Shown here: positions 1 through 64,000 of the stretch, one piece after another | Position numbering within the stretch: position 1 is the first letter of the stretch | How the letters are laid out: each line of letters begins with the position of its first letter | Source of the DNA: Escherichia phage V18 | Direction: 5' to 3' (one strand) | Sequence record: NC_041937.1 | DNA length: 64,000 nt | The notes under the pieces: model-generated | The model's database searches: none | The model's input: the letters and a program-made list of their open reading frames with translations, nothing else | Told to the model about the DNA's origin: nothing | Made by a program: the position numbers and the translations under genes

Positions 1-144
1 GTCACCTTCAAATATCAAGCAAGGACAGAAGACAACAACTACCAATTCCCGGAGTGGTGGGATGCTGTATGCGTCAGAAAATCCGCAGAATATGCAAAAC
101 ATGATGATTCGTTGGAAGAGTGGTTTAATCGGAGGTTTAAATGA
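1..144 (+). CDS. 3' end of an upstream gene, partial (runs off window start), product unknown
   Basis: Open frame from position 1 (…EWFNRRFK) ending at TGA 142-144, overlapping the endolysin ATG (ATGA arrangement). Confidence 0.35.
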   Translation, partial: VTFKYQARTEDNNYQFPEWWDAVCVRKSAEYAKHDDSLEEWFNRRFK

Positions 145-620
145 AGCTAGATAAAAATGTACAATTGAGAGCATTTTTTTCGATGATTTCACACTCAGAA
201 GGTACTGACAGGTATGGTGGCGAAGATGCTTCGTACCACATCCTTGTTGGTGGAAAATACATAGAGGATCTCAGCAGGCATCCCGGTATTTATGTCAAAT
301 TAAGACCGGGCCTTACCTCTTCAGCATTTGGCAGATACCAAATTCTGGAGAAATACGCTAAGCATTACATGAAGCAGCTTGGCTTAAGAGATTTTGGTCC
401 GGCAAGTCAAGATGCCATAGCAAAACAGTTGATCCGCGAATGTAAAGCCCTTGATGACATTTATGAAGGAAGGATCCGTTCAGCTATCTATAAATGCCGT
501 AGCCGTTGGGCAAGTTTCCCACCACCACCGGGGGCTGGTAAACTGTATGATCAGCGTGTAGAAAACATAGAGAAGATGCTGGACGTCTTCCGAAAAGCCG
601 GAGGCACAGTACTGGATTAA
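141..620 (+). CDS. endolysin, phage lambda R-like lytic transglycosylase
   Basis: 159 aa; SEGTD, GRYQ, KQLGLRDF, DAIAKQLI, WASFP and C-terminal AGGTV align by eye with lambda R lysozyme along its whole length. Confidence 0.85.
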   Translation: MKLDKNVQLRAFFSMISHSEGTDRYGGEDASYHILVGGKYIEDLSRHPGIYVKLRPGLTSSAFGRYQILEKYAKHYMKQLGLRDFGPASQDAIAKQLIRECKALDDIYEGRIRSAIYKCRSRWASFPPPPGAGKLYDQRVENIEKMLDVFRKAGGTVLD

Positions 621-683
621 TGGTTGACATAACCACACGGACGTGGTATTGTCACCTCATAAGATGTTCAGGAGGGTTTAACC

Positions 684-890
684 ATGAAAGATTTTCTGTT
701 GGCAATTTTGTTCATGGCGGCATGTCTGGCCTGTGGTGTAGTGTTTGCAGGTGAAACAGCGTATCTTGTCGATGTATATCGGGACAATGGTAAACGTATT
801 TGCCTTTATGAGACAAGCCAAGGTGAGCTCTACGAGCTTGTGAAACAAGGCGAGGCAGGTTCCTGCCCTCGCACCCATTTCTTTGAATAA
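684..890 (+). CDS. small secreted or lipoprotein-like protein next to the endolysin (possible lysis accessory)
   Basis: 68 aa; hydrophobic N-terminus LLAILFMAACLACG with Cys after the signal-like segment; position directly downstream of endolysin. Confidence 0.3.
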   Translation: MKDFLLAILFMAACLACGVVFAGETAYLVDVYRDNGKRICLYETSQGELYELVKQGEAGSCPRTHFFE

Positions 891-899
891 GGGGGATAC

Positions 900-1363
900 G
901 TGGAAGACGGACGTTTAATGAAGTCTGAACGCAGGCTTATTGTGCAACTGATCCCAGAAACAGCTTGGTATAATAACCTCCGAAACGCTGTGAAGGAGAG
1001 TGAGTGGGATAAGATCCGCAAGAAGTGCTATAGAGAAGCCAACTACACTTGTGAGGTGTGTGGCGGTAAAGGCAGCAAACACCCAGTGGAGTGTCATGAA
1101 CTTTACACTTTCGAAGAGGGAGTGATCCGGCTTGTCGGACTGATAGCGTTGTGCCAGATTGTCACACATCGGTGCATCCTGGGTTAGCAAATATTCGTGG
1201 AAAGTATGCTCAGGCAGTTAATCAGTTGGCTAAGGTGAATAAGATCACCAAAGGTATGGCAGAGGCGTATTACCGAGACTGCTTTGCAGAGTGGCGTGAG
1301 CTTAGTAAAGTTCCAGAGTGGAAGACTGACTTTTCGTGGATAGAGGGTTACCTTGATGGCTAA
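900..1363 (+). CDS. HNH-type zinc-finger endonuclease, reading frame interrupted near 1150-1160
   Basis: ORF 900..1187 carries CEVCGG…HPVECHELY and ends GLIALC; ORF 1151..1363 in the next frame starts PDCHTSVHPG. Joined they give the HNH signature LCPDCH; the break lies in a CC run. Confidence 0.5.
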
Positions 1364-1642
1364 GAGATCTGTAAAAGAGAAATTCGATAAGACAGCTTTT
1401 GTATTCGATACACCTCTGGACGATATCATCAGAGGTATGCAAGCCTTGTATCGGAAGGCTGAATCTGAGCAGTTGTCTGAATCAGAACTTTACTGGCTTG
1501 GTTGGTGGGAGTTAAACCTGCCTAAAGCTGAAAGTTCTTGTCTGAGAACTGTTAAAACGTGCGCCCAAGAAAACGCTGCACTTGGAATCTACCACAAAAG
1601 GAAAAGATCAACAAAAAGCTCTCCAAGAAAGACTAAAAAGTC

Positions 1643-1672
1643 TTGACAAAAGTGTTATTAATCTGATATTAT
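1643..1672 (+). promoter_or_regulatory. sigma70-like promoter
   Basis: TTGACA at 1643-1648, 17-18 bp spacer, ATATTAT at 1666-1672; upstream of 1747..2013. Confidence 0.4.
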
Positions 1673-2005
1673 CGGTCAGATATCTATAAACTAGGAGAAC
1701 TAGATATGCTTAAATTTTTATTGTTGAAGATAAAGATATTGTCCAGTTGTATGCAAACGAGAATCATAAAGGTATGATTCTAAAGAAGGCAAGCAACCTT
1801 CATGAAAACACAATTCAACCTGGTGATGTAATTAAGATCTGTGGTTATATGATACCAGACTCCTTGATGAAAATAACCCACCACTGGGGGTCTAATCCGT
1901 TCCTTTTTGAAAAGTATTGGGATGTTGAGTCACTTATTGCAGAGAGTGATGATGCCTTCCATTGCAGCATCCAACCATCTTGCAGAATAACTAACAGGAG
2001 GGTCT

Positions 2006-3145
2006 TTGAGTAGAGAATATCCACTTATTGAGTCCATAGATTGTCTGGCTGATCTTCTTGAACCTGACGCTATAGTTTATTATGACTTCGATCAGGTTGC
2101 ATATCAAGCTGCAGCAAGTTGTGAAAAAAGGACAATTGAGGTAACACACAAAGCCTCCGGACGTAAGAAGATGTTTAAAACACGAACAGAGTTCTGGGGG
2201 CGGCAGAAGAACACCGTTGGTGGTTGGTTAAAAGCTGAGAATACCAACCGTGAAGCTGCATGTAAAAAGGCTGGCAAGGAGTTTATTCCGTGGACACGAG
2301 AAGATTTCGATGTCTTGGATATCCAAACCCCTGATCCTGTAGAGAACTGCTTGCACACAATTAAGTGTAAAGCCAATGCAGTCCTTAATTATCTCGGTAT
2401 TCCGGAAGATCGGTGCGTGGGGGTACTTGGAGGCACAGGTAATTTCAGACTAGATCTTCCCATGCCGGAAAGATATAAAGCCAACCGTAACAATACTCTT
2501 CGACCACTGCTGCTTGGAGATGCAAGACAGTATCTCCAAAAGCAGTATAATGCTCAAGTGATCAACGGTATCGAGGCTGACGACTGGTTAGCTATCCAGC
2601 AATTTGAAGGTTGGAACCACTACCAAAAAACAGGTAAGTTCAACAAGTTTATTATCTCTATTGATAAGGACCAAAGAACACTACCGGGGCTTGTGTTCGA
2701 TCCCATGCGAAACGATAAGGGAGATTTTGTAAGGGAAACCCCTATGCTGATCGATAACGGTATGGGGAACATCTTCATGAAGCCTAATGGAGAGGTTGGT
2801 GGTTACGGAATGCTGTTCTTCGGATACCAAATGCTGTGTGGTGACTCTGCTGACAACATCAAGCCGTATCAAGGACTTATCGGTAAGGGTAAGTTCGGAG
2901 ATGCCTCAGCATTCTACCTACTGTCTCAGTGCAGCACTCCAAAGGAGATGTGGGTGGCTATTATTGATCAGTACAAGAAGTGGTTCCCGAAAGGTGTTGT
3001 TAAGTATACTGACTTCAATGGTATTGATCGTAGAATTTCCGTAGGTCAATGGATGAGTATAATTTTTGACTGTTTGTATATGAAGCGAACATTCAATGAT
3101 CAAACAAAACTTGTTAACGTTCTTAGAAATGTTGGAGCAATTTGA
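2006..3145 (+). CDS. 5'-3' exonuclease / flap endonuclease (T5 D15 / Pol I 5'-nuclease family)
   Basis: 379 aa; acidic clusters YYDFD, RYKANR, GIEADD, CGDSADNIKPYQGLIGKGKFGDA (helix-hairpin-helix region). Confidence 0.7.
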   Translation: MSREYPLIESIDCLADLLEPDAIVYYDFDQVAYQAAASCEKRTIEVTHKASGRKKMFKTRTEFWGRQKNTVGGWLKAENTNREAACKKAGKEFIPWTREDFDVLDIQTPDPVENCLHTIKCKANAVLNYLGIPEDRCVGVLGGTGNFRLDLPMPERYKANRNNTLRPLLLGDARQYLQKQYNAQVINGIEADDWLAIQQFEGWNHYQKTGKFNKFIISIDKDQRTLPGLVFDPMRNDKGDFVRETPMLIDNGMGNIFMKPNGEVGGYGMLFFGYQMLCGDSADNIKPYQGLIGKGKFGDASAFYLLSQCSTPKEMWVAIIDQYKKWFPKGVVKYTDFNGIDRRISVGQWMSIIFDCLYMKRTFNDQTKLVNVLRNVGAI

Positions 3146-3473
3146 TGACTAAAAATTCTGTAGATAACGCAATTATGGAAGCTGTTTTTGAGGATGATCA
3201 CACAACAGGGACACTTAAAACAAAAAATACATTCGTTGTTGCCACAGGTATGTGGCGGTTGTATGAAGATGACACCATTTCATACATCCTGTACACGGAT
3301 GATTACGCAGATGACCGTGTATGGTCTGCTGTTTTAAAAGAGGATTGTGAGCTGATTGAGGGCGAGCGGTTATGCATGTTCACCAGTGTGGAAACAGATG
3401 TTAAGCTTTGCTCTCTCGTCTTGTTCAAAGATAAGGCTTATGCTCCTGATGAAGGAGAGGAGGATGAGGAAGC

Positions 3474-4103
3474 ATGAGAGAGCGTCTATTATCCATAGAC
3501 CAGTCGTTGACACACACAGCTTGCGTTGTATGGGACGATGGAAAGCCTGTTCATAAGGTTGTGTTACGAACTCAAAGCTCATCTGCAAAAGAGATGAAAC
3601 CAGGGACGGTTTCTTTTGCAACAGCTGCTGAGCGTATTGACTGGATCTGCAAACAGGTCAGATATTATATCCACACGCACGGCGTTGACACCGTAGTTAT
3701 GGAAGGGCTTTCCTTTGGATCACGCGGGGATGCCACACGTGAACTGGCTGGGTTGTTTTACGGTCTTGAAGTTATGCTTTGGGATGCCTTAGCTGATTGT
3801 GAAAATGACGGCCTGTTTAAGGTCCACACAGTGACACCAACAACTGCCAAAAAGTTTGCTCGTAGTCATCTTCCTGAGGAACTTGCTTTCGAGGAGAAGA
3901 AAAAGCTTGACAAAAAGACAGGTAAAGAGCATACTGTGAAGAAACCTGTTACGATGGATAAAAAGTTGATGGTTAAGGCCTGCGAAGTATCTGAACCTGG
4001 GTTCCTAGATGGGATCAATTTGGTACAAGGTAAGGCCGATCTCGCAGATGCTTATTGGATAGGCAGGGCGCATCTGGAGGGATTATCGCAAAGCGTAAAA
4101 TAA
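3474..4103 (+). CDS. RuvC-like Holliday junction resolvase (putative)
   Basis: 209 aa; N-terminal LSIDQSLTHTACVVWDD, central VVMEGLSFGS, C-terminal DLADAYWIG, matching the spacing of RuvC-fold catalytic acidic residues. Confidence 0.45.
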   Translation: MRERLLSIDQSLTHTACVVWDDGKPVHKVVLRTQSSSAKEMKPGTVSFATAAERIDWICKQVRYYIHTHGVDTVVMEGLSFGSRGDATRELAGLFYGLEVMLWDALADCENDGLFKVHTVTPTTAKKFARSHLPEELAFEEKKKLDKKTGKEHTVKKPVTMDKKLMVKACEVSEPGFLDGINLVQGKADLADAYWIGRAHLEGLSQSVK

Positions 4104-4660
4104 GAAAGAAAGCTGTCAAAGCCCCCGTTCATAACGGGTGGTTAAAAGATTCTAAGGACATAGCCAACTTTCGAAAAGAATTGTCAGAGGAGCAGGATGG
4201 TCTTGATCCGATCTTGTGCGAGCCACTTCGTAAGCCTTGTTTGGATCATGACCATCTAACTGGTCGTTGCAGGGGTGTTTTGTCACAATGCACTAATACC
4301 TTTGAGGGGTATGTGCTTAAATACTGGATGAAATACTGTAACGAGTATACAGATTGCAGTTTATCAGAGGCGTTGCGCCGGATGGCTGACTATTTGGAGA
4401 AAGACTACAGCGACTTCCCGCTCCACAAAAACTACAGAGATGATATGACAAAGTTCTTGAGGAGATGCTCTAAAGCTACGATCATTGCACGAGCAGAATC
4501 AGATCTCAATCTTGTCATTAATCCAGAGTGCACCAAGCATGAGGCTATTGAGTTCTACATGCAGGAGTTTATAAAGAAAACTGAGGAGAGAGATTTCTAT
4601 GGGGATGAAAAAGGTATTCAATCCTTGCGATTCAGTTCTGATCAGGATGAAATACCGTAA
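4055..4660 (+). CDS. endonuclease VII-like (T4 gp49 family) protein
   Basis: Motif CEPLRKPCLDHDHLTGRCRGVLSQCTN (C..C…DHDH.TG..RG.L..C.N). The start is a non-ATG codon overlapping the upstream gene, so the true start is uncertain. Confidence 0.55.
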   Translation: MDRQGASGGIIAKRKIRKKAVKAPVHNGWLKDSKDIANFRKELSEEQDGLDPILCEPLRKPCLDHDHLTGRCRGVLSQCTNTFEGYVLKYWMKYCNEYTDCSLSEALRRMADYLEKDYSDFPLHKNYRDDMTKFLRRCSKATIIARAESDLNLVINPECTKHEAIEFYMQEFIKKTEERDFYGDEKGIQSLRFSSDQDEIP

Positions 4661-4826
4661 CTGGAAAGGTGTTGTTGCAGATCGCTGCGTTACTGAGCCT
4701 AATTTATGGTTTGGCTCTACAGAGTATCATAAAGAAGAGCAGTGGTTGATGCATGCCTTTGATGTAGACAAGGGCGAATATCGTGACTTCGCTTTAAAAG
4801 ACATTCTTCAGTTTTACTAAGGAATC

Positions 4827-5816
4827 TTGACGATGATGACAAAGTTAACTCTTGAGCAAATTTTAACACTAAAGCAACAGGGATACACTAATAGACAAAT
4901 TGCTCGTGAATTTTTAGGCCGTGAGTCACGTGAGAGCTGGATCCGACTACAGCTTAAACGTGCACAGGAGAATATGTCAGAGATTGTAGGAGAAGCAACG
5001 GAGCGCTTCCTTGAAGAGCACAAAGGTGCTAAAGTTTGGGTGTATGATACAGAGACATCTCCAACAAACGGCTGGTTCTTTGGGCACTATAAGACCAACA
5101 TTCAAACCTGCGGTATTGAAATTATGCCCTACATGCTAACTTTCGCAGGTAAGTGGTTAGACAGTCCTAGTGTGGTTGACTGCGCTCTTCCCGATTACAA
5201 AATGTGGGATGAGGATATTCACAATGATCTCGAATTGATTCAGGATTTGTGGTATTATCTGGATAAATGTGATGTCGCAGTAGCCCACAATTCAGGTTTT
5301 GACTGTGGGTGGGCCAACCAACGATTTGCATTTCACGGGTTGCCTCCAACAAGCCCCTACAAAGAGGTTGACACCCTTAAAATGATCAAGAAGGCATTCC
5401 GTTTGAATGCAAACACTTTGGAGTATGCATGCAAATACTTCCAACTGGCCCGACAGAAACTGATTGATCACACATTTGAAATGTGGATCAAGTGTGTCCA
5501 TGGTGATCTTGAGGCATTTAAACAGATGCGGGAGTATAATGTTGGTGATATCCTGTCTCTGGAAGGACTGTATTTGCTGGCTCGCCCGTTTGCTAAGCAG
5601 CACCCAAACATGTCATTGTACTATCAAGACGAGGAGCCAAAAGTTCGTTGTCCACGCTGTGGTGGAGAACACCTTCACGAGGAAGAAGCTTTGGCGTATA
5701 CTCAACTGAGTGCATTTAAAACATACCGCTGCGAAGGTTGTGGATCTGTTGTTCGTGACCGTAACAACATCCGCACCAGAGAAGAAATGAAAAATACCCT
5801 GATTCAGATAATCTAA
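4827..5816 (+). CDS. DEDD-family 3'-5' exonuclease with N-terminal HTH-like segment
   Basis: 329 aa; WVYDTETSP (Exo I), VAHNSGFDCGW (Exo II), YNVGDILSLEGLY (Exo III, YxxxD); N-terminal QGYTNRQIAREF; C-terminal CPRCGG…CEGCG zinc ribbon. Confidence 0.55.
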   Translation: MTMMTKLTLEQILTLKQQGYTNRQIAREFLGRESRESWIRLQLKRAQENMSEIVGEATERFLEEHKGAKVWVYDTETSPTNGWFFGHYKTNIQTCGIEIMPYMLTFAGKWLDSPSVVDCALPDYKMWDEDIHNDLELIQDLWYYLDKCDVAVAHNSGFDCGWANQRFAFHGLPPTSPYKEVDTLKMIKKAFRLNANTLEYACKYFQLARQKLIDHTFEMWIKCVHGDLEAFKQMREYNVGDILSLEGLYLLARPFAKQHPNMSLYYQDEEPKVRCPRCGGEHLHEEEALAYTQLSAFKTYRCEGCGSVVRDRNNIRTREEMKNTLIQII

Positions 5817-5824
5817 CAATTATA

Positions 5825-5850
5825 GGGAGGCTTGCGCCTCCCTTTTCCTT
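5825..5850 (+). terminator. rho-independent terminator
   Basis: GGGAGGC-ttgc-GCCTCCC stem-loop followed by TTTT, just after the stop of 4827..5816. Confidence 0.5.
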
Positions 5851-6678
5851 TTGGAGGCACTTTGAGCAAGAAAGAGTCCAACGACAAATACTACACAAAC
5901 CCTGAGTATGCAGAATATCTTGTTGGTAAAGTAAAAGATAAGTATGGGAATTGTGCATACGTTGAGCCTTCTGCTGGAAGGGGTTCTTTTTCAAAACTAT
6001 TTTCAGAGATACTGTCGTACGATTTAGTACCAGATCCTGAATTTGAAGGACCAACACCGTGCATTCAGGCAAACTTCTTGGAGGTGCATCCCAAGGCAGA
6101 TGTCTTCATAGGTAACCCACCATTTGGCAAGAATTCATCCTTAGCTTGCAAATTCTTTAACCATTGTGCATCATTGCTAGAGCTTGGAGGGGCTATAGCC
6201 TTCATCTTGCCACGGACATTTGAAAAAATTTTTTTCAAACAAACTGGACATGTCGATGCACCTTGTCTACAGCGAAAGGTGCCCTAAGAATTCGTTTTTA
6301 CTTAATGGCAAACCTTATGACGTGCCATGTGTTTTCCAAATTTGGGAGAAAAAGGCGTGCAATAGGGATCCTGTAGAGATTGGAGAGAATAAGTTATTTT
6401 CTTTTAGCACACCAGATGACTACGACTTCTGTGTAAGACGTGTTGGGTATAATGCTGGAAAAGTATTGGGGGATGATGACCCAAAATCTGAAGAATCAAC
6501 ATATTTCATAAAATCTTTAGTTAACGGTGTTGACAGAGTGTTTGCTGAATGCTATTCTTCTTTTCAAGAAGAAGCAGGTAAGACTGCTGGAATGAAGAGT
6601 ATAGGTAAGAAAGAACTACAATACATTTTGGAGACCAGGTATGATCAAAAGCATAGACTTGACCAAAGAACTTACTGA
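5832..6678 (+). CDS. N6-adenine DNA methyltransferase, frame interrupted near 6220-6290
   Basis: AdoMet motif EPSAGRGSF and catalytic IGNPPFGKN in ORF 5832..6287; continuation (…CVFQIWEKK) in ORF 6220..6678 in another frame; break in an A6T7 homopolymer stretch. Start codon uncertain. Confidence 0.5.
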
Positions 6679-7099
6679 TGCAAAAGCTTTTGGTGAGACA
6701 GCGGTACAAAGAGGACAGGCGATGGGACTGGCACTACCTTTCGTCTTAAAAGAGCACTTTACAGATTTTCAACTTATCAAAGGTGATAAGGGAATGCTTA
6801 TCCTGGAGCATAAGTTGAGTAAGAAACGCTATAAAGTCGTTTTTAATTCTAAAGCTCCAACAAAACTGGGATTCAGAACTTACAATCTTAACCCATCCTA
6901 CACTAAGGGTGTTGGAAGGGTAGAACAACAGCATTTCAGTGCCAGAGCTTCTTTAGCCCCTTTGATGCTAAATTTCTCAGGGGTGGCTTTAGGATACCTT
7001 GATAAGAAAAGGGTTCTTCATGTTCGTTTCACAGACTTTGTAACGCTTTTAGCTAACAACGAGGTTGATGAGAAGGGACGTGTAAAAACAAACTTCTAA
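6641..7099 (+). CDS. hypothetical protein
   Basis: 152-aa ORF, no recognisable motif. Confidence 0.3.
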   Translation: MIKSIDLTKELTDAKAFGETAVQRGQAMGLALPFVLKEHFTDFQLIKGDKGMLILEHKLSKKRYKVVFNSKAPTKLGFRTYNLNPSYTKGVGRVEQQHFSARASLAPLMLNFSGVALGYLDKKRVLHVRFTDFVTLLANNEVDEKGRVKTNF

Positions 7100-7325
7100 T
7101 AACGCATAGTATGATTGGAGACCGAAATGACACAATGACACTAGAGTTAACAATTCCAGACAGCTTTTCAGAAAACTTTATCCCAGAAATGATGAGTAAG
7201 ATGCGATCATTGCTTGATCAGATTGAGGAGGCTGTTTGGGAAGACGATGCTGTAGTGGCTAACGAGCTGGTAGATAAGTGTAAAAGTATTATTGATGCAG
7301 TTGAAGAATACCACGGAGGTTTTTA

Positions 7326-7940
7326 ATGGATATTATTGTTCTTAACGCCCCACCCAGCAGTGGTAAGGATCACATTGCAGATCTCTTGTTGGAAGCTATT
7401 CCTAACTCACACCACCGTGAGGTTAAGGAAATGCTCTTCAGTGTGGCAATTAAGGCAGCTGGTGTAACTCCTCAACTCTGGAATGCACTTTATGACCGCC
7501 ACTACAAAGAAGAGCCTTGCCCTTTCTTAATGATAGACGGCAAGCATGTTTCTCCGCGAGAATGGATGATCCATTGTAGTGAAAATCTGATTAAACCTAT
7601 CTTTGGTGAAGATGCTTTCGGTAAAGCCGCAGTCGCATCTTTGAAGAAAGATTTCCCTGAAGGTAAAGGGGTTATTGTTTACTCCGATGGGGGATTCAAA
7701 GAGGAGCTGGCATGCCTTAGCGAGTACGCATACAGCACAGGTGGAGATCTGTTGTTGTTCCGTATTCACCGTGTAGGATATGACTGGGGAAATGATTCCA
7801 GAACCTATCTAAGTCTGGAAAAGAACGGAATAAAAGGGGTTGAGTTTGATGTTGTAAACCCTGAAGGTGCACCTTGGGAGTGTGCATCGGAGATTGTGTG
7901 CAAGTATATTGATGTTAAAGAGGCCCAAGAAGAATGTTAA
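7326..7940 (+). CDS. P-loop deoxynucleoside monophosphate kinase-like protein (T4 gp1-like)
   Basis: N-terminal Walker-A-like LNAPPSSGKDHIAD, resembling the GxxxSGKD.xAD start of phage dNMP kinases; 204 aa. Confidence 0.45.
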   Translation: MDIIVLNAPPSSGKDHIADLLLEAIPNSHHREVKEMLFSVAIKAAGVTPQLWNALYDRHYKEEPCPFLMIDGKHVSPREWMIHCSENLIKPIFGEDAFGKAAVASLKKDFPEGKGVIVYSDGGFKEELACLSEYAYSTGGDLLLFRIHRVGYDWGNDSRTYLSLEKNGIKGVEFDVVNPEGAPWECASEIVCKYIDVKEAQEEC

Positions 7941-8527
7941 TCGGAATTGATGTAGATCTGACACTGGTAGATTCAGGAACAGCATGGTGGGAGTGGTTGG
8001 AGCGTTTGTATGGTCCAGCCAGTAAGACAGTAGCTAAACCTTCTAATGGGCTAATGTATTACGATCTGTCAAAGTATTGGCCTGATCGTCCCAAAGAAAA
8101 CATCATAGGACCTTTTGATTTCTGGAGTGATCCGTTCCTCTACGACTTCCTTAAGCCTGAAGAGGGGGCTATTGAGGTTATGAAAGATTTGGTGGCTCGT
8201 GGTCACAAGCTTGCATTTATCTCGGTATGCAAGAAAGGTCACCTTGCATCTAAATCAAGGTTCTTAAAGCGTTGGACCAGTGATTTTATGGATCTGGACG
8301 ACCACACCCAGGGCCACGGCTTCTACGCCACACATTTCAAAGGGAATGTGGCTGTAGATGTTATAATTGACGACAGGCATGAATACCTGAACCAATTCGC
8401 TTCACGACCTGAAGTTATTAAAATCCTAAAAGATACGCCTTATGAGCAATTCGAGGAGTTAAAGGTCAGTGTTGACTATACCGCTAATAGCTGGTATAAA
8501 ATAGGAAAATTTTTAGAAGGTATTTGA
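7934..8527 (+). CDS. HAD-superfamily phosphatase (putative 5'-deoxynucleotidase)
   Basis: N-terminal IGIDVDLTLVDS (DxDxT HAD motif I) and C-terminal VDVIIDDR (motif IV-like); 197 aa. Confidence 0.5.
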   Translation: MLIGIDVDLTLVDSGTAWWEWLERLYGPASKTVAKPSNGLMYYDLSKYWPDRPKENIIGPFDFWSDPFLYDFLKPEEGAIEVMKDLVARGHKLAFISVCKKGHLASKSRFLKRWTSDFMDLDDHTQGHGFYATHFKGNVAVDVIIDDRHEYLNQFASRPEVIKILKDTPYEQFEELKVSVDYTANSWYKIGKFLEGI

Positions 8528-8728
8528 AATGGGCAGATGTTCTAAAGGTGGCGATCCTGTAGTCAGATATGGTGACTGGCTAGAGGTGTATGATCTAGAA
8601 GGTAAGCTAGTGTATGCCTCTAGGATCACCCAAGATATGTGCTCTGACATGTTCAACAGATACCTTGCATTTAAGGCCAACATAAACCCAGACGAAATTT
8701 CCAAAATTAAAACAAGGAGAGCTAAATA

Positions 8729-9712
8729 ATGCTAAAACTGTGCACTGCAAAGATTATTGCTGACAGCATTTCCGAGAAAGGTAAGCGTATCACCACTTTT
8801 GAACTAGAGTATCCTCGAATTATTCACTCAGAGCTTATGACGCACCGAGTGTTCAGCCGAAACGCCATGTCTTCCCGTGCAGTACCTGTCGGCAAGATGC
8901 TGCAACAGATTGTGGAGAATCCGGCAATGCCAGTTCGCTTCGGTGTAAATAAGCGAGGAATGGAAGATGGTGGGGAACACGATCAAAAGATCCGTGTAGA
9001 GTACACTGACATGGAGCTAACTCCTGAAGAGTTTTGGAAAGAAGCTGCAAAAAACGCCGCTTGGCATGCAGAGAAGTTCGCCCTTGCTGGTTACCATAAG
9101 CAAGTATGTAACCGCTTAGTGGAGCCGTTCCAGCGCATGAAAACAGTTGTAACAAGCACCGAGTGGAATAATTTTTTCCACCTCCGTTGCTGGCACGATG
9201 CGGATCCTACGATTCAGATGTTAGCTAATTGTATGTGGGAGGCTCTTGAGAATAGCACTCCTGAAATCCTTAAACCGGGTCAATGGCACACCCCATATGT
9301 AGAGCACGTTTATTTGGACGGAGAGTTTAACTACGCTGTACGTGACACAGAAGGAAAGCTTTGCATTCTCGATACTAAAGAAGCTCTGTCTATCAGTGCT
9401 AGTTGCTGTGCACAAGTATCTTATCGAAATATTGACAGCACGTTTGAAAAGGCAGATAGTGTTGCTAAAAAATTGATTGGTGGGGATCGTATTCATGCAA
9501 GCCCTTACGAGCACCAGGCAACACCTATGGATCACGATAATGCAATGGAACGTTTAAACTACTACCTGTCTTCATGTGAAATCACACAAGACATCAGTAC
9601 TTGGCAGGAAGGTGTAACCCATCAAGACCGTGATGGTAAATTCTGGTCTGCCAACTTTTGTGGGTGGGTTCAGCACAGACAACTGCTTAATAACCACTTC
9701 GTGAAAGGTTAA
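8729..9712 (+). CDS. thyX: flavin-dependent thymidylate synthase
   Basis: ThyX signature MTHRVFSRNAMSSRAVP (RHR…S…S.R); 327 aa. Confidence 0.8.
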   Translation: MLKLCTAKIIADSISEKGKRITTFELEYPRIIHSELMTHRVFSRNAMSSRAVPVGKMLQQIVENPAMPVRFGVNKRGMEDGGEHDQKIRVEYTDMELTPEEFWKEAAKNAAWHAEKFALAGYHKQVCNRLVEPFQRMKTVVTSTEWNNFFHLRCWHDADPTIQMLANCMWEALENSTPEILKPGQWHTPYVEHVYLDGEFNYAVRDTEGKLCILDTKEALSISASCCAQVSYRNIDSTFEKADSVAKKLIGGDRIHASPYEHQATPMDHDNAMERLNYYLSSCEITQDISTWQEGVTHQDRDGKFWSANFCGWVQHRQLLNNHFVKG

Positions 9713-9741
9713 TCCTATCACAGCGATAGGTAACTTTTGTG

Positions 9742-9770
9742 TTGACTAATAGTATCAGATAATCTATAAT
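9742..9770 (+). promoter_or_regulatory. sigma70-like promoter
   Basis: TTGACT 9742-9747, 17 bp spacer, TATAAT 9765-9770. Confidence 0.5.
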
Positions 9771-9771
9771 A

Positions 9772-10272
9772 ATGGCTCACTTTGTTAGTGAGCCAGAAAT
9801 GGAGACAGATATGAGTAATGTTATGATTCCTAAAAAGACATTTATTTCAGTTACTTTGGATTTCCTATCTACCGTTCCAGGGTTTAACGTTCGCACACGA
9901 AACGGTCTCCGAGCTGCACTCTTTGCCGTAGGGTTTGATTTAAAAAGTATTGATGTTCTTCGTGGAAAAAACGTTCGATGCAAAAATAAGCCAACACATT
10001 ATCGAAAGGCAGATGTATTTGCTGGTGTCATGCGTGCAGACTTTAGATACCCGCAAATGTATAACGGTGTAGATATTTTAGATGTAGATAAAGCACCCGG
10101 TGAGGCAATGCTTGTTCAAGATCTTCCGTATGATATCCCTGTAGAGGATCGTGTTAATGTAAGAAAGTATACAAAACAATCTGAAAAGGCTGAAGATATT
10201 CATATTGTTGATGAACCTTTCAATTTTGAAGATCTGCATCGCCTGGAAAAATTATTCGGTATTGAAAGCTAA
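9772..10272 (+). CDS. hypothetical protein (true start probably at the internal ATG near 9811)
   Basis: The ORF ATG at 9772 lies 1 nt after the -10 box; GGAGA at 9802-9806 precedes the ATG at 9811. Confidence 0.35.
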   Translation: MAHFVSEPEMETDMSNVMIPKKTFISVTLDFLSTVPGFNVRTRNGLRAALFAVGFDLKSIDVLRGKNVRCKNKPTHYRKADVFAGVMRADFRYPQMYNGVDILDVDKAPGEAMLVQDLPYDIPVEDRVNVRKYTKQSEKAEDIHIVDEPFNFEDLHRLEKLFGIES

Positions 10273-10509
10273 GGTGGTGAAGATGAGTCATAACTCCAAG
10301 TGGAAGGATCTTGGTTTTGCAAGTCGGGCAGAGTATGTTGGTTGGCTTTGGTTCAACGGCCTGACAAACGATATTAAAATGTATGATGATGTTTATTATG
10401 ACGAGTATACAGGTAAAATTATAAATATCTCTGTAGAAGAGGATACCTTTATCCAGCAAGATACTGATACCTGCCTTGATAAATACGTTAATGAAGTGGA
10501 GGAAGCAAA

Positions 10510-12825
10510 TTGATCACCAAGGTAATTAAAAGCAACGGATGTGAAGTGGCATTCGATCCAGAACGTTTAAATAAGGCAGCTATTTTCGGTGACGACGGTA
10601 ACGGCAATTGGTCACATATTGCACTGGATGCCTACAAGCGGTTGTATGATGGATGTACAACCAAAGAAGTTAACCAAGCTATTATAGACTCTTGTGTTAG
10701 CCGTAAAGACGAAGCACATTCCCGTATGGCTGGTCGTGTTCTTATTGGTCAGATCTATAAAGAGGCTTTTGGAGGGTTTACAAAGATCCCTTCCTTACCA
10801 TCATTTTACAATGACATGGTTGAGAAAGGTTATTGGGAGGATATGGGTTATAGCTTTACCGAGCTAAACACTTTAGACGCTGTTATTGACCACAGTAAAG
10901 ATCTCGGTTATGGCTATGCAGTCCTTAAACAGTTTCGCGACAAATACGGGATCAAGGATACTCTTAAAGACACCTTGTTTGAATCTCCCCAGATGATGTT
11001 TATGGGGATAGCAATGGCTGTCATGAAGAATATGCCGAAAGAACGTCGTATCAACGATGTTGTAAAATTATACACTTATCTGTCCGACTTAAAGATCAAT
11101 GCCCCGACACCGTACTTAAACGGGCTGCGCACAGGTAAGACAGGGTATGCATCTTGTTGTGTAATAAAAGCTGACGATACAGCAAAATCTATTGGTGTGG
11201 CACGTGAAGTTGCGTACACAATGACGGTTAACCAAGCAGGTATCGGCTACTACTTATCCTCAAGATCTGCAGGCGATGGTGTTCGTGGTAACACTATTAA
11301 ACATATGGGTAAGATTCCATATTATCGAGGTATTGATGCTGGTGTTAAGGAGAACAGACAACAATCACGTGGCGGTTCTGCAACAGTATCATTCCTTGCA
11401 CTGGACCCGCAGATTGATGAGCTAATCCGTTTGAGAAACCCTATGACTGTTGCTTCAAAAAGAATCAACACCATGGACTACTCCATCGGTATTAATAGGT
11501 CGTTTATCAACCGTGTGGCTAAGAATTTAGATTGGATGCTTGTTTCTTATAAGCACGCTCCTCAACTGCATGAGGGTATCTTCACCATGTCTATGGAGGA
11601 GTTCGATGCAGAGGTTGAGCGTATTGCTAAAGATGACAGTATTCCTAAGACATGGATCCGGGCTAGAGATCTTGCTGTTGAGCTGATCACGCAGCGTACT
11701 GAGGTGGGAAGACTGTACGTATACTGGACAGATGAGATGAATAGACATACACCTTTTAAAGATGTGATCTATTCAAGCAACCTGTGTGCAGAAATAGCCC
11801 TCCCGACAAAAGGCTATTCAGATATGCGTAATATCTTCAAGTACGATGTTGATGATGGTGAGGTTGCATTGTGCTTCCTGTCATCTCTTGTAGCTGGAAG
11901 GGTTACCCCAGAGGAGTATGAGGATGTTGCATACTACACGGTGCTTATGATTGACAATGTTATGGAAATCATGACATATCCGTATGAAAACATGGAGAGT
12001 ACTGTTAAAAAACGCAGATCCATCGGGGTTGGCCTTACCAATGTTGCACATTTTATTGCCAGCCACAAGGTTACTTACGGATCTCCTGAAAGTAAACAGC
12101 TTGTTCACGATCTTGCAGAACTTCACAGCTACAGCTTGCATAAGGCAAGTTTACGGTTGGCAAAAGAGCGTGGTGTCTGCGAGTGGATGTATAAAACAAA
12201 ATATCCAGAAGGTTGGTTACCAATCGACACTTATAACAAAGAGGTCGATAGTGTGGTGAAAGATCCTTCTCTTAAACAGGATTGGGAAGGGTTACGTAAA
12301 GAAATCATTGAAAATGGTGGGCTACGTAATAGCGTTCTTGAAGCATATATGCCTAATGAAAGCTCTTCGCTGGCAACAAACACCACTAACGGGGTTTATC
12401 CTGTCCGTGAGCACATTATCTTTAAAAAGTCGCCACAAGGGCAGGTGCTGTTTATCGTTCCTGAATACGATGAGTTGAAAGAGTATTACACTTCGGCTTG
12501 GGACGTTGATACTAACGACATGATCGATATGTATGCTGTGATTCAAAAATTCACAGGTCAGGCAATCAGCGCGGATTTATACATAGACTACACCAAGTTG
12601 AAAGATGGTAAAATTTCAATGAAGGAGCAGCTAGGGTACCTTATCCGTGCCACTAAATTCGGGATGAAGACATGGTATTATTTAAACTCTAGGGTTGGTG
12701 CTGGTGACTCCTTGGCAGAGGAACTTCATGCCAAGAAACAGGCTGAAGATGAAACCAGAAAGAACTATCCTTTGATTGCAGATAGTTCAGTTGAAGATCC
12801 GTATTGCGAAAGTTGTGCACTATAA
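10510..12825 (+). CDS. nrdA: ribonucleotide reductase class Ia large subunit
   Basis: 771 aa; N-terminal ATP-cone-like VIKSNGCEVAFDPERLNKA, SSNLCAEIALP active-site region, C-terminal CESCAL redox Cys pair. Confidence 0.85.
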   Translation: MITKVIKSNGCEVAFDPERLNKAAIFGDDGNGNWSHIALDAYKRLYDGCTTKEVNQAIIDSCVSRKDEAHSRMAGRVLIGQIYKEAFGGFTKIPSLPSFYNDMVEKGYWEDMGYSFTELNTLDAVIDHSKDLGYGYAVLKQFRDKYGIKDTLKDTLFESPQMMFMGIAMAVMKNMPKERRINDVVKLYTYLSDLKINAPTPYLNGLRTGKTGYASCCVIKADDTAKSIGVAREVAYTMTVNQAGIGYYLSSRSAGDGVRGNTIKHMGKIPYYRGIDAGVKENRQQSRGGSATVSFLALDPQIDELIRLRNPMTVASKRINTMDYSIGINRSFINRVAKNLDWMLVSYKHAPQLHEGIFTMSMEEFDAEVERIAKDDSIPKTWIRARDLAVELITQRTEVGRLYVYWTDEMNRHTPFKDVIYSSNLCAEIALPTKGYSDMRNIFKYDVDDGEVALCFLSSLVAGRVTPEEYEDVAYYTVLMIDNVMEIMTYPYENMESTVKKRRSIGVGLTNVAHFIASHKVTYGSPESKQLVHDLAELHSYSLHKASLRLAKERGVCEWMYKTKYPEGWLPIDTYNKEVDSVVKDPSLKQDWEGLRKEIIENGGLRNSVLEAYMPNESSSLATNTTNGVYPVREHIIFKKSPQGQVLFIVPEYDELKEYYTSAWDVDTNDMIDMYAVIQKFTGQAISADLYIDYTKLKDGKISMKEQLGYLIRATKFGMKTWYYLNSRVGAGDSLAEELHAKKQAEDETRKNYPLIADSSVEDPYCESCAL

Positions 12826-12832
12826 TTTTAAA

Positions 12833-12852
12833 GGGGCTTCGGCCCCATTTTA
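12833..12852 (+). terminator. hairpin with UUCG tetraloop after nrdA
   Basis: GGGGC-ttcg-GCCCC followed by ATTTTA. Confidence 0.4.
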
Positions 12853-12864
12853 GAGGTTAGAATA

Positions 12865-13953
12865 ATGGCTGTATTTAATGCTGAGAACACCGCTCATAAA
12901 ACTGGTGACTATCCGCTGTTTTTAGGACAGCAAATGGGTATGTACGACTCTATCAACAAAAAATATCCACAACTGTTTGAACTATACAAAAAACAAAAAG
13001 AACAAGATTGGGCAGAGGATGAAGTGGATTTGTCGCAATCTATTTCAGATTTTGTAACATGCTCAAAGTCAACTTATGACGTGATGGTACAGACCTTGAT
13101 GTGGCAATGGGAGGCTGATAGCGTTGCGGCAAGATCGATCATCTGCCTCTTTTCACCGTTCATCACTAATAGTGAGCTTTTCACTCTATTGATGAAACAG
13201 TCGGAGATTGAAGTTCTTCACGCACTAACTTACTCAGAGATTGTTAGACAATGCCTCCCCAATGCCCGTGAGATTATAGAAGAGATTCAGGAAAACCAAA
13301 ACGTTCTGAGCAGATCCGGTGTTATTGTCAAATACATGCAAGAGCTAGAGGTTATTGGTGCAAAATACCGACTGGATCCTTCTAGTGTTGAAGAAGATGT
13401 TGTGCGGAAATGCATTCTTAGAGCGCTTTTTGCACTTTTAGCTCTGGAAAGTATTGAGTTTATTGCAAGTTTTGCATGCACTTTCGCAGTAGCTGAACAG
13501 GGTATCTTTGTTCAGGTGGCGCAGCTTGTTCAAAAAATCATGCTTGACGAAATGCTACATTCGAAAGGTGATTTTGCCATCATTGATATCTTGCTTAACG
13601 ATCCCGCATGGGAGAAAAGCTTCCTGGAGATAAAAGGGGAGTTAAAAGAGATTCTTGATGAAGTACGAACCAAAGAGTACGGTTGGAGTGACTATATTTT
13701 CAGCGAAGGAAGAGCGATTATAGGTCTTAACTCACCGTTGCTTAAAGAATGGGTTGACTATAACTGCTCACCGATTTATGATTACTACGACATCGACAAA
13801 GACTTTGTGCCGCCAACAAAGGACCCGCTACCGTTTATGCAGGTGTGGATGAAACCTTCATTGCAACAGACGGCGAACCAAGAAATGTCGAACACTGACT
13901 ACCGCGTCAACACAACTGTTAACGACGCTGAAGAAGAAATTTGGGAGTTTTAA
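12865..13953 (+). CDS. nrdB: ribonucleotide reductase class Ia small subunit
   Basis: 362 aa directly downstream of nrdA; ferritin-like E/H-rich helices (EIEVLHALTYSEI), acidic C-terminal tail …EEEIWEF. Confidence 0.8.
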   Translation: MAVFNAENTAHKTGDYPLFLGQQMGMYDSINKKYPQLFELYKKQKEQDWAEDEVDLSQSISDFVTCSKSTYDVMVQTLMWQWEADSVAARSIICLFSPFITNSELFTLLMKQSEIEVLHALTYSEIVRQCLPNAREIIEEIQENQNVLSRSGVIVKYMQELEVIGAKYRLDPSSVEEDVVRKCILRALFALLALESIEFIASFACTFAVAEQGIFVQVAQLVQKIMLDEMLHSKGDFAIIDILLNDPAWEKSFLEIKGELKEILDEVRTKEYGWSDYIFSEGRAIIGLNSPLLKEWVDYNCSPIYDYYDIDKDFVPPTKDPLPFMQVWMKPSLQQTANQEMSNTDYRVNTTVNDAEEEIWEF

Positions 13954-13956
13954 TAT

Positions 13957-14235
13957 ATGAGCTGCGAAAAATCTTTTTTCATCATCATTTACGGTAAGGA
14001 TAACTGCCCACACTGTGTCAGAGCAAAAGAATTTGCAATCAGCAAAGGTCTGCCTTTTGTATATAAGACACTTGGCGATGGCTACACAAAAGAAGAGCTT
14101 ATTGAGAAGTGTAGTCCAATTGTCCCCAGAACGTTGCCGCAGATCTTCTTAGAAAGCGATCTTGACAGTATCCATATAGGCGGTGCCGACGATTTCATCT
14201 CTTTTGTTAAGAATGGTTTTGGAGAGAAAAAGTGA
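13957..14235 (+). CDS. glutaredoxin / NrdH-like redoxin
   Basis: 92 aa; CPHC active site in IYGKDNCPHCVRAKEF; between the aerobic and anaerobic RNR genes. Confidence 0.7.
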   Translation: MSCEKSFFIIIYGKDNCPHCVRAKEFAISKGLPFVYKTLGDGYTKEELIEKCSPIVPRTLPQIFLESDLDSIHIGGADDFISFVKNGFGEKK

Positions 14236-16354
14236 AAGTTGTAAAACGGGACGGTAGAGAAGAGTTCTATAACGGAATTAAGGTGATCAAGGCGGCAGAG
14301 TCCGCCTTACTTGAGTCTGGACATACTGAAGAAGAAGCTTACCGGATCGCCTGCGCGGTTAATGAAGTTGTTGCTAACAATCTACCAACCGACCAGTGCA
14401 CGATCTCTGTAAAAAATATCCATATCCTTGTTGAAGATGCTCTTATGGATATGGGTTTAAAATGTGCAGCCAGAGAATACATCCAGTATAGACAGACAAG
14501 AGATAATAACAGAGAGGCAGGTGGAAAACTGCTTGCAGATATTAGTGGCTTCTTGGATCGAACTTGTGATGAATTTACAAAAGAAAACGCAAATAAGCCC
14601 ACTAATCATGTACACACTCATCGTGACCTGCTTGCAGGCATCCTTAGCAAACACCTTGCATCAACACAGATCCTGCCAGACCGTGTTTCAGAAGAGCACA
14701 ATAAAGGCTTCATCCATGTGCATGATCTTGACTACTTGATCAGTCCGTTAACAAACTGTTGTTTGGTAAATTATCCAGATATGTTGGAAAACGGATTCAA
14801 CATTGGCAACGCCCATGTCAGTAAGCCGAAGTCAATAGGGGTTGCAACAACAATCCTTAGCCAAATCTCTAGTGCGGTAGCTAGTGCTCAATATGGTGGT
14901 CAGACTATGAGCCATATTGATCATTATCTGGCACAGTATGCTGAAGCGACCTATGAGAAGAACCTTAAATTTTGCCAGGAACATTGGTTGCCAGATGCTG
15001 AGACTGTTGCAATGCAAATGACAGATAAAGACGTGTTTGACAGCATGCAGACGTTGCTTTATCAGATCAACACACTAACCTCGGTAAACGGTAACCCCTT
15101 TTATCACATTAAGTTTAGGTTTGGACACTTCGGTCTTTGGTAGAATGATTACCAAAAACTACCTGAAAGTCCACAAAATGGGTCTTGGTGAAGAACGTAT
15201 TACACCTGTGTTCCCTAAAGTGCTGTTCTTCCTAGAAGAGGGTGTCAACATGAACCCTGGGGATCCTAACTACGATTTGAAACGATTAGCTCTGGAATGC
15301 TGTGCAGAACGTATCTACCTGACTTCGTATCTGTACCACTAAATAGAAAAGTGACAGGCTCGACAGATGGCAAAGTAACGAGCATGGGATATGTAGAAGT
15401 TTCTTATCGAAATATAGCGACCCTGTAACAGGCGAGGAGAAATACCTTGGCAGATTTAACTTAGGCGTTGTTAGCCTTAACCTGCCAATGATTGCGGCAA
15501 AAGCTAAGACGGAAGGTGTTGATTTCTTTGCAGTTCTTGACGAATACTTGGATCTTGCATACGAGGCTCACCTTGTAAGGGTTAATCGTCTAAAAGGAAC
15601 AAAGGCGGGGCAGAACCCCATCATGTGGTGTGAAGGCGCTCTTGCTCGCCTGGATCCCGAAGAGAGTATTGATAAACTCTTCTATGACGGGTACGCTTCC
15701 ATCAGTATTGGGTATATCGGTGTGTATGAAACCTGTCAGATTTTGGGTAGAGAAGGCGACAAGGCTTTAGCTCTTGGAATCCTTCAGCACATGAGAGATG
15801 CTTGTGAGCGATACAAGAAGGAAAGTAGACTAGCATTTAGCTTGTACGGCACTCCTTCTGAGAGTCTATGCTATAAAGCTGCAACCTGTCTGGATCGTGA
15901 ATATCCGGAAGTGTTGAAGCACGAGCATGAATATCTCACCAACAGTTTCCATCAGCCAGTATGGATAAATAGCTCTCCTTTTGATAAGTGGGAGTATGAG
16001 GAAGGTTTTGCTATGATCTCCTCTGGTGGCAACATCGGATACGTAGAGACACCTAACCTGAAAAACAACCTGGATGCTTTAGAGGCCCTTGTTGACTTCG
16101 GGTATAAACACATTATGTATTTTGGTATTAACCAACCTGTAGATAAATGTCTCAAGTGTGGTTTCTCTGGTGAGTTCAGTGCAACAGCTAAAGGCTTTGT
16201 ATGCCCAGAGTGTGGAAACCATGAAGAGGGAACGATCAGTGTAATTCGACGTGTGTCTGGATACCTTTCCAGTCCTAACTCCCGTCCTTACAATAAAGGT
16301 AAGCAAGCGGAAGTTATCGAGCGAGTTAAGCACTACGGAAGTTGTGGTTGCTGA
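14232..16354 (+). CDS. nrdD: anaerobic ribonucleotide reductase (class III), reading frame broken in three places (possible pseudogene or indel errors)
   Basis: N-terminal ATP cone in frame 0 (14232..15143); middle segment …ITLSLGLDTSVFGRMITK…CCAERIY in frame +1; …PDFVSVPLNRKVTGSTDGKVTSMG in frame 0; C-terminal …CRSFLS…GRFNLGVVSLNLP…RVSGY (glycyl radical) and CLKCG…CPECG in frame +2 to 16354. Fragments sum to about 700 aa. Confidence 0.75.
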
Positions 16355-16530
16355 TTCTTGACAAAAGCCACAAGGATGTGGCATATTATTGACACACAGT
16401 GAGCTAGGAGGTGCAGTATGTCATCAGGTATTTATAAAATTTGCAAGTGTGGTTGTCGTTGCAATCTTCGTTGGTGCAAGGCACTAGACGATTTTATTTG
16501 GCATTGCCCTAAATGTGATGCGGAGTATCT

Positions 16531-17004
16531 ATGAACATTGTCGGATACACAGAAATATCTTACACCGAAGGGCCAGGTATTAGAACTGCCTTGTGGGTAT
16601 CTGGGTGCCCACACGCTTGCCCTGGTTGCTTTAATCAGGCATTTTGGTCAAAAGATAAGGGGAGGGAGTTCACTGAAGAAGATTTGCAAAAAATCTTGTC
16701 AGATTTAGATAACCTGTCTGTGTGCGGTATCTCTCTGCTGGGTGGAGAACCCTTAGCATACTATAATGAGCCAGATATTATTAGCCTGATGGAGAAAATT
16801 AAGGAAAAATTTGGTGACAAGAAAACTATTCTTGTATATACTGGGTTCACATTTGACCATATCTCTAGTGATGTTCTTAAACTGGCTGATATCATCATTG
16901 ACGGTAAGTATGTAAAAGATTTACCAACCAAGAAACCGTTCCGAGGCAGCGATAACCAAAGAATGTTTAAAAAAGTAGCAGGCGGTTGGGTTCAGGTAGA
17001 CTAG
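16531..17004 (+). CDS. nrdG: anaerobic RNR activating enzyme (radical SAM)
   Basis: 157 aa; CPHACPGC (CxxxCxxC radical SAM cluster motif); directly downstream of nrdD. Confidence 0.8.
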   Translation: MNIVGYTEISYTEGPGIRTALWVSGCPHACPGCFNQAFWSKDKGREFTEEDLQKILSDLDNLSVCGISLLGGEPLAYYNEPDIISLMEKIKEKFGDKKTILVYTGFTFDHISSDVLKLADIIIDGKYVKDLPTKKPFRGSDNQRMFKKVAGGWVQVD

Positions 17005-17007
17005 TTG

Positions 17008-17037
17008 TTGACAAAGCTTGGTTTAGATAGGTATAAT
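17008..17037 (+). promoter_or_regulatory. sigma70-like promoter
   Basis: TTGACA 17008-17013, 18 bp spacer, TATAAT 17032-17037; shares extended similarity with the promoter at 18400. Confidence 0.5.
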
Positions 17038-17068
17038 TATCGTAAAATGAAAGCAGAGGAGGTGCCAA

Positions 17069-17182
17069 ATGGCTAAAAAAGCCTTGAAGAAGGCGTACAA
17101 AAAAGAGATTGCGCTTGAGCTTAAGAAAAAACACAAGCGTGAAAAGAAACATCATGAAGATGAAGAGGGGGTGCAACAGTGA
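17069..17182 (+). CDS. small lysine-rich basic protein (37 aa)
   Basis: ATG at 17069 preceded by AGAGGAGG; translation MAKKALKKAYKKEIALELKKKHKREKKHHEDEEGVQQ; below the 60-aa ORF-track cutoff. Confidence 0.3.
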   Translation: MAKKALKKAYKKEIALELKKKHKREKKHHEDEEGVQQ

Positions 17183-17567
17183 CACAAGAACGTATCGATT
17201 TGGCTAATAAGTTTGTAGATCTCATTTTGCCACGGTTAGTTACTCAACATGCAGATGCTATTTCTACTAATCTTGATGGCTTACGCCTAATGCTGAATCG
17301 CACAGATGACCCTCGTATTCGGGCTGATTTAGAAGCCTCTGCCAACAAACTGGAAAAGTTCTTGCAAGTAGACACGCAAGAAGCCTTACACAAGATTATG
17401 GTGGAAGGTTTCTCTAAAGAATTTACCATTAAAGAGCTTAAGGAGCTGATCCACCAAGAAGAGATGAATATCCGAGTTCAGGCTGTTGCAAGCAGCATGG
17501 AAGCGGCTATTGAAAAACTGTTGCAGTAAAAGTACTTGGCACATCTCAATCTGAAAGGAGTCCCAAC

Positions 17568-18355
17568 ATGGGTCGAGCTAAAGAAACAAAACGCATGCGT
17601 GATGAAGCTAGAGAGGCTCGCAAATCTGATCGCCTGCGTAAGGCTGCTGAGAAATTTGCTGACGAACGAGAGCACACTGCTCCAGCTCTCCGACCAATGA
17701 ATAAGAAGCAGCAAAAGTATCTTGATTACCTAGGGTCGCGTAAAATTATCATTGTAAACGGAGTGTTTGGGTCTGGTAAAACATTCATGGCATCTGCTAT
17801 GCAGGTGACCTTCTGCGTAAGAATGAAATTGATAAGATCATTGTTGCACGTCCTTACGTTCAGACAGGAAAGACTTCAGGATTTAAACCTGGAAATGCAA
17901 TGCAGAAACTGTGGCCCTATCTTCGAAGCATGATGGACACGATTTGTCGTCGTGTTGGCAAAGGTGCTTTTGCCGCAATGCTGGGAGACGGTCAGAACAG
18001 CCGTATCGAGATTTGTGAAGTTGAAAGCATTCGTGGTCGTAGTTTCGATGAGCGATGCTTTGTCCTGATTGACGAGGCACAGCAAACTAACCCTGAAGAA
18101 ATGTTGTCAATTATCACAAGGATCTCTGATCAAGCCACCCTTGTAATTATGGGTGATAATAGCCAACGTGACATCCCTGGTAAATCTGGCCTTGCATGGG
18201 TGACGGATTTCTTTACTCGTCATCCAGATCCTGAGGTTGGAATGATCAGCTTTGATAGTCCAGACGATGTCGTTCGTTCTGGGTTGGGTCGTCAGATCGC
18301 ACTCAATCTTATTGAGGATCGTGCAAATCATATTTGGACCCCTGTTTCCGAGTAA
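17568..18355 (+). CDS. phoH: PhoH-like ATPase, frame interrupted near 17795-17815
   Basis: Walker A GVFGSGKTFMAS in ORF 17568..17933; the PhoH-like continuation (…KIIVARPYVQTGKTSGF…LIDEAQQT…VIMGD) is in the next frame and joins ORF 17900..18355. Confidence 0.65.
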
Positions 18356-18360
18356 TACAG

Positions 18361-18381
18361 AAGGGTGGTTATTCCACCCTT
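18361..18381 (+). terminator. hairpin after phoH
   Basis: AAGGGTGG-ttat-TCCACCCTT perfect stem. Confidence 0.4.
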
Positions 18382-18399
18382 AAATATCTAAAACAGTTG

Positions 18400-18428
18400 T
18401 TGACAAATAGGTAAGCTTTAGATATTAT
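18400..18428 (+). promoter_or_regulatory. sigma70-like promoter
   Basis: TTGACA 18400-18405, 17 bp spacer, TATTAT 18423-18428. Confidence 0.5.
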
Positions 18429-18828
18429 TATCGGACAAAACAGAGAGAAGGACAGTATGGCTACAATACAAGAGAAACTGAATAAAATATACTGCCTGTT
18501 TGTCTATAACGGCGAGACAATTTTGGCAAATAAAGGATCCAAGAATGTGTGGACCAAGGACAGCGGTGGTAATATAATTAACTTAGCGTTGCTACGTGAG
18601 CGCCGACACAGATTCTTTATCGAGTCTCGAATTATTGAAAGCAGCACTTGCTACAGAACAGGCGATAAAGTAATTGTTGACAATGATACGTGGTATGTGG
18701 TAGACTGGCAATCATTGAGTTGTGATGCTTCTGACAATCGTAAGTATTCCATAGTGATTGCTAAATAAAGGTAAATGTGAATCAGGTTTAAATAAATAGC
18801 TTTCAACTTCCAATATTAAGGATTTCTC

Positions 18829-19875
18829 ATGAATTTAACACCTCGCAGCACCATGGTACACGGCATGAAAGAAAAACAGAACGGTTTCGAACCTATGAGT
18901 AATAAAATGTTTGGTATGCCGGGTGGTATCATGGAAACATACAGCTACCCAACACCTGTTGTTGACCACGTTCTTTATATCGACGATTTGGAAGACCTGC
19001 AGGATCATATGTCTCGTCTGCAGACGATCCGTATGGCTCAGCCGGAAGAAAGCATTCGGGTGATCATCAATAGCCCTGGGGGTTGCGTGCACATTGCAAT
19101 GGCTTATCTACAGGCATTCCGCGAGTCTCAGGCAAGCGTTGTTGCACATGCTGAAGGGATGTGCTGCTCTGCGGGAACAATCTTATGGCTGGGTTGTAAA
19201 GAACGCACTGTGGCTCCGGACACAGAATTTATGTTCCACTACTATCAAGGTGGCACTTATGGTAATGGTGTGAACATGAATACTCAGGTCAGCTACTGGA
19301 AAAAACGTTTTGAACGCCTGATCGAAAAATACTACGGTGGGGTGCTGACAGAAGATGAGATCGCATCCATCACAGCTGGTGGTGAAGTGTGGTTGGACGG
19401 AGAGGAGCTGGCAGCTCGAACTGGAGCCATCATTCTGGATGAAGGCAACATACAACGCATCCAGAATGGACAAAAACCTAAAAAGCTTCTGGCAAAAGGT
19501 GATGAAGGCGTGTTAGGTGAAGCAGGTCTTCCGGAGATTCACCAGTGCACCTCTTTAGATGAGCTAGTTCATGCTGTTGAATCTGCGAAAGCGGTTGGTT
19601 CGAAAGGTGATGTTCACACTGTGTTCCTGAATCTGCAGATGGAAAGTGGTGAGACCATTAAGATTGCCTTAGGTGAGATTACCTCAGAAGATCTGCAGCG
19701 ATTCTCTGTCGTTGAACTTCAAGACATTCTGTCCCAATTGAAGACAACCCTGAACGGCGGTGAAGAGGTTAAGGTAAAAGATAAGACTCGCAAGCGTCTG
19801 GTGGACAATATTATTAAAACAGCAAAAGAACTCAATGAAAAAATCCTGGGTGCAGGAATTGTCGAAGAAGCTTAA
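18829..19875 (+). CDS. ClpP-family serine peptidase with about 150-aa C-terminal extension
   Basis: 348 aa; INSPGGCVHIAMA and AEGMCCSAGTILWLG correspond to the ClpP INSPGG and active-site Ser segments. Confidence 0.5.
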   Translation: MNLTPRSTMVHGMKEKQNGFEPMSNKMFGMPGGIMETYSYPTPVVDHVLYIDDLEDLQDHMSRLQTIRMAQPEESIRVIINSPGGCVHIAMAYLQAFRESQASVVAHAEGMCCSAGTILWLGCKERTVAPDTEFMFHYYQGGTYGNGVNMNTQVSYWKKRFERLIEKYYGGVLTEDEIASITAGGEVWLDGEELAARTGAIILDEGNIQRIQNGQKPKKLLAKGDEGVLGEAGLPEIHQCTSLDELVHAVESAKAVGSKGDVHTVFLNLQMESGETIKIALGEITSEDLQRFSVVELQDILSQLKTTLNGGEEVKVKDKTRKRLVDNIIKTAKELNEKILGAGIVEEA

Positions 19876-19887
19876 ACATTAATTCTA

Positions 19888-19910
19888 AAGCCCTCTTCGG
19901 AGGGCTTTTA
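19888..19910 (+). terminator. rho-independent terminator
   Basis: AGCCCTC-ttcg-GAGGGCT followed by TTTTA. Confidence 0.5.
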
Positions 19911-19926
19911 TGATCTGGAGATTTGC

Positions 19927-20460
19927 ATGACTTGTGCTAGAAAACCTGATGAACAACGTAACGCCTACGATGAGTATGTGACACCGGAGTGGTGTGCAGA
20001 AGGGCTGTATGACCTTATTCCGTTCCCAGAAGACTGGACCTACTTAGAGCCTTGCAGGAATAGTGCCTCAGGTGTGTTCTACTCCCGTATGCCGTTAGGA
20101 TCTGCATGGGGAGAAATCCAAGAAGGTGTTGACTATCTGAATACAGAATACAACCATGTTGACTGTATTATCACCAACCCACCATACAGTTTGGCTCGTG
20201 AGTTTGTAGACAAGGCGTTGAAAGATGCTGACGTAGTTATTATGCTTTTGCGTCTTAATTTTCTGGAAAGCAAAGCCAGATTTGAATGGTGGCTTGATAA
20301 TGCACCTACCACTGTGATCACAATATCTAAGCGTCCATCTTTTCAATCAAATGGCAGAACTGACGGGCAAGCATATGCATATTTTGTGTGGGATAAGAAA
20401 AACCGTTTAGGCTTGCCGCCATTTATGTGGTTGGCACCACCAGAGGTAGACCTGAAATGA
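19927..20460 (+). CDS. small N6-adenine DNA methyltransferase (phage Dam-like)
   Basis: 177 aa; catalytic motif CIITNPPYSLAREF (NPPY). Confidence 0.5.
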   Translation: MTCARKPDEQRNAYDEYVTPEWCAEGLYDLIPFPEDWTYLEPCRNSASGVFYSRMPLGSAWGEIQEGVDYLNTEYNHVDCIITNPPYSLAREFVDKALKDADVVIMLLRLNFLESKARFEWWLDNAPTTVITISKRPSFQSNGRTDGQAYAYFVWDKKNRLGLPPFMWLAPPEVDLK

Positions 20461-21013
20461 AGATGAGTGCTAAGGACAAATTACACCAGTTAGCGCTAAA
20501 ACGTCCTGTAACGCTCCCTGACGAGCTTAACTCCATTTATGATGCGATTGTAGGGGAGATACAAAATAAAGCGTTAGCAGGCTTTCTGGGATGCGGATTT
20601 TCGATAAATCTACCCTCGCATCTCTCAGATTACTTCCCGCACATTGTTGGAGATTTGAGAGCAGGAGGTCTGCAGGTAGATGTTGTTGGCATCTCCCCAG
20701 AGAAAAATAACACGGTTGCCTACTTGACAGTAACCTGGTAGTTGTGTATTGTTGTTCTCAACAAGGGGGAGTCATTTATGTACAAGTCATTTTCAATTTA
20801 CTCAAGACAGGGGAAACACTACACAGAGATCCTGATCACTCAGAAAAAATCTGTAGAAGGTGAGTGGGAATATCACCATAAAATGTTGCGTCCAGATTGG
20901 GTTTTTGATAGACTTATTGCCATGATCCCTCTTGGAGAAGTATATCCTCTGACAGGCGGGAGGGATGTTTGGGATTTAATTGCTTACATAGATTCATTTA
21001 AGGAGCCCAGTGT

Positions 21014-21415
21014 ATGAAGATTGAGATCACCAAAGAAGGCAAGAAAGTGTCTGGCGACTATGCAACAGTAATTCGGGATTTAATGTTTGAAGCCACCAAG
21101 ATCGGTACATCTAAAGTTGGTCAAACTGTTAGTGTGCAAAGTAATATCGCCACAGGAGAGAAGGTATTCATTGTGGTCAAAGGGCAGGATCCTGTGGAAG
21201 GAACAGTGGGCCGAGGAGGTTACCTGTGCATTTCTGAAGAGCCTCGTATGCTAGTGGCTGACTCCGCTACTATAGGTGGGAAACGTGTGTGCGAGGCGGA
21301 TGAGGTAATGATTATCCAGCCTGTTGACCCAGATGATCCAGCAACTTGGGTGGTAGGAAATGAAATCTTCTCTTTAGAAGAGTTATCCTTCCCAGCCCCG
21401 CGCTCTGTTCAGTAA
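21014..21415 (+). CDS. hypothetical small acidic protein (MKIEIT N-terminus group)
   Basis: 133 aa; N-terminus resembles 25218, 27368 and 30797. Confidence 0.35.
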   Translation: MKIEITKEGKKVSGDYATVIRDLMFEATKIGTSKVGQTVSVQSNIATGEKVFIVVKGQDPVEGTVGRGGYLCISEEPRMLVADSATIGGKRVCEADEVMIIQPVDPDDPATWVVGNEIFSLEELSFPAPRSVQ

Positions 21416-21454
21416 TAATTTATCTTACCAGGGACGGTAGAAGCAGGAGGTAGC

Positions 21455-21688
21455 ATGAAAGTTAAATTTCTTACAGATTTAGGGTACCCTTCCTTGGTTG
21501 ACTGTGTTGGTAAAATTGTGGAAGCAAAACGGCTATCTGCAAACGAGAATGTTGTCCTGGTTAAAGGGAAGGATTTACTAGCTGCAGGTGCAGAGTCTGG
21601 CAGGATCTCTCCTGATTATATGTATTACCTATCTTTAAGTAATCTGCCAGAGCGAGGCGGTAAAGGCCTTGAAGTTGTGGAGGAGTGA
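21455..21688 (+). CDS. small acidic protein, paralog family A (DL[IL]AAGA motif)
   Basis: 77 aa; MKVKFLTD… KDLLAAGAESG …EVVEE. Confidence 0.45.
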   Translation: MKVKFLTDLGYPSLVDCVGKIVEAKRLSANENVVLVKGKDLLAAGAESGRISPDYMYYLSLSNLPERGGKGLEVVEE

Positions 21689-22072
21689 CAGGTATGCTTC
21701 TGATTAACTGGGAAGACCTCTATGGGCCTTTATGGGAAAAGAGCATGTATTTAAAATGGTGCGTTAATTTAGGGAGGCCTTCCAGTGTTTCAAGCCATGT
21801 TTATTGAGATGCTATCTGGGGTATTGTTACTGGTAGCCATCTTAGGTGGTGCAGTTCTGATGTATAACTATCTTGAAAAAGGAGACAGCAATGGTAAAAA
21901 ATAAATCTTTAGAGCAGGCTGAAAACCTTCTCCACGAGCTGGTAAAGGAGTGGAAAGTTGAATACTCAGATTTTAATGCACGAGAGGGTGAAGATTATTG
22001 GCCTACGGAGCGCTCAGAGGGCGAATGGTATCAAGATTTTATAGAGTGGTTATATCAGACGTGCGATGAGGG

Positions 22073-22537
22073 GTGACGATGTTTGTTAAATATGTAAAAA
22101 CGTGCCTCAACAGTCTTGGCAGAGAGCATTGGTACACCTTGCTTGAAAAAGGGGAAATTTTAACAAAATCTGGAAAGATAACTTTTATACATAGTAAAGG
22201 TAAAGACCCGTCACGACTTGTTATAGATGATTACGTTACAGGTGTGACGTTCGAGGTCTCTGTGGAGAGGTTAATACGCAGAGCTGGCGGCCCTTATGAC
22301 CGAAGAGAGTATGTTTTCGATTCCGTTACAGAGATGGGGGAGCATCCGTCTTTAATGTTCAGGATGGTAATCAGAGATATGAGGTCATCTATAGATAGGA
22401 TTGTAAAGGACATTAAGGAACCTTTTAGAGTAAAAGTTAAGAAGTTTTTCGATTCTAAGATTAACATACTCGCCGTTGCACTAGGTGTAGTTCAACTTCT
22501 GTTAATTTTGCACTATTTTGAACTACTATTTAAGTAG
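22073..22537 (+). CDS. hypothetical protein with C-terminal transmembrane segment
   Basis: 154 aa; C-terminal ILAVALGVVQLLLILHYF hydrophobic helix. Confidence 0.35.
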   Translation: MTMFVKYVKTCLNSLGREHWYTLLEKGEILTKSGKITFIHSKGKDPSRLVIDDYVTGVTFEVSVERLIRRAGGPYDRREYVFDSVTEMGEHPSLMFRMVIRDMRSSIDRIVKDIKEPFRVKVKKFFDSKINILAVALGVVQLLLILHYFELLFK

Positions 22538-22599
22538 TAGTTGAGATATGGCACAAAGGATGTGCCATAGTGAAATAAACTAAGAAAGAGGTAGAGAGA

Positions 22600-22947
22600 A
22601 TGCCAAAGATTAAAACGTTATTACTGTGGGTAACTGTTTTAGCTTTTATAGGGTACTGGACTTGGGAAACTGAATTAAAAGATATAGGATATACCAGTCT
22701 TGAGAGCAAGGCGTGCATTGGCATAACCGATGCGTTCAGGCAAAATGCTATGGATCACGAATGTGTTGATGCAGATATAGATGAGAAACTGTCTAAGGAC
22801 AAAGATTTTTACCATGGGCATGCTTTACTTGATAGTGGTGACACTGTAGAGTTCTGGTCGTGGTTTCGTGAAGATGGAACAATAAAAACAGCAGTAAAGA
22901 TCTCTAACAAAGAGTTAATGCTGTTGCAGCAAAAGGAGGCTCAATGA
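22600..22947 (+). CDS. hypothetical protein with N-terminal signal/TM segment
   Basis: 115 aa; LLLWVTVLAFIGYW hydrophobic N-terminus. Confidence 0.35.
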   Translation: MPKIKTLLLWVTVLAFIGYWTWETELKDIGYTSLESKACIGITDAFRQNAMDHECVDADIDEKLSKDKDFYHGHALLDSGDTVEFWSWFREDGTIKTAVKISNKELMLLQQKEAQ

Positions 22948-23484
22948 TCTGGATATCCTATGCTGATGGCACCATGCTGTATACTGCAGGTACCAGATAT
23001 GAAGTTCAGGAGAACGATAAAAAATTTATCGTAAAAACATTTGACAAGGACGACAACCTTTTGCTAGAATTGACTTACAAGGTTGGAGAGGTATCCAATA
23101 TCCAATTGGATTGTGGTCATAAAGATAACCCACTCAAAAAACCTGGAATAGGCAAGGCTTCAGAAGAACGTTTGTCTCGTATTGCAGAAAGCGTTTCTAC
23201 ACAAAAATCTAAGAAGGGGACTAGAAAATGAAAAACTTACGTTTTAACACTGGCGCAATGGAAGAAGCAATATTCTAAACCAGGCGGGAGGGTTTTATGA
23301 AGCACTATTGCCTGTCTGGTAGAATGGGTACAGATTGTGATTGGGTTTTCTTAAAACTTGTCAGCATTCGAGAGTTCATCCCAGAGGAAGAGCAAGAAAG
23401 CGAGCTGATGTCATGGATCAACCATTACGGTAACACTTTTCGGCATGTTAAGGTAGAAGAGTTGCCAAGCGAGGCTGATTGACT

Positions 23485-23574
23485 ATGATTGCATCAATAT
23501 TAACGTTTATGGGTGGCGTGGCATTCGGATTCATTGTTTGCCTGTTTATAGTGATTATGTCTATGCGAGGCTGA
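23485..23574 (+). CDS. 29-aa hydrophobic peptide (putative)
   Basis: ATG at 23485; MIASILTFMGGVAFGFIVCLFIVIMSMRG; fills the gap between 23297..23482 and 23578..23949. Confidence 0.25.
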   Translation: MIASILTFMGGVAFGFIVCLFIVIMSMRG

Positions 23575-23945
23575 ATTATGAAACTTTTTGAGTGGTTTAA
23601 AAAGTTTAAATATAAAGCTGTAGCCATCGTGCCGTGGTCAATTCAGTGGGTTGATGAAGGTGGTCTACCAATACCTGGTGACAAAGATACTGGGTACTGG
23701 ATTATGATGGAGAACGGGTTTGGAAAGCGAAAGTATACGTGCACAAACTCTACTCGATCTGCCACTAACTGGTCTAAATTCTACTGGGGAGCCAACGAGT
23801 GGGGAAGATACGCCACCAAATCAATGGCACTTATTGGTATAGCAGAGTACATTGCAGCCAGAGATAGGGTTGGAGACACTTATTACTATACTGCGGACGA
23901 TATTCGTAACAGTGTTTACGTCCCACAACCACCTGATGGAGACCG

Positions 23946-24173
23946 TTGATGAAAGTTAAAGTTTTAGATTCAAGCTTCTATATTGGTCAGGAGCCCTTAG
24001 TGGGGAAAGTGTTTACTGCTGTCCCTAACGAAGATTACCCCGACCTTTTAAAAATAAAAGGGGCAGATCTTATTGCCGCTGGTGCATCTCATGAATGCTT
24101 TGACAGTCAGTGGACCTACAACTTTGCCCTAGGTGAGGATGTAGAGATAGTGGAGGACGATCATGAAGGTTAA
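23946..24173 (+). CDS. small acidic protein, paralog family A
   Basis: 75 aa; MMKVKVLD… ADLIAAGASHE …VEIVEDD. Confidence 0.45.
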   Translation: MMKVKVLDSSFYIGQEPLVGKVFTAVPNEDYPDLLKIKGADLIAAGASHECFDSQWTYNFALGEDVEIVEDDHEG

Positions 24174-24417
24174 AATTCTTGATTCTAACGTCTACTTGGG
24201 ACAATCCTTCCTGAAGGGAAAGGTAGTTCCTGCGGTATACTTTGAAGGGTTGCCGTGGGATGATCCTGTGCGGCAACATCACAGTTATGTAGGCCACAAC
24301 GTAGTGTTTATCTTAGGATCAGACCTGATCGCTGCTGGTGCACCGGAATATTATTTCGGGGAAGAATCCTATTATGCCTTTGGGGCAGGGTCAGATGCAG
24401 ATATTGTAGAGCTGTGA
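24163..24417 (+). CDS. small acidic protein, paralog family A
   Basis: 84 aa; MKVKILD… SDLIAAGAPEY …DADIVEL. Confidence 0.45.
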   Translation: MKVKILDSNVYLGQSFLKGKVVPAVYFEGLPWDDPVRQHHSYVGHNVVFILGSDLIAAGAPEYYFGEESYYAFGAGSDADIVEL

Positions 24418-24429
24418 TGGGTAACCGTT

Positions 24430-24825
24430 GTGAAAAATAAACTGTTCAAAGTTACAATGAAAATTCGCGGAGCTTGGAGCGTAAAGCAAGGGCGTATCCC
24501 AGAATTTGAGAAAGACTTCTACGTAGTCTCCACCTCGGAGGAGGCTGCATGCTGGCAGGCTGGCTATGCCTATGCAAGAACCTGGTACGAAGGATACCAG
24601 ACTGGGGGCTATGACGGAGAAATTATCAGCAAGGGTGTGGAAGAAATTAATGTGTTGACAAGTAAAAATTTTGTTATAGTGCATCCAGATTCCAGAGTGA
24701 AGCATTACTGGAATGCCAGAACAAAAACTTGGACACCGTTTGCAGATTCTGCTACACCACTTTTAAACCAAAAAGCTCTTGACTCTGCCCCGAGCTACGG
24801 GGTTGTTGAAGAAAAGCTAGACTGA
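24430..24825 (+). CDS. 131-aa protein, paralog family B
   Basis: …VIVHPDSRVKHYWNARTKTWTP…; paralog of 26635..27030. Confidence 0.45.
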   Translation: MKNKLFKVTMKIRGAWSVKQGRIPEFEKDFYVVSTSEEAACWQAGYAYARTWYEGYQTGGYDGEIISKGVEEINVLTSKNFVIVHPDSRVKHYWNARTKTWTPFADSATPLLNQKALDSAPSYGVVEEKLD

Positions 24826-25139
24826 AACAGTGAGGTGCCACTATGATGGATTTAGTTCTGAATATTGATAACGCAGGGGAGTTTAAAGACGATGGTGTAA
24901 CAAGCATTGACCAACCATGCTCTGCCAAGATTGACTCAAAATGGGCCTACAAGTTTGACGGAGAGATCTTCGCAAATGATGAGAAGGTTGTAGATGCTGC
25001 AGCCATTTTGAACGCTCTAGGGTACGACCCTGTGAATTCTTTGATCAAGGATCCTGTTGAGTTTGCAGAGTATGTTCGAAAAATGGCAGATCTTGCTGTA
25101 GATATTTTAGATACTATCGATAATAAGCTGTAAAAACTG

Positions 25140-25168
25140 TTGACACAACGCTTCAGATTTAGTATCAT
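25140..25168 (+). promoter_or_regulatory. sigma70-like promoter
   Basis: TTGACA 25140-25145, 17 bp spacer, TATCAT 25163-25168. Confidence 0.4.
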
Positions 25169-25217
25169 TGTTTTCAAAGAGAGATAGTTATTCCCTCTTC
25201 CTTAAAAGGAACACGTT

Positions 25218-25538
25218 ATGCAAATTGAAATCACTGGCAACAATGTAGAAATCACAGAAGGTATGGTATCTTTTATTTCCCGCAAAATGTCCAAGCTGGA
25301 GCGTTTACATCCCTCTGTCAACTATGCACGTGTGAGTGTAAAAGTTGAAAATGATCACCAGGAAGTTATGGCGTTCATTTTTGACAATTCTGGAAAAGAA
25401 GTTATTGCCAAAGCTAAAGGCAGTGATGCTTACGAGGCAACTGACCGTATGGTAGATGTTGCAGCACGTCAGCTGGCTAAATGCGGTGGAAAGAAAGGTA
25501 AGGGGAAAGGCAAAGTAAAGATTGACTTTGGAGAATGA
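25218..25538 (+). CDS. hypothetical protein with lysine/glycine-rich C-terminus
   Basis: 106 aa; MQIEITGNN…; C-terminal GGKKGKGKGKVK. Confidence 0.35.
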   Translation: MQIEITGNNVEITEGMVSFISRKMSKLERLHPSVNYARVSVKVENDHQEVMAFIFDNSGKEVIAKAKGSDAYEATDRMVDVAARQLAKCGGKKGKGKGKVKIDFGE

Positions 25539-25675
25539 GGTGCTACAATGGGTGTGATTAAGAAATTAGTCACAAATGTAGAGATTGCATGCTTTGAAAT
25601 TATGTTTGCAATCGCAGTTGTAGTTAATGTGTTAGGTTACGGCTATTAATATCAAATAATTGAGGAGACCTCTAA

Positions 25676-25945
25676 ATGAAAATTAAATTATTCAAAACTG
25701 AGCTGGCAGACAAAAACTGTGGACTGGTTGAAGGCATGATTGTTGAAGCACAACCAGTGGACTATATGAAGGTGGTTCGTGATGCCCTAGGTGAAGGTTT
25801 TGATCTGATGGAGCCAGCTCTGCGAGAAGATGTTATCGAGATGGCTAAAAAGCACACACCTGAAGGTTTGGTGGTGTTTGTTGCACCGGGTAACGGAGAA
25901 GAGTTGATTGTAACTCCGGATGTGTATGAGATTGTAGAGGAATAA
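25676..25945 (+). CDS. small acidic protein (family A-like architecture)
   Basis: 89 aa; MKIKLFKTE… ending YEIVEE. Confidence 0.4.
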   Translation: MKIKLFKTELADKNCGLVEGMIVEAQPVDYMKVVRDALGEGFDLMEPALREDVIEMAKKHTPEGLVVFVAPGNGEELIVTPDVYEIVEE

Positions 25946-26276
25946 TCCTGCTTGGATTAGCATACTTCCTCGATAAGGAAGATTTGTAATTATTTGTGGG
26001 AAAGGAATCCCAATCTCTTACCAGAGGTGATACTATATGATTGTTTATTTTAAAACTTCAGGTGGATACCCTGATTCTCAAAGCTTGATCGGAAAAACGT
26101 GCACAGCATACTCACCTCTTGATGAGGAGGTAAGCGATATTCTACGAAATATGTATCGGATTGACCCCCAAGAAGCTTTGATCAAAACCTTGTATTTGTC
26201 AAGGGCTCAGATATGAAGTCTTTGGGAGCATTCCCTGAAGCAGATGATGATGCCGTTTATTCGTTCATGACTCCTT

Positions 26277-26636
26277 TTGAAGCTATGGTTGTTGGGTGAT
26301 AATATGAAAGTACGCTTTATTGGTGAAACAATTCCTGTGCATCTCCGGTCTCCTGAGGATTCTGCAGATCTTGCATCTCAAAAGGCGAGAGGTTATGATA
26401 AGAAAGTAACCTCAACCGATGTAGTGCTTGAGGCTACTAGCTACCTGACCCTGCTGCATTCTTTAATCATTATGGGTACTATTTCAGCAACCTGATGAAT
26501 ATCGGTGAGCTTGTATTTATTAGTGGTGGAGAAATTGTTAGCAAGCTCGGTGGCGATCCAGATGTCTTTCATGAAACCTGTCCTTTTGCATTTGTGGTAG
26601 GTTCAGATGTGGAAGTTATTGAGGAGGTGCGGTAAT
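26277..26636 (+). CDS. family A paralog, apparently frame-disrupted
   Basis: N-terminus MKVRFIGE… in ORF 26277..26495; C-terminal half LVFISGGEIVSKLGGDPDVF…VVGSDVEVIEE in a small ORF 26496..26636 in another frame; mirrors 24163..24417. Confidence 0.35.
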
Positions 26637-27030
26637 GGTAAGCCTATACCGTGTCGAGTATAGCTCGGATACTGTATACAACGTAAGAAGCAAAGATCGC
26701 AGCGACAGAGTGCAAGAAATGTATGTTCTTGCCGACAGTCCGTTATCTGCAGCGTTCAAGGCAGGGGCTCTTGCATCTCGTTGGAAATTTGAAGGTGGAT
26801 CTTTCTATGAAGAAACCCTTGAAGATTCTGTTGTTATTTCTTCTGTAGAGGTTTCAGATGACTACGAAGGGAAAAAGTTCGTAATGCGGCACCCACACAG
26901 CAATATTGCGTACTACTGGGACGTTCTGAACAACGAGTGGACCCCAGATCTTCAGAAGGCTACTGTGCTAACACCGTTTTTGGCAGATAAGTTCCCACCA
27001 GAAGGTAATTTATCTGCACTGTTTCAGTAA
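26635..27030 (+). CDS. 131-aa protein, paralog family B
   Basis: …VMRHPHSNIAYYWDVLNNEWTP…; paralog of 24430..24825, same length. Confidence 0.45.
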   Translation: MVSLYRVEYSSDTVYNVRSKDRSDRVQEMYVLADSPLSAAFKAGALASRWKFEGGSFYEETLEDSVVISSVEVSDDYEGKKFVMRHPHSNIAYYWDVLNNEWTPDLQKATVLTPFLADKFPPEGNLSALFQ

Positions 27031-27048
27031 TTTTCTTGCACACAGGTG

Positions 27049-27077
27049 TTGACAACGCCAACCCTGTGTGAAATAAT
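27049..27077 (+). promoter_or_regulatory. sigma70-like promoter flanked by inverted repeat
   Basis: TTGACA 27049-27054, 17 bp spacer, AATAAT 27072-27077; CACAGG…CCTGTG inverted repeat brackets the -35 element. Confidence 0.35.
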
Positions 27078-27106
27078 ACCTTCATCTTAACAAGACAGGA
27101 GACCGA

Positions 27107-27367
27107 TTGATGAAGATTAAATTGAAAAACCTTGAAACGGCAGAGATTCAGGACGGTGTTGATTTCCGTTCTAAAGATGGTGACATCTTAGAGGTAAATA
27201 TTCCAACCTACGATCTGATCAAAGGTTTTGGCAACGTCCCCGAGGAAGGTATCGCAGACGTTCTTCTAATGTTAATCGTTAGTGGGACAGTGTTCTTGGG
27301 TGAAGGTGAGAACGCTATTGCAATCCCAAGCCATTTTTATGAAGTAGTTGACGAAGAGGTGCTGTAA
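27107..27367 (+). CDS. small acidic protein
   Basis: 86 aa; MMKIKLKN… ending YEVVDEEVL. Confidence 0.4.
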   Translation: MMKIKLKNLETAEIQDGVDFRSKDGDILEVNIPTYDLIKGFGNVPEEGIADVLLMLIVSGTVFLGEGENAIAIPSHFYEVVDEEVL

Positions 27368-27718
27368 ATGAAAGTAGAAATTACTGGTTTTGATGTGAAT
27401 GCGGTTCCGGAAGATATTTTAGCTAAACTTCCGGAAGGTTTTGGTAACGGTGTTGTGGTGGATGCTGTTCCTCCTACCAAAGACATTCTGCTGCAGTATG
27501 GTGTAGCAGAGGAAGATGTCGATAAAGTTCTTACAATGATGGCAATCGATCGTGTTGTCGTTGTTAAAGGTCTCGATAATTTTGAGAGTGATCCCCTGAT
27601 TATTCGTGGAGATGACTACAAAATCATCGATAATGAAGGCCAAGAGTTCTATGAACCTTGTGCAGAAGATATTCTTAACTTATTACTGGAAGCAGGCACC
27701 GAAGAGGAGGACGAATAA
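27368..27718 (+). CDS. small acidic protein
   Basis: 116 aa; MKVEITGF…; acidic C-terminus GTEEEDE. Confidence 0.4.
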   Translation: MKVEITGFDVNAVPEDILAKLPEGFGNGVVVDAVPPTKDILLQYGVAEEDVDKVLTMMAIDRVVVVKGLDNFESDPLIIRGDDYKIIDNEGQEFYEPCAEDILNLLLEAGTEEEDE

Positions 27719-28047
27719 TGAAGATTGACCCGTTACTGAAGGCTCGTGCAGAAAAAGCGTACACCATTAAGCTGACCACCCTGGTTCCTGCTTGTCATCC
27801 GGATGTAGGTTGGCCCGAAGGTCTGGTAGAGGGGACTGTAACAGCCGCATACCTTCCTAACATCAAATACCTTATGGAAATCTTAGAGATGGATGAGGAA
27901 ACTGCAGAACAGTTCCAGTTGGATATGAAACAAAGTGGGACTTTGGTTATTCACGGGTGGTATAATACTAAAGATGCAGAAGACCCTCTGGTAACTTCTA
28001 ATCTGGCATATGAAATCTTAGGGCCTTTGAACCTGGGGGAAGACTAA
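27718..28047 (+). CDS. hypothetical protein
   Basis: 109-aa ORF, start overlaps the preceding stop (ATGA). Confidence 0.35.
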   Translation: MKIDPLLKARAEKAYTIKLTTLVPACHPDVGWPEGLVEGTVTAAYLPNIKYLMEILEMDEETAEQFQLDMKQSGTLVIHGWYNTKDAEDPLVTSNLAYEILGPLNLGED

Positions 28048-28334
28048 TGAAAGATCTGGTTAAGATTAAGATTAAAGATACCAATGGAGAACTCAGCCAT
28101 TTTGGAATTAATGATGGTGACGAGCTGATCGCACACTTGCCTACCAAGGAAGTTGTAAGCAAAGCGGTTGCCGGAGAAGAAGCTGCAATGCAGGCTGCAG
28201 GTGTGGATGAAAACTATGTAGCCATGTGCATGTGCCGAGATCAGGTTGTTCTGTATAAAGCGTATCGACCAAACGGAGCCACGGAGTGGCTTGTATTCCG
28301 ACCTGAAGGATATGAAATCTTAGAGGCACTATGA
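28047..28334 (+). CDS. hypothetical protein
   Basis: 95-aa ORF, start overlaps the preceding stop. Confidence 0.35.
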   Translation: MKDLVKIKIKDTNGELSHFGINDGDELIAHLPTKEVVSKAVAGEEAAMQAAGVDENYVAMCMCRDQVVLYKAYRPNGATEWLVFRPEGYEILEAL

Positions 28335-28714
28335 TAAATCTTGCCAAGGTTGCAATGGTCCTGCTAATTATTTGCTGGTCAGTAACCTTAACACTGTGTC
28401 TTGTATTTCAGTAAGGTGCTTATATGAACATCCTGATGTGGGTTGTAGCAGTGGCGTTTGTTGCATGTTTTTGCTGCTGGGTTGCGGTGAGGATTTCTGT
28501 AGCTACCTTCGGAAGTTGGGGTTCTCAGAGTGGGATATTAATATCCTTTCTTTTCGCAATGAAACAATCTCAGCCGCCCTGCTCTGTAAGAAATTCAAGT
28601 GGGAACCTTGTGAGGTCATGAACTATCTAAGAACGGGGGATATCCCTGAAAGATTTAAAAAAGTTCTTGACGGCAAGGATAAATGATAGTATAGTGACTA
28701 ACAAGAGGTGAGGA

Positions 28715-28855
28715 ATGACTGATTTTACTGAAGCTTTGATGATGGCCTTGTCTGTTTTAGCGCTATCGGTATGTTTTGGGGCGTTATTCACATCTCTGGT
28801 TAAAGTTTTACATACAGTATTATTACCCAAGGAGCGCAGTAATGACGAAGATTGA
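28715..28855 (+). CDS. 46-aa membrane peptide (putative)
   Basis: ATG 28715; MTDFTEALMMALSVLALSVCFGALFTSLVKVL…; overlaps the start of the next gene. Confidence 0.25.
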   Translation: MTDFTEALMMALSVLALSVCFGALFTSLVKVLHTVLLPKERSNDED

Positions 28856-29093
28856 CTTGAATGCTGGCGACCATGTTGTTGTCAAATGCATCGGAGATTA
28901 TCTTGGATTCACAATCGGCAATACTTACGAGGCGGTAGTGTCGAAGGTTTATCATGATAAAGTCCTCAGTCTTGTATTTGACTGCGATGATGATGGGGAT
29001 GACCGATACGTCTGTGAGGTGCTGGCACGAGACGATAGTGAAGACCAGAAATTCCTGGTTATTGAACTGAACGGTATTTTTGTAGAACGTTAA
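28842..29093 (+). CDS. hypothetical acidic protein
   Basis: MTKIDLNAGD… preceded by AAGGAG at 28829-28834; within ORF-track entry 28776..29093. Confidence 0.4.
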   Translation: MTKIDLNAGDHVVVKCIGDYLGFTIGNTYEAVVSKVYHDKVLSLVFDCDDDGDDRYVCEVLARDDSEDQKFLVIELNGIFVER

Positions 29094-29121
29094 TTTAAAA
29101 CAACATAAGGAGACTCTTACT

Positions 29122-29427
29122 ATGGCTAAATCTAAAGTTGAACTGTTCACCTCTCTTCCTTCTGACACTGCAGAACGTGATCGCCTTCGCAAAACAATCG
29201 AAGAACTGGTGGAACTCCAGCTTCAGATTAAAGACCTGAAAGATGCCATCAAGGATATCATTCTCGTTGAGAAGCAGGATCATCTATATTCTCCTAAATT
29301 CATCAAATCTCTGGTGGCTACAGAGTTTGATATCCGCTACGAAGCTGAAAAACGTCGCGCTAAGATTGAAGAAGAGGTTGAGCACATGTCTGAGGCAGAC
29401 ATTCTGTTCAAACGCTCTGTAGAATAA
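29122..29427 (+). CDS. hypothetical protein, predicted helical/coiled
   Basis: 101 aa; charged heptad-like sequence; followed by terminator. Confidence 0.4.
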   Translation: MAKSKVELFTSLPSDTAERDRLRKTIEELVELQLQIKDLKDAIKDIILVEKQDHLYSPKFIKSLVATEFDIRYEAEKRRAKIEEEVEHMSEADILFKRSVE

Positions 29428-29433
29428 TGACAA

Positions 29434-29460
29434 AAAGAGGGGCCCAAGCCCCTCTTTTTA
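29434..29460 (+). terminator. rho-independent terminator
   Basis: AGAGGGG-cccaag-CCCCTCT followed by TTTTT. Confidence 0.55.
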
Positions 29461-29482
29461 CTATCTATGAAGGAGATTTGAG

Positions 29483-29809
29483 ATGGGTATACCGATCACT
29501 GTAAAAGAATTGAATGAACGTGATGCAGGCGGTCTATGGCCTGCACGAAAAATACGCTGCGTCTATATGAAAGAGAATCTTGAACATCTTGATCAACAGA
29601 TAAAGGTCGGCGATATTTTCGAGGTCTTCTATTCCAATCGGCGCAACTGGGAAACCATTCAGCCTTCTGGTTTTGTTCTTGCCAAACTTGACACTGGAGA
29701 AGTGATTATCCCTGGGTTGGATATTGTCTTCGAAATTATCCAGGAGTGGGATCCGGATAAGATTAGATACGAAGAACTATTCGGTAAAGGTATTATCAAA
29801 CCTGTGTGA
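29483..29809 (+). CDS. hypothetical protein
   Basis: 108-aa ORF. Confidence 0.35.
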   Translation: MGIPITVKELNERDAGGLWPARKIRCVYMKENLEHLDQQIKVGDIFEVFYSNRRNWETIQPSGFVLAKLDTGEVIIPGLDIVFEIIQEWDPDKIRYEELFGKGIIKPV

Positions 29810-30796
29810 GGTGGATTATGTCTACAAAGGCGGCTAAATACTCTTACATGCCATCAACCTCTGCAGAGGTAGACTTTAGTTTCGATGTGTTTCCACTGTT
29901 TGAGGTGGTTCTGGCATACCCAACAATACTATCTACTCCTGAATCACTTGTGCCTGTTAAGTTGCAGAACGCTATGCATTCTATGCACTACAACAATAAA
30001 TGTAGGCACAGATGGTGTCAAGACGAGGAAAAAGATTTGGATAGTTTGAGGGATTTTGACAGTCACCTTTTGACACCTTTCAGCTACTCCAACCTTGATA
30101 AGCCTCATGGGTATAGCAAAATATCAAATTTAAGACACCTAGGACGCTCTGTGGCGTCCTTTTCTTTATCTGGTGCACGATTGCATACCTTGGACAGATA
30201 ATCCCGTTACAGAGCGTTTAAGAGCTTCCTACAAACAAATCTCTCTTTCGAGCGTAGCGAGAACGCACGTCCGTTTTGACCCAAATCACCATACGCTCGG
30301 ATTTTAACCAAACCCTCGCGGCGTTTCTGTTGACACATTACCGCTACCGTGATAGTATCCACACAGTTTGGAGAATATGGAATACACAATGAGAACATTG
30401 TCTGAAGTTTTAGTGGTGATCCTGATGATCATTACGTCTATAGCGGCTGTTGCCGGAATACTCACGGGTGGAACATGATCAACACACATGCATCTGAAGG
30501 AGTGACGACATGTAGCCTGGATGAGCCAGTTAAAGAGGAAAACTTAGATTCTGATGACTCTTCATCTTCGTCCCAGACAGATCCTGAGGCTGATGACCTA
30601 ACGTGGGAAGACATCGTAGACATCTGGTTCTCTATTATGCCTGAGCACGAAGAGTTCAGAGGTGGTAGACTATGAAGCACCGAGCCCACACAGATTCCTC
30701 ATGCTAAAGCATGGCCTGAAGAGGCAAACGTGCATAATTCCAGCGTATTGGAACGTATAAAACCCTGTTCACACTCTCATTTCCAGAGGAGATTTC

Positions 30797-31012
30797 ATGA
30801 AGATAGAAATATTTGGTGGAGCTGACAACACTCGTGGCCTGATTTACCTTGAATTTGATGAATCATACCTGCCAGAGGTGTTAAATATAGACTCTGTTGC
30901 TGAGGCTTTGGGAGTAAACCCTAAAGAACTCCACTCTTGTGCTGAGATCGATGGTTGGGAAGAGACCATGAACATTGATTTCAGTGAAGTGGAGGATGAA
31001 CCGCTAGACTGA
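30797..31012 (+). CDS. small acidic protein, last gene of the plus-strand arm
   Basis: 71 aa; MKIEIFGG…; acidic C-terminus. Confidence 0.4.
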   Translation: MKIEIFGGADNTRGLIYLEFDESYLPEVLNIDSVAEALGVNPKELHSCAEIDGWEETMNIDFSEVEDEPLD

Positions 31013-31362
31013 CGCACAATTAGCTGCCCGGCTAAAGTGCTGGAAGCACCTATAACACATCTTTCAACTAAATTTCCTACCACCACAATCACTTACCTCC
31101 CGCACATGACTGTTTGCTTGTTTAGTGAGCAGTCATGCCTTGACATTCTTGCCTATCCTGATAAAATTAAGTTCTTCTCTTTTCTTTTACCGAGTAATTC
31201 GGGTTTTCTGTTCTCTTCGGTTTGAAGGGGTATGGAGATACACCTGAGTGAACAGGGTGAACAACCGAACCATTAGCTATGGCATTAGCATGGCGAAGCG
31301 GACGGGTGACGAAAGAGGGGCCGGAGGACACCAGTCACTGCCATATGATATATGGGTGATAA

Positions 31363-31902
31363 CCTGAAGAGTCTGAATAAGTGTTTAAGTACCAGTCAGA
31401 GGAAAAGGTGAATGGTAGCCGAAGGGGGGAGGGGGGTTTCTTGTATCTTTAATTTGTATATTATGTATACACTTGTAAACCAATCTAATCTGAATCTGTT
31501 TACCACACAAAGCGGATAGAGACAAATATTGCCTATTAAACTTGAATTATTTATAGAAAATACCACAACACCCCTTAAGTCTTTGATTTACACACAAATC
31601 CTACAGATATTCAACCTCCATATTTAACATACTTGTAACATATTCCATACTCTACCTGTCTGATCAATTTCCCAACTACATTCTCATATTTTCCCTGTCT
31701 GTACTACCCCTGCCCCGCCGGGAGTCCCGTCATATCTGGCTTTCCAGCAAATATCACACCCACAAATATCATTGCCTGAAGAGGGTTTCATCCCATAATA
31801 CCTGCCTTACCTGAAGAGCGCTTCATACACCACGTAAATTTTTTAATTGACCTCCCCCTGCCCCTCCGGAGAGGTTGGCTTTTCCCACACAGACCTGAAG
31901 AG
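31363..31902. repeat. dispersed CCTGAAGAG repeat family in the inter-arm non-coding region
   Basis: Exact 9-mer at 31363-31371, 31775-31783, 31810-31818, 31894-31902; also CCCTGCCCCGCCGGGAG (about 31708) and CCCTGCCCCTCCGGAGAG (about 31853). Confidence 0.5.
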
Positions 31903-32495
31903 TCAGCCAGAAATATCTGAATAGGCCCGATCTGCCCAGTCAGGAGCCAGTAGCGACTGGAGTGCTGCCAGGCGGACGGAATGGGAATACTTCTCATTCT
32001 TATAACAATTCTCAAATATCGAGGCAGTGAGAGAAATTAATAGGCCAGGCCGTTCACACAGTGGCACAACATTTGCAACCTATCCTGTGGGGATGAATGA
32101 GAATACCTATCATTGTGAGAACTATTATCATTACGGGCAATTTAACATAATACCCATTATGCGCACCACTGGCGATACATACAGGGATTGATACCATGAG
32201 TTACAGTTTACACACATAACAATTATATTTCTTACTATTTGTGTGGGATATAGTTAGCAGCCAATAGATTAGATATTGACCTGTAGACTTCCAACCGTCT
32301 GGACGTCTAAACGCCCACACACCAAGGGTTATACATACATCGCTGAATGTAAACAGGGCCGCAAAAATGCTACCATACCAGTTTGTAAATTTTTCATGCA
32401 GCACTTGACAAAGAGGAGAAAAACTTGTCTGACACAATGTCACACAATATGACACTTTACACTGGACACACTAGGCACAAAAAAAAAAAACTGCA

Positions 32496-32720
32496 GTGAC
32501 TAGGTCACCCCTTCAGGTGTTTCTATGACATAATATAAAAGCAGGGCAACTATTACAAATCTAAAGTTGCCTTGCTTGTTATGTCATGATTAACTAAATA
32601 CAAGGCAACTATGATCTGATTAATAGTTTGCAGACAAACTATCACGGGGGTGATGGTTACTGCTTTTATATTATGTCGCGACTCCGTCGCGCCATGCCAT
32701 TCGTTTGCATAGTTGCCTTA
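32496..32720. repeat. iteron-like locus: nested inverted repeats and GGCAACT repeats (candidate origin/operator)
   Basis: Palindrome GTGACTAGGTCAC 32496-32508; 18-bp perfect inverted repeat GACATAATATAAAAGCAG 32527-32544 vs 32660-32677; CAAGGCAACT(T/A) at 32601-32610 (+) and 32564-32574 (-); AAGGCAACTATG at 32602-32613 (+) and 32708-32719 (-). Confidence 0.55.
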
Positions 32721-33370
32721 TTGTTACAGATAAAATAATTGTATTGTTAATTATTTCTTATCTTTCTATTAGTCATCTAATGATTCCAGTTAGTATAGTA
32801 ACGTATAGTAAACATTAGACGACTAAATATTTCTCTGTTTATGATAACTCACCGTAATAATTTCGGACTGTTTACGAAAAATGTTGACACCCTGGCTGAT
32901 TTATGTTATGCAATTTAAACGAATAATTATTTTATGCAGGTATTGACTATTCCGTTATTCTATGGTTGGAATAAATACTTAGCAGGCTATAGAATGGTGA
33001 GCGTACGTAAATTCTGAGATCTGTCGGCTATAGTTATACCCGATTTTTCACGTAGAACACGCTTTCGATGCTGTGTAAGTGTATGACTTATAAAGATTTT
33101 TAGTTGTTGACAAGATATTGGAGATGTGCATCAGGTTAAAATTTGTGCAATAGCGGCATTACGTGCACTTTTGGGAGAGAAAACGGGTAAAAATGGACTT
33201 GCTACCACACAATGAAAAATTATGCAATAGCTATTTTACATGTATGTTTGTACAGTGCGGGCAATTGATGGCTCGTCAATTATTCCACTTGCCAGGTAGG
33301 GCCGTTTATGGTAGGGGGAAGAGCAGACAAAAAGAAAGGGGCCTAAGCCCTTGATAATTCAGTTAAAAAA

Positions 33371-33790
33371 TTATAATGATTCGTATATTTCAAAAATCCG
33401 ATTTGCCAGGTCGTTACGGTAGCGGAATTTTTCCTCACGTTTGATCATCAGATCTTTAAAGCCATATTCTTTAAGCACTTCATTAACTTTATGGCGGCAC
33501 ACCTTCATATTATCTTGAGCGTCACCAATAAACTTGTTGCTGTGGTGCATTGCTTTAATTTCTTCTTCCAGGACCAGGGCAACTACCCGGACCGGATCAA
33601 GCTGGTAGGCGGTAACATCGATGCGGCATTGTAGACGGCTTTTAACGTCTGCCACCGGATATACTGCAACCTCTTCCCCGTCAACATTGACAATAACTAG
33701 TTTACCATCGATCTCGAATCCTTTCGCCGCCGGACCGTGACAAAAAGCGTTATCAAAGCTATATGCCGGATTATTAGATTTAATGTTCAT
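33371..33790 (-). CDS. hypothetical protein, first gene of the minus-strand arm
   Basis: 139-aa ORF; hairpin GGGGCC-taa-GCCC at about 33330-33350 downstream. Confidence 0.4.
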   Translation of the reverse strand: MNIKSNNPAYSFDNAFCHGPAAKGFEIDGKLVIVNVDGEEVAVYPVADVKSRLQCRIDVTAYQLDPVRVVALVLEEEIKAMHHSNKFIGDAQDNMKVCRHKVNEVLKEYGFKDLMIKREEKFRYRNDLANRIFEIYESL

Positions 33791-34945
33791 GGTGTTTTTA
33801 CCTCTTAGTTAATTTTCTTACAACTTCCCTTCAAAAAAGAATATAGCAAAACTGCCGATCCCTGTCAACCAAGGATGGCATAATTTTTATGTGATCAAGG
33901 GGCTTTATTGCCCCTGACCATGTAACTTGTTGTATTATTTGTTATTCATCCAGTTTTCCCAAGCTGCCTGATAATCTGCCTCACTGCGGCGGATCTCTTC
34001 TTGCTCTTCAAGCCGGATCTCTTCTTCCAGGTACCCCAAGATATCGGCTTTTTTGGTCTGGCGTAACATCCAATCATCTTTTTTACGGGTAAAGATCTTA
34101 TATGCTTTCTCGCAAACCTCTTTTTTGCTACCTTTTTGGACTTTAAGAACTTTGTAGGCCATGTACTGAACTAGTTTGAGCTGATCAAGACGTTTCATGA
34201 TGTTTACCTCTTTATGAGGTTCTGGTTTGGTGTGGGCCTTTTGGCCCGTGTCATTATCTTATTACTTACGGCGGCAAAATTCAAGTGTTTTTAATTGATA
34301 ATCTTCCTCAGCTTGGAGTACAACCGCTCGATCATTTCGTTGGCATTGGTGAAGCCATACCCTTGAGCGAACTCATCCGCGCCACCTTCGTGATCATGTT
34401 CTGCGTTCATCGCTTCCACAAAATGGAATTCAAGATTATTGAGGTAAGGGCTTGATGTTCCGTCCTCTTTTTCGATGAGATCCCAGATAGCATTAAAACG
34501 TGATTCAACTTCTTGATTAATCCAGCTTGACATAATGTTTTCCTCTCTTCTGGTTGTTGTGTGGGCACTTTTGCCCCTTCAAGATAAATAATATCCCACC
34601 ACCTGGCAGATGTCAACGGTTTTTATAGTTTTTATATAACAGGCACCCCCGGTGATTGTCTCCCCCCGTCGCCAGGTGCCACCCGTGAAACAAGTATAAC
34701 AAAAAACAGGACAAAAACAAGCCCTGTTTTGTAGATATAAGGATTATATTTTTTCGCCTATGTAGTCCGGCCTATTCTTTTCGGTCATACGCTTAAGCAT
34801 TTTTTGCAAAGAGTTAATATATAACACCAGATCGCTGACTACCAGGACAACATTAATCAGCACATACCTAACCATAAAGGGAAAGATCGCCAACATTGCC
34901 GCCACGATCCCCATGGTAATAATTACCTTTCTCATGGTTAGCGGT

Positions 34946-35221
34946 TTACGTAGCTTTACCGTTTACGGTTATCGGCAGATCCTCCAGGTCTGGATCTTCT
35001 TTAAGGTCGCGAGCAAGTTCACCGCACCGAACGCCCTCGAATCCGTAGTACTCTGTCGTGCCATCCTGGAAAGTTTTAGCGGCAAGGCATAGGCGATAAG
35101 TAACACCGATTTGATTGACGGCATGGATATCAGTTAGATCTACCTCTTTTGCCAGCTCTTTGGCCATTACAGGCGCATTAAGTCCAACAACCAGGGCAAC
35201 CACTGCGATCATCTTTTTCAT
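34946..35221 (-). CDS. small secreted protein (signal peptide)
   Basis: 91 aa; MKKMIAVVALVVGLNAPVMA N-terminal signal-like segment. Confidence 0.4.
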   Translation of the reverse strand: MKKMIAVVALVVGLNAPVMAKELAKEVDLTDIHAVNQIGVTYRLCLAAKTFQDGTTEYYGFEGVRCGELARDLKEDPDLEDLPITVNGKAT

Positions 35222-35537
35222 TGTATCTATCCTCTTTCTGCTACGTTTAAGGCGGCGGCAACCGCCTGTTTATGCTTTGTTGGTTAATTTTCGGGTATCG
35301 GTATAAATTAAACTATGCTGTACGCTCAACTATAACAACGGCTTGAGGGATCTCACCTTCCACCACTATCAAGGCTTTTTTCTGCGTAATGGATATCTTT
35401 ACCCGCTTCAGCGTGGCGGTAAAGTCTTTCATTTCGTCACGTGGTGTTTTAGTGCAATACCAGATCTCAGGCTTGCCGATCTGTAAGTTGCGTAAAAATT
35501 CCGTTTTGCCTGTTTTGTTAGTGATCATTTGCCAACC

Positions 35538-35642
35538 TCACCCGATACCGTTGGAAGACAAGATCACATTAGCCATGGTTGCAATCAGGCCAATACCCAG
35601 GGCAATAACCAGGATCACCGCATCAATTAATTTCTGTTTCAT
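35538..35642 (-). CDS. 34-aa hydrophobic peptide (putative)
   Basis: ATG (minus) at 35642; MKQKLIDAVILVIALGIGLIATMANVILSSNGIG. Confidence 0.25.
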   Translation of the reverse strand: MKQKLIDAVILVIALGIGLIATMANVILSSNGIG

Positions 35643-36326
35643 GGTGTTTATCCTCTTCCTGTTGCGTTTAATGGGGCGCTTGTCTCCCCTACTTATTATG
35701 TTTTAATCTTCTTGTTCCAGGTGGCGGACCATTCCACCGCCTTATGTATTATGCTTTGTAAGATGGTTGTTTGTTTTCAAACTATTTTAACGATAATCAT
35801 CGTACGCTTTATTAACCTGGCGAATATAACATTCAAAAGCCAGATCAATAGATTTATATTCACGGATATACTCACCATAGGAAACCACATACATTTCTAT
35901 AGCTTCCTCATATGCGAGGAGAGTAGAATCCAAGCCTACGATCTCAGTCTTTGCAATAATAGCCATGATTTTTATCCTCTTTGTGGTTGGTGGGCTTGCC
36001 CCTTTGATTTATATACTACAGTCTTATATGGTCATGTCAACTATTTTCAAAAAATTTTTCTGCCGTGATATTCTTCCCGGTGGGGTTCGCCACCTTCAAA
36101 ATTTTATCATGCACTGGACGCCCAAAAGAATAAGCGCCGTACGCAGTAAGCCAATAATCCCCGTCAGGCTGTACTATTACCGCCGCATATGGTACGCCTT
36201 TTTCGTTTTTGCTGACAAAATAGATCACATTGCCATTAATAGCCTCAGCGCGTTTAATTTGTTCCATCATGATGATTCACCTATCTTTATTTTTAATAGT
36301 TTCAGGCCTTTTTGGCCCCGCCAGGT

Positions 36327-36611
36327 TTATTTATTGATAGCGTGCAACGGGAAAGGTACGCCAGGTTGATAGATAACTTTTACAACCTCATCGGGGCAAA
36401 AGAAATTACAAAATTCACCCCGATAAGCTTCATCTTCTTTTAATTCTTCATCAACATACTCAAAAAAGTAGTCGATGCTTGGATAATCCTGACCGGGATT
36501 ATAGTCAACCATTGTCAGGACTAGTTCAAGATCGTTGCGTAGGATATGCATACCTGCTTTTAAGTATTTTGCTTCCATTTCTACTACATCGCCAACGGTA
36601 ACAATAGCCAT
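36327..36611 (-). CDS. hypothetical protein
   Basis: 94 aa; a 17-nt poly-C/G tract lies 37 nt upstream of its start codon. Confidence 0.4.
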   Translation of the reverse strand: MAIVTVGDVVEMEAKYLKAGMHILRNDLELVLTMVDYNPGQDYPSIDYFFEYVDEELKEDEAYRGEFCNFFCPDEVVKVIYQPGVPFPLHAINK

Positions 36612-36647
36612 GATTTTAACTCCTATCTATCCGGTTAATGATTGGAG

Positions 36648-36664
36648 CCCCCCCCCCCCCCCCC
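36648..36664. repeat. homopolymeric C17 (G17 on minus strand) tract
   Basis: 17 consecutive C at 36648-36664 in the 5' region of gene 36327..36611. Confidence 0.8.
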
Positions 36665-36844
36665 GACACCCTTTATTATCCATATTGTAGGGCTTGATGC
36701 AAGTACTTCTTTAAAAATTTTTTAAGCGCCTTGGGGGCCGCTGTAGCGCTAAAATAATAAAGGCCATGCAACCGCATAGCTTTATGTGATTATATCGCTG
36801 CAGGCCCTACCATGGGCCTTATTTTGCATCATTTGCTGGAATTA

Positions 36845-37162
36845 TTAAGAGAAAACATCGTTCACAATAGCGATCACAATGCCGCCCACCTTGTCACGGT
36901 CAACAATGCACAAATCACCATAGATCATGTGGTAGTCTGGATGATCTTTCACGGAATAGTCAATGAGTGTCTTCTTATCGTCCAGCTTACTAACTTCCAT
37001 TCTCATAAAGATATGAGAATCATCAAAGGCATTATTCCGAAAAGTCATAACCTGACCGCCAGGGCACCCGGTGATTTCCACCTCCACGCCGTCTACGATC
37101 TGACCATCAAAGAAATAAAGATTATTAGCGGGTATAAACATGATCATTGCTCCTTTTTGCAC
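36845..37162 (-). CDS. hypothetical protein
   Basis: 105-aa ORF. Confidence 0.35.
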   Translation of the reverse strand: MQKGAMIMFIPANNLYFFDGQIVDGVEVEITGCPGGQVMTFRNNAFDDSHIFMRMEVSKLDDKKTLIDYSVKDHPDYHMIYGDLCIVDRDKVGGIVIAIVNDVFS

Positions 37163-37185
37163 TGATTATTTTAACAGGGTTTAAA

Positions 37186-37230
37186 TTTACTTTATTGATG
37201 GCCCTGGAGTCAAGGCCATCTAAAAATAAA
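37186..37230 (-). promoter_or_regulatory. repeated promoter/operator-like element, copy 1
   Basis: Inverted repeat GATGGCC…GGCCATC (37197-37203 / 37214-37220); minus-strand reading gives TTGACT-N18-TAAATT; upstream of 36845..37162. Confidence 0.4.
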
Positions 37231-37910
37231 TTTTACAGGCCTACAATCTCTTTATTCGTTTTACTGCTGCCTCAGCGCCTTGAGGGTAAAAATTATGGTA
37301 ACCAATCACGCGGGTAATACTGATCGCCGCCTGATGATCTTCATAATACCCCTTGAATATTTCTTGACCATCAACCAGCACAGCAATTTTTTCTTCTTTT
37401 TTGAAGTTAATAACGCGGATATTGTTGCTCATTTTGTTTCTCCTTTTGGAACTTTGTCTGTGTGGTGGGGAGTGTCTCCCCGTTGATTGTTATTATCCAT
37501 ATTCAGGACCGGATTGCAACACCCAGGGAGAAAAAATTTGAAAAGTTAGGCCCCAGGGATCGGGGCCGTTATCAGGCACGTACAGCGATAAAATACATCC
37601 CTACGCCTAACAATATTTCAAGGGCGATGATCTCCAGCCATACCATAACACGGCGCGCCTTATCGGTGCTGGGCTTATCCTTGGGTGTCATCGTCTCCCC
37701 CTTTCCTCCTGTTAGTAGTGACGTGGTTTGTAATGGTCCCCAGGAGTATTATCACCACGCACATTACAAGAAAAATTATCTCTGTCGTTGTTCGATCCAT
37801 TGTTATAAAACTCCTTAAGATCAGGCCTGAAAATAAAGCTTTCGTTATTGAATCCATCCCGCCAGGCGGCTGGCTTCAAATCTTCACTAAATGGATTAAT
37901 TAACGTGGTA

Positions 37911-38315
37911 TTATTTAAACGGCTGGCCCACATATTTTCTATTCCTCTCAAATAAGCGATCCGCCTCAGTTAAACAAATCTCATGGGCGTGATCTCTGGT
38001 TTTAGCTTCATCGAAAACCTGTTGTGCAAGGCTGCAACGTAGGGAGACTGGAAGATCACTATAATAGGCGTTGACAAACGTTTGAGCGTCGTACAGGTCT
38101 GAAAATACTTTACCCTTTCTATTATTCCCCTTGTCAACAATTGCAAGGATAACCAATACAATAGTTGCAACCACCCCCAGGAAAATAGATATAATAAACC
38201 ATAAAAAGGCGGATCTTCCCATCTTGCCAGCGATCCAGGCGTTAAACAAGGCAACCAATACAGCCAAAATAATAAATTCCATTCTATGTACCTCTTTTAC
38301 AGTTCTGATTAACAA
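37911..38315 (-). CDS. membrane protein
   Basis: 134 aa; two hydrophobic helices (ILAVLVALFNAWIA, FLWFIISIFLGVVATIVLVILAIV). Confidence 0.4.
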   Translation of the reverse strand: MLIRTVKEVHRMEFIILAVLVALFNAWIAGKMGRSAFLWFIISIFLGVVATIVLVILAIVDKGNNRKGKVFSDLYDAQTFVNAYYSDLPVSLRCSLAQQVFDEAKTRDHAHEICLTEADRLFERNRKYVGQPFK

Positions 38316-39043
38316 TAAGGCGGCAAATATGCCGCCTGTTACCTGATTAAAAATTATCGCCGTAAAGCTTTCCGCTTTCTGCCCATACCACCACGCGAGG
38401 CATACTATCCCACACGTCTTGTTTTAGATTAACGCGTGCAATTCTTCGGTGGTGCTCATACCGGGCACGGGCTGATTGTATACTGCAAAACGACCGCCTG
38501 CATAATCATAGGCCAGGGTTAAATCACACTGGATCATCTTTTTGATCATGGCATTAAGCATGGCGTTAGCCGCATATTGATCACGTTTTAAAGGCAACTC
38601 TTTGATTAGTTTGCGATAGTTTTCGATATGGTCGCACACTGTTTCACGAGGAAGATCTTTCATATCCTCGCGAAAGGTAACCAGGTTAAACATAACGGTG
38701 TCAATAGCTTTGGTAGTGTTTTTCATGATGTTATCCTCTTTGTTTTGTGTGGGGCAAATCATCGCCCCCTTGAGTTTTAATATAGCAGGTTTTTAGGTTA
38801 TTGCAACACTTTATTTATGAAAAAGTCATCTCACCATATTCATCGACATCAAACCGCCAATCATTGGCCTCGATAAGGCCGATCAGGTTTTCTGCGGTGA
38901 ACTGTTCTAGATAGGCCTCCTCCAGGTCTACGTAAACCTTGCGGGATAGCTCCCGTACCGTCTCGGTGATCAGTTCTTCCAGTCTTCCACTTTGTTTTCT
39001 TGTTTGGCGGTCAGATCTAGCCAAGTGGTATCAATGTACCCGC

Positions 39044-39436
39044 TTACAGTGTTTTCATGGCTGTAATGGCTGTACTTGTCGCGTTCAACACTGGCTGATA
39101 ACTCGCATCGTGCATTGTGCCGAACAAGTGACGAATTGATCGGAACTTGGTCAGGGCCCTTACTTTACGCAAAAATTTTTCTAAATCCACGTTTTCAGCA
39201 CTGATTGAAGCGCCGTCACCCTGGCACCAAAAGCCGGACCAATGTACTTCGGTATCTTCAAGGCCGTACTCTGGAAAGATATATTCTTTGTAGTGTTCAA
39301 TTACACTTTCTGCAAAAAAGTCATCCCCGCTGCGTTCTTCTCTTTCGCGGACCATTTCAATGGCTTTTTCTTTTTGTTCGTCGGTCAGCACGTCGAAAGA
39401 TAAATTGCAACCTGTAGTAATGTTAACGGTAGTCAT
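39044..39436 (-). CDS. hypothetical protein
   Basis: 130 aa; conserved 5'-leader hairpin CGGGAAGTTTTCCCG at 39466-39480 and promoter-like TTGACA-N16-TATACT (minus) at about 39493-39522. Confidence 0.4.
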   Translation of the reverse strand: MTTVNITTGCNLSFDVLTDEQKEKAIEMVREREERSGDDFFAESVIEHYKEYIFPEYGLEDTEVHWSGFWCQGDGASISAENVDLEKFLRKVRALTKFRSIRHLFGTMHDASYQPVLNATSTAITAMKTL

Positions 39437-40625
39437 GATGTTTTCTCCTATTTTCTTTGTTAGTGGCGGGAAGTTTTCCCGTTTACGTGTTTAAGTATAC
39501 TTATCAAGATTTACTTGTCAACACTATTTTTTAAATTATTGTGGCGCAAAATGTTTAAAATCTCCTCAACGTCATCAACACGGCGGCAATTTTTAAACGC
39601 TACCAATTGCCCCATGATTTTAATCACTGGGCGGCCTTGCCAGTGCCCCTGGAGAAAGCGCGCCTTGACTTTATCGGTGGAACTATCACGCCACCAAATA
39701 GCCTTGTTGTTGCAGTAGTAAAAATTATTCAGGACAACATCAACTTTATCAAAATTTTTTAATTTACGCATGGCGTTTACTCCTTTCTCTCTTTGATGTG
39801 GTTAGTATAGCTAACCTGTTGACGATGTCAAGGTTAAATAAAAAACTGTCAATGATATTTTTAACGCCATAAAACGGCCCTAAGCGATGTTTTCAGGTTA
39901 AAGGGGGGGCGATTGCATAGGTGGGGCCTTTTTGGCGCTTACAGGGCCAACCAGGGGCGCTATTCGTAGGATAGAAATAAAAAGCCCCGCACAATGGCGG
40001 GGCGTTGGTTGTTATTTGTCTTTATGGCGGTATCGTTCTGCCTGTCGTTCACGTTCCAAAAGTAGGCCGGGCAATTTACGATCATAATGATTGCGCCAGA
40101 TCTTCCCAAACCTTTTTGGCTTATTCAGTTTATTGTTACGCTGGCGGCGTTCTGGCAGCTCTTCGGAATCATGAGGGCGCTTTACAATTTTCTCGAAATT
40201 AATTTTCATATATTCCCCCCTTGCTAACTTCAATATTGGCCTGAATAGCCGATACGGCGCTTTATAACTTCCTGATCTGTGTGGTCATATCCCCAAAAGT
40301 CTACGATTTTTGCGCCTCCAGCCTTTAGGCGGTATAGTGTTTCTTGCATCTTGTAAGCTGGGATCGGTCGCGGTGTTACCTGGTCGCCTCTCTCATCCTT
40401 GTACTTGATAATGTAGTCTTCGTTGTCGTTGAATGCCCAAAATGGGTATTCTGTGAGCGCGTTGCTATCTTTTTCGTTTTTAGATTGGATCTTGTTTACA
40501 ATTAAAGCCGTAGCAATAGCGCCAATGATAAAACTAGCCCCGCTAATCATGTACTTTCTCCTTTCATGGTGTTAATAAATTATCTTTATAGATGGCCCTG
40601 CAACCAGGACCACCGAAAAAACAGC

Positions 40626-40871
40626 TTATTTGACGATACCGACAAAACAGATCCCGCCTTCCCCTATATAGGCAATATCGGTAATTTTATAATTTGTCAA
40701 GATCTGCTTATTTAGTTCATTAATAAAATCGGTCATTGCGTTGGTGTAGTTGTCTTCCGTGTCTAAGGCATAATCCCAGGTGTACACCTTTTTACGTCCG
40801 AAGCCTTTTACCATGATACGGGCGCTTTTGGTGTTGGTAGGGGCATAATATTTGGTGATTAGTGCTGCCAT
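40626..40871 (-). CDS. hypothetical protein
   Basis: 81 aa; same RBS/start context as 36327..36611 (ATAGGAGTTAAAAnCATGGC). Confidence 0.4.
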   Translation of the reverse strand: MAALITKYYAPTNTKSARIMVKGFGRKKVYTWDYALDTEDNYTNAMTDFINELNKQILTNYKITDIAYIGEGGICFVGIVK

Positions 40872-40912
40872 GGTTTTAACTCCTATGCATTAGTTCAGTG
40901 TTAACAGTATAA

Positions 40913-40962
40913 AGTTTACTTTATTGATGGCCCTGGTGTCAAGGCCATCTAAAAATAAGCTT
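40913..40962 (-). promoter_or_regulatory. repeated promoter/operator-like element, copy 2
   Basis: Near-identical 50 bp to 41533-41582; GATGGCC/GGCCATC inverted repeat bracketing a TTGACA on the minus strand. Confidence 0.4.
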
Positions 40963-41301
40963 ACTCGTTTTCTTCCAGCTCCGCAAGCTCTTCTTTTGCT
41001 TCTTCCAACCCTGTCTGTAATTCCTGGTATTCTTCATCGTCCTCAATATCCAGCTGTCGATGTAGTCGCTAAATCCGCAGCGGTAAGCGATAGGATCTAG
41101 CTCCTTGAGGATACGCGACGGAAGAAAAGAAATGTTTCCGATCATAATTTCGCCGTAGATCTCGTCTAACCATTCATCATAGTTTTCGTCGTACTTGTCC
41201 TCGTCGATTTCAAAGTTATCGATCTTATTCTCAAGGTCTGCGATCTGTTTTTTCAGCGCGGCGATCTGCATGGCTTTTTCTGCGGCGGTCATAGTAGTCA
41301 T
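40939..41301 (-). CDS. hypothetical coiled-coil/acidic protein (C-terminal part possibly out of frame)
   Basis: 120 aa; N-terminal KKQIADLENKIDNFEIDEDKYDENYDEW; leader hairpin GGGAAGTTTTCCCG at 41328-41341. Confidence 0.35.
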   Translation of the reverse strand: MTTMTAAEKAMQIAALKKQIADLENKIDNFEIDEDKYDENYDEWLDEIYGEIMIGNISFLPSRILKELDPIAYRCGFSDYIDSWILRTMKNTRNYRQGWKKQKKSLRSWKKTSKLIFRWP

Positions 41302-41380
41302 GGTGTTTTTCTCCTTTTGTGTGTTCTGGGAAGTTTTCCCGTTTATGTGCTTATTATAGCGATTTAAGTTAGCTTGTCAA

Positions 41381-41500
41381 TTAAAAGTTTAAGAAAAATT
41401 TTGCGACACCGTTGGCGCTACCCATCAACATTTGCGCCAGGATGTACCCAATGATGCAAACGATGATGGTTACCTTTGTGTGCTGGCGTGTAGTGCTCAT
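41381..41500 (-). CDS. 39-aa hydrophobic peptide (putative)
   Basis: ATG (minus) at 41500 preceded by GGAGGC; MSTTRQHTKVTIIVCIIGYILAQMLMGSANGVAKFFLNF. Confidence 0.25.
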   Translation of the reverse strand: MSTTRQHTKVTIIVCIIGYILAQMLMGSANGVAKFFLNF

Positions 41501-41532
41501 CTTCAAGCCTCCTTTTTCGCTTAATTGAGATT

Positions 41533-41582
41533 AGTTTACTTTATTGATGGCCCTGGTGTCAAGGCCATCTAAAAATAAGCTT
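41533..41582 (-). promoter_or_regulatory. repeated promoter/operator-like element, copy 3
   Basis: Inverted repeat GATGGCC 41546-41552 / GGCCATC 41563-41569; upstream of the 41381..41500 peptide ORF. Confidence 0.4.
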
Positions 41583-42024
41583 AGTAAATTTTCAGTACTT
41601 TACCGTCCAACCTGTCAAGCTGGATCTCGATAGCTGCAGAAAACCTATTGTACACCACGTCGCCCATAGAATCCAACCAGTCTATGACGTTATACACTTG
41701 CTCTTTGTTCTTGCAGGTCCGGATCCGTTTCATGATGTAAGCCGGATCAATATTGGTACTCTCGTTGGGGCCTTTACCACCACCTGGAATGGCTTTAAGG
41801 TGCCTTTTGCGTTCATCTCACGCGCTTTTGCGGCGCGGTTGTTATATGTTACACAACGGCGGCAAATGTTGATCAAATGCATGTCAATAATTTTTTCATC
41901 GTTTGCCAACTCGTTCATGATGCGGCGTACGTTCTTATTCATGATCTTTTTCCTTTGTGCTGGCGGGAAACATTCCCGCCTTTTGTGTCTAGTTTACTTA
42001 AATTTTGCAGCGTGTCAATGATTT

Positions 42025-42423
42025 TTATTCGTGGGCGCATGTTACAATGTGCTTTTTATAACCCAGGTGGTCAGCAAGTGCCGACAAAAACTCTTCTTCG
42101 TAGATCCAGCCGTCGGCAGTGATCCCCATAGCATCTAATGCGCTTTCAAGTGCTGCGTTGGCTTTATCGTAACCGTGACCGCTCGCCTTGCCGCCAGTAT
42201 AACCGTACTTATTGTTCTTGTTGTCGTGAATCCAAAACACGCAGTAGTAAGTGTTCCCGCTGGCTGCGGCATAATACCGGATCTCAGCTACTTCGTGCAA
42301 ATTATTGTCATCGTCCAGGCCCACCAGATTATAAGCCTTGTAAAATCCACGATCACGGCGGCAGTTCTTAACATCAGAAAAAGAGAAGTTAGCATTATCA
42401 AAATTAAAGGTAGTGGTTTTCAT
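42025..42423 (-). CDS. hypothetical protein
   Basis: 132-aa ORF. Confidence 0.35.
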   Translation of the reverse strand: MKTTTFNFDNANFSFSDVKNCRRDRGFYKAYNLVGLDDDNNLHEVAEIRYYAAASGNTYYCVFWIHDNKNNKYGYTGGKASGHGYDKANAALESALDAMGITADGWIYEEEFLSALADHLGYKKHIVTCAHE

Positions 42424-43031
42424 GATTTTATCCTCTTAGTGTCTTTTGTGCTTTCAGTGTATTTTGTGTCAGACTATATGTCAATACTTATTTTTTATTA
42501 AACCAGTGGTTGATCTGACCTTTTGTCAGGGCGCAACGGTTAAGCTGTTGCAGGGTATAGCTATGACCGCGACGGAATTTATAAAGGCCTTGCCCGTTGT
42601 TGATGGTTACATCCACCCGGCAAATCACTTGATTGGTGACCACCTGGCGAGTATTGCGACGTACTTTAATTCCGTAGGCGTTCATGATTTTTATCCTCTC
42701 TGTTAATTAGTGTGGTGTTGTTCACCTTGCGAGGATAAGAATAACAGAACTATCCGAGCTGTCAACCATTGGTTAGAATTATTTTTTGGGCAGAATCCCC
42801 GCCCAGGTTAACCATCATTTTTTCGTACTCTTCTTTATGTTCCAATGCTTCCGTTTTAGCCTTTTCGACCAGGGTGATAGCCTCAGCGTCATTAATCGCT
42901 ACATTTCCCAGGTGAGTAGCATTACCTTTCATTTTTGTACCTCCTCTTCAATTGTTTACCCTACAGCATGGGCCTACCAGGTTTGCAAGATTTCACCCTC
43001 TCCCACCTGGTCAGTTAGGTCCTGCCAGGCT

Positions 43032-43320
43032 GGCCCCGCCAGGTTGCAGCGGTTGGCGCATTATGTTAGAAAAAAAATTTTGAAAAGGTGTTGACAGCGG
43101 CCCCGCCAGGTGGCACAATATACCTATCGAAAGGACGGCAGGCACCGGTGACGGGGGAGACAACCACCGGGGATGGGCGCTGCATAAAATGAGAACGGTT
43201 ATCATTATCATTTAAAAATTTATGCAAAAAATCCTTGCTTTCTTTGTCCTGTGTGATACTATAATAACAAGCCGGGGCAACAGGGGCCGGGAGACAATCA
43301 CCGGGCCTGCCCGTTATTCT
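43032..43320. repeat. non-coding repeat block: GGCCCCGCCAGGT copies and GGGAGACAAYCACCGGG units
   Basis: 13-mer at 43032-43044 and 43099-43111 (third copy at 36314-36326); 17-mer GGGAGACAA(C/T)CACCGGG at 43155-43171 and 43289-43305, exact reverse complement at 34648-34664; each 17-mer followed by a GAGAAYGRTTATCATT…AAAA segment. Confidence 0.5.
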
Positions 43321-43380
43321 GCAAACGAGAATGATTATCATTCAAAATTCTAAATGAGAACTCCTCGCATTTAACAAATT

Positions 43381-43900
43381 TAATTAGCATGCTAATTACC
43401 TTCCGTAACAATTTCCTATAAAATAGTACCCCATAAAATATTCCCATATAGAAATTTTAAAAATCCATTTCTGAAAACGAAAAATCGATTTCGTTCCCAA
43501 AAATTTTAGACCTGGTGCTGGACCAATTTCAAGAAAATCCGATTCAGAAAACGAAAAACAGATCGAGTACCGAAAAATTTATCGAGAAAAATTTTCAGAA
43601 AATTCAATCTTTGAAACGAAAAACAGATCGAGTACTTGGAAAGCTGTGCCGCAACTTCAAGATAGTGGTTGGATTATTACCATAAAAGGTCAAGGGTAAG
43701 CGGAGGAAGTTCCCGTAGAAGGGTGTGAGCATGTGCGGGAAATCTGTAATGGTGATCTGGAATATGGTGCAAACGATAGGATGAGTGATTCATCTCGTCG
43801 TGCCTGCTCTGAAAAATCCATTTTAGTTTTCGATCCATTTTCTGATTTTCTAAGGATTTTAAAATATCCGGGCAGGTAAAATATCAAAAGGAGGAAATCC
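43381..43900. repeat. direct-repeat array and palindrome in non-coding DNA
   Basis: Perfect 16-bp palindrome AATTAGCATGCTAATT 43381-43396; GAAAACGAAAAA(C/T)(A/C)GAT(C/T)G units at 43472-43492, 43546-43569, 43612-43634; AAATCCATTTT recurring near 43460, 43802, 43883. Confidence 0.5.
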
Positions 43901-45798
43901 ATTTTAGAAATCCCCCTTACACTTGATATGCCAGGAATTTTCAAGTATCAGCTGTTTTTGTTTTTAGGTTTGTACATGCGCAGAGGTATGGTCGTAACAG
44001 TCCATCTCCCCAGCCCTTCCCAGTTCCAGTTGTAGGCATGGTACCCGGTTATGCATGCACTGCTAGAGTGGTCATAGGCATAAGAGAACGCTATACGCAC
44101 CAAATGGAACCAGTCTTTCCACGGTTGTGGTCCGTAAGCTTTTCTCCAACACCGACACAAACTAAATGTCTCAAGAATAGGCAGGATAACAAATCCATAC
44201 ACCGCCACCAGAATAGCCAGCGCAATGATTGTCAGGAATACATACCCTGCAGTTGAAACGATGATCTCTGTCATTTGTCGTCCCCTTTCTTACGGATATA
44301 GATGTGAGAGCCTGCCTGTATATAAATTTCTCGACCATCTTCTGCAAAGATATGAAATACACGATCACCTTCATACTCGATACGTGATATCTTCATAATG
44401 GTCTTTCCACCTGGGATGCGGATCTCGTCCCCCACAGCGATGTTCCATGCAGATTTAAGCTTAAACATCTGCACCCTCCTTTGGGAGCTCTAACTCTGGC
44501 ATAGCCATATACGCCACAACAGGGTTGTAATCAAAGTAGAAATGACCGTTAATTATCCCAGTTTTGTGAGCATAGTCACCAGATCCTGCAAGAACAACCT
44601 CGCAAACTCCGAAATCCACCTTGCCATTCTCATCTGCCATGGCTACAATATACTTTCCTAGAGGCATGTTTTTAACGCCGTCTACAAATGTCCACCCTTT
44701 GTTCATACTTTATCTCCTGCATTCTCTTAAGGTAACCAGTAAACAATCTCGCCTTTCAGCTTCATGTCGTTTCCAACATAAATTTGCCAGCCATCCATCT
44801 TAGCAGCTGCAGGCCCAAAGTCATCCGCACCCCTTACCTCTTTCCAGGTCCCGTAGTCAGGTTGCCAGATGTAAAATCCACCATCTTTATCCCATGCTCC
44901 GTACACTACGTTTAACAGGTTTCCCATTGCAACAATGGTGGGCCGTGGGAATAATACATCTACAGATGCGCCACAATTTCTGGTATCTTTTAAGTTGCAA
45001 TCCCAAAAGATGTCTGCCAGTGTGGCGGCGATAGCTTTACGTCTTTCCAATGTTACCATATCATACTCACTTTGTTAATAAGTTCTAAAACTTTCTGTCT
45101 TACTTTGTCAAGGTCTGTGGATTCAAAAACTGTACGGTATCCCCAACTTTGCCCATAGGAGTGACTGCAATCCCCGTAGCACCATTGCTCAATTTGATAG
45201 TATTCAAGGAACGGGTGCTGTCTAACTATGATACCATCTCGGTTAAAAATTACCATAATACATCGCTCTCTGTTAGTTTATGCGTATATTATACACTGCA
45301 GTCTTCAGATGTCAACCTCTTACAGATTGCTCCAGTACAATCGGCATTTACATTTTGGGCAATGAGGTTCTTTTATGTAATAACCGTCAGTCTTTGGAAC
45401 ACTTTTTGGTGCAGTTTTAAGATTGTACCTGGTAAAACATCGGAAGCAGGTTACCTCTCCCACCTGTTGATCGTTGATCCACTCACCAGAGTAAAGTTCT
45501 TTCTTGTTTCTCATAATTCTCTCCCAAATCATCTGCAATCTTATACCAAAATCTCCAGCCAGAAAGCACACGGGAACACTTTGAGGATTGAATCTTTACT
45601 TGGCTCGGAAGTTCTTTTCCGTATGGTAGGTAGAAATACCCTCCTGCAGATTCGAATATAGCTCCTTCGGTTGTATCTACCACAGCAAGAATTAAGATTT
45701 TAGTCTCCACAGTGCTCTCCTCTCTTAGTTGTTGTGGAAACTATATCACCTCAGAAGATGGTCGTCAACACTTTTAACCTTTCATGATTGAAAAGTAT

Positions 45799-46107
45799 TC
45801 AGCATTGGGTCCTGGGTAGAACTGGGTATACAGCTAGATTGCCATAAGCAGTCTCTTTGTCGGCTGCCAGTGCTTGAGGGAACTCACGGGCAATATCTTT
45901 CGCTATACCTGCACCCATTGTGTGAAAGCAGTTACAACCGTGGATCATGTGGCCTGACCCTTTCTTGAAAATGGAGATTAGATCTCCCTTTACAGTATCA
46001 ATAATCACGGTATGCCAACTCCTCTTCCGCAATTTCAAAAAACTCAGTCCAGCACTGTGGCATATTGGAGTTACCGAAGTGGCTTTCATAGTAAAGGTTC
46101 TCACCAC
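45799..46107 (-). CDS. macro-domain-like fragment (possibly truncated or frame-disrupted)
   Basis: Segment IIDTVKGDLISIFKKGSGHMIHGCNCFHTMGAGIAKDIAREFP resembles the N-terminal ADP-ribose-binding core of macro domains; ORF is too short for a full domain and overlaps 45998..46423. Confidence 0.3.
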   Translation of the reverse strand: MVRTFTMKATSVTPICHSAGLSFLKLRKRSWHTVIIDTVKGDLISIFKKGSGHMIHGCNCFHTMGAGIAKDIAREFPQALAADKETAYGNLAVYPVLPRTQC

Positions 46108-47221
46108 TTGGAAGGTAGAAATCTGTTACCTCATAGAATCCACAATCGTCGCACTCACCTTCTTCAAACTTGGCCTCAACCTTAATACCGAGGAAGGTAA
46201 AAAGTTTATGGATATCTTCAGTTTCGAACTCCCAGTGAATGTTGTTTTCCGCATCGGTATAGAACTGGATCAGCAGACCATTGTCCAGTTTACCAAAATA
46301 CTCTGTGAAGTAACTTCCTTCCCAGAAATCTTTATGACAAATAATATCCATGCGTTTACCCATAATAATGGTGTGAGCGTTTTGGGCATCGTCACGAATC
46401 AGTTTTGGCATTTCATAGCTCATCTTAGTTCTCCGGGTTCAACAGGTGGTGGCGCTACAGGAAGATCATAAAACATGGCTATCACAGTCTCTTACACAGG
46501 AATTGCTTCAAATAGACCGTTATCTATACCGTCCTTCAGGTAGAGGTTATATTCTATGTCGGTATCTGTATAAAGGGCAGCATCCAGCATTCTATCCGTG
46601 AGTCCATCCATCGGGGGGAGAAACCACCACCCACGCCAGTCAAAGTAACAGCCTGGTGCATCTTCTCTTACACGGATTCGATAAATCATGAGCAGTGGCC
46701 TCCTGTTAGTTATACATCCCAGTTTTCTTCGTTCATCACGTCCTCCCGTTCTATGAAGTTATAATTGCACACCTTTCAACCTGTGTCAACAGAAAACTTC
46801 AACAAATTCTTCCACAGTTTTAATGTCGTGGGAAAAAGGTTTACGGCTATAACGGGCAATAGCACTATCAACCACCGCCCGGTACTCCAAATCTTCAGAA
46901 TATTTCATGAAGCATTGTAGCGTCTCTGGACAGATAGCTAAATAGCTCCACCACCCCTCTTCAGATTGGTAGTCGAATCCCATACTCTCCAACCATGAAG
47001 CATATACGCCTGCACCCTCAAGCCAGTGAGTGTTTTCATCCAGGAACTTGTTAACAGACATGTGGGCTTCCAAGCATTTATCCAACTCTTTTCCGTTAAC
47101 CAGCCACGCACTGACCGTGGCGCATCCAAGGTCTACAGATTGAGTTGACAGGTTGTATTGGTCATAGTTCTCAGGCTTAACAATGATATCTTCTAATGTC
47201 ATTTTTCAGATCTCCTTATAC

Positions 47222-47250
47222 AAAAATGCCCCACCCTTTCGGGCAGGGCT
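47222..47250 (-). terminator. rho-independent terminator (minus strand)
   Basis: GCCCCACCCTTTCGGGCAGGGC hairpin 47228-47249 followed on the minus strand by a U-run; identical hairpin at 57908-57929. Confidence 0.45.
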
Positions 47251-47264
47251 ATGTCAGTTAGGTG

Positions 47265-47699
47265 CTAAAAGTATTCATAGAAGTATCCATCTGGAGCTGG
47301 AATTTTTTCATGAATGTAGTAACCAATATATATTCCGGTTTCTCTGCTACAAGAGTTGTGGGATACCCATTCTTTAAGAACGTTACCATTCATGTCCAAC
47401 CTCCTTACATTTTTGCACCGTCTACCGCTGGTGCTTCTATGCAACAGAATATCCTCCGTCTGCTTATCTTTATTTTCTCCCCAAGTCGTTAAACGGATAT
47501 TATCAAAAGAGTACCCTTTGAAATCATCTATCCTGTCACAAGAAGGCTTTTTCCTTTTGTCGTATCCGCTGGCTACCCACTGATCATACAACTCTTTGTA
47601 ACCGTTTAGGTATAGCCACTCCTTAAACTCTTTTTTGGTGTAAGTCGGAGGAGGGTGACCTCTTTGCTTGCTGTTGCACTTTTGAGCCTTGTACAACAC
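47265..47699 (-). CDS. hypothetical protein, weak HNH-like resemblance
   Basis: 144 aa; CDRIDDFKGYSFDNIRLTTWGEN loosely resembles the HNH_3 pattern H-IDGN…N-R—T-EN but lacks the first His. Confidence 0.25.
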   Translation of the reverse strand: MLYKAQKCNSKQRGHPPPTYTKKEFKEWLYLNGYKELYDQWVASGYDKRKKPSCDRIDDFKGYSFDNIRLTTWGENKDKQTEDILLHRSTSGRRCKNVRRLDMNGNVLKEWVSHNSCSRETGIYIGYYIHEKIPAPDGYFYEYF

Positions 47700-47809
47700 A
47701 CGTATTACACCTTTTTCTGAAGAGTCTTTAGCAAATTGGTCAGCCTCCCTGCTGGCCTTCTTGCAACACTCTTTGCACGTTGATTTGTTGCTGGTATAGA
47801 AGTCGGACC

Positions 47810-49036
47810 TTAGAAAGGGATCGAGTCATCGAACTCATACTGTGCTGGATTCTGATCCATTGGGTCATCTTCCTCATCATTTACAGGAGGAGCGTCTACA
47901 GTGTTTTGCTGTGGAGCTGCTTCCTGTTTGGCAGCTTGAGGTTCTTGATGGTCAGTGGACCCAGCACCGTTCTTGATCCAATCGTACAACGGCTCAGCCA
48001 GATTAGTCAAGACATCTTTTGCTTCTGCAGTAATTGCCGCTGCAAAATCATCAACTTTCGTTTTCTTGTCAATACGGCGACAAGCGTTCAACACCGCATT
48101 GCCGACACTGGCACCTACTTCATCTTCAGTTCGGTTGGTGGCTTGAGCATACTCTTTCTTAAGCTCAATGGTGACTACGTGCAGTGTTTTAGCCACGCCT
48201 AGTGGGTCGTCCACCTTAAACCCGCGATCCAGGATGATCTGCAACGCATTGATGCTATGTCCCGTCTCCACACCGATAGGGTCGTAAGAGGATTTACGCT
48301 TGCCACCAGAGCCTTGAGTGCCGTTCTCTGCCTTAGGAGGATAGGCCTTGAAACCACTGATAATGTTTCCGGTGTCTTTGTCAACAATGGCTGCAACACG
48401 ACCACCTACCACCAGGTCTTTAAGCTGCTCATCAGTGACAACCATAGCACCTTCGCCAATCTTGTGGTCATTAACAGTAACCACGTTGCCAACAATCTGA
48501 GTCACATCACCATAGATGCGTAAAACGTCCTGATTGGCATTCTGCTGAGGTTTCTGCTTCTGGCCTTGTGATTGTGCACCTTGTTGCTGTTTTTGCTGCT
48601 GAGTCGCTGCTGGAGCCTCTCCTGCACCCAGCTTAACCATCTTAGCCAGTGAGCCTTTGTAATAGGTCTTACCGTTATGCTCGTTTGCCTTCAAAGGGAT
48701 ATTTACGATCCATCCTGGCGTTACGGTTTCCCACTTGTCATCAATCTTAACAGAGACAGAGTCTTGATGACCCGGTTTAAGCAGTTTATCACCCATGCTG
48801 ATCCAGACTTCTTCACCACCTTGAAGCAGGTTATCAGAGGAATCCAGTTCAGAAATCAGTAAAGAGATGGTGTGGCTGGATTCAATTTTCTTACCTTGCC
48901 ACACAGTGGTTTTAATACCTGTTGTAGGATCAGTACCTTTGATAGGCTTGATGCTGACACGTTTAATCATGCCGTGAGCCAGTAAAACAGTTTCACGCGG
49001 ATTCATCGGGTTAGCGAATTGTTGAATAACGCTCAT
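47810..49036 (-). CDS. ssb: single-stranded DNA-binding protein
   Basis: 408 aa; Gln/Gly-rich linker; C-terminal acidic tail …EFDDSIPF matching the SSB C-terminal D-D-D-I-P-F type motif. Confidence 0.6.
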   Translation of the reverse strand: MSVIQQFANPMNPRETVLLAHGMIKRVSIKPIKGTDPTTGIKTTVWQGKKIESSHTISLLISELDSSDNLLQGGEEVWISMGDKLLKPGHQDSVSVKIDDKWETVTPGWIVNIPLKANEHNGKTYYKGSLAKMVKLGAGEAPAATQQQKQQQGAQSQGQKQKPQQNANQDVLRIYGDVTQIVGNVVTVNDHKIGEGAMVVTDEQLKDLVVGGRVAAIVDKDTGNIISGFKAYPPKAENGTQGSGGKRKSSYDPIGVETGHSINALQIILDRGFKVDDPLGVAKTLHVVTIELKKEYAQATNRTEDEVGASVGNAVLNACRRIDKKTKVDDFAAAITAEAKDVLTNLAEPLYDWIKNGAGSTDHQEPQAAKQEAAPQQNTVDAPPVNDEEDDPMDQNPAQYEFDDSIPF

Positions 49037-50427
49037 TATTTGTCTCCTTGTTCTTCGTTAGTGTTTGCCGTGTGTGCAAACCCTGCCTGAATTAATTTGT
49101 CCTGAACTTGAGCCAACAGGCCCATTGCAAAACTTGTGGTCCCAGAGAGAGCCATCAGCATATCTCGTTGTTGAGCTACCCAACCTAAGGCATAGTCCAA
49201 ACGACGATATTTTTCTTCTTCGCGCAGAGCCTGAAATAATTGTTCAGCCTCCGGTTGTTGTGTGAGCTCCTGAAGTCTTCCCATGAAAGAAGAAAGCACT
49301 AGCAAAAGAGACACTTGATCTTTACTTAACCCTAAGAAAAATTCTTGAGGTTGTTCTTGCTCGTTCATTGCAACCGACGTTTGATCGTTCATTTGTTCCA
49401 TTATGGAATCTCCGATTTTATTTGAACAACATAGAAGGAGACACTATTTTAGCATCCCCTTCTGCAAATTACAATAGGTATTTGTTAGCCAATCACTTCA
49501 AAAGTTCCCCAATTCCCGTCCAGCAGGCAGGTGATCGGATCCCCATCGTCGTCAAAGATTTCAAAGTTTTCAGCATCCAGGATGTGACCCTCGAACACGA
49601 TACTTTCGTCTCCACCACCAGAAATAACAGCGTATTCCTTACCTTGAGTCAAGTTTTGACACCCTTTGCCACCAAAACCTACTTCAACACAACGTACTTT
49701 CTGTCCTGCGCGAGCAACTGCTTCAGTCATCTTAAGGTCTCCTGATATTAATCGTCAAGTTCAAAATAGATTTTAACAGCTTCATCAAAGATTGGAATCC
49801 CGATGTTGTTGATAAGCTGCCAAACTACCATATCTTTACCTGGATCTGGGAGAATGTCAACCTTTCTCCATGCGCTGTATACCCAGTTCGGACCGCCTTC
49901 TGCACTAACTGGCAGATTTTCACCAGCTTCTTGTAGATACTTATACAGCAAAAGATATTCTGGATACTCTAGAACACTGTCCTCTGTAGTATATAGCAGT
50001 TCACGGTATACTTTTAAGAACCCTGCTGGGGTAATGTTTTCAGTCTTCATTTGCCGCTTCTCCTGCATTCATCAGGTCTGCCATAGCGTCACCCACGAAG
50101 AGGACAACCACATCGTTGACAGCGTCAGCATCATCTTTGTTGACGTTGCTGAATTTAGGACACACAGCAATGATCATATAGACACCGTTACCAACCTGAA
50201 CTGTCCGTGTGGTGCACATCATGGCGGTATTTGTGCCTTCTTTGAAGGCGAAGCTTGAAGACGCTCCTCTAAAGTGTTACCGGTAGATTTCAGAAGCGCC
50301 AGCTCGTCCAAGGCATAGATGATATCTCCGGAAGTTAGTGTTGCCTTGCCATCAGACACCATAATCACTCCATCAGCACCGTCAAGCTTAGAGGCTTCAA
50401 AGATATCAATATCCCAAATATTTTTCA

Positions 50428-50760
50428 TTACGCTTCCTCGTCGTCTAAGTAATCATCAAGAGAGGTGAAGATTTCACCGAAGTATTCTAAGATTTCTAGC
50501 TCACGTGTGGTGCAGCAAACATAATCTCCTTGGTCGTCCTTAATAGTGGCCTCTTTACCCAGAACATCTACTTCAAATTCATCGTTCAGCAGGACGGCCC
50601 CTGTGTAAACTTTGTCAGCTGTGCAGTCCCGAAAAGCAGAGTCCTTTTCCAGATAGTCTGGCTTAACCTTGGCTTTAATTCGTTGATATTGTTTGGTCAT
50701 TGCTGTGGTCTCCTTTCGTTTTGATAGGGCCATTATATTAGGCCCCATCACTGTTGTCAA
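50428..50760 (-). CDS. small acidic protein, tandem paralog 1
   Basis: 110 aa; KPDYLEKDSAFRDCTADKVYTGA… vs KPECVANDRAFKDCTVGAIYEA… in 50764..51018. Confidence 0.4.
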   Translation of the reverse strand: MTTVMGPNIMALSKRKETTAMTKQYQRIKAKVKPDYLEKDSAFRDCTADKVYTGAVLLNDEFEVDVLGKEATIKDDQGDYVCCTTRELEILEYFGEIFTSLDDYLDDEEA

Positions 50761-50763
50761 GTA

Positions 50764-51018
50764 TTAATGTTCAGGTTTTACAAAAACTACTTCATTAACA
50801 GTGCACCAGACAGAGTCTCCTTCGTCATCTTTAAAGGTAAGGCACTGTGCTGAGTTTTCCAGCTCATCAATCTCTTCTTGTGATAAAGGGGCCCCTTCTT
50901 CCAGAAGGGCTTTTACCAGAGGGTTCTCACAAAACTCTGCTTCATAAATTGCACCGACTGTGCAATCTTTAAAAGCTCGGTCATTTGCAACGCATTCTGG
51001 CTTCAAAGTAATTTTCAT
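50764..51018 (-). CDS. small acidic protein, tandem paralog 2
   Basis: 84 aa; see 50428..50760. Confidence 0.4.
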   Translation of the reverse strand: MKITLKPECVANDRAFKDCTVGAIYEAEFCENPLVKALLEEGAPLSQEEIDELENSAQCLTFKDDEGDSVWCTVNEVVFVKPEH

Positions 51019-52225
51019 CTTGGCAGTCTCCTTAGTTATTTAAAAATCAACGCTCTGTTTGTGTGAAGCATCTTATATCTAATCTTACTTCTTGTCAATG
51101 ACTATTTTCAATCAGCCACACAGGGTCGAGGTAGATTTGTTGGCGTGTTGCCCAATGACAAACTTCATTGTACATCTGCACCTCTTTGTCTGTCAATTCA
51201 CGAATAGGCTCATCTATACCCTCATTTTTGTGGTAATCCCAGTCGGCATCGATTTCCCACAGCCATGACTTGTTGTCACCACGCTTACGCACACAGAAGT
51301 CACCAGGACGGCCTGCCAGTGCATTTAAGAACTCGTTCTCTGCTCGCTCTTGAAGAATGCTAAGGAGCAAAACGTTGGAGCATGACCGTAAAATATGCTT
51401 CAGCTCACAATCATCAATCTCAACTTCAATACGTTGTTTGACTGTGTGGGTACCTTTTACTAACATCCTACCTCCTCTAAACGAACTCTGCAAGGGTTGT
51501 GTTGTTCACTGCACCACAGTAAATGGAGTATCCCAGCCCATTAGAGTGCAGAAACCACGGCGTGCCGAAATTATCTTTCACGTAGACATCGCCGTTGCTT
51601 GTAAAGGGCCAATATTCTTCACCAAGGGTGAAATACCTACTCATACCCTCAGCCAGATACTTTACTTTCATAGGTCCTCTTCAACAGCTACAAACTTGGC
51701 AAGCAGGGTGGTTCCGTAGATATGATACTCACCGTTTGCCAGATGGGAGATAAACCAGGCAATCCCTTCCTCGTCTTTAATCATCTTGTTTGCACGATTT
51801 TTATCGTAATAAACCTCGTAGGTCTTTCCTTCTTTAAAGAAGGACAGGTCTGTCATCTTTTCTTCTACAAAAGTAGCTTTAACCAAAGTTGTCATTGATC
51901 GGTCTCCTTCTTGTTAAGTCTGAATACTGCAATAATAGCATTCCCAAGGTGCAGTGTCAAATCATTTCCAAGATACCACAGCATCCCACGGTCATCTTTA
52001 ATGAAAGGGTAACAATCTGGTGCCTTCCAGACATTGTACACTTTGCCAACCTGAAAGAAATCAGGCCCTGTTGGGATTTTAGTTCCAGGCCACACTTGAG
52101 ATACCTGAACACATTCCACCTGCATAATAACAGGGATAGTCATGGATGTAAATGTTTTTGTTGGTTCTACTACCATAAAAGTCTCCTCTTTGCTCAACAA
52201 CACTTCCATGTGTTGATAGTTTACA

Positions 52226-55003
52226 TTAGTGACAATCACCCCAATTACGACCACACAAGTATTCACCTGTGATCTGGAACGGGACTCCCATCATTTTAGA
52301 AGCTTGCCAGAAGCAATGCACCACCATTTCACCCACAGGGCTCCAGATAAGCTCAAGCTTTCCGTCATCGTTCAGGATAGGATCGTACACCGTGTTTCCG
52401 TCTCTGTCAACCACTTCGTTTCCGTCCTCATCCTTGCGTGCCTTTTTGTACTTATGACCGTCGAACACATGAAGTTTGGCCTCCTGCTCTGCCTTAAATG
52501 CTTCCAGTTCTTCGATTGTGTCGAAGGTGTACACAGTCTTATACTTCGGTGTGTCAGGGACTTGAAGCTGATATTCGTCATGGTAATAGATAATACGACG
52601 AACACCTTCATCGTACCACCCACGCTTCACCATTTGGTGGTGCATGAGTATCCCAACTAAGTCACACAGCGATGCACCACCATTCTGTTGGTATGCATTA
52701 AGTAAAGAGTGTTTAGATCGGGTCCAGATAGCATGACCATCAAAAGAGTAGATAAACTTCTTACCCGTTGCTTCCCAGAATTTCTCCAGATCTTCTTTAC
52801 GCCCCTTAAGACCGGGGTTGGCATCCCAAAGTGCATCGATTACCCTTTGTCCCAACTCTGGAGAGATGTCCAGCATATCTGCAACTTTATCTTTTTGTGC
52901 CCCATACATAACCCCATACGTGATAGGTTTACCGTCGTTACGAGACACCTCTCTGCCTGCTACTTTTGTATATGCTTCAGCATTGTTTTGGTGTGCGTCC
53001 CCGTTACTTACAACATCATAATACAATCCGTTGTCGAACTCAAAGGCACCCCAAGCCCCGATAAGCTGCTCTAAGTTGGACCCGTCAATACCGATCTCAA
53101 AGTATCCTGGAGGAACACCCCACAGACTACGCATCTCTTTACCCATGACCACTTTAGGAGATGGTTTAGGCATGTTTGCACAAATACTGTGTTTCTGTCG
53201 GGAAGTGTTTGTTAACCCAGAGCTTTTAGCAGGAAGCTTATGGTCAATCTTCAAACGTGGATGATTAAGAAGACCAGTATCAACCTTATCCTCCTTGATT
53301 GGATCAAGTACCGATCTGCGGTTTCGCAATGATAACCACAAGACGATATCTTTAGCCATCTCTCCGTTCAATTTTTCAAGATTCGGGCATAGGTGTCCAA
53401 ACGTATCTTTCAGTTGCGGAGAAGTAATAAGTGCCCTAGCTTTTCTACGTATTTTCCCGAATACTTCCTTTTTAATCCTTTCGGAGTTAGGAAAGCTTCG
53501 GAACTTGTGCACGGTTGTCTGGAACTTAGCATCAGTTTTGTTCCAGAAGTTGATAATCAGGTCACAATACTCTGACTCTAAAAGCTCGTCCATATATGCA
53601 TATACTCGTGCATCAACATCTGCATCAGGTAGAGCTTTCTTCTTGCTGTCTTTAGTTACATCCTTAGTTCTCCACATTGTCGGAAGCCAACCAGCACTGA
53701 TCAGGTATCGCTTAATGTCGTCCTGGTTGCTGATTTTCATAGGTATCTTGCAGTCCGGCATTCGCTTCTGCTGTAGATCACTTATTGCCTGATCCATTAG
53801 CTCTTTAGGTAAAGGTTGTGGTGTGGAGGTGCCCTTAATATAGCCTCTCAAGAAATCAGCCATCTTATCGGGGTCTTTGCAGCCCATCTCTTCACACCAT
53901 TTTATCCCCATCTTACTGACATCTCCTGTAGAGGTAAATGCTCGCTTAGGCGGGGCTTTGAACTCTAAAGCGCTCATATCTACAGGATAGCCAAGCTTAT
54001 CTTTTAACCATTTCCAACCATTATTGGAGATTGTCCCATCTTGGTTAAACGGCTTTTCAGGGAACTTGGGCCGCTGAGACATTGACAGCTCTTTTAAAGG
54101 TAGTTGCGGTTCAACACGATCAGCGATTTCTTTCATCCACGCATCGCAACGGTCACGTAAAGCAATAGCTCCATCTATGTCAAAATACACACCCTGACGG
54201 GCCTGCAGCTCCATCAGGAAGTGCTGCAGCATGCCTCGGCGTAATGCGTTCTTCCAGGTGATCTTCTTGAACCCTTTCGGCTTCTCTTTGGCAGGATCGT
54301 ACATAAAGTTCTGCATGTCAGATTTGCCGTAGAATACACCTTTTGATTCCGCTACCAGCTCTTTCCAGAGCAGCTCCTGGATGATAACGTCCTCGAATAC
54401 ACGATCCACATACTTCCACAACGGAAGATCGCGCCAGTCATCAATTTGAACTTTCTGGTTACCAAGGGCGTAGCCCCATGCCATAAGGCCGTGAGGACCA
54501 ACAGGTTGCATTTTCTTAGTAACCGGGTTGAATACAGCGTCCGGACAACCTTTTGGTAAAGGGCGATCAGGCCACAAGATTCGGCTCATAGCCAACGTAT
54601 CAAACAGGTTAACCTGGTGGTCGTTGATAGTCCCCATGCATTTAGGATCACGGAACATATCAAAATGAATACCGGATAATCTTTCCATCAGCATAAAGTC
54701 ATAACTGTAGCAGTTATGGCAGTTCAAAGCTGTTGGTGACCAGTCGGAATTGCCTGTAAGCCAACCTTCCAACTCCGAAAAATCTGCTATGCGAACTTCA
54801 AAATCTTTATAAAGAGTTTTCTTTGCCAGAATAAAGTTCTTAGCCTTTTCTATATCCTCCTCGGAGTAGTGTGTGCGGCTATTTAGAGGAAGGAACAGCA
54901 TAAAACGGTTCTTATTCAGCTCTTTAAACAGACCGCAGTGATAATAAAGATCTGGGTCTTCCAGCAAACCGGATGACTCAAAATCGAACGACCACATACT
55001 CAT
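52226..55003 (-). CDS. DNA polymerase, family A, with N-terminal 3'-5' exonuclease domain
   Basis: 925 aa; N-terminal FDFESSGL (Exo I); polymerase motif B …KPITYGVMYGAQ and motif C YYHDEYQLQV. Confidence 0.85.
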   Translation of the reverse strand: MSMWSFDFESSGLLEDPDLYYHCGLFKELNKNRFMLFLPLNSRTHYSEEDIEKAKNFILAKKTLYKDFEVRIADFSELEGWLTGNSDWSPTALNCHNCYSYDFMLMERLSGIHFDMFRDPKCMGTINDHQVNLFDTLAMSRILWPDRPLPKGCPDAVFNPVTKKMQPVGPHGLMAWGYALGNQKVQIDDWRDLPLWKYVDRVFEDVIIQELLWKELVAESKGVFYGKSDMQNFMYDPAKEKPKGFKKITWKNALRRGMLQHFLMELQARQGVYFDIDGAIALRDRCDAWMKEIADRVEPQLPLKELSMSQRPKFPEKPFNQDGTISNNGWKWLKDKLGYPVDMSALEFKAPPKRAFTSTGDVSKMGIKWCEEMGCKDPDKMADFLRGYIKGTSTPQPLPKELMDQAISDLQQKRMPDCKIPMKISNQDDIKRYLISAGWLPTMWRTKDVTKDSKKKALPDADVDARVYAYMDELLESEYCDLIINFWNKTDAKFQTTVHKFRSFPNSERIKKEVFGKIRRKARALITSPQLKDTFGHLCPNLEKLNGEMAKDIVLWLSLRNRRSVLDPIKEDKVDTGLLNHPRLKIDHKLPAKSSGLTNTSRQKHSICANMPKPSPKVVMGKEMRSLWGVPPGYFEIGIDGSNLEQLIGAWGAFEFDNGLYYDVVSNGDAHQNNAEAYTKVAGREVSRNDGKPITYGVMYGAQKDKVADMLDISPELGQRVIDALWDANPGLKGRKEDLEKFWEATGKKFIYSFDGHAIWTRSKHSLLNAYQQNGGASLCDLVGILMHHQMVKRGWYDEGVRRIIYYHDEYQLQVPDTPKYKTVYTFDTIEELEAFKAEQEAKLHVFDGHKYKKARKDEDGNEVVDRDGNTVYDPILNDDGKLELIWSPVGEMVVHCFWQASKMMGVPFQITGEYLCGRNWGDCH

Positions 55004-55061
55004 ATACAGTTCTCCTTAAAGGGGAGGCGGTTGTACTACCCCTCCCACTCTTTGTTAAACA

Positions 55062-57055
55062 TTAAAAAGGCGTTTCATCATCCTCAAAACCAGGGACCGG
55101 GTCAGAGGATGGATCATCGTACTGGAGGTCTTCCTGCGTGTCAACAGGCTTAACAGTAGGAGTTACAACCTTATCAGCCACAACCTTGCCCATAGGTGTT
55201 TCTACAACTGCATGCTCCTGATCCTCAAACATAGCCTGAGGTCTCCAAACAACCTCCCCGCCTTCTCCGTCTGTAAACATTTGCATTTCTTTGTCCCAGT
55301 ACCAATTACTGGCATCATGGAACTTACCTGTGTGCGGGTCCATAACCAAAGTGTCAGCAATACCTAGAGTTTTTGCTGGACGGTTTTTAAGACCTACCAG
55401 ACGGACACGTCCACGAGAACGATCCACCATTTCTTCGGCCTCGACACCTATGACTACCCAACTCAACTGTTCAAGCCCAGCCGATCCTCGCAAATTCTCT
55501 TTTCGCACAGGATACCAGAAAGGTAACGGGTTACCATCCTTGTCCTTAGGAGGCACAATCTCTGTACGTTTGAGGTGAGCGATCACCAAGATAAACACAT
55601 TAAACTGCTTACAAAACGCAGCCAGTTGGGTCATAGCCATGTCCAGTTCTTTTCGCTCATCCTTAACATTAAGCCCTGAAATTACCATGGACAGGTGATC
55701 CAGCACAATATAACGACAATGGTACAGGCAAACCATTTGCTTAAGCTTGGTAATCAACTCGTCCACCGGAATAGACCCGAAATGTTTGAACACTTTGATT
55801 TTTCCAGCTTTTGCCCATGATTGGTGAATCTCTGCGTGTTCTTGATCAGTTAAAAACTGGCTAGGATCTTCAACAAACTCTTTAACATCAAACCCTAACT
55901 GGTTTGCATACAAGGAGTTAATTGCTTCCTCTGGGTCCTCCTCAAGATGGATCATGCATAGACGATCATCCTCTTCATAGTCATCAGCCTTCGGGCATGT
56001 CGGGTCCATTAGGTATCTTGCAATACAGTGTTCCAGTTTTTTAGCCACGGTTGTTTTACCGCCCCCTGATGGCCCTGTAAGCATTACGAGTGTCCCTTTG
56101 TGCAAGCCTTTTAGCATTTTTTGCAGTTTTGGGAACTCTGCGCTGATATCTACCCCGTTGGAAGTCTTTTTCCGCAAAGACTCGATAGAGAAGTCTTCTA
56201 AATCCGACACAGCATCAGGCACATATTTAACAGGATGCCGGAACATGTTGACAATATCTTCCAGCTTTTTAGCCTTCAGCATGTCACGGATATCTTTTAC
56301 ACCGTCAGGATCGTTTACCTCACCGGGGTATTCTACGTGGTAAACGTTATCAGCCATCAAAAATGCTGCAATATTGTGCGTGGCCTCGACACCTTTAATG
56401 ACGTGTTTTTGCTTCTCTACCTCGTTAGCTGCATCGTTATCCATTGCCAGCACAACTGTTCCATAGCTACGGATAAACTTCTCATTGTTTGCAAAAGTAT
56501 CTACTGCGTTTGCACATCCACAGTTAATTCCAACAAAAGGTAGGCAAGGTTTTCCTGCCAGATCACCACCGTTGATAACTGCGTCGATCCCGTCCTGGAC
56601 CTCTTTAGCCCACTGCTTCACCTTTGCCGGGGCTTTAGCGTTGGTGAGAATCCCTTTTACTTGTATCTGATATGCAGCCTGCCATGCTGCAATAACATCA
56701 CCTTCTCCCTCACAAACGTTAATCTGCTTACGGTTGTTGGAAGATGCACACAGCTTTTGACCAAACATCTGGGAGTTGGCCTTTACTATGCTACTACAGA
56801 CCAGTGCCCTTTCTGCTCTTTCGGCTTAGACCAGTCACGCTTTTTGAAACCAGACAGATTTCCGTAGCGGTCGTAATATGGGAAATATGTTGCAGTGACT
56901 GTCACACCGTCTTCTTGGGACAATGCTGATCGCACACCAAAATATTGTGCAGCCATCAGACCGATATTTTGTTGTGGGACAGGGACAATTTTAGTATTTT
57001 CTAAAACAGTCTCTACAGTTTCAACCTCTTTTTCATCACGATAGTCTCGTTTCAT
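55062..57055 (-). CDS. primase-helicase (TOPRIM primase domain + DnaB-family helicase), N-terminal part in a different frame
   Basis: ORF 55062..56768: TOPRIM EGEGD and LAMDNDAAN; Walker A LTGPSGGGKTT; Walker B-like FILVIAHL. A separate 89-aa ORF 56786..57055 immediately upstream ends 18 nt before it in another frame; I did not identify a primase motif in it, so the join is positional. Confidence 0.65.
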
Positions 57056-57128
57056 ACTACCCCCACTTTTGTATCTTGTTGCAACTGGGTTAGGTTCTCC
57101 ATAGCGGCTATATGCAGAGGATATAAAC

Positions 57129-57914
57129 TTATTCCCCTCTCCTTACTACAGGCTCGTTTGCTAAGAATACAGCTTTTGCCCAGCCACGTGGTGTGAGGCT
57201 TCGAATCATCTTCGTTCTTGCACTCTTTCCACCAAGCTTGGCGTGTTGCATGGAATACCCGCTAACCACGTCAACTATTTGCGGGACAGGTTTTGTGTCC
57301 GGGATTATAAATCCATTACCTATCCAGCCGCAAGTTATTTTTGGATAGGCATCACGTGGAGCTATAAATTCAGGAAACCATGGGTTTACATCATCCTCAG
57401 GTAAATACCCGCCATAGTCAGAAGGATGAAAACGGTAATCAGGTTTGCGCCACAGTGTGGACATAACACCAACAGGATTCTCTACATGCCACGGGCAATC
57501 GTAAATCTCTCCCAGCTCTTCCGCAACCCGAGCATCCTTTACAGCATTAATTTGGATCATGGGGTCCTTAGCCAGCTTTTTCTTAAAATGTGCAGCACCC
57601 GATACCGCTAAATGCGTGCACGGAGGAAATGCAAGAATAAAGTCTGGAGCTGGATACATGCAAAAAGTTTCCTGAGGGAACCACGGGTCAATCCAATAGT
57701 CAACATAGTGAATGTTGGGATGATCGGTTATCACCTCTGCATAACTGCCGTGATCAGCACCTTCTGCGTTAAAGCACAGGCACAGATATCCAGCTTTTGC
57801 CCAGTCAATGACTGCACCACCAGACCCGTCAAATAGACTCCACACAACACCTTTGTGGTAGTGTTCTTTGTAGATAAATTTCAATTTGCTGTCTCCTAAT
57901 GCAAAAAGCCCCAC
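57129..57914 (-). CDS. C5-cytosine DNA methyltransferase-like protein
   Basis: 261 aa; LFDGSGG (motif I F.G.GG), FPPCTH (motif IV PC), HVENPVG (motif VI ENV); shorter than typical Dcm-type enzymes. Confidence 0.35.
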   Translation of the reverse strand: MGLFALGDSKLKFIYKEHYHKGVVWSLFDGSGGAVIDWAKAGYLCLCFNAEGADHGSYAEVITDHPNIHYVDYWIDPWFPQETFCMYPAPDFILAFPPCTHLAVSGAAHFKKKLAKDPMIQINAVKDARVAEELGEIYDCPWHVENPVGVMSTLWRKPDYRFHPSDYGGYLPEDDVNPWFPEFIAPRDAYPKITCGWIGNGFIIPDTKPVPQIVDVVSGYSMQHAKLGGKSARTKMIRSLTPRGWAKAVFLANEPVVRRGE

Positions 57915-57930
57915 CCTTTCGGGCAGGGCC
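57902..57930 (-). terminator. rho-independent terminator (minus strand), identical to 47228-47249
   Basis: GCCCCACCCTTTCGGGCAGGGC at 57908-57929 followed by a U-run on the minus strand. Confidence 0.45.
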
Positions 57931-57935
57931 TAGTG

Positions 57936-58418
57936 TTAAACCCGGATACCTATTGTATACTCGGTGGATACCAATGTCAAATCTAAATTTAAAATTTCTT
58001 GCATCTCATAATATGCGTCCAGGGTGAGATACATTTCCCCATCCTTTTCTACATACTTGTCCAAGTGCTTGAGGCATTTCGGATAACTATCAAGTGCAGC
58101 TTTCAGACACTCAAATTCTGTGCTGTTGATGAATCCTTCCATCTTAGCTACCCGTTCTGGAGTAACGATAGCACTGTAGTGAGATTTAGCTTCCTGAATG
58201 CAATGGGTCCAAGCATCAACTTTCTCTTCAAAAAGTCCGAAGAACTTCTTTTTGGTGAGCTTCAGATTCTTTAAGTGCTTAAGCACTCGGTTGCCGATCA
58301 CAGCTACATCACGAAACTTAAGGATCACTTTGTCGATATCCTCGCGGCCTATTTTCACAAAGCAAGCCTCGCACATTTCAGGAGTGGCATAGCCTACTTT
58401 CCACATAAAATCTGACAT
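57936..58418 (-). CDS. hypothetical protein
   Basis: 160-aa ORF between two methyltransferase-like genes. Confidence 0.35.
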   Translation of the reverse strand: MSDFMWKVGYATPEMCEACFVKIGREDIDKVILKFRDVAVIGNRVLKHLKNLKLTKKKFFGLFEEKVDAWTHCIQEAKSHYSAIVTPERVAKMEGFINSTEFECLKAALDSYPKCLKHLDKYVEKDGEMYLTLDAYYEMQEILNLDLTLVSTEYTIGIRV

Positions 58419-58430
58419 AGCACTCTCTCC

Positions 58431-58826
58431 TTATTCCTGAAAAGCAACGATATCATATGAACTTGCAGATGATCCTGGTGAAGAATGACTCCAGTCTAGG
58501 TCATCAGAGTAGTCAGCGTACTGTGCACCACTACGTAGTTTGTATTTTACCCACTTACCTGGTGCAGGGTTTTCACCACCTTCCCATACTTCCCAGCCTT
58601 CTGGCAGGCCGTCCTGGGGGTAGTCATCCACCTCACTAATAATCTTAGGGTTTGGCACCAAGATCCCCGCAGGCTCTTCCTTCCGGATAAGTGTCCACAC
58701 AGCGCAGGTGTCTGAGCAGGCGCATGATAGCAAAGTATATCCACTATTCAGAACTTCTGCAAGCTCTTTTTCAGCATCTTCTAATTTGGTTAAGTGGTAT
58801 TGGATAATCTTCACACCTGTAATCAT
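58431..58826 (-). CDS. hypothetical protein
   Basis: 131-aa ORF. Confidence 0.35.
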   Translation of the reverse strand: MITGVKIIQYHLTKLEDAEKELAEVLNSGYTLLSCACSDTCAVWTLIRKEEPAGILVPNPKIISEVDDYPQDGLPEGWEVWEGGENPAPGKWVKYKLRSGAQYADYSDDLDWSHSSPGSSASSYDIVAFQE

Positions 58827-59170
58827 CAGAAACCTCCCACTTCTTCAGCAAATGCAGCTGCTGTCGTCGCTGCATCCAGATAGGACTCTAGTTCACGGGA
58901 TGCACGTTTGTAAATTGAGTGGCGCATATCGTTTGGCAGTTGGTGGAAGTCCACCTCTTCACCGTTGTGGTAAACATGCACATCGGTAATTTGTCTAAAT
59001 CCGTAATAGTCAACATCAGAATCACGGCACTCTGGGTCTGGCAACTGGACAACTGCCTGAGCTTCCACAGTGAACATATCGTCAAGTTCGAAATCGATTT
59101 CAAAAGTGTATGGTTTATAACGTTTCATCATTTGATTGTGCTCTTTATTGATCAGACTTATCTTTCGCAA
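58826..59170 (-). CDS. hypothetical protein
   Basis: 114-aa ORF. Confidence 0.35.
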   Translation of the reverse strand: MRKISLINKEHNQMMKRYKPYTFEIDFELDDMFTVEAQAVVQLPDPECRDSDVDYYGFRQITDVHVYHNGEEVDFHQLPNDMRHSIYKRASRELESYLDAATTAAAFAEEVGGF

Positions 59171-60470
59171 TTAAGGTCGGGGTAAGTTTGTAATAACGGA
59201 AGCCACCACCACCTTTCCAGTTTACAGACTTAGAAATACCACCTTGATCTTCGCCATCGATCACTTTTTCCAAGCGCGGAATAATATGGGTATGACAATG
59301 ATCACCTAGCTCGATTGAGATCCAACGTCTTTTCATCTTGTGAGCTACAGCAGCAGTAGTTCCCGAACCACCGAATGAATCCAATACCAAATCGCCTTCT
59401 CGCGTACACATTTCTAAAATCCGCTTCAAAAGAGCTTCTGGTTTTTTCCCATTTTTGAAACTGACGCCGCCTTCATTTGCTATTCCATTCCAACTAATGT
59501 CTGTCCAAACATCAGTTATTAGTTCCGCAGGTTGCATCTCACCGTCAATTTCCAAAAGTCTATTGGAGTAAAAGACCATTTGCCTACCATTTGCGATATA
59601 AAATCCTTCAACATCCTCATTTGGATGTACATAAACCTTATCCCTATCTTTCTTTGACTTCTCGATAGTTTCTTTTCTCTTTATTTTAGCACCACCACCA
59701 ATTGCAACAGATTGAAATACACGTTCTGCATTATCAGTTGCGAATTGTGCTAATTCATCATCGAATGTATCAGGCAGTTTTTTCTTGGCTTCTTTTGCAT
59801 CTTTATAACCATTGGCCTTTGCAAACGCATCGGCAATACCGCACCACGTCCAATTTTTATAATGGTCATCCGGGTTTAATAGGTATTTGTTATATCCTGT
59901 ATCATACCCTTTAGGTATATAGATTTTGTTAAGCGGTTTCTGGGTGCGATCTTTTGCATATACAAGCAAAAAGTTTGCTGTGGAGAAAACTGTGGCTCCT
60001 GTTGCCTTAAATCCCGAAGGGGAATTTGTGGTCATCGATATGGTATTTAACTGATTTGCACGACCAAAAATCTCGTCCATCAAAACTTTTAAATACGCCA
60101 TTTCGCAATCATCTAAGTGAACGAATATTACCCCATCATCACTTAGAAGATTACGAATTATTTCTAACCTATCCCTCATTAAGCCCAGCCAAATGGAATG
60201 CTCCAGGCTATCATCGTAGTGCTCAAAAGCCCTTCCGGTATTGAATGGTGGGTCTATGTAAACACACTTCACTTTGCCTGCATACTCTTGCTCTAGCGCC
60301 TTCAATGCTAATAAGTTATCTCCAAAAATCAGTTTATTATCAAAAATATCGTTTTCGGTCACTTTCTGGCTGTGGTAAGACTTGCTAGAATCCTCTAACA
60401 AAATGTGCGGCTCTAACTTTTTGCGCTCGTTTTTACCTATCCAGGTAAGTTCTAATTTGGTTTTGCTCAT
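59145..60470 (-). CDS. DNA methyltransferase, beta-class N6-adenine/N4-cytosine type
   Basis: 441 aa; catalytic VYIDPPFNTG upstream of the AdoMet motif VLDSFGGSGTTAAVA (beta-class order). Confidence 0.7.
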   Translation of the reverse strand: MSKTKLELTWIGKNERKKLEPHILLEDSSKSYHSQKVTENDIFDNKLIFGDNLLALKALEQEYAGKVKCVYIDPPFNTGRAFEHYDDSLEHSIWLGLMRDRLEIIRNLLSDDGVIFVHLDDCEMAYLKVLMDEIFGRANQLNTISMTTNSPSGFKATGATVFSTANFLLVYAKDRTQKPLNKIYIPKGYDTGYNKYLLNPDDHYKNWTWCGIADAFAKANGYKDAKEAKKKLPDTFDDELAQFATDNAERVFQSVAIGGGAKIKRKETIEKSKKDRDKVYVHPNEDVEGFYIANGRQMVFYSNRLLEIDGEMQPAELITDVWTDISWNGIANEGGVSFKNGKKPEALLKRILEMCTREGDLVLDSFGGSGTTAAVAHKMKRRWISIELGDHCHTHIIPRLEKVIDGEDQGGISKSVNWKGGGGFRYYKLTPTLIAKDKSDQ

Positions 60471-60531
60471 CGTTTGGTGCTCTCCTTAGTTTTTGTGGGG
60501 AGGAGTGCCTCCCCTTTATACTCACATCTTA

Positions 60532-60873
60532 CTACTCAAGGTCTTCAGAGTCAAGCTCAAAAAGAATCAAACTGTGCATGCCTGCAGAGAGATTAACACA
60601 CCCTGCAACAATAAGGGTTTGATAGTAAGGTTCAGCACCCTCAATGTCTTCGTTAAAATCCACAACAAGGTAGTCACCTTTGTTAAAGGTGTATTTGTCC
60701 GATGTAAACGCAAAACCTGCCCAGTCCCCTACTGCAGGATCTTTATCAGTCACCTTTGTTAGCAGTAGATCTTTTTCACGAGATCTTTTAGTAAAATCGT
60801 GAATCACAACATCCTTCTCTTCAGGAGTCGGATTGCCACACACGTAGTTAACGATATTTCTCCACAAACTCAT
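60532..60873 (-). CDS. hypothetical protein
   Basis: 113-aa ORF. Confidence 0.35.
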   Translation of the reverse strand: MSLWRNIVNYVCGNPTPEEKDVVIHDFTKRSREKDLLLTKVTDKDPAVGDWAGFAFTSDKYTFNKGDYLVVDFNEDIEGAEPYYQTLIVAGCVNLSAGMHSLILFELDSEDLE

Positions 60874-62240
60874 ACGTCCCCCTCTTCTGCTCTGGTTTCA
60901 AAATCTTTCCTGACAATTTTGTCTAAGTCAGGGAATGTTGTATTGTAAAACTCTACGACTCGCGGGTCAACAATAATGTCAACTTCTCTTAGCGGACGCA
61001 ACAAGTTTATTCCTTGTATTGTCTTAACTCTACTCAAAGCGACATACGTCATCCCAGGAGAGAAAGCTCCGTTCTTTCCAAGGTCTAGGTTGTAACAATC
61101 TAGCGTAAGTCCTTGACTTTTATGAGATGTTACGGCGTACCCAGATTTCAGAGGAAGTTGCTTGTATGACCCAATCACTACCCTCTCTATAAACTTCTCC
61201 ATCTTCCTTTCTGCAATGTTGTATCTCTGAGATGGCTTATACTCGTTATTCTCCCACAACCTCTGCTCTATGTCAACCTGTGTTCCATCTTCAAGCTCTA
61301 CCACCACCGCCTTGTTCTTAAATTTAACAATCGTGGCACGTGTTCCGTTAACATAATAAGGTACTTTGTGCGTCGGGTCAACATCGTTGGCGGTTATCAT
61401 AACTTTCATGCCAATTTTCAACTTCATCTCCTGCTCAACTGGCAGGGTGGAGGGAAACTTACCCTTCATTTCACCAGTGTATACCTTCTCTGGGGCGTTG
61501 ATGGCATCATAGAACCTTCTGTTCACTTCCTCTGCTTGTTTGTTGGTGGCGCAAATTGTGAGAGCATCTGTTGGTACACCACCTTTGTAACAGCGAGCAT
61601 TAAGTTCTGCTACAACCTCTTTTATGCGACGACCCTCACGAACACAGTTGAGCATTGTGGCAAATCGAATAGACTCCTGTCGGAACTGATCTATTAGGGC
61701 TATGTTGTGGAGGTCAAGCTCTTTCCAAGATTCGGTATAGCAACACAGGTCCGTATGGTAGAAGTTGAAATAGGCTTCCTTCTCCATAGAAGAGACAACA
61801 GGAGGTGCCTGGTAAAAATCGCCAAACAATATGACCTGTATGCCTCCGAAAGGTTTGTCATTTTTTCGAAGGAAGCGGAGTTTCCTATCCATCTCTATAA
61901 ACTTATCAGCGCGGATCATAGAGATTTCATCGATAATTAGGATGGTAAATGCCTTGCTTTTCAAAGGCTTTGCTGTTTTTGCCCTTATTGCGGTCCAGTC
62001 TGACTCCATGCTCACACCTGCTGCAAGATCGAAGGTTCGGTGTGCTGTTGCTCCATTAACGTTTAAAGCGGCTACCCCTGTCGGGGCAACCGTTATGCAA
62101 GAGTCTCCATACATTGACTGGATCATGTTGATGAGATACGTCTTCCCACAACCTGCAGGCCCTGAAACGAAGACATTCTCACCACTCATGATTGCAACGA
62201 GGGCAGCATCTGTGCCTACATCATACTGCCCTTTTTCCAT
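60870..62240 (-). CDS. superfamily 1 DNA helicase, Dda/RecD/Pif1-like
   Basis: 456 aa; Walker A VSGPAGCGKTYL, Walker B ILIIDEISM, further SF1 motifs (VILFGDFYQ, GYAVTSHKSQGLTL, VALSRV). Confidence 0.7.
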   Translation of the reverse strand: MEKGQYDVGTDAALVAIMSGENVFVSGPAGCGKTYLINMIQSMYGDSCITVAPTGVAALNVNGATAHRTFDLAAGVSMESDWTAIRAKTAKPLKSKAFTILIIDEISMIRADKFIEMDRKLRFLRKNDKPFGGIQVILFGDFYQAPPVVSSMEKEAYFNFYHTDLCCYTESWKELDLHNIALIDQFRQESIRFATMLNCVREGRRIKEVVAELNARCYKGGVPTDALTICATNKQAEEVNRRFYDAINAPEKVYTGEMKGKFPSTLPVEQEMKLKIGMKVMITANDVDPTHKVPYYVNGTRATIVKFKNKAVVVELEDGTQVDIEQRLWENNEYKPSQRYNIAERKMEKFIERVVIGSYKQLPLKSGYAVTSHKSQGLTLDCYNLDLGKNGAFSPGMTYVALSRVKTIQGINLLRPLREVDIIVDPRVVEFYNTTFPDLDKIVRKDFETRAEEGDV

Positions 62241-63481
62241 TACGCCTCCTCGTAAAGAATGTCGATAGTGTTACCGTCACGATCAACTACATATTCAATA
62301 GGGTCTCCATCTTTGCGTGCTTCCGGAGCTACCACAATCTCATAGCGGCATGCACGGCACTTAGCGCTATTGTGTTGGTATGGCACACTAACCACATCTG
62401 CAGGGTCAACCATAACAGTCATTACAGTGCCGTAGCTCTTTGCATACTCTTTGCTGGCGCAGTGTAGGCCATAGGAGCACGCAGCTTCAGGATCATCCTC
62501 TACAAAGTTACGAGGCATGGATACAAAAGCACCTTGGTATTGTGGGACTTTACCACTGTGCCAATCCACCCACTTGCTGCCGTTAAACTGAACCCCTTTG
62601 TAGCAAATGATTCGACCATCTTCTGCAATCTGGATATCGTTGGCCTGCATAAAGTCGTAGAGCATGTTTACAGATTTTGCAGAAGGATTGCGTAGCAGGC
62701 GAACGAGGAATTTCACATAGCGGTCATCTAGTGTTCCGTCTGCATAATCTTTCTCAATTTTCTTTGCAATGGTGGATCGCATCTCTACACCGTAGTAGTA
62801 GAGCTTACCATCTTTCATAATCAGGTTGTCTGCAAGTGTGGTGAACTCATTCTTGCGTTCCAGCCAGACAAGGATTTCACCAATTGCCTCATCATATTCC
62901 TGAACAGAGATATGGTCGAAGACTTTCTGGTAAACTTCCTCACTTTCGCTGCGGCGAATTTCAAAAATGCCTTCGTTGCAGGTGATCTGGAGAAGTTCCC
63001 CGCAAATAACTACCAAAGGCTCGATGCTTCGAGTCTGTTGCTGAGACACACTGCTCACCACCTCCAGCACCGGATCTTTGACTTCTACTAAAGGTTCTTC
63101 TGACTTGATTGCTACTCCAGTTAACCCCACACCGTGAACAACACACAGTGGGTATACCACGCCCCAACGTTTAACGGAACCTTCGCCTAAATCTAAGATC
63201 ATGGCGTACTTACCGTTATCTTCCAGACCGTATCGAAATAAACGGGCCTCTTCGCGGGTTTCAAAATCCTCACGGGTGTAGCAGACGCTGTCACGGTCAG
63301 GATCGAACAACTCTGGGGCACCCACTGCCAGTGTCCAGGTTGTGTCGCCTTTCTCAATAGCACATGTGAAACCCTTCTTCTCAAGTTCTGCACGGCGGTC
63401 GCGTGCTTCTTTACGAGTTTTGAAGTGTTCGTAGATGAAAATCATAACTGTCTCCTTATTTGGTGTTATTCTTTGTATCAA
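62240..63481 (-). CDS. hypothetical 413-aa protein
   Basis: Long ORF, start overlaps the helicase stop; no motif I can assign with confidence. Confidence 0.45.
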   Translation of the reverse strand: MIQRITPNKETVMIFIYEHFKTRKEARDRRAELEKKGFTCAIEKGDTTWTLAVGAPELFDPDRDSVCYTREDFETREEARLFRYGLEDNGKYAMILDLGEGSVKRWGVVYPLCVVHGVGLTGVAIKSEEPLVEVKDPVLEVVSSVSQQQTRSIEPLVVICGELLQITCNEGIFEIRRSESEEVYQKVFDHISVQEYDEAIGEILVWLERKNEFTTLADNLIMKDGKLYYYGVEMRSTIAKKIEKDYADGTLDDRYVKFLVRLLRNPSAKSVNMLYDFMQANDIQIAEDGRIICYKGVQFNGSKWVDWHSGKVPQYQGAFVSMPRNFVEDDPEAACSYGLHCASKEYAKSYGTVMTVMVDPADVVSVPYQHNSAKCRACRYEIVVAPEARKDGDPIEYVVDRDGNTIDILYEEA

Positions 63482-63531
63482 TCAGCTCACGGTATTCAAT
63501 CATAGCAGGGGTGTCCCAATATTTCAAGCGA

Positions 63532-64000
63532 AAGCTAGATAAAAATGTACAATTGAGAGCATTTTTTTCGATGATTTCACACTCAGAAGGTACTGACAGG
63601 TATGGTGGCGAAGATGCTTCGTACCACATCCTTGTTGGTGGAAAATACATAGAGGATCTCAGCAGGCATCCCGGTATTTATGTCAAATTAAGACCGGGCC
63701 TTACCTCTTCAGCATTTGGCAGATACCAAATTCTGGAGAAATACGCTAAGCATTACATGAAGCAGCTTGGCTTAAGAGATTTTGGTCCGGCAAGTCAAGA
63801 TGCCATAGCAAAACAGTTGATCCGCGAATGTAAAGCCCTTGATGACATTTATGAAGGAAGGATCCGTTCAGCTATCTATAAATGCCGTAGCCGTTGGGCA
63901 AGTTTCCCACCACCACCGGGGGCTGGTAAACTGTATGATCAGCGTGTAGAAAACATAGAGAAGATGCTGGACGTCTTCCGAAAAGCCGGAGGCACAAGAC
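63532..64000 (+). CDS. second copy of the endolysin coding sequence (partial; runs off window end)
   Basis: 63532-63996 matches 144-608 by eye; lacks the ATG (CGA at 63529-63531); in-frame GTG at 63511 or TTG at 63460 upstream; diverges at 63997-63998. Confidence 0.45.

Follow-up and report, generated by a model that had tools for sequence, protein, structure and literature searches.

Three genes on the minus strand of Escherichia phage V18 (NC_041937.1), starting at 39436, 41301 and 41942 of the 64-kb stretch (64,000 nucleotides) analysed here and called the window, are each preceded by a short inverted repeat, and the locus raises the question of what a hairpin set between an early promoter and its gene might be for. 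The phage is an rV5-like Vequintavirus. A preliminary description of the sequence had taken the repeats for conserved hairpins of 5' leaders, possibly serving as processing sites or as translational operators. All three repeats are present on the coding (minus) strand, the three starts are real ORF starts, and the hairpins are indeed conserved elements within predicted 5' leaders of early genes, directly 3' of sigma-70 promoters (Table 1). The coordinates were correct for site 3, one position off for site 1 (39467-39481 and not 39466-39480) and had to be set to 41328-41340 for site 2. The distance from hairpin to ribosome-binding site, previously put at 20-25 nt, is shorter: counted from the hairpin end to the Shine-Dalgarno sequence it is 18, 13 and 6 nt at sites 1, 2 and 3 (30, 26 and 19 nt to the ATG). 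Promoter-like sequences had been noticed in front of the first two genes; they exist, but are not restricted to these, site 3 having one as well.

Table 1. Promoters, leader hairpins and translation starts at the six hairpin-bearing sites of the window (in the sequence column, a number between two boxes is the spacer length in nt)
Site	Feature	Coordinates	Strand	Sequence and remarks
1	Promoter	39494-39521	minus	TTGACA (39516-39521), 16-nt spacer, TATACT (39494-39499)
1	Leader hairpin	39467-39481	minus	CGGGAAAACTTCCCG = CGGGAA-AAC-TTCCCG, 12 nt past the -10 box
1	Shine-Dalgarno and start	39434-39448	minus	GGAG (39445-39448), ATG (39434-39436); phrog_5162-family gene
2	Promoter	41353-41380	minus	TTGACA-16-TATAAT, 12/12 match
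2	Leader hairpin	41328-41340	minus	GGGAAAACTTCCC = GGGAA-AAC-TTCCC, 12 nt past the -10 box
2	Shine-Dalgarno and start	41299-41314	minus	GGAG (41311-41314), ATG (41299-41301); 120-aa phrog_9294 gene
3	Promoter	41991-42018	minus	TTGACA-16-TAAACT
3	Leader hairpin	41962-41980	minus	GGCGGGAATGTTTCCCGCC = GGCGGGAA-TGT-TTCCCGCC, 8 bp, 10 nt past the -10 box
3	Shine-Dalgarno and start	41940-41955	minus	AAGGA (41951-41955), ATG (41940-41942); phrog_13245 gene
4	Promoter, hairpin and leader	60497-60554	minus	TTGACT-17-TAAGAT, 11-nt gap, hairpin GGGGAGG-CACT-CCTCCCC (60497-60514), leader ACAAAAACTAAGGAG
5	Promoter, hairpin and leader	34563-34616	minus	TTGACA-17-TATTAT, 11-nt gap, hairpin GGGCA-AAAG-TGCCC (34563-34576), CA-rich leader
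6	Promoter and hairpin (weak member)	35992-36040	minus	TTGACA-16-TAGTAT, 10-nt gap, then GGGGCAAGCCC

Sites 1-3 are paralogous. Sites 1 and 2 form a 38-nt direct repeat with 82% identity (repeat family D3), one exact 13-mer is found twice, and the core CGGGAA..TTCCCG is common to the three sites and to a fourth copy, GCGGGAA-TAC-TTCCCGC, which phage C12 carries. The -35 box of site 1 showed no variation in any relative examined, and the promoter of site 2 equals P192, an annotated promoter of phage V5. In most relatives the site 1 stem has 8 bp (GGCGGGAA-AAC-TTCCCGCC, corresponding to 39465-39483); the presence of AA in place of GG cuts it to 6 bp in the window. The site 2 hairpin has the same sequence in 10 related loci. 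Folded in isolation, site 3 gives a strong hairpin, with -14.6 kcal/mol and a z of -3.9; the hairpins at sites 1 and 2 are weak, with -7.5 and -5.5 kcal/mol and a z of about -1.7.

PHROGs places the genes behind the hairpins only in families of unknown function, and the single Pfam match, GvpG for the site 2 protein, is below threshold, scoring 18.7 bits where 30.6 are required; no confirmation was obtained for the 'YeeU-like antitoxin' label carried by the homologue in Klebsiella phage K64-1. Relative to phage V5, the window's site 1 gene is truncated (V5 gp180) and its site 3 gene is split by a frameshift (V5 gp189). Of the loci that IMG/VR gave for the protein downstream of site 2, just L001 was a close relative; the remaining 38 were distant homologues of that protein and of no use for the leader.

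Three further minus-strand promoters of the window bear hairpins at the same offset, with unrelated stem sequences (sites 4-6 in Table 1). The stems of the window thus include GGGAA/TTCCC, GGCGGGAA/TTCCCGCC, GGGGAGG/CCTCCCC and GGGCA/TGCCC, and the weak site 6 has in relatives a stronger 5-bp stem, GGGGC-AACAA-GCCCC. At the position matching site 4, phage Aya carries yet another hairpin, GAAGGGTA-GGTC-TACTCTTC. A mosaic junction coincides with the site 4 cassette: in phage EI-SP-GF the hairpin and leader of the window stand in front of another gene, and Aya is unlike the window on both sides. The window also holds a second cassette type (family D1), where a hairpin embraces the -35 box.

What the hairpins have in common is their distance from the promoter. 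The stem starts 10-12 nt past the -10 box at all six sites, which for sites 1-3 puts it at about +4 to +6 if transcription starts where predicted. Most of the minus-strand promoter-like sites in the window are without a hairpin; a perfect one of at least 5 bp, exactly 10-12 nt past the -10 box, is found at 4 of 33 such sites against about 0.17 expected from the hairpin density (108 per strand), the four matches amounting to fewer than four independent events because sites 1-3 are paralogous. When hairpin starts are plotted relative to promoters, a sharp peak appears at 10-12 nt on the early (minus) strand and none on the plus strand. In IMG/VR, GGGGAG opens a hairpin 26 times out of 116 when it lies 10-13 nt past a consensus promoter and 7 times out of 88 when it lies at 40-43 nt; this last control is biased, since many copies of GGGGAG at +45 are Shine-Dalgarno sequences under selection to stay unpaired. 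The significance of the hairpins lies in their position. On their 3' side, no U-tract (sense-strand T-tract) follows any of them (the tails read CCACTAAC, AGAACACA, AGCACAAA, ACAAAAAC and ACACAACA), and the CA-rich leaders that come next have no predicted structure.

Comparison of orthologues indicates which parts of the hairpins are free to vary. The loop alternates between AAC, CAC and CAA at site 1 and between TGT, ACA, AACA and ATGTC at site 3; over 8-11 orthologues, 47% of the loop columns are variable versus 18% of the stem columns (Fisher P = 0.023). Only this stem-loop contrast is significant, the stems being no more conserved than the other non-coding columns (18% versus 21% variable). 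Folding is nevertheless retained in nearly every orthologue variant: site 3 of phage Aya has more than five changes and still reaches -14.3 kcal/mol, and the exception noted is phage C7, where a C to A change breaks the site 1 stem. The non-Watson-Crick pairs are of the G.U type on the sense strand (four cases) and never of the A.C type. Two observations were set aside. Site 1 looks 'missing' from typing phage 14, as the result not of a deletion but of an assembly gap that ends inside the hairpin; and the richness in G of the 5' arm and in C of the 3' arm does not testify to selection on one strand, since a perfect inverted repeat reads alike on both.

The same layout was found in other phage genera. 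In the terminal repeat of the Asteriusvirus vB_Ec-M-J, 7 of 28 promoters are followed by 8-9 bp hairpins with differing loops, 12 nt past TATAAT (14 nt at one of them), and this unrelated phage holds a near-identical cassette; exact TTGACA-16-TATAAT occurs in 7 of 8 hairpin-bearing members when the Asteriusvirus locus and site 2 are taken together. Orthologues of the site 1 gene are preceded by GGCG..CGCC in Av-05 and 18-1-2 (Avunavirus), by GGAGATTCCA..TGGAATCTCC in Klebsiella phage K64-1 and by GGGTAAGC..GCTTACCC in Serratia phage BF, always starting 10-14 nt past the -10 box. No leader hairpin was found in front of the orthologues of 121Q and 7t3; this, together with its absence from many promoters, means that the element is dispensable. 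One and the same offset is occupied by at least nine mutually unrelated stem sequences when four other genera are added to the window and its relatives. A hairpin right after strong early promoters is a wider habit of large virulent enterobacterial phages, and one apparently undescribed: we found no description, in the literature searched, of such a layout recurring with unrelated stems across genera, and a preprint on the transcriptome of the jumbo phage PA5oct describes promoters and terminators and no 5' hairpins.

The reading that we favour, and to which we give an even chance, is that the hairpin is a sequence-independent 5'-proximal stem-loop which stabilises or insulates early mRNAs in the manner of that of ompA, within a portable promoter-hairpin-leader cassette. 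Host sigma-70 RNA polymerase would make the early mRNA from a promoter at or near consensus, with the purine of the CA/CG step conserved 6-8 nt past the -10 box as the probable start, and the hairpin would be the first structured element of the transcript. The predicted order is 3-7 unpaired, A-rich nucleotides, a GC-rich stem of 5-8 bp with a variable loop of 3-6 nt, and the unstructured CA-rich leader ending with the Shine-Dalgarno sequence and the start codon. Acting by its structure and position and not by its sequence, a hairpin located beside the 5' end would hinder the successive steps of 5'-end-dependent decay, i.e. removal of pyrophosphate by RppH, docking in the sensor pocket of RNase E and the linear scanning that this enzyme performs. 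The hairpin may also spare the leader and the ribosome-binding site from context-dependent pairing. The outcome would be stable and reproducible expression of early genes. Promoter, hairpin and leader would move as one cassette of about 100 nt, which, judging from the sequences, appears to have been duplicated in this genome (sites 1 and 2) and to be common to unrelated phage genera.

This proposal has precedents. The leader of gene 10 of phage T7 starts with a hairpin. The stem-loops in the 5' UTRs of ompA and papA resemble those of the window in that each is a short GC-rich hairpin placed, in the phage by prediction, where the transcript begins, with an unstructured leader and a strong ribosome-binding site behind it; there, structure and position count and not sequence, and the window hairpins match through their free variation in stem and loop. 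A point of difference is the predicted unpaired 5' segment. The ompA-type effect, according to Emory, Bouvet and Belasco in 1992, reportedly requires no more than about 2-4 unpaired nucleotides, and the 3-7 left here by a start 6-8 nt past the -10 box are at or over this limit, so that some members may sit too far from the 5' end. Another is that ompA and papA have the hairpin as a feature of a single gene, whereas in the phages it is part of a cassette repeated in front of many early genes and in several genera. RppH and RNase E require single-stranded 5' ends, hence the long-known stabilisation by 5' secondary structure, and denial of such an end is the mechanism at ompA and papA (PMC3997798); we infer by analogy a comparable role for the phage hairpins. 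Obstacles are also known to impede the scanning of RNase E from the 5' end (PMC7509114). Shielding would be of particular use if the phage accelerates decay: the Srd protein of T4 stimulates RNase E on host mRNA (PMC4980113) and a probable homologue, gp11, has been reported in rV5 (PMC3606486), so that a gp11 acting on host mRNA like Srd would provide a selective reason to protect the mRNAs of the phage. In the literature we found no mapped transcription start site, RNA end, half-life or RNA-seq for any Vequintavirus.

Could selection act on the DNA instead, the RNA hairpin being a by-product? The repeats are perfect palindromes, as expected of an operator for a dimeric repressor; alternatively they might be recombination hot-spots which, like the PeSLs of T4-type phages, shuffle promoter cassettes. 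The latter would fit the place of the site 4 cassette, exactly at the mosaic junction with EI-SP-GF and Aya, the near-identical cassette of Asteriusvirus and the gap of typing phage 14 that ends within a hairpin. PeSLs also associate a strong sigma-70-like early promoter with a G-run/C-run stem-loop (GGGG..CCCC stems, as here) ahead of small genes without known function (PMC2839356, PMC4122927), and are likewise present in many copies in the early region, to be compared with at least one copy (site 4) at a mosaic junction in our case. However, in PeSLs the stem-loop immediately precedes the promoter and, defined as a terminator or attenuator, has been shown to end transcription (PMC2839356, PMC4122927), whereas here the hairpin is 3' of the -10 box, within the transcript and without a U-tract; the family D1 cassette, with its hairpin around the -35 box, is closer to PeSLs than the hairpin-leader cassette is. 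The operator of a single repressor would need a conserved half-site and the stems are wholly different between sites, while the shared promoter and leader suffice for homologous recombination, which calls for no palindrome at a fixed distance from the -10 box. The sense-strand count of four G.T against zero A.C is an asymmetry expected of RNA and not of DNA, only suggestive with four cases. Selection at the level of DNA is in our opinion unlikely.

We hold it to be similarly unlikely that a specific trans-acting factor binds or cuts the hairpins, be it an RNA-binding protein of phage or host working through a translational operator, an antitermination factor of the N/boxB type or a processing endoribonuclease. 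The core common to sites 1-3 and the C12 copy could be the target of such a factor, and the downstream genes, all early and of unknown function, could be co-regulated; that core, however, is accounted for by duplication of a cassette (family D3), and loops differ freely among orthologues and paralogues (AAC, CAC, CAA, TGT, ACA, AACA, TAC), while unrelated stems occupy the equal offset in other promoters and genera. The known translational operators (MS2 coat, T4 gp43, RegA) overlap or abut the Shine-Dalgarno sequence or the start codon and have conserved recognition bases; the hairpins do neither, leaving the AUG free and the Shine-Dalgarno sequence uncovered 6-18 nt beyond their 3' end. As for processing, stems of 5-8 bp are far below the extended duplex of about two helical turns typical of RNase III sites such as those of the T7 early region, and equivalent hairpins elsewhere have unrelated stems. 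Processing site and translational operator, the two roles initially put forward, are accordingly not favoured. The boxB of the lambda nut sites is, like the put sites of HK022, a small hairpin shortly 3' of early promoters in a phage that uses host RNA polymerase, but its purine-rich pentaloop is conserved, unlike the 3-6 nt loops found here (AAC, AAC and TGT at sites 1-3), and no boxA (CGCTCTTA, up to one mismatch), which in nut sites stands a few nucleotides before the hairpin, was found on the minus strand near any site. Rfam 15 gave no match at the gathering threshold over the whole window; at E ≤ 1, the region 39300-42100 had two chance-level matches, both at the 40.0-kb terminator and none at the hairpins. 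The chances are just as low for a broader version, where the cassette is a distinct, horizontally mobile early-expression unit of Vequintavirinae and of Rak2-like jumbo phages (Asteriusvirus, Alcyoneusvirus, Eneladusvirus), and where the hairpin is the handle of a shared trans-acting system (for example for discrimination of phage from host mRNA under accelerated host decay, or for the timing of early shut-off) or the crossover point that moves early genes.

A role in transcription itself, the nascent hairpin setting or suppressing a promoter-proximal pause about 30 nt into the transcript, helping escape or conferring put-like resistance to termination, would explain the strict spacing from the -10 box and why the hairpins go with consensus or near-consensus promoters; if the hairpin ends at about +20 to +25, a pause that depends on it could fall close to the Shine-Dalgarno sequence or the AUG. 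HK022 put, on the other hand, needs two stem-loops over about 70 nt, where the phage leader has a single short hairpin without an Rfam match; the initial transcribed region is without a -10-like pause element having T at position 6, and length and stability vary widely from hairpin to hairpin (-5.5 to -14.6 kcal/mol). We consider such a role quite improbable, and likewise the opposite view that nothing is selected, i.e. that a promoter cassette with a chance palindrome was duplicated and inherited. Paralogy of sites 1-3, weakness of hairpins 1 and 2, stems no more conserved than the neighbouring non-coding sequence and lack of a hairpin at many promoters all go in the direction of this last view. 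It is weakened by the enrichment at offset 10-12, by the independent stems placed at an equal offset at sites 4-6 and in Asteriusvirus, Avunavirus, K64-1 and Serratia BF, and by strongly diverged orthologues which still fold, such as site 3 of Aya.

Finally, it is very hard to believe that the hairpins are intrinsic terminators of antisense (plus-strand) transcription shielding early promoters from convergent polymerases, even if site 3 reads GGCGGGAAACATTCCCGCC TTTTGTGT on the plus strand, a simple scan lists sites 2 and 3 as terminator-like, the annotation of phage Alma (OV101294) labels those of sites 1 and 3 'terminator' and the authors of the rV5 paper, expecting a bidirectional terminator to separate genes 163 and 164, found none: the plus-strand tail is mostly poor or absent (it reads TGTGTGTTT for site 1 of most relatives, CTTCAAG for site 5 and TTGATGTAA in all Asteriusvirus members), with TTTT only at site 3 and two or three T, or none, in most members, the true terminators of the region have GC stems of 7-9 bp and T5 tracts (e.g. 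40003-39984 and 47249-47228), G.U pairs become A.C mismatches in the antisense RNA, and the constant distance to the -10 box on the sense strand is left unexplained. Rho-independent terminators do share with the hairpins a GC-rich intergenic stem-loop, but they follow a stop codon and not a promoter; here there is no U-tract toward the genes, and one on the opposite strand at some members only.

One practical consequence is that the 'terminator' label given to these hairpins in at least one public genome is an annotation error. That several genera of large phages of enterobacteria share one layout, with stems that are unrelated, constitutes a testable regularity. If the hairpins prove to stabilise or insulate early transcripts, the promoter, 5' hairpin and leader would make a compact natural part for expression design. 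For the phages themselves, hairpins that stabilise or insulate early transcripts would be one route to reliable early expression from the host polymerase, especially useful under stimulated decay of host mRNA if the Srd-like gp11 acts like T4 Srd.

The three inverted repeats reported in the preliminary description as leader hairpins are all present on the coding strand, site 3 exactly where it had been placed and site 1 displaced by one base (see the table). A TTGACA-16-TAxAxT promoter precedes each of them; it had rightly been noticed at the first two sites but was overlooked at site 3. The hairpins end 18, 13 and 6 nt upstream of the Shine-Dalgarno sequence at sites 1, 2 and 3, respectively, not 20-25 nt from the ribosome-binding sites as first estimated. 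If the start site is taken at the conserved pyrimidine-purine step found 6-8 nt past the -10 box, they would start around position +4 to +6 of the predicted transcript. Sites 1 and 2 constitute a 38-nt repeat (82% identical), and their whole cassettes, i.e. promoter, hairpin and leader, can be aligned from the A-rich upstream region through to the ATG. As lone hairpins, sites 1 and 2 are unremarkable (z ~ -1.7 versus shuffles) and site 3 is strong (z -3.9).

When all promoter-like sites of the window were scanned for hairpins at the matching offset, three more minus-strand promoters emerged (sites 4 to 6, the last one weak), with unrelated stems. Plotted by distance from the -10 box, the hairpin starts peaked sharply at 10-12 nt for the minus strand (4 promoters out of 33, for ~0.17 expected); this peak was absent for the plus-strand promoters. 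Two plus-strand promoter-like sites have inverted repeats: an 8-bp hairpin (GGCTCACT..AGTGAGCC) only 3 nt past TATAAT at 9742-9810, and an imperfect repeat past the -10 box at 25522-25580 (TGTGATTAA-GAAA-TTAGTCACA), which could be an operator. At 43460-43645, where no convincing ORF was found, a 47-nt repeat occurs three times (identities of 62-100%, spacings of 74 and 65 nt). Each copy can fold into a long, imperfect hairpin (GGGAACGAAATCGATTTTTCGTTTTC), and the array might represent iterons or the locus of a non-coding RNA.

Hairpins and promoter cassettes of the window, and hairpins upstream of the site-1 gene homologue in other phages
Feature	Hairpin	Coordinates	Strand	Start past -10 box (nt)
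Site 1	CGGGAAAACTTCCCG	39467-39481	-	12
Site 2	GGGAAAACTTCCC	41328-41340	-	12
Site 3	GGCGGGAATGTTTCCCGCC	41962-41980	-	10
Site 4	GGGGAGG-CACT-CCTCCCC	60497-60514	-	
Site 5	GGGCA-AAAG-TGCCC	34563-34576	-	
Site 6 (weak)	GGGGCAAGCCC	35992-36002	-	
PeSL-like 51-nt cassette		37184-37234	-	
PeSL-like 51-nt cassette		40578-40628	-	
PeSL-like 51-nt cassette		40913-40963	-	
PeSL-like 51-nt cassette		41533-41583	-	
Av-05 and 18-1-2 (Avunavirus)	GGCG-ATACAC-CGCC			11
Klebsiella K64-1	GGAGATTCCA-GAATAA-TGGAATCTCC			14
Serratia BF	GGGTAAGC-AATACC-GCTTACCC			10

The 3.6-kb stretch around sites 1-3 shares 93-96% identity with over 100 rV5-like E. coli phages (genus Vequintavirus), some of whose records are misnamed 'Campylobacter phage'. 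It is a minus-strand early unit with many small genes of unassigned function, each behind a sigma-70-type promoter; host-type promoters were predicted all along it in the rV5 genome paper (PMC3606486), and that of site 2 is annotated as P192 (rV5/V5). The genes after site 1 (38815-39436, minus strand; phrog_5162, 201-aa profile) and site 3 (41581-41942, minus strand; phrog_13245, 131-aa profile) are both split into two ORFs and are intact in V5 (gp180, 207 aa, and gp189, 134 aa), as a result of either true frameshifts or sequencing errors in the V18 genome. The K64-1 homologue of the site-1 gene (locus L292, 212-823) is annotated 'YeeU-like antitoxin', a label for which Pfam gave no backing when the orthologous V5 protein was searched.

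The conservation initially proposed was borne out, every site being kept in ten related genomes. At site 1 the relatives normally have an 8-bp stem, GGCGGGAA-AAC-TTCCCGCC, which is also that of site 3 and is shortened in the window copy. Changes cluster in the loops (AAC/CAC/CAA; TGT/ACA/AACA/ATGTC; CACT/CCT; AAAG/AAGG), with 47% variable columns versus 18% in the stems (p = 0.023), stem conservation not being above that of the surrounding non-coding sequence. Nearly all variants keep the folding; a disrupting change occurs in one relative. Read on the sense strand, the imperfect pairs comprise four G.U and no A.C, which hints that selection acts on the sense RNA. In typing phage 14 (E. coli O157; KP869112; L050 4274-4546), an N run ends within the site-1 hairpin, which suggests an assembly break caused by the repeated cassette.

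The same layout is found in other genera. The site-1 cassette gave a BLAST match within the terminal repeat of vB_Ec-M-J, a jumbo phage (Asteriusvirus). There, 7 of 28 promoter-like sites precede an 8-9 bp hairpin whose loop varies, and a CA-rich leader comes next. The promoters of these seven are exact TTGACA-16-TATAAT (six) or TGGACA-16-TATAAT (one), and the distance from the -10 box to the start of the hairpin is 12 nt in six cases and 14 nt in the remaining one. This direct repeat (OQ718158, L051 1-22000), 21.5 kb long and dense with small genes after consensus promoters, has a second recurrent leader motif, GCCCA-YAG-GGGTGC, after several TTGACT-17-TATTAT promoters. Several other genera possess homologues of the site-1 gene, and inspection of the regions upstream of these homologues revealed the hairpins listed in the table and none in 121Q and 7t3. 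A crude scan of IMG/VR points the same way: GGGGAG located 10-13 nt past a consensus promoter began a hairpin in 26 cases out of 116, against 7 out of 88 at 40-43 nt, a biased control as the distal GGGGAG frequently serves as a ribosome-binding site. The initial observation holds and reaches well past three sites.

The site-4 cassette (60400-60640; L047 480-720 and L048 1755-1995 in other phages) is a junction between neighbouring genes that differ among phages: the gene after the ATG is not the same in the window and ECO111 5-P as in EI-SP-GF and Aya, the cassette being common to them. Aya also departs upstream of the cassette, and has a different hairpin at this position. Such a mosaic junction, and a cassette common to different genera, would suit a DNA-level role (operator or recombination site), which we nevertheless consider unlikely since it explains neither the fixed offset nor the G.U bias. 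A role in transcription, by pausing or escape, appears slightly less probable still. That the hairpins are antisense terminators is very improbable: two are so labelled in the Alma genome annotation and the plus strand has TTTT at site 3, but in most members neither strand offers a usable T-tract. The labels in vB_Eco_Alma (OV101294, L041; site-3 hairpin at 1915-1939, site-1 hairpin at 4430-4451), with no U-tract following in the gene direction, are probably automatic mis-annotations. The specific operator or processing site originally envisaged is disfavoured, for the loops vary, equivalent sites use unrelated stems, the hairpins stand off from the Shine-Dalgarno sequence, the stems are short, and both boxA and Rfam matches are absent.

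The conserved traits are proximity to the predicted 5' end, a stem that is rich in GC but not fixed in sequence, a loop that is free to vary, and an unstructured CA-rich leader devoid of U-tract. This combination is the hallmark of structure-only 5'-proximal stem-loops, for which protection from 5'-end-dependent decay is the mechanism established in E. coli. We propose, with about an even chance of being right, that the hairpins protect early mRNA in this way; the transcription start site, folding in vivo and any effect on half-life are inferred. In function, the nearest counterparts are the 5' stem-loop of ompA/papA and the hairpin with which the leader of T7 gene 10 begins; in ompA, 3-7 unpaired 5' nt, as predicted here, are at the edge of the effective range. 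In architecture, the nearest counterpart is the PeSL cassette of T4-type phages, whose stem-loop lies upstream of the promoter and works as a terminator (PMC2839356, PMC4122927). A PeSL-like family, the second type of promoter cassette in this early region, exists in the window: a 51-nt intergenic cassette in four copies (two 100% identical), with a 7-8 bp hairpin (GATGGCC..GGCCATC) whose loop holds the -35 box (TTGACA) of a TTGACA-18-TAAACT promoter, and a T-run before, not after, the hairpin.

By its position, a 5'-proximal stem would deny RppH and the RNase E 5' sensor the single-stranded end that they require (PMC3997798) and could, as other obstacles do, block RNase E scanning (PMC7509114). 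T4 Srd boosts the activity of RNase E on host mRNA (PMC4980113), and a probable homologue of Srd has been reported in rV5, namely gp11 (PMC3606486), whose gene lies outside the window; a Srd-like gp11 is a plausible selective context for mRNA protection. To conclude, the hairpin element, uncharacterised so far, belongs to a known kind of element, and is better interpreted as a 5'-end stem-loop within a portable early-promoter cassette than as an operator or processing site.

Follow-up and report, generated by a model that had tools for sequence, protein, structure and literature searches.

A conserved gene-free island in an rV5-like phage joins promoter-linked copies of a short element to Fur-box-like palindromes and three long direct repeats

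Between positions 42960 and 43950 of the 64,000-nucleotide stretch of Escherichia phage V18 DNA analysed here (NC_041937.1; hereafter the window) lies a gene-free island of 1 kb, and the question that it raises is what such a stretch is kept for. A preliminary description, made from the letters of the window, had suggested a non-coding RNA or an iteron-based origin of replication. The window belongs to a Vequintavirus (rV5-like) phage, and the island is covered by 111 phage records, with its layout kept in related phages. When relatives were compared, positions 43085-43375 were found to be far less variable than the flanking genes. The conserved module lies on the plus strand, which has the purine skew typical of sense strands, and is made up of two promoters with element copies, Fur-box-like palindromes, an AT-rich stretch and three repeats (Table 1). 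No description of the 42960-43950 island was found in literature searches.

All of the repeats listed in the preliminary description were recovered from the sequence, with small corrections. GGCCCCGCCAGGT is present at 43032 and 43099, with its third copy at 36314, and the two copies of the 17-mer GGGAGACAAYCACCGGG, at 43155 and 43289, are joined by an exact reverse complement at 34648-34664. Three direct repeats do exist, but the third unit reads GAAACGAAAAA and not GAAAACGAAAAA, and the palindrome at 43381 is perfect as described but 18 bp in length (TAATTAGCATGCTAATTA, 43381-43398) rather than 16 bp. AAATCCATTTT does recur, with exact copies at 43814 and 43895 and one-mismatch copies at 43461 and 43832 (GATCCATTTT), and the TTGACA-N17-CACAAT promoter proposed at 43091-43119 scores 10/12 and carries a TG extension. 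Because the 18-mer GAAAAACAGATCGAGTAC occurs 2 times against 0.01 expected, and because a profile search returned three copies of the element described below, the repeats go beyond chance. The leader (42960-43090), in which close relatives differ at 60-82% of columns and which bears a deletion in phage WM, is probably a non-functional spacer or promoter relic, and a candidate minus-strand intrinsic terminator, formed by a hairpin at 43888-43918 and a U-tract at 43877-43887 (fold z-score -2.6), likely serves the upstream minus-strand operon.

Table 1. Features of the island and of the related element copy elsewhere in the window
Feature	Position	Strand	Description
G+C-rich variable leader	42960-43090		GGYCCYGCCAGG copies at 43018 and 43032; repeat family D2
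Predicted promoter P1	43091-43119	+	TTGACA-N17-CACAAT with TG extension; spacer holds third GGCCCCGCCAGGT copy
Element copy b	43125-43181	+	Core GGGAGACAACCACC; profile 31 bits, E 1e-8
Fur-box-like cluster F1	43188-43213		Overlapping 19-mers at 6-bp offsets; minus-strand GATAATGATAACCGTTCTC 16/19 to Fur consensus
Predicted promoter P2	43235-43262	+	TTGCTT, 16-nt spacer, extended -10 TGaTACTAT; inferred start ~43269
Element copy c	43269-43322	+	GAGACAATCACC....CTGCCCGTTATTC; profile 66 bits, E 1.5e-19
Fur-box-like F2	43324-43342		Palindrome
Fur-box-like F3	43353-43371		Degenerate palindrome; F2-F3 29 bp apart
18-bp perfect palindrome	43381-43398		TAATTAGCATGCTAATTA; inside 25% GC, C-rich, G-poor stretch
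Three direct repeats	43460-43506, 43534-43580, 43599-43645		47-nt units; AAATCCATTTC-type box and GAAAACGAAAAACAGATCGAGTACC box in each
Low-conservation spacer	43650-43808		44-66% of columns vary among close relatives
Conserved block	43809-43925		ATCCATTTT boxes at 43814, 43832 and 43895; putative minus-strand terminator
Element copy a	34630-34696	-	Profile 36 bits, E 3e-10; same direction as early genes
Predicted promoter of copy a	34720-34693	-	TTGTTT-N16-TATACT

P1 belongs to one class with the early promoter at 34616 on the minus strand and is almost invariant in 8 close relatives, with 1 variable position, in the spacer. P2, which was read from the sequence and is missing from the list of the consensus scanner because its -35 hexamer matches at 3/6 positions only, shows just 2 variable positions in close relatives, and in other genera its aligned counterparts are canonical TTGAYC-N17-TATTAT promoters. 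The 17-mer GGGAGACAAYCACCGGG proved to be the core of an element of ~55 nt, which is always found ~15-60 nt downstream of a sigma-70 promoter. A profile search of the 64 kb gave exactly 3 copies (E-values from 1e-8 to 1e-19), with no further match up to E = 10. Copy b together with box F1 is a diverged tandem duplicate of copy c together with box F2, the duplication extending over 57 nt at 72% identity with an offset of 134-136 nt.

The element is the only part of the island that is kept at 80-88% identity in distant genera, and Seuna-, Mydo-, Certre-, Henuna- and Phapecoctavirus all keep the pairing of promoter and element. Members of the family could be found across the Vequintavirinae, phAPEC8-like phages and unrelated AT-rich metagenomic phages. 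In the metagenomic phages, the element is preceded by a promoter with a 12/12 consensus match and followed by an intrinsic terminator; such a terminator is present in the distant homologues L091 and L098. No plus-strand intrinsic terminator was found at the element copies of the window, and the C-rich, G-poor segment at 43343-43460 (C/G = 3) could act as a Rho site. Among 185,579 bacterial species genomes, 61 element matches were returned, of which the 1 true match sits on a phage contig; a host homologue was therefore rejected, and the element is phage-specific.

The non-coding RNA reading of the preliminary description is supported by the promoter linkage, conservation and breadth of this family, but conserved secondary structure did not emerge from the comparison with relatives that had been proposed as a check. 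RNAalifold gave no consensus pairs on 41 sequences, single-sequence fold z-scores were weak (-0.8 to -3.4), and a control in which the 5' arm was shuffled barely altered the pairing pattern and energy, doing nearly as well; therefore, no defined fold is claimed for the element. In alignments of homologues, its outer stem shows a few A-U to G-C changes, and the G-U pairs of this stem are consistent with the plus strand. A peptide was considered and rejected because the conserved nucleotides lie in differing frames and a start codon is absent from most copies. Short ORFs over the element were seen in some homologues. Complementarity to E. coli 16S, 23S and 5S rRNA and to 3 tRNAs was no better than that of shuffled sequences, and no site antisense to the element was found anywhere in the window. 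Searches against Rfam 15 gave no family match, either for the whole window at the gathering threshold or for the island and 8 relatives at an E-value threshold, tRNA and tmRNA scans found nothing, and the element sequence was not found described in literature searches. The likeliest mode of action of the element is as a small RNA or via its primary sequence.

Palindromes that resemble Fur operators follow the element copies. Matches to the Fur consensus at 43191 and 43327 reach 16/19, 15/19 and 14/19, and the footprinted fep/ent operators reach 13-16/19 in the same consensus test; the island thus contains 19-bp inverted repeats that come as close to GATAATGATAATCATTATC as footprinted operators do. 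These palindromes had been overlooked in the preliminary description. Successive matches overlap in 6-bp steps (island offsets 226/232/238 and 362/368), and Fur sites cluster as overlaps offset by 3 or 6 bp (PMC2189734). The same words as those of the phage palindromes are also listed as Fur boxes (PMC3055841, PMC4481299). When a matrix made from the phage palindromes alone was run over 49 kb of E. coli K-12 DNA, the top 5 of 49,001 positions fell in the fepB-entC, fepA-fes and fepD-entS regulatory regions. Within the window, Fur-like sites are confined to two gene-free islands. The gap between element and first box is fixed, and each array holds 1 to 5 boxes, mostly, as in the arrays of relatives, with a period of 29 bp, a multiple of neither 3 nor 6. 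The boxes are placed ~+55 to +100 from the inferred P1 and P2 starts, with F1 at about -45 to -70 of P2, and are clear of the -35 and -10 hexamers, a position that is atypical for Fur repression, in which sites overlap the promoter. No Fur homologue was detected in the window with a Fur query sequence, and literature searches found no report of Fur boxes in lytic phages. The 19-bp palindromes match host Fur operators in sequence and are candidate Fur sites.

We propose, with confidence that is evenly balanced, that the island is a conserved non-protein-coding early control module on the plus strand, in which small-RNA genes would be coupled to Fur-type operators. Host sigma-70 RNA polymerase would start at the strong early-type promoters P1 and P2 and transcribe both ~55-nt element copies, and the third copy, at 34.6 kb, would be driven by its own promoter. 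At least one 19-bp palindrome, Fur-operator-like in sequence, would be met 5 nt past each element, where bound Fe-Fur may gate or block transcription that runs on from P1 and P2 into the AT-rich stretch and the three repeats beyond it, the repeats being possible arrays of protein-binding sites. On replicated phage DNA, the Fur-like sites might in addition soak up Fur. A bolder version is offered tentatively: the sites would be genuine host Fur operators that directly follow an early small RNA present in several copies, Fur-Fe would fix where the transcripts end and so form an iron gate to the repeats, Fur would be titrated by the amplified DNA, which would de-repress host iron uptake to the benefit of the phage, and the RNA would represent a widespread, undescribed phage-specific class.

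The palindromes might instead be unrelated to Fur, acting as operators of a phage-encoded dimeric regulator or as small-RNA hairpins, with the likeness arising by AT-rich convergence. Such a role would suit boxes that come after the start sites, keep a constant distance to the element and repeat mostly every 29 bp, and also the behaviour of the box RNA, which folds into hairpins whose left arm is able to pair with the UAUUCU tail of the element; moreover, the commonest form, TGAGAAT, has a central G where the Fur consensus has T. What the phage-derived matrix selects in E. coli DNA, however, is exactly the regions under Fur control, and the box consensus matches equal those of footprinted operators, with typical 6-bp overlaps. 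The common TTATC variant introduces a G-A mismatch into the RNA hairpin, yet is nearer to the Fur consensus, and the motif is conserved in phages of seven enterobacterial host genera with nearly identical Fur. The small ORF adjoining the island is not conserved between genera. We regard a Fur-independent role as unlikely.

The 25% GC stretch at 43376-43460 runs directly up to the three repeats, and the 18-bp palindrome inside it is imperfect in most relatives, with one arm mutated. The repeats have spacings of 74 and 65 bp, with identities to unit 1 of 79% and 62%, and the spacers between them vary among relatives. Three homologous units with 63-78 bp spacing were found in Seunavirus, Certrevirus, Henunavirus and a Serratia phage, and also in Mydovirus BIS47; a copy number of three for these 65-75-bp repeats is kept in five genera. 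In phAPEC8, the element and boxes are kept and the repeats differ. Fold z-scores of +0.4 and +0.6 led to rejection of the repeats as structured RNA, which points to a role at the level of DNA. The units also hold small inverted repeats, at places that differ from one unit to the next; these look like a by-product of A/T runs and were likewise set aside. Type III antitoxin-like RNA, in the form of tandem ~36-nt repeats resembling the ToxI/pseudo-ToxI of phage phiTE, was also discarded, none being found in the phiTE-sized locus L024 within 9 errors of a ToxI query.

In T7 and T4, origins of replication have promoters beside unwinding elements. The island might in the same way be the lytic replication origin, with P1 and P2 transcripts opening or priming the AT-rich stretch, the repeats serving as iterons and the Fur-like boxes being accessory. 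The order of parts fits, with P1 and P2 reading into the 25% GC segment and then the three conserved direct repeats; genera keep the number and layout of these repeats and differ in the spacers between them, and the lack of RNA structure in the repeats points the same way. Nevertheless, the repeat units are 65-75 bp in length, compared with ~20 bp in classical iterons, no DnaA or IHF boxes were found in the island, and GATC is in no excess there (4 per kb, against 5.5 per kb in the window). The island has no conserved initiator or DNA-binding gene as a neighbour: the plus-strand ORFs found upstream in relatives share no homology with one another, and the window itself has no plus-strand gene at the island. 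A published skew analysis of rV5, uninformative as to where replication starts, shows changes at strand switches only, with no inflection at the island, the gene-free region at 31.1-33.35 kb, which is larger and more AT-rich, is an equally good candidate, and phAPEC8 has different repeats despite keeping the element and boxes. A lytic origin here seems unlikely to us, but it is a live rival of the control module. As to the iteron-based origin of the preliminary description, its positive support is confined to the repeats, which are kept as three copies across genera and are preceded by the 25% GC stretch; the missing DnaA and IHF boxes, GATC excess and initiator gene speak against it, and it is neither supported nor refuted.

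Binding sites of small terminases are typically arrays of repeats, and the island could on that account be the pac recognition region of a headful-packaging phage, a very doubtful reading. The rV5 genome is circularly permuted according to its published analysis, and several GenBank records start or end within the island, but record starts are arbitrary in this phage group, and most records, the reference included, start outside it. The island is also far from the late and terminase genes, and packaging would leave the promoters and Fur-like boxes unexplained.

It is extremely unlikely that the island encodes small proteins as annotated (rV5 ORF198 and ORF199; FFH2 ORF179-181): many relatives have the 91-aa minus-strand ORF at 43066-43341 in their annotation, as the only one consistently there, and it equals PHROG 14993, and the plus-strand ORF at 43733-43879 equals PHROG 35702, but frameshifts break the former in phage Alma and in L027, its variable columns are distributed 9:12:8 over the three codon positions, without codon-position bias, the latter lies within the least conserved part of the island, annotations disagree between records, with nothing annotated in Alma and WM, island ORFs have no Pfam match, and other genera have the conserved element without an overlying ORF. 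A homologous gene in relatives had been named in advance as evidence against a non-coding island; one is formally annotated (ORF198, PHROG 14993), but the ORF fails the coding tests, and the original view that the stretch lacks credible coding potential is upheld. Many deposited genomes carry spurious ORF annotations over the island.

Phages of the rV5 type are used in phage therapy against E. coli O157, Salmonella and Klebsiella. Under the proposed control module, if the sites bind Fur, a strictly lytic phage would read or manipulate the host iron regulator via DNA sites alone, and phage development would be tied to iron supply, a factor of weight both in the gut and during phage therapy. The element would bring a further family, specific to phages and spanning many genera and environmental phages, to the small RNAs, of which lytic phages have given few examples. 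For the unmapped origin of this group of phages, or for some other cis-acting site, the three conserved repeats are a concrete candidate.

Among known systems, the enterobacterial Fur operators (GATAATGATAATCATTATC; in the 7-1-7 reading, TGATAATnATTATCA) resemble the 19-bp palindromes of the island, with 14-16/19 matches and 6-bp overlaps, and published Fur boxes also hold the island half-sites TGAGAAT and ATTATCA. In contrast to those operators, the candidate sites of the island are on a strictly lytic phage, in arrays of 1-5 with a period of mostly 29 bp, and are found downstream of the start sites, right after a conserved element and off the promoter. Small RNA genes running from promoter to terminator are known from phages and prophages (DicF, AgvB/AsxR, T4 RNAs C and D). 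Like these, the element copies are short, non-coding, multi-copy units behind strong sigma-70 promoters, and distant homologues are built of a conserved 5' part, a linker rich in A/U and an intrinsic terminator, whereas the element has neither an Rfam match nor a defined fold and its copies in the window are without a terminator. Transcription-activated or iteron origins are represented by T7 phi1.1A/B with its AT-rich region, T4 oriF/oriG, lambda ori and P1 oriR. The island shares with them promoters that face an AT-rich stretch and then direct repeats, in a gene-free part of the early region, but differs in its three units of 65-75 bp and in lacking DnaA/IHF boxes, GATC clustering and a linked initiator gene. 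In HK022 put and the lambda nut boxA/boxB, RNA elements close to the promoter act on the polymerase as it transcribes, and the conserved element likewise lies just downstream of early promoters, several times per genome. By eye, the element tail GCUAUUCUGCAA loosely recalls boxA, a weak likeness from which the variants GUCAUUC and GUUAUUC are further removed. Since a terminator directly follows the element in distant homologues, a free small RNA fits better than an element of the put/nut type.

The gene-free island at about 42960–43950, together with its flanks, is 87–95% identical to more than 100 genomes of Vequintavirus E. coli phages (rV5-like, ~137 kb) and is surrounded by a long series of small early genes on the minus strand. 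The rV5 annotation places 'ORF198' and 'ORF199' here, other records place differing ORFs or none, and the region is undiscussed in the rV5 genome paper (PMC3606486). GenBank records with odd names or annotations around the island were also encountered (MG0656xx, PQ002170.1, and PQ014731.1): 17 records that share >90% identity with this E. coli phage sequence are 'Campylobacter phage' by name, a PVP-SE1-like Salmonella phage is placed in Demerecviridae with an 'attL' feature annotated across the repeat region, and a 65-aa ORF adjoining the island carries the label '30S ribosomal protein S2'.

In a sensitive search, ~43274–43378 was the sole part of the window kept in distant genera, at 80–88%, namely in Seunavirus (PVP-SE1, GAP31), Mydovirus, Certrevirus, and Henunavirus, and also in a Serratia phage and in phAPEC8 of the Stephanstirmvirinae; in each it occupies an unannotated gap of 0.3–1 kb between minus-strand genes. 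Alignments revealed a sigma-70 promoter with a variable spacer sequence, followed by a ~55-nt element whose core, GAGACAA(A/T)CACC-N4-5-(C/G)TGC-N2-G-N2-ATTC, is nearly invariant. A sequence profile found exactly three copies in the window, each behind a promoter, and no fourth up to E=10; copy b with its palindrome F1 is a diverged tandem duplicate of copy c with palindrome F2. Viral and metagenome collections scanned for the pattern yielded further members, including AT-rich contigs without detectable protein similarity to the rV5-like loci compared, in which a 12/12 TTGACA-N17-TATAAT promoter precedes the element and an intrinsic terminator follows it. Judged by sequence, this layout is that of a small-RNA gene. 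Across 185,579 bacterial species genomes the sole true member was a mis-binned phage contig, and neither element nor island matched Rfam, tRNA, or tmRNA. On one unrelated metagenomic phage contig (L098, 4500–4720), the second element copy is followed immediately by another 12/12 promoter and a terminator, pointing to a series of small transcription units.

The non-coding RNA suggested in the preliminary description is thus favoured by the conserved promoter and element and by the small-RNA anatomy in distant contigs, but not by a defined fold. A G+C-rich hairpin with GAGACAA in a loop is possible for every element copy, and comparison with relatives showed some A-U, G-U, and G-C exchanges in the outer stem; however, RNAalifold gave no consensus structure for 41 element sequences, fold z-scores were modest, and shuffling the 5' arm left the pairing pattern almost unchanged. 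Taken with a recurrent CC to GG switch that lacks a compensating change, this suggests that the constraint is mainly on primary sequence, as in a seed or protein-recognition motif. Searches of the rRNA operon and the window for a target of the element were negative. Three genera show the double switch (CACCGGACCTGCC versus CACCGGGGGTGCC) independently, as seen when the window sequence at 43289–43312 is compared with loci L016, L030, L018, and L005.

In non-Vequintavirus relatives, a second promoter-driven, RNA-like conserved element of ~95 nt (GCCACCCCACGGCGAAAAGGCGGGGCUAAC...GGAAGGUGGAUCGCCGGUAG) lies just upstream of the shared one. It is absent from the window and has no Rfam match, and RNAalifold predicts 15 pairs, one with a G-C to A-U exchange in 6/16 sequences. 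Also absent from the window is a tandem TTTGTAAAGA x2 motif, which in Seuna-, Mydo-, Certre-, and Phapecoctavirus directly precedes the -35 box of the element's promoter. CCWGG recurs in the spacers of the window's early promoters, including that at 43091–43119 (P1).

Coordinates of elements, palindromes, repeats, and promoters in the window and in comparison loci (L numbers)
Feature	Location	Strand	Remark
Element copy a	34630-34696	-	profile match
Element copy b	43125-43181	+	profile match
Element copy c	43256-43325	+	profile match
Fur-box-like palindromes	43188, 43324, 43353		island (F1, F2, F3)
Fur-box-like palindromes	31980, 32096, 32114		other gene-free region
Direct repeats, 47-nt units	43460, 43534, 43599		start positions
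Early promoters TTGAC(A/T)CCAGGGCCATCAATAAAGTAAA(C/T)T	37213, 40942, 41562	-	three, near-identical, 30 nt
Second ~95-nt element	L004 2333-2432, L005 2313-2412, L009 2380-2479		plus 17 more loci
Tandem TTTGTAAAGA x2 motif	L004 2425-2450, L005 2415-2440, L009 2480-2500		

Five nucleotides past the element begin 19-bp palindromes with the consensus AATGAGAAT-N-ATTCTCATT, a family confined within the window to its two gene-free regions and numbering 1 to 5 per relative, mostly with a 29-bp period. Of the 19 positions of the classical Fur box they match 14–16, with overlapping matches 6 bp apart (a 3/6-bp cluster rule has been described for Fur sites; PMC2189734), and under identical scoring they do as well as the footprinted fepA-fes, fepD-entS, and fepB-entC operators. 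Words from them also appear in published Fur-box tables (PMC3055841, PMC4481299). When 49 kb of E. coli K-12 DNA was searched with a weight matrix built from the phage palindromes alone, the five best matches all fell inside those three Fur-regulated regions, which combined make up 1.5% of the sequence. The frequent TTATC variant gives a G-A mismatch as an RNA hairpin but lies nearer the Fur consensus as DNA, which favours a DNA site. As RNA, the left arm could pair with the element's UAUUCU tail. The boxes sit downstream of the start sites, which counts against simple repression. The window encodes no Fur homologue.

Every repeat reported for the island was confirmed in the sequence, as was the promoter-like TTGACA-N17-CACAAT, which scores 10/12 plus a TG extension. 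The palindrome is present but measures 18 bp (43381–43398) rather than 16, and the third of the three supposed 'GAAAACGAAAAA' units reads GAAACGAAAAA. The 18-mer core of these repeats occurs twice against 0.01 expected; cores are conserved and spacers variable. Three homologous copies at 63–78-bp spacing occur in Seunavirus, Certrevirus, Henunavirus, the Serratia phage, and Mydovirus BIS47, sharing GAAAA-N-CGATCGAG(A/T)(A/C)CC across genera, whereas the phAPEC8 repeats differ from the rV5-like units. The repeat units are unstructured as RNA. The stretch before the repeats is 25% GC, C-rich, and G-poor, and a ATCCATTTT box recurs in a conserved block (43809–43925) that likely holds the terminator of the upstream minus-strand operon.

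An origin of replication is a possible reading of this layout, its sole basis being the promoter, AT-rich stretch, and repeats. Against it, the island contains no DnaA boxes, IHF boxes, or GATC excess, and the gene-free region at 31100–33350 is an equally good candidate. The rV5 genome is circularly permuted, and its origin was not located by skew analysis (PMC3606486). The 31100–33350 region is larger than the island, lies at a strand switch (36% GC at 32–33 kb), and probably corresponds to the box marked 'non-coding' in the rV5 paper; it contains GGCAACTAT-type repeats alongside its three palindromes, and no element copies or 70-bp repeats. GATC across the whole window stands at 5.5 per kb versus ~3.9 per kb expected under equal base use.

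A protein-coding reading is poorly supported. A 91-aa ORF (43066–43341, minus strand) has no Pfam match but matches PHROG 14993, a family that owes its existence to annotation of this conserved DNA in close relatives. When nine Vequintavirus-type sequences were aligned, Alma proved to carry a frameshift in this ORF and the more distant L027 to have lost the frame altogether, and the variable columns of the ORF (9:12:8 at codon positions 1, 2, and 3) show no codon-position bias; short ORFs across the element differ in reading frame between homologues. In the same alignment, just 6–16% of columns vary within 43100–43400, compared with ~30% at the flanking gene ends and 44–82% in the spacers at 42950–43050 and 43600–43800. 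The failed coding tests and this uneven variability uphold the earlier view that credible coding potential is lacking, and indicate non-coding DNA with discrete constrained blocks. A pac site and ToxI-like RNA repeats are likewise poorly supported.

The reading with most support makes the island an early non-coding control module on the plus strand, in which small-RNA genes would be physically coupled to candidate Fur-type operators, with an array of repeats for protein binding behind them. The palindromes' location, constant spacing, and variable number suggest that Fur would gate read-through and that replicated phage DNA would titrate Fur. In the literature searched, neither the island nor the element was described, and no Fur boxes were reported from lytic phages. 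The parts are all of known kinds (small RNA, Fur operator, and repeat array), whereas finding them combined in a lytic phage appears to be new, as does the RNA family.

Follow-up and report, generated by a model that had tools for sequence, protein, structure and literature searches.

A probable remnant of a T4 tk.4/adfM-type macrodomain gene, broken by two deletions, in a 64-kb Vequintavirus-like sequence

Macrodomains of the PF01661 family have an alpha/beta/alpha fold of about 130-190 aa. The known substrates of TARG1/OARD1 (C6orf130), SCO6735 and BT1257 are protein-linked ADP-ribose or O-acetyl-ADP-ribose. DarT2 ADP-ribosylates thymidine in single-stranded DNA and blocks replication, and the macrodomain of DarG2 reverses this modification (PMC11825919). 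In phage T4, transposon screening with a DarTG2 host gave one significant match, the gene tk.4 (bioRxiv 10.1101/2025.11.20.689424). A clean tk.4 knockout sensitised T4 to DarTG2, and the gene was named adfM in the same 2025 preprint (bioRxiv 10.1101/2025.11.20.689424). Its product, Tk.4 or AdfM (anti-DarT factor Macrodomain, NP_049723.1, 155 aa), is a stand-alone macrodomain of about 150 aa. The family is not new: more than 100 related phage genomes have it annotated, and a counter-defence role has been assigned to the T4 member. A literature search joining the name Tk.4 with macro domain gave no matches.

The window, which is the whole stretch of 64,000 nucleotides analysed here, holds on its minus strand at 45799..46107 a 102-aa ORF with a GTG start that contains GDLISIFKKGSGHMIHGCNCFHTMGAGIAKDIAREFP (six-frame ORF list). 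The original prediction took this segment for the ADP-ribose-binding N-terminal core of a macrodomain, and the family matches agree with that assignment. The window ORF matched PHROG 335 ('phosphatase', the phage macrodomain family) with an E value of 5.6e-23. In BLASTP, T4 Tk.4 showed 45% identity to the window fragment over 60 aa (Tk.4 residues 1-59, E 5e-20), and bas54_0092 of phage MaxBurger, a 152-aa macrodomain protein, was identical to the window product at 58/58 residues. This similarity to macrodomains is far above chance expectation, and matches of the intact family to solved structures, given below, point in the same direction. A search against macro profiles had been proposed as the check. 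Pfam Macro (PF01661) scored 14.3-15.3 bits on the window product, below the gathering score of 22, and covered positions 1-32 of the 118 positions of the profile; the score is this low because just the N-terminal third of the macrodomain remains. An intact relative scored 25.9 bits, which is above the gathering score. The window product represents what is left of a macrodomain gene; it is not itself a macrodomain, nor a complete member of the Tk.4 family. The feature is very probably the surviving 5' part of the Vequintavirus gene orthologous to T4 tk.4/adfM, non-functional as written. The parts of the locus are given below in window coordinates.

45998..46423 (-): upstream 141-aa gene, PHROG 8157 (unknown function; PHROG match E 7e-82)
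45765..46008 (-): remnant of the macrodomain gene, 244 of 459 bp, from the GTG start to the site of the original TGA (six-relative alignment)
45799..46008 (-): current reading frame, 69 codons plus TGA, giving 58 native residues and the 11-residue tail AVYPVLPRTQC (translation, BLASTP)
45835..46008 (-): intact N-terminal codons 1-58, with the first ADP-ribose-binding loop HGCNCFHTMGAGIA (alignment)
45833..45834 (-): junction of deletion 1, 65 bp gone (codons 59-80), with a frameshift (alignments)
45776..45833 (-): 58-bp island between the deletions, codons 81-99, which read LYTQFYPGPNAEYFSIMKG in the old frame (alignment, translation)
45775..45776 (-): junction of deletion 2, 150 bp gone (codons 100-149, including the Gly-rich loop IPKIGCGIGG) (alignments)
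45740..45768 (-): sigma-70-like candidate promoter TTGACG-17-TATAGT for the next gene (promoter scan)
45544..45710 (-): 56-aa gene, PHROG 15268, with a 1-bp deletion at 45614 that is specific to the window and shifts the frame

The true start of the gene is the GTG at 46008 and not the one at 46107, and the equivalent GTG is used in every relative. It overlaps the stop of the upstream 141-aa gene (GTGATTATTGA), and a GAGGAG stands 10 nt upstream. The overlap of this stop with the macrodomain GTG is consistent with translational coupling. The first 33 codons of the ORF (46009-46107) run out of frame within the conserved 141-aa gene. The 102-aa ORF from the GTG at 46107 was rejected as a real gene because of these out-of-frame codons and because the relatives start at the equivalent of 46008. 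The overlap with the neighbour that had been noted in the original prediction is real over 11 nt, but its apparent length of 110 nt is an artefact of taking the longest ORF. Phage V18 and several assemblies carry the exact 141-aa protein as well, and the intact 152-aa gene follows wherever the sequence extends far enough.

Both deletions were placed by alignment with slur12, ECO111 5-P, D1, ime, RudolfGeigy and WalterGehring, and the frame was confirmed by translation. The suspicion that the ORF is truncated or frameshifted proved right on both counts, as 65 bp and 150 bp are absent compared with the six relatives and the 65-bp loss shifts the frame. Since the damage consists of two deletions of tens of bases and not of an error in one base, routine polishing would not be certain to mend the gene. 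The window copy retains the first ADP-ribose-binding loop, which is invariant in T4 Tk.4 and the relatives and aligns with NTVNCVGVMGKGIA of the M. tuberculosis DarG macrodomain (5m3i) and with the corresponding loop of SCO6735. The 58-bp island is now out of frame and carries the premature stop at 45799-45801. Beyond deletion 2, the last 11 nt of the macrodomain gene are kept, with the original TGA at 45767-45765. The Gly-rich diphosphate-binding loop and the C-terminal half are absent from the window copy, which is truncated and frameshifted, unlike T4 Tk.4. Some 60% of the alpha/beta/alpha fold would be absent from the window peptide, as would one of its pair of ADP-ribose-binding loops. 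Because this part of the fold and the Gly-rich loop are missing, binding or hydrolysis of ADP-ribose by the window peptide should be impossible. We infer that the gene is dead as written and that a working macrodomain cannot be made from the window copy. DarTG2 resistance should not be predicted from this copy, and the fitting label for annotators is a disrupted tk.4/adfM-type macrodomain gene, not a novel small ORF.

A functional small protein of 69 or 102 aa, either an ADP-ribose-binding mini-domain or a new overlapping gene, was considered for the same stretch. With the GTG, the GAGGAG and the overlap with the upstream stop all intact, translation of the peptide would probably continue. However, 58 of the 152 residues are native, the Gly-rich loop and core strands are gone, and the 102-aa ORF gains its 33 additional codons from a conserved gene read out of frame. 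An exact look-up among about 15 billion proteins found none of the four candidate truncated products tried (102, 96, 69 and 49 aa), nor the downstream ORF in its frameshifted form, and the contigs compared that have an identical upstream protein show the full 152-aa form where they are long enough. A function for the short product is very improbable.

When positions 45000-47000 were compared with the phage collection by megablast, 121 rV5-like records were found, with up to 98% identity. For each of the 30 listed among these 121, the matched stretch exceeded the query by about 216-221 bp. The rV5-like (Vequintavirus) matches comprise phages of E. coli, together with some that are mislabelled as 'Campylobacter' phages. 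Across 25 kb, the window shows about 95% identity to its best relatives, and on these matches it is a distinct, mosaic rV5-like E. coli phage of the genus Vequintavirus that is itself absent from the collection. The macrodomain gene of the relatives has 459 bp, encodes 152 aa and lies at this position. It is labelled 'Macro domain protein' in slur12, 'tk.4: phosphatase' in rV5, and 'Poa1p-like family protein' or 'macro domain-containing protein' elsewhere. The Vequintavirus orthologues (rV5 'Tk.4', slur12, bas54_0092) share with the window the locus, the GTG start that overlaps the 141-aa gene and the promoter that lies downstream. They are all 459 bp long, whereas the window is without 65 + 150 bp. 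Phage navn (MN850642.1, 100168-100794, protein P0011) has its macrodomain gene annotated with just 132 aa from an internal MIHGC, and the locus is 1 bp longer than in the other relatives (627 vs 626 bp). The navn copy may be another N-terminally disrupted gene or reflect an annotation choice.

The bare length difference would also be expected if the window carried the ancestral short form and the relatives carried insertions. However, the sequence that the window lacks has homology to T4 Tk.4 and to solved macrodomains, and it contains invariant positions including K60, L61, G62, P117, I119, G120, G122, I123 and G124. The first gap moreover breaks the reading frame. Insertions in the relatives are refuted, as the segments absent from the window are the conserved macrodomain core, and an ancestral short form has next to no chance of being correct. 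The difference is best described as loss from the window copy.

The intact protein of the relatives is homologous to the T4 protein. It matched PHROG 335 with an E value of 4e-59 and T4 Tk.4 with 39% identity over 153 aa, end to end (E 2e-43). By tblastn, homologues were detected in 2817 phage records, and in T-even phages the matches fall at the tk.4 locus, next to vs and tk.3. T4 Tk.4 and the Vequintavirus proteins have the motifs HGCNCFHTMG-G, NLYTQF-PGPN and P-IG-GIG in common. Both genes stand amid a small-gene cluster, which the original prediction took as early, while the immediate neighbourhood differs, as T4 tk.4 lies between vs and tk.3. A profile built from five intact proteins was compared with solved macrodomains and matched them over positions 1-147, nearly from end to end. 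The matches were to BT1257 (1.9e-12), SCO6735 (9.5e-9), TARG1/OARD1 (about 8e-8), M. tuberculosis DarG (8.5e-8) and T. aquaticus DarG (1.6e-6). The match to 6lfq/6lfu, which serves as the Poa1p-like Appr-1''-pase comparison, was partial (positions 3-97, E 1.6e-7), and it was weaker than the matches to BT1257, SCO6735, TARG1 and DarG, which were full length or nearly so. Judged by these profiles, the intact Vequintavirus protein is predicted to be a stand-alone 152-aa macrodomain of the TARG1/DarG-like kind. The 'phosphatase' annotation appears no better supported than the DarG/TARG1 relationship. The Poa1p-like 'phosphatase' label, which stands in many records, would imply a different substrate. 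TARG1/OARD1, SCO6735 and BT1257 match the phage family over their full length, but they are cellular proteins without phage context.

The sole NCBIfam match of the intact relative was the macrodomain part of antitoxin_DarG (NF048014), over positions 2-144 of 338, with an E value of 4.8e-12 and 45.8 bits against an equivalog cut-off of 250. The window fragment gave no match to NF048014. The macrodomains of DarG (M. tuberculosis 5M3I, T. aquaticus 5M31/5M3E) belong to the same clade as the intact phage protein. Unlike the DarG antitoxin, the phage protein has no C-terminal DarT-binding domain and no adjacent darT. No darT was found beside the window locus, where the neighbours are small phage genes without a Pfam match or with Phage_zn_bind_2, and PHROGs of unknown function. 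The window product is not a DarG antitoxin, because the C-terminal domain and a darT neighbour are absent and the score is far under the cut-off. The chemistry proposed for DarG, which is the removal of ADP-ribose from thymidine in DNA, may by analogy be common to the phage protein. On the other hand, the segment 'PTKK' of M. tuberculosis DarG aligns with 'YTQF' in the phage protein, and a lysine in the DarG segment is catalytic in DarG and TARG1. Chemistry or substrate of the phage protein may therefore differ.

It had been suggested that a phage macrodomain could reverse ADP-ribosylation-based defence, and the T4 homologue tk.4/AdfM is indeed needed for T4 to grow on a DarTG2 host (bioRxiv 10.1101/2025.11.20.689424). 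The anti-DarTG2 activity comes from T4 data in that preprint, and the link to the Vequintavirus protein goes through the 39% identity. By analogy with T4, the most likely role of the intact Vequintavirus protein is to neutralise DarT2 as a DNA de-ADP-ribosylase expressed early. By homology, the protein of the intact relatives would be made early in infection. It would strip the ADP-ribose placed by DarT2 from thymidine of single-stranded phage DNA, and replication could then continue. T4 Tk.4/AdfM is proposed to act likewise. Loss of an adfM-type gene would make the phage sensitive on DarTG2 hosts and would have no cost on hosts without the system. In Bas54/MaxBurger, bas54_0092 had insertions at 31 of 31 TA sites and is dispensable.

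Neither deletion was found in the other sequences searched. Of the phage records covering at least 80% of 45650-46060, 67/67 had matches joined from pieces across both deletions, and among those listed the matched span was 615-627 bp versus 401-411 bp in the window. Of the eight listed contigs with an identical 141-aa protein, six reach far enough and show an intact 152-aa gene; the other two stop within it, at about 100 bp. The contig alignments all break at 45834 and 45775. The exact 19-mer of junction 1 was absent from IMG/VR and JGI metagenomes and had one chance match in GTDB genomes, in Lentiprolixibacter. The exact 22-mer of junction 2 was absent from IMG/VR and the metagenomes. Recombination with a divergent D1/ime allele was rejected as the cause, as both of these phages have a colinear 459-bp gene and the window remnant is of the slur12/FV3 type throughout.

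The quality of the window sequence bears on the origin of the break. When the annotated genes of RudolfGeigy were translated and searched against the window, 15 of 137 conserved genes were split or internally deleted, a count that takes in the macrodomain and primase/helicase genes, compared with 2/56 genes split in a control with two good genomes. Nearly all of the splits are window-specific single-base deletions in short runs (at least two identical bases), as seen against RudolfGeigy and WalterGehring. The primase/helicase gene at 55062-57136 (-), which encodes 692 aa in relatives, has a 1-bp deletion (CC to C) at 56790 and is split into an 89-aa ORF (56786-57055) and a 568-aa ORF (55062-56768). 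Its closest allele, that of EmilHeitz (98.3%), has 643 bases versus 641 in the window, which is consistent with two single-base deletions in the window, at 56790 and 57131. This gene was scored essential in the Vequintavirus Bas54 (9/117 TA sites hit). The further split genes, mostly with deletions of 1-2 bp, include a PhoH-like ATPase, an N6-adenine methyltransferase and a homing endonuclease.

918-1360, 5862-6675, 17568-18352, 26037-26632, 34265-34533, 38350-39436: further split genes (against RudolfGeigy)
40202-40550, 41053-41307, 41584-41942, 45544-45710, 50043-50428: further split genes (against RudolfGeigy)

Larger losses occur as well. A 43-bp deletion near 41770 (421 vs 464 bp) frameshifts a 131-aa gene, and a 209-bp deletion near 23763 (441 vs 650 bp) fuses two small genes, with its junction at an imperfect short repeat. 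Both deletions are absent from the best-matching records listed. A 465-bp exact direct repeat (144-608 and 63532-63996) corresponds to the endolysin coding sequence from codon 2. At the junction 63531|63532, the last 77 bp of rIIA (63455-63531, -) abut the second endolysin copy, and relatives have the full 1983-bp rIIA. This junction was found in no phage record; its origin could lie in chimeric assembly, rearrangement or duplication. These results suggest that the window is an indel-prone assembly. Other findings of 'truncated' or 'overlapping' ORFs in the 64-kb window should be read with the frameshifts, the unique deletions and the chimeric junction in mind. A 51-bp exact direct repeat was also observed in a small-gene region (40913-40963 and 41533-41583, 620 bp apart).

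Because the sequence is error-prone, the break of the macrodomain gene may be absent from the real phage. Both deletions would then be artefacts of assembly or sequencing, and the real phage would have an intact 459-bp gene. The share of split genes against the control, mostly through single-base homopolymer deletions, argues for such an origin, as do the split in a primase/helicase that is essential in Bas54, the chimeric junction at 63531|63532 and the 43- and 209-bp deletions. The macrodomain-gene junctions occur nowhere else in the sequences searched, and the retained codons are 100% identical to the intact orthologue with no sign of decay. However, losses of 65 and 150 bp are unlike the usual consensus errors of the homopolymer type. 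An imperfect 13-nt direct repeat of the relatives, GGTTGATTCCATA / CTAGATTACCATA (+ strand), coincides with junction 1, as replication slippage predicts. In addition, the macrodomain gene is dispensable, and the neighbour's stop codon and the downstream promoter were spared. We give an artefact somewhat less than an even chance.

The same size class of the deletions, the repeat at junction 1, the non-essential nature of the gene and the intact flanking signals are what would be expected if the deletions are real and the lineage recently lost its adfM-type gene, for example while growing on DarTG2-free hosts. The lack of further decay fits a recent event. In contrast, neither junction occurs in any independent sequence, no microhomology was found at junction 2, and two deletions just 58 bp apart, one of them without microhomology, form an odd pattern. 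The general unreliability of the window sequence also speaks against a real event. A genuine loss comes close to, and at most reaches, an even chance. The undecayed codons mean either a very recent event or an artefact, and a real recent deletion allele and an assembly or sequencing artefact are roughly in balance. If the deletions are real, the window copy would be a natural knockout beside intact relatives, with which the macrodomain could be tested against DarTG2 and the cost of the gene could be measured without DarTG2.

The region downstream of the remnant was also compared. A spacer of about 90 bp follows the window ORF, and then comes a series of small ORFs. The candidate promoter at 45740..45768 has 10/12 consensus matches with a TG extension and is a candidate by consensus match. 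Deletion 2 ends 7 nt before it. The original TGA of the macrodomain gene sits within the -35 hexamer (TTGACG), and this arrangement is kept in all six relatives aligned. In the 56-aa gene that follows, the PHROG 15268 match reaches positions 1-33 of 56 alone, and tblastn showed the gene split over two frames; the indel at 45614 is also evident against eight further contigs. Two genes downstream of the remnant, at 45323-45514 (-), lies a 64-aa gene with a match to Pfam Phage_zn_bind_2 (E 1.6e-22). The mechanical ORF at 45320-45571 over-extends this gene at its 5' end, and the 64-aa protein is 100% identical to that of RudolfGeigy.

Follow-up and report, generated by a model that had tools for sequence, protein, structure and literature searches.

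Why do two sites 10.7 kb apart in an rV5-like coliphage carry the same 22-bp hairpin, and what would it do there? The window analysed here (the whole stretch of DNA, 64,000 nucleotides) belongs to a Vequintavirus (rV5-like coliphage). A search of the window for GCCCCACCCTTTCGGGCAGGGC gave exact matches at 47228-47249 and 57908-57929 only, both on the plus strand, and no further copies with up to 3 mismatches; 100 dinucleotide shuffles gave 0 matches, the chance expectation being none. The most probable answer (roughly 0.8), judged from sequence comparison, is that the two sites are paralogous terminators or leaky attenuators, derived from one old copying of a cassette of ~22-39 nt, most likely from site B to site A, and kept alike by purifying selection. 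The features concerned are as follows:

47211-47216, minus strand: Shine-Dalgarno AGGAGA of the 138-aa ORF (46786-47202), read from the sequence
47222-47226, minus strand: U-run A (UUUUU), 3' of hairpin A, with a single A between stem and U-run
47228-47249, minus strand: hairpin A (rV5 t213 equivalent), RNA GCCCUGCCC-GAAA-GGGUGGGGC with a 9-bp stem (from search, fold and rV5 Table S4)
47265-57884, minus strand: gene block bracketed by the hairpins, delimited by its ORFs
57892-57897, minus strand: Shine-Dalgarno AGGAGA of the Dcm-like methyltransferase gene, read from the sequence
57903-57907, minus strand: U-run B (UUUUU), abutting hairpin B on its 3' side
57906-57931, minus strand: hairpin B (rV5 t232 equivalent), the 22-nt core 57908-57929 plus two pairs, giving 11 bp
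57952-57980, minus strand: sigma70-type promoter TTGACA-17-TACAAT (rV5 'P231'), within the 3' end of ORF 57936-58418

The genes of this region lie on the minus strand throughout, co-oriented with both hairpins, and the order on that strand at both sites is hairpin, UUUUU, Shine-Dalgarno sequence and then the next gene. The bracketed block encodes a methyltransferase, a primase/helicase, a DNA polymerase (52226-55003), a 408-aa protein and ~15 small ORFs, and also holds a remnant of an endonuclease VII-like gene; the Dcm-like methyltransferase starts with TTG at 57884-57882 (GTG in one relative). Searches of five flanking proteins returned no Pfam matches. A putative 465-bp endolysin repeat is present at the edge of the window. 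An earlier, sequence-only reading had described an identical hairpin at both sites, each followed on the minus strand by a U-run and each just downstream of a gene stop, and all three observations hold: the exact 22-mer search recovers the pair, the tails read AUUUUUG at A and UUUUUG at B, and the hairpins start 15 nt past the TAG of ORF 47265-47699 (A) and 6 nt past the TAA of ORF 57936-58418 (B).

Folding is strand-specific at both sites. Hairpin A, whose stem contains tandem U.G/G.U wobbles and whose loop is a GNRA tetraloop, has a minimum free energy of -19.1 kcal/mol on the minus strand (z = -3.3) against -12.8 kcal/mol on the plus strand, and the corresponding values for hairpin B are -21.8 (z = -2.0) and -14.2 kcal/mol. 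The plus-strand fold is the weaker at both sites and has an internal loop, because the two wobble pairs turn into C.A mismatches. In a terminator scan requiring at least 5 T in 8 for the U-tract, both sites pass and are the top two terminator-like sites of the 44-62 kb region. A complete relative of 135,883 bp contains 33 strong terminator-like hairpins, exactly two of which are this hairpin; degenerate copies (up to 6 edits, or half-sites) are absent from that genome beyond the two, and the nearest other terminator, of the rV5 t052 type, has the 3' arm alone in common with the A/B hairpin.

Canonical E. coli-type intrinsic terminators have a G+C-rich stem, a stable tetraloop and a 3' U-tract, and lie in intergenic, post-stop positions co-oriented with the genes. 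Sites A and B resemble them in stem, tetraloop, U-tract, post-stop position and orientation, and their pairing has been kept in evolution; they differ in the short U-tract (5 U), in the Shine-Dalgarno sequence within ~5 nt and in the downstream genes, which have no promoter of their own. Both sites are accordingly textbook cases of predicted intrinsic terminators, with a good fold on the minus strand only. The earlier designation of the hairpins as terminators is supported by the strand-specific fold, the U-run, the post-stop position, the pairing-preserving substitutions described below and a previous prediction in rV5. Table S4 of the rV5 genome paper lists predicted rho-independent terminators t213 and t232 at these sites (Kropinski et al. 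2013, Virol J 10:76; PMC3606486), with sequences GCCCTGCCCGAAAGGGTGGGGCATTTTT and GGCCCTGCCCGAAAGGGTGGGGCTTTTT on the minus strand, each at -22.3 kcal/mol. Going by that table, t213 and t232 are orthologous to sites A and B, identical in sequence and without material difference, the window and rV5 being strains of one genus; the portion of the paper's text available to us contains no comment on the identity of t213 and t232 to each other or on their origin (PMC3606486). The Murica, Gotham and Alma records label hairpin B a terminator, and the EdH4 record also annotates terminators here. The identical terminator pair is therefore real, explained and ordinary, both sites being already published as predicted terminators.

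The sequence-only reading took exact reuse of the hairpin to suggest duplication of, or recombination between, the two sites, and proposed aligning their flanks. That alignment, now run, shows the exact identity ending at the 22-mer with zero bases of extension on either side, and the ungapped flanks at a random level of 23-32% identity over 50-500 nt. With one indel allowed, the 3' sides have TTTTTG.AT.AGGAGA in common (14/16 positions, covering the U-run and the Shine-Dalgarno sequence), so that the total shared unit is hairpin, U-run and Shine-Dalgarno, ~39 nt. A segmental duplication, or exchange between A and B by active homologous recombination or by gene conversion, would account for the 22/22 identity, the direct orientation and the like U-run and Shine-Dalgarno sequence downstream. 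It is at odds with the random flanks, which argue against segmental duplication, and with the unrelated proteins flanking A and B. Gene order and copy number (two) are constant in every genome compared, with an A-B spacing of 10,134-12,080 bp; the differences in spacing are insertions inside the interval, namely the endonuclease VII-like gene and, in some genomes, genes for HNH-type endonucleases within the DNA polymerase gene or close to it. Deletion of the interval by recombination would also cost the DNA polymerase and primase/helicase genes.

Comparison of both sites in 13 genus members bears on the same explanation. Site B is invariant in 13/13 genomes, and site A shows four single-base substitutions, each independent of the others (C9>U, G6>A, U17>C and G18>A), which occur in Murica, ECP2303, C9 and 12A_SA_NWU. 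Each of these keeps or improves its pair and none is mirrored at B in the same genome, which rules out concerted evolution of the two sites and argues against ongoing gene conversion or recombination. Segmental duplication or active recombination is thus extremely improbable, and already largely refuted. Of the two processes originally suggested, recombination between the sites has left no trace in their independent evolution, in gene order or in spacing, and duplication survives in reduced form, as the copying of a single cassette of ~22-39 nt before the radiation of the genus, with neither flank homology nor a segmental duplication.

Purifying selection on the fold is consistent with the substitution pattern. 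Across 8 distinct variants all stem cells are paired (72/72), a pattern that gives modest covariation support, the changes being one-sided only and the shuffle control not significant; the loop is GNRA in all (GAAA or GGAA). GenBank-wide, a 43-mer at site B is 100% identical in 107/117 records, and site A is more variable. Contigs of an uncultured sister lineage (IMG/VR sample 3300045988) retain B as GCCCUGCCC-G(A/G)AA-GGGCGGGGU, together with P231 and its spacing, though the surrounding ORF diverges. The same contigs lack the 138-aa gene and carry AAGGCCACC-UUCG-GGUGGCCUU, a different terminator, after the p408 orthologue, at A's position. The retention of a B variant alongside another terminator at the A position suggests that A most likely arose long ago as a short copy of B, and it is from this distribution that we infer the direction and time of the copying event.

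The sequence-only reading had also held that its suggestion would fall if the identity were confined to a short GC-rich hairpin of a kind common in the host. The identity is indeed limited to such a hairpin, but E. coli does not commonly carry it: it is absent from all of 5,426 E. coli genomes, and the idea of a common host hairpin was rejected. A 16-fold degenerate pattern of the hairpin, searched in 185,579 species, gave 21 scattered single matches in unrelated, mostly high-GC bacteria.

Similar hairpins do occur in other phages, and convergence or independent acquisition keeps some plausibility on that account. Tequatrovirus vb_GEC_SH_GT has GCCCUGACC-GAAA-GGUUGGGGC-UUUUUG, different by one compensatory pair and with the tandem wobble and UUUUUG tail of the Vequintavirus pair; Mosigvirus JS09 has CATA...TTTTTGTATAA edges in common with site A; and another 8 unrelated IMG/VR contigs carry the GCCCUGNCC-GAAA-GGNUGGGGC design, in most cases as a terminator. 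The T-even hairpins (SH_GT and the JS09 group) lie 3' of a tRNA-like region and have the same arms and GAAA loop as A and B, in an unrelated genomic context with unrelated neighbouring genes; the likeness has a blastn E of ~1e-3 to 5e-3, at which homology as against convergence is unproven. A and B might on these grounds have arisen separately, by convergence or by horizontal acquisition of a 'popular' phage terminator design. This we consider unlikely, since the exact C7-G16 version is confined to Vequintavirus, none of the other ~31 terminators in the genome resembles A or B, and the neighbouring genes differ from those at the T-even loci. Both copies moreover have the sub-optimal tandem wobble, later 'repaired' in several lineages, and a sub-optimal feature common to both favours descent over optimisation. 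The idea that the gene downstream of site A travels with a T-even-type terminator was rejected, as no protein similarity was seen. The hairpin was also sought 5' of methylase homologues in the more distant phages Certrevirus CR8, Mydovirus Seu621, Phapecoctavirus phiWec186 and Krischvirus JSE, where the upstream gap by annotated coordinates is 0-41 nt, too short for a cassette of hairpin, U-run and Shine-Dalgarno sequence; direct reading of the sequence upstream of the JSE methylase showed no hairpin.

The copying of a small cassette from B to A thus remains our preferred account of the pair's origin, and its function would be that of incomplete termination. The gap between terminator A and the 138-aa ORF is too small for a promoter, and the genes after A and B lack a promoter past the hairpin, which means that complete termination is not possible; partial termination or attenuation within polycistronic early transcripts is the likelier role of A and B. 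At B, the conserved promoter P231 lies upstream of the hairpin at a distance of 22 nt, an arrangement that makes site B probably a leaky terminator or attenuator. No promoter was found upstream of site A. We infer actual termination and its leakiness at both sites from these arrangements; a literature search found no 3'-end mapping of Vequintavirus transcripts.

The same arrangement could be read differently, with the hairpin as a sequence-specific cis-regulatory RNA (an antitermination site of nut/boxB type, or an attenuator switch that times the replication operon) read by a phage or host factor; on this view both sites would need the same sequence. Hairpin B follows a near-consensus sigma70 promoter closely enough that every P231 transcript has it in its leader; the sister lineage keeps the promoter, the hairpin and the distance between them, the GNRA loop is invariant in type, and both downstream genes rely on read-through. 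However, a lambda-type nut site comprises a boxA and a GNRA-like hairpin past an early promoter, and here neither site has a boxA-like element within 120 nt and the promoter is present at B only. Rfam gave 0 matches at the gathering threshold across the whole window, stem changes are tolerated if pairing stays, as would be expected of an ordinary terminator, each genome has only two copies, and a U-run straight after the stem typifies terminators, not nut sites. Recognition of this kind is quite improbable. A speculative and very improbable variant treats the pair as matched RNAs, P231 transcripts having the hairpin in their leader and the same hairpin as their end ~10.7 kb on, with a factor reading the sequence. 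If this were true, the factor, dedicated to that sequence, would set the timing of read-through into the replication genes and past them, or stabilise the message, and the identity of the pair would be maintained by recognition as well as folding.

Repeated stem-loop cassettes provide a further comparison. Promoter-early stem-loop (PeSL) cassettes of T4-type phages are units of ~100 bp with -35 and -10 boxes around a stem-loop, present in many copies flanking ORFans, and they mediate indels and mini-circles (Arbiol et al. 2010, PMC2839356; Comeau et al. 2014, PMC4122927). In the JSE PeSLs, the two boxes around the stem-loop are seen directly in the sequence. The A/B cassette is like them in being a short repeated stem-loop with a Shine-Dalgarno sequence, reused between genes at more than one place in a large virulent coliphage, and the rV5-like early region has genes in common with RB49-type phages. 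In contrast to PeSLs, the A/B unit is 22-39 nt long, occurs in two copies per 136-kb genome and brackets core replication genes; site A has no promoter, and the promoter at site B lies entirely 5' of the stem-loop. The hairpins are not end points of indels: the endonuclease VII-like gene is present or absent among relatives, and the DNA 5 to ~20 nt upstream of hairpin A is kept either way, placing the end of that indel away from the hairpin. PeSL membership was rejected, as neither a ~100-bp promoter composite nor many ORFan-flanking copies with indel ends are found.

Under the preferred reading, a single copying event in the Vequintavirus stem lineage would have carried the hairpin, U-run and Shine-Dalgarno sequence, most likely from B to A, after which purifying selection for RNA pairing would have held the two sites alike. 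Site B would end the upstream transcription unit and also sit in the leader of transcripts starting at P231, and site A would end the methylase / primase-helicase / DNA polymerase block. Both would serve minus-strand early transcription through a 9-11 bp G+C-rich stem, a GAAA loop and UUUUU.

For rV5-like therapeutic and biocontrol phages, the pair would mark two transcription-unit boundaries around the replication genes, with little weight beyond annotation. Exact terminator reuse here would represent an old micro-duplication under structural selection, not a sign of recent rearrangement. From the promoter-then-terminator layout at B, expression of the replication genes is predicted to be attenuated and to depend on read-through, and the same hairpin design in T-even and other phages hints at very small regulatory cassettes moving among coliphages.

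Exact copies of the 22-mer GCCCCACCCTTTCGGGCAGGGC lie at 47228-47249 (site A) and 57908-57929 (site B), as described in the sequence-only reading, and no third copy is present in the whole window at up to 3 mismatches; in 100 dinucleotide-preserving shuffles there were no matches. The window derives from an rV5-like E. coli myovirus (Vequintavirus, ∼136 kb), and over 46-59 kb it matches >100 GenBank genomes at 91-97% identity. The genes of this stretch are all on the minus strand, and transcription therefore runs from B (57.9 kb) toward A (47.2 kb). From the gene order between the two sites, the hairpins thus bracket a block of replication genes:

57980-57952, minus strand: near-consensus sigma70 promoter TTGACA-17-TACAAT (rV5 "P231"), in the 3' end of ORF 57936-58418
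57908-57929, minus strand: site B hairpin, 6 nt past the TAA of ORF 57936-58418, followed by UUUUUG and AGGAGA
57884 (TTG start), minus strand: Dcm-like methyltransferase gene, downstream of hairpin B
Next after the methyltransferase gene, minus strand: primase/helicase gene
52226-55003, minus strand: DNA polymerase gene, after the primase/helicase gene
After the DNA polymerase gene, minus strand: ∼15 small ORFs, then the gene for a 408-aa protein (p408), then an endonuclease VII-like gene
47228-47249, minus strand: site A hairpin, 15 nt past the TAG of the endonuclease VII-like gene, followed by AUUUUUG and AGGAGA
47202 (ATG), minus strand: 138-aa ORF, downstream of hairpin A

The gene stop just upstream of each copy and the minus-strand U-run after it, both proposed earlier, are borne out by these positions. 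In the minus-strand RNA, GCCCUGCCC-GAAA-GGGUGGGGC, a GNRA tetraloop caps a stem of 9 bp (11 bp at site B) that includes tandem U.G/G.U wobbles; the folding energies are -19.1 (A) and -21.8 (B) kcal/mol. The plus-strand fold is weaker (-12.8 and -14.2 kcal/mol, with an internal loop) because the wobbles turn into C.A mismatches, and a U-run follows the stem on the minus strand only. In a consensus scan the two sites are the top terminator-like sites of 44-62 kb, which, with the strand-specific fold and U-run, supports the terminator reading; Rfam gave no matches in the whole window. As judged from sequence, the pair fits intrinsic terminators in stem-loop, U-tract, position after a stop codon and retained base pairing. 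Termination at A and B is still a prediction, since a literature search found no transcript-end mapping for Vequintavirus. The pair has been published before as predicted terminators: Table S4 of the 2013 rV5 genome paper (PMC3606486) lists both as rho-independent, t213 (GCCCTGCCCGAAAGGGTGGGGCATTTTT) and t232 (GGCCCTGCCCGAAAGGGTGGGGCTTTTT), each at -22.3 kcal/mol, and sites A and B are their respective orthologues. Terminators are also annotated in GenBank, for site B in the Murica, Gotham and Alma records and for site A in EdH4.

The exact identity of the two sites stops at the 22-mer, with no further base on either side, and alignment of the flanks revealed no extended identity (23-32% ungapped over 50-500 nt, as for random sequence). 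With one indel allowed, TTTTTG.AT.AGGAGA (the U-run and Shine-Dalgarno sequence, SD) on the 3' side of the coding strand is also common to both, and the common unit is therefore ∼22-39 nt. The suggested duplication or recombination is thus upheld only in the sense of an old micro-duplication of a terminator cassette, the flanks being random and the copies evolving independently.

This independence is seen in 13 members of the genus, picked to span 91-99% identity, from which both sites were taken. Site B is unchanged in 13/13, while at site A four single substitutions have arisen independently: C9>U in Murica (C-G to U.G), G6>A in ECP2303 (G.U to A-U), U17>C in phage C9 (G.U to G-C) and G18>A in 12A_SA_NWU (U.G to U-A). 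All four keep or better the pairing of the minus-strand RNA, and site B shows no counterpart to any of them, pointing to independent evolution under structural selection without gene conversion between A and B. Of 117 GenBank records, 107 match the site B 43-mer at 100% identity, and site A is more variable. A formal count over 8 distinct homologous variants found 72/72 cells paired and no double compensatory changes; 4 of the 9 stem pairs vary, on one side only, and the shuffle control was not significant for these 8 variants. The covariation is therefore consistent with the structure but modest as support.

There is likewise no sign of recombination between A and B: gene order is the same and the hairpin is present twice in every genome compared, and the A-B distance (10,134-12,080 bp) varies by insertions within the interval, namely the endonuclease VII-like gene and, in some genomes, HNH-type endonuclease genes within or close to that of the DNA polymerase. 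The DNA 5 to ∼20 nt upstream of hairpin A is kept with or without the endonuclease VII-like gene, so the hairpin is not where this indel ends. The gene itself (homing-endonuclease-type, 47265-47843) is missing from Murica, FV3, ECP2303 and S127 BCL3, and in the window it looks damaged: compared with bov10K2, 41 bp are deleted at ∼47806, and the longest ORF is 144 aa versus 192 aa in phage nom. Separately, at least 16 GenBank "Campylobacter phage" records (MG0656xx) share 93-97% identity with E. coli rV5-like phages across the 13 kb of the 46-59 kb stretch; one, fetched, is flagged UNVERIFIED with C. jejuni as host, and these are probably mislabelled or contaminant genomes.

A short GC-rich hairpin common in the host would also give such confined identity. 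The identity is indeed short, but 5,426 complete E. coli genomes yielded no exact copy of the hairpin and three weak partial matches only. A 16-fold degenerate version gave, among 185,579 species, 21 scattered single matches, in bacteria that are unrelated and mostly high-GC. In the complete relative bov10K2 (135,883 bp), just two of the 33 strong terminator-like hairpins are copies of it, and the nearest of the rest has only the 3' arm in common; in IMG/VR, only two contigs contain the exact 22-mer, each of them twice. The hairpin is common neither in the host nor in the phage genome.

Short-query blastn located similar hairpins in T-even phages, in unannotated intergenic DNA just past tRNA-like sequence (loci L047 1501-1537, L048 1501-1538 and L049 1501-1528, from the Mosigvirus JS09 group and Tequatrovirus vb_GEC_SH_GT). 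That of vb_GEC_SH_GT, GCCCUGACC-GAAA-GGUUGGGGC-UUUUUG, is a single compensatory pair apart from the rV5 hairpin and has the same tandem wobble; ∼50 Mosigvirus genomes of the JS09 group have GCCCCUUCC-GAAA-GGUUGGGGC, with CATA...TTTTTGTATAA edges in common with site A. The design GCCCUGNCC-GAAA-GGNUGGGGC is present in 8 more unrelated IMG/VR contigs, with the N-N pair complementary in 8/8 and T-runs after most copies. By its sequence pattern, the hairpin is a recurrent phage terminator design. Tiny cassettes may have passed between phages, or the design may have arisen by convergence; neighbouring genes are not in common between the rV5-like sites and the similar hairpins.

Two other identities were rejected for A and B. 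The promoter-early stem-loops (PeSLs) of T4-type phages are ∼100 bp, have numerous copies around ORFans and bring about indels (PMC2839356, PMC4122927), with the stem-loop between -35 and -10, as read directly in JSE. A nut-like site was rejected since no boxA-like element lies within 120 nt of either site. Reminiscent of PeSLs as a repeated intergenic regulatory cassette are four ∼51-nt repeats (73-100% identical; 37184-37234, 40578-40628, 40913-40963 and 41533-41583) among small minus-strand ORFs, each of which reads on the minus strand as a hairpin GATGGCC..TTGACA..GGCCATC between A/T runs, with the -35-like TTGACA in the loop. Three spaced 47-nt direct repeats at 43460-43645 (62-100% identical, AAAATCC.ATT...GAAAACGAAAAA..., start-to-start spacing 74 and 65 nt) might, as guesses, be iterons at an origin or a regulatory array. 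A direct repeat of 465 bp, identical in both copies, lies at 144-608, as codons 2-156 of the endolysin (GH104) ORF 141-620, and at 63532-63996, where it breaks abruptly into the rIIA/rIIB region, 4 bases short of the window end. In relatives the sequence is single, at the endolysin locus only, and the rII/endolysin junction is absent from GenBank phage records and IMG/VR contigs alike; the repeat could be a real insertion/duplication or an assembly mis-join.

The origin of the pair is illuminated by an uncultured sister lineage of Vequintavirus, comprising four IMG/VR contigs (L008-L011, 118-141 kb, sample 3300045988) with DNA polymerase 72-75% identical in amino acids to that of the window and no close GenBank isolate (best DNA matches Vequintavirus, ∼70%). 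Its site B, GCCCUGCCC-G(A/G)AA-GGGCGGGGU, has two stem changes that keep pairing and a loop that is still GNRA. After the p408 orthologue it has another terminator, AAGGCCACC-UUCG-GGUGGCCUU, then TTGACA, and the 138-aa gene is missing. Site A agrees with the Vequintavirus form of B, not the sister-lineage form. The simplest history would have site B as the source of a short cassette copied to A in the stem lineage of Vequintavirus. The sub-optimal tandem wobble common to both copies, later "repaired" in several lineages, argues for descent rather than convergence as the probable source of their likeness. In CR8, Seu621, phiWec186 and JSE the gap upstream of the methylase gene is ≤41 nt, too short for the hairpin-U-run-SD cassette, and in JSE this sequence, read directly, has no hairpin.

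P231 lies 22 nt upstream of hairpin B, with an AT-rich block upstream (57952-58010, minus strand). In the sister lineage the P231 hexamers, the AT-rich block and hairpin B are all kept in nucleotide sequence, while the remainder of ORF 57936-58418 falls to 44% amino-acid identity. The leader of the replication genes, as read from these motifs, has a promoter-then-terminator order, so that P231 transcripts would need to read through B for replication-gene expression. The 138-aa gene past hairpin A likewise lacks its own promoter. We infer that A and B may act as partial terminators or attenuators inside polycistronic early transcripts, a predicted role that the short 5-U tract fits.

Follow-up and report, generated by a model that had tools for sequence, protein, structure and literature searches.

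The window analysed here is a 64-kb stretch (64,000 nucleotides) of Escherichia phage V18 (NC_041937.1), an rV5-like Vequintavirus. Every gene of the window beyond ~47.8 kb is carried on the minus strand, and Pfam models identify two helicases, a DNA methylase and a family A DNA polymerase in this leftward replication-gene arm. A run of small ORFs follows the polymerase in the direction of transcription. The fifth and sixth members of this run, genes B and A, are separated by 63 bp, are both on the minus strand, and lie between the DNA polymerase and an essential 408-amino acid protein (47810..49036). The 4-kb stretch around the pair is 97–98% identical to more than 100 Vequintavirus phages. 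The features of the locus, in the order of transcription, are as follows.

60870..62240, minus strand, PIF1-like helicase (Pfam)
59145..60470, minus strand, DNA methylase (Pfam)
55062..56768, minus strand, DnaB-like helicase (Pfam)
52226..55003, minus strand, family A DNA polymerase (Pfam)
51070..51098, minus strand, predicted sigma-70-type promoter of gene B (P220), TTGACA-17-TAAGAT, 10/12 consensus match
50764..51018, minus strand, gene B, 84 amino acids, pI 4.2 (rV5 ORF220, rv5_gp215; bas54_0081; phrog_12544)
50732..50760, minus strand, predicted sigma-70-type promoter of gene A, TTGACA-17-TATAAT, 12/12 consensus match
50723..50749, minus strand, 9-bp inverted repeat GATGGGGCC / GGCCCTATC, whose 9-nt loop holds the -10 hexamer of gene A
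50428..50700, minus strand, gene A, 90 amino acids, pI 4.2 (rV5 ORF219, rv5_gp214; bas54_0082; phrog_11936)
49485..49730, minus strand, candidate third family member, 81 amino acids, pI 4.1 (rV5 ORF216; bas54_0085; phrog_4927)

The initial annotation described the pair as lying upstream of the replication genes, which is correct in plus-strand coordinates only. Since the whole arm is transcribed leftward, the genes for the DnaB-like helicase and the family A DNA polymerase come first, and the pair lies downstream of them. The 408-amino acid protein on the other side (minus strand) has a Gln-rich linker and a C-terminal acidic tail, EFDDSIPF, resembling the C-terminal tip of bacterial SSB, and a Pfam search with it returned no match; it may be a phage single-stranded-DNA-binding protein. 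The gene that directly follows A (50040..50428, minus strand) has an ATG overlapping the stop codon of A (TAATG) and encodes 129 amino acids in phage HdK5 and in rV5 (gp213). The copy in the window is broken, having lost 1 nt by comparison with HdK5 (a G missing from CAAGGCTTC near 50245), and the loss splits it into ORFs 50219..50428 and 50040..50222. The split gene is either a pseudogene or the result of a sequencing error.

Gene B is preceded by a Shine-Dalgarno sequence, AAGGAG, at 51033..51028. The same hexamer occurs at 50715..50710, where it precedes an ATG at 50700 by 9 nt, and this ATG is the likely start of gene A, giving a protein of 90 amino acids. Many GenBank records instead start gene A at ATG 50733, in the same frame; this codon overlaps the -10 box and lacks a ribosome-binding site. 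The start first assigned to gene A in the window, a TTG at 50760 yielding 110 amino acids, is also too long. It is an artefact of choosing the longest ORF, as this TTG belongs to the -35 hexamer of the TTGACA-17-TATAAT element at 50760..50732.

Both products are small and acidic, as had been noted, with a pI of 4.2 and a net charge of -12 spread over 84 (B) or 90 (A) residues. Gene A ends in an acidic tail, SLDDYLDDEEA, and in gene B the loop that joins strands 2 and 3 carries an insert of ~15 residues (the NPLVKALLEEGAPLSQEEIDELE region). Four cysteines (C19, C30, C59, and C72) are invariant among B-type sequences, and two (C26 and C63) are kept among A-type sequences. The positions invariant within Vequintavirus are D20, F23, D25, C26, Y32, D55, D56, G58, D59, and C63.

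Genes A and B had been proposed to be a tandem paralog pair on the basis of two shared segments. Both minus-strand ORFs exist and contain the segments quoted, namely KPDYLEKDSAFRDCT and KDDQGDYVCCT in A, and KPECVANDRAFKDCT and KDDEGDSVWCT in B. The pairwise alignment is significant (BLASTP, 32% identity over 77 residues, E 3e-10), and the Smith-Waterman score of 98 was reached by none of 5000 shuffles (mean 26.3 ± 4.9, maximum 53). With each protein as a phmmer query, the sole match among the 395 ORFs of the window was its partner (E 2.5e-8 and 9.6e-8). A profile built from A-type sequences only and one built from B-type sequences only also align with each other (hhalign, probability 98.2%, E 4.8e-14). 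Each protein matches its own PHROG HMM over its full length (A to phrog_11936, residues 1–90, E 5.1e-59; B to phrog_12544, residues 1–84, E 7.2e-60), and the two PHROGs, whose founding types A and B are, match each other at E ~8e-6. The genes are adjacent, lie on the same strand, and occur as both types of orthologue in related genomes, as is expected of the local tandem duplication that had been suggested. Comparison with related phages gives the same picture, the order of B followed by A being kept in three divergent metagenomic relatives (L003, L015, and L016). These comparisons confirm A and B as homologous tandem paralogs. They also link phrog_11936 and phrog_12544 as one family, to which phrog_4927 perhaps belongs as well.

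The resemblance that had been drawn to the plus-strand arm is also borne out, since tandem pairs exist there, for example 23946..24173 with 24163..24417 (42% identity, E 1e-13). Other paralogs within this arm (21455..27030) are 21455..21688 with 23946..24173 (E 1e-5) and 24430..24825 with 26635..27030 (E 3e-7). In the replication-gene arm, 51668..51895 and 51892..52176 (minus strand), which lie just past the polymerase gene, are distantly paralogous to one another (hhalign probability 76%, P 2.2e-5, with PHROG cross-hits). These two and 51477..51671 were considered as relatives of A and B for their 'GKxY...KDDxG' appearance and were rejected (hhalign P 0.05–0.2).

The ORF at 49485..49730 is a better candidate for a further family member. 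Its product shares the pattern C.N.T.GKEY...F.I.DDDGD.I.C with A and B, and hhalign of the A/B profile against its family gives a probability of 75–78% (P ~2e-5), compared with P of at least 0.004 for unrelated neighbours. Its AlphaFold model is poor (pLDDT 57), and a fold search with this model was uninformative. We tentatively take this protein to be a third, much more distant and older paralog of A and B.

At the DNA level, the match between A and B survives only in a 34-nt stretch over the KDDxGD..C motif, and dS between the two genes is 2.4, which is saturated. In each of the three divergent metagenomic relatives, the gene context is the same and the B-type gene precedes the A-type gene. 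Identity is 51% from A to A, 53% from B to B, and 28–32% from A to B. Because orthologues are more alike than paralogs and both types are present, the duplication predates the split of the lineages of these relatives. Judged by these comparisons, it is ancient, not recent. For each gene, dN/dS is ~0.10 (11–12 loci), and therefore A and B are real, constrained coding genes under purifying selection.

Natural variation occurs in both genes. In gene A, the distal hairpin comes in two main allelic forms (ATIKDDQGDYVCC or AVIEDDNGDCVFC) and the tail in two lengths, with recombination among these variants. Gene B is frameshifted in the isolated phage JLBYU08, and its insert carries in-frame deletions in two metagenomic variants (P0010 and P0006). 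The acidic tail of gene A was considered as a conserved functional motif and rejected, because the A-type protein of L015 lacks it and in that of L003 it differs. A metagenomic protein of 131 amino acids (P0012) is a deletion variant in which residues 1–66 of A run straight into the C-terminal half encoded by the next gene (window 50040..50700); its junction at a shared CTTR peptide suggests microhomology.

The distribution of the family is narrow. Within the phage collection, A and B are found in 114 Vequintavirus records only and always together. When 1.84 billion representative proteins were searched exhaustively with an HMM, there were just 10 family matches, and hence no informative distant homologue; one of the 10 is a metagenomic protein of 159 amino acids with two copies of the domain. 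A word-indexed protein search with the A and B profile found close Vequintavirus relatives and nothing further, and a single-protein query of IMG/VR led to two loci. Searches with A and B of Pfam, PADLOC, and PDB sequences gave nothing above threshold. The Pfam family DUF7127 scored 14.7 bits (E 0.037), which is below its gathering threshold of 27.6 bits, and was matched by 3 of 17 family members. Sixteen of the phage records bear the name 'Campylobacter phage' and are nearly the same in sequence as E. coli rV5-like phages (e.g., L009, MG065666), and one of these (A12a, L009) carries an UNVERIFIED flag. The 'Campylobacter' host labels on rV5-like records are probably wrong.

We obtained an AlphaFold2 model of A (pLDDT 82.9) from an alignment of 11 sequences, this number being small because the family is so narrow. 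The model has strands at residues 5–12, 31–37, 50–54, 60–64, and 68–78, along with a short helix at 65–67. Its five strands follow the order seen in SH3 and Tudor-like barrels, including that of YorP from the B. subtilis SPbeta prophage (PDB 2HEQ), with RT-like and n-Src-like loops, a distal hairpin, and a 3-10 helix that precedes the final strand. The D.AF.DCT motif lies in the long first loop, the insert of B falls in the variable second loop, and the KDDxGD motif (DDQGD in A) forms the tight Asp/Gly distal hairpin between strands 3 and 4. A Foldseek search of the PDB gave no significant match (best E 0.23, TM 0.41–0.52; E 0.23–2 and TM 0.3–0.5 across the best hits), with SH3, Tudor, or YorP small barrels being the top non-significant matches. 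The Pfam models of SH3, Tudor, and YorP matched neither A, B, nor any of 17 family members, even at E ≤1. Among predicted viral structures in BFVD, Foldseek matched a Shigella phage orthologue of B (E 1.9e-4) and an Edwardsiella phage protein whose weaker match lies above the 1e-3 cutoff (E 3.9e-3); both are uncharacterised. The family domain (~70 residues) is thus predicted to be mostly β and to form an SH3-like barrel. The term describes topology and not family membership, as the Foldseek matches to solved structures are non-significant (E ≥0.23).

Each gene appears to have its own host-type sigma-70 promoter, both being consensus matches. P220, the promoter of gene B, was predicted earlier for rV5 ORF220 (PMC3606486, Table S4) and is annotated in NC_011041. 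The same paper lists no promoter for ORF219 and mentions neither paralogs nor a duplication (PMC3606486). The element upstream of gene A matches the sigma-70 consensus perfectly, and no other site in the 64 kb does so. When up to one mismatch is allowed, the window contains nine sites where 0.6 would be expected by chance, and all nine are oriented in the local direction of transcription. The gene A promoter is kept in all aligned relatives, including the distant L003, and its rV5 version has TACAAT (11/12). Both promoters are kept in the aligned Vequintavirus loci. L003 shows the gene A promoter alone, P220 being unrecognisable there because the region upstream of its B gene does not align.

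The inverted repeat around the -10 box of gene A is conserved. Across eight distinct sequences, including that of L003, 98.6% of cells are paired, as compared with 29–47% for controls slid off the repeat. Four pairs have changed on both sides, and 2 of 500 shuffles were as good. From its sequence, the repeat could be an RNA hairpin on transcripts that read through from P220, or an operator. The RNA hairpin is favoured because G-U pairs occur on the sense strand only. A standard terminator was rejected, as no T-run follows the repeat. The gene A promoter and the hairpin are previously unannotated.

Functional information on the pair comes from Bas54 (MaxBurger, MZ501093), in which gene essentiality was mapped by transposon sequencing with HIDEN-SEQ (10.1101/2025.11.20.689424). 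Translation shows that bas54_0081 is B and bas54_0082 is A. Insertions were recovered at 11 of 11 TA sites in bas54_0081 and at 15 of 17 in bas54_0082, and both genes were classed as Non-essential (10.1101/2025.11.20.689424, Extended Data Table 8). Three others were classed as Essential, namely the primase/helicase, the polymerase, and bas54_0087 (orthologous to the 408-amino acid protein encoded at 47810..49036), and disruption of bas54_0083, the orthologue of the gene after A, reduced fitness (10.1101/2025.11.20.689424). On the clinical isolate CFE311, neither bas54_0081 (log2FC +0.85) nor bas54_0082 (log2FC -0.05) was depleted (adjusted p 0.9–1.0) (10.1101/2025.11.20.689424). The orthologues of A and B are each dispensable singly in Bas54 on E. 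coli K-12 and one clinical isolate; the data cover single insertions only, on K-12 and a few clinical strains. ORF219 is absent from the mass-spectrometry table of the rV5 virion, and the only '220' in that table is a score value, not an ORF number. A search of the literature found no functional study of the A and B genes.

With modest confidence, we favour the reading that A and B are old tandem duplicates of an acidic SH3-like barrel specific to rV5-like phages, and that they serve as accessory partner-binding proteins that specialised after duplication. Their size, barrel fold, and strong negative charge, together with their belonging to no catalytic family, lead us to infer small binding proteins and not enzymes. 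Unmodified host RNA polymerase would transcribe both genes early to middle in infection, and the products would be accessory proteins that are neither enzymes nor virion parts. Each would bind its partner one-to-one, and this partner would most plausibly be a basic protein, of host or phage origin, that takes part in DNA metabolism or defence. Following duplication, A and B would have specialised to different partners or partner variants through the loop insert of B and the tail of A, and some overlap in function may persist, sufficient for either copy to stand in for the other. Redundancy of this kind would explain the tolerance of single insertions.

The conserved Cys and Asp residues might instead form a Zn2+ or Ca2+ site, with function being metal-dependent and the role being that of structural zinc or of calcium or metal sequestration. 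Conserved cytoplasmic cysteines are often metal ligands, and the four cysteines of B-type and two of A-type sequences are kept, as are the acidic DDxGD hairpin and D20/D25 in both proteins; the Ca-binding protein CcbP is also among the weak Foldseek matches (rank 12, E 1.1). However, the cysteines are not kept in a distant two-domain relative (P0028), their spacing is unlike that of a known zinc knuckle, and no metal-binding family was matched. We consider a metal-binding role unlikely. About equally improbable is that A and B are acidic mimics of nucleic acid, comparable to the anti-restriction or anti-defence proteins Ocr, ArdA, and Arn, with a DNA-binding protein of host defence or repair as the target that they block. 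A net charge of -12 on 84–90 residues would suit such mimics, as would the predicted early-type promoters, the accessory and K-12-dispensable status of the genes, and the recombining hairpin alleles and tail forms of A, which are often a trait of arms-race genes. Yet the predicted fold is a compact barrel and not an elongated DNA-like surface, and acidity is not specific to the pair, most small ORFs of the arm being equally acidic (rV5 Table S3). Searches of Pfam and PADLOC revealed no similarity to a known mimic or defence-related model, dN/dS of 0.1 gives no sign of diversifying selection, and the single clinical isolate tested (CFE311) revealed no conditional requirement.

It is less probable still that the two genes are functionally redundant, without specialisation, and kept mainly for dosage or robustness. 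Each copy is dispensable singly, B is broken in an isolated phage (JLBYU08), and the core motifs are common to A and B. Against this, identity between the copies is down to 32%, the insert of B and the tail of A are themselves conserved across divergent lineages, and both copies have been under purifying selection since before the lineages split. The low identity, the conserved insert and tail, and the long retention of both copies therefore argue for distinct roles. Comparably doubtful is a more elaborate scheme in which a family of Cys/Asp-rich mini-barrels found only in phages (A, B, and the candidate at 49485..49730) neutralises a host defence or replication factor, A and B cover different host variants, and the hairpin coordinates expression. 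In such a scheme, gene A would be switched between co-transcription with B and independent firing, either through folding of the RNA upon read-through from P220 or through binding of a repressor to the repeat around the -10 box.

The genes themselves are known ones. ORF219 and ORF220 of rV5 and their orthologues are the same genes in the same order with the same neighbours (protein identity 87–100% for A and 86–100% for B). All annotations treat the two as hypothetical proteins with no relation between them, and in PHROGs they form separate families. In Bas54, bas54_0081 and bas54_0082 are direct orthologues of B and A, but that phage is a different isolate and the genes have no function assigned. 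T4-like phages have runs of small ORFs between their replication genes, and these ORFs are short, mostly acidic, singly dispensable, and served by host-type promoters; they often occur as diverged local paralogs. The likeness of the A and B pair to such runs is in genome architecture only, no sequence relationship having been found. By HIDEN-SEQ, 190 genes are non-essential in T4 and 146 in Bas54 (10.1101/2025.11.20.689424).

The pair is real and was correctly interpreted as a duplication, but it is an ordinary phage accessory-gene pair in a well-sampled genus, and nothing in it challenges current ideas. Its value is mainly in annotation: the family link, the correction of the start of gene A in many rV5-like genomes, and the addition of the consensus promoter and the hairpin. 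Phage therapy and biocontrol both make use of vequintaviruses, whose accessory genes are mostly without a known role. If A and B cover for each other, single-gene transposon screens may miss their function.
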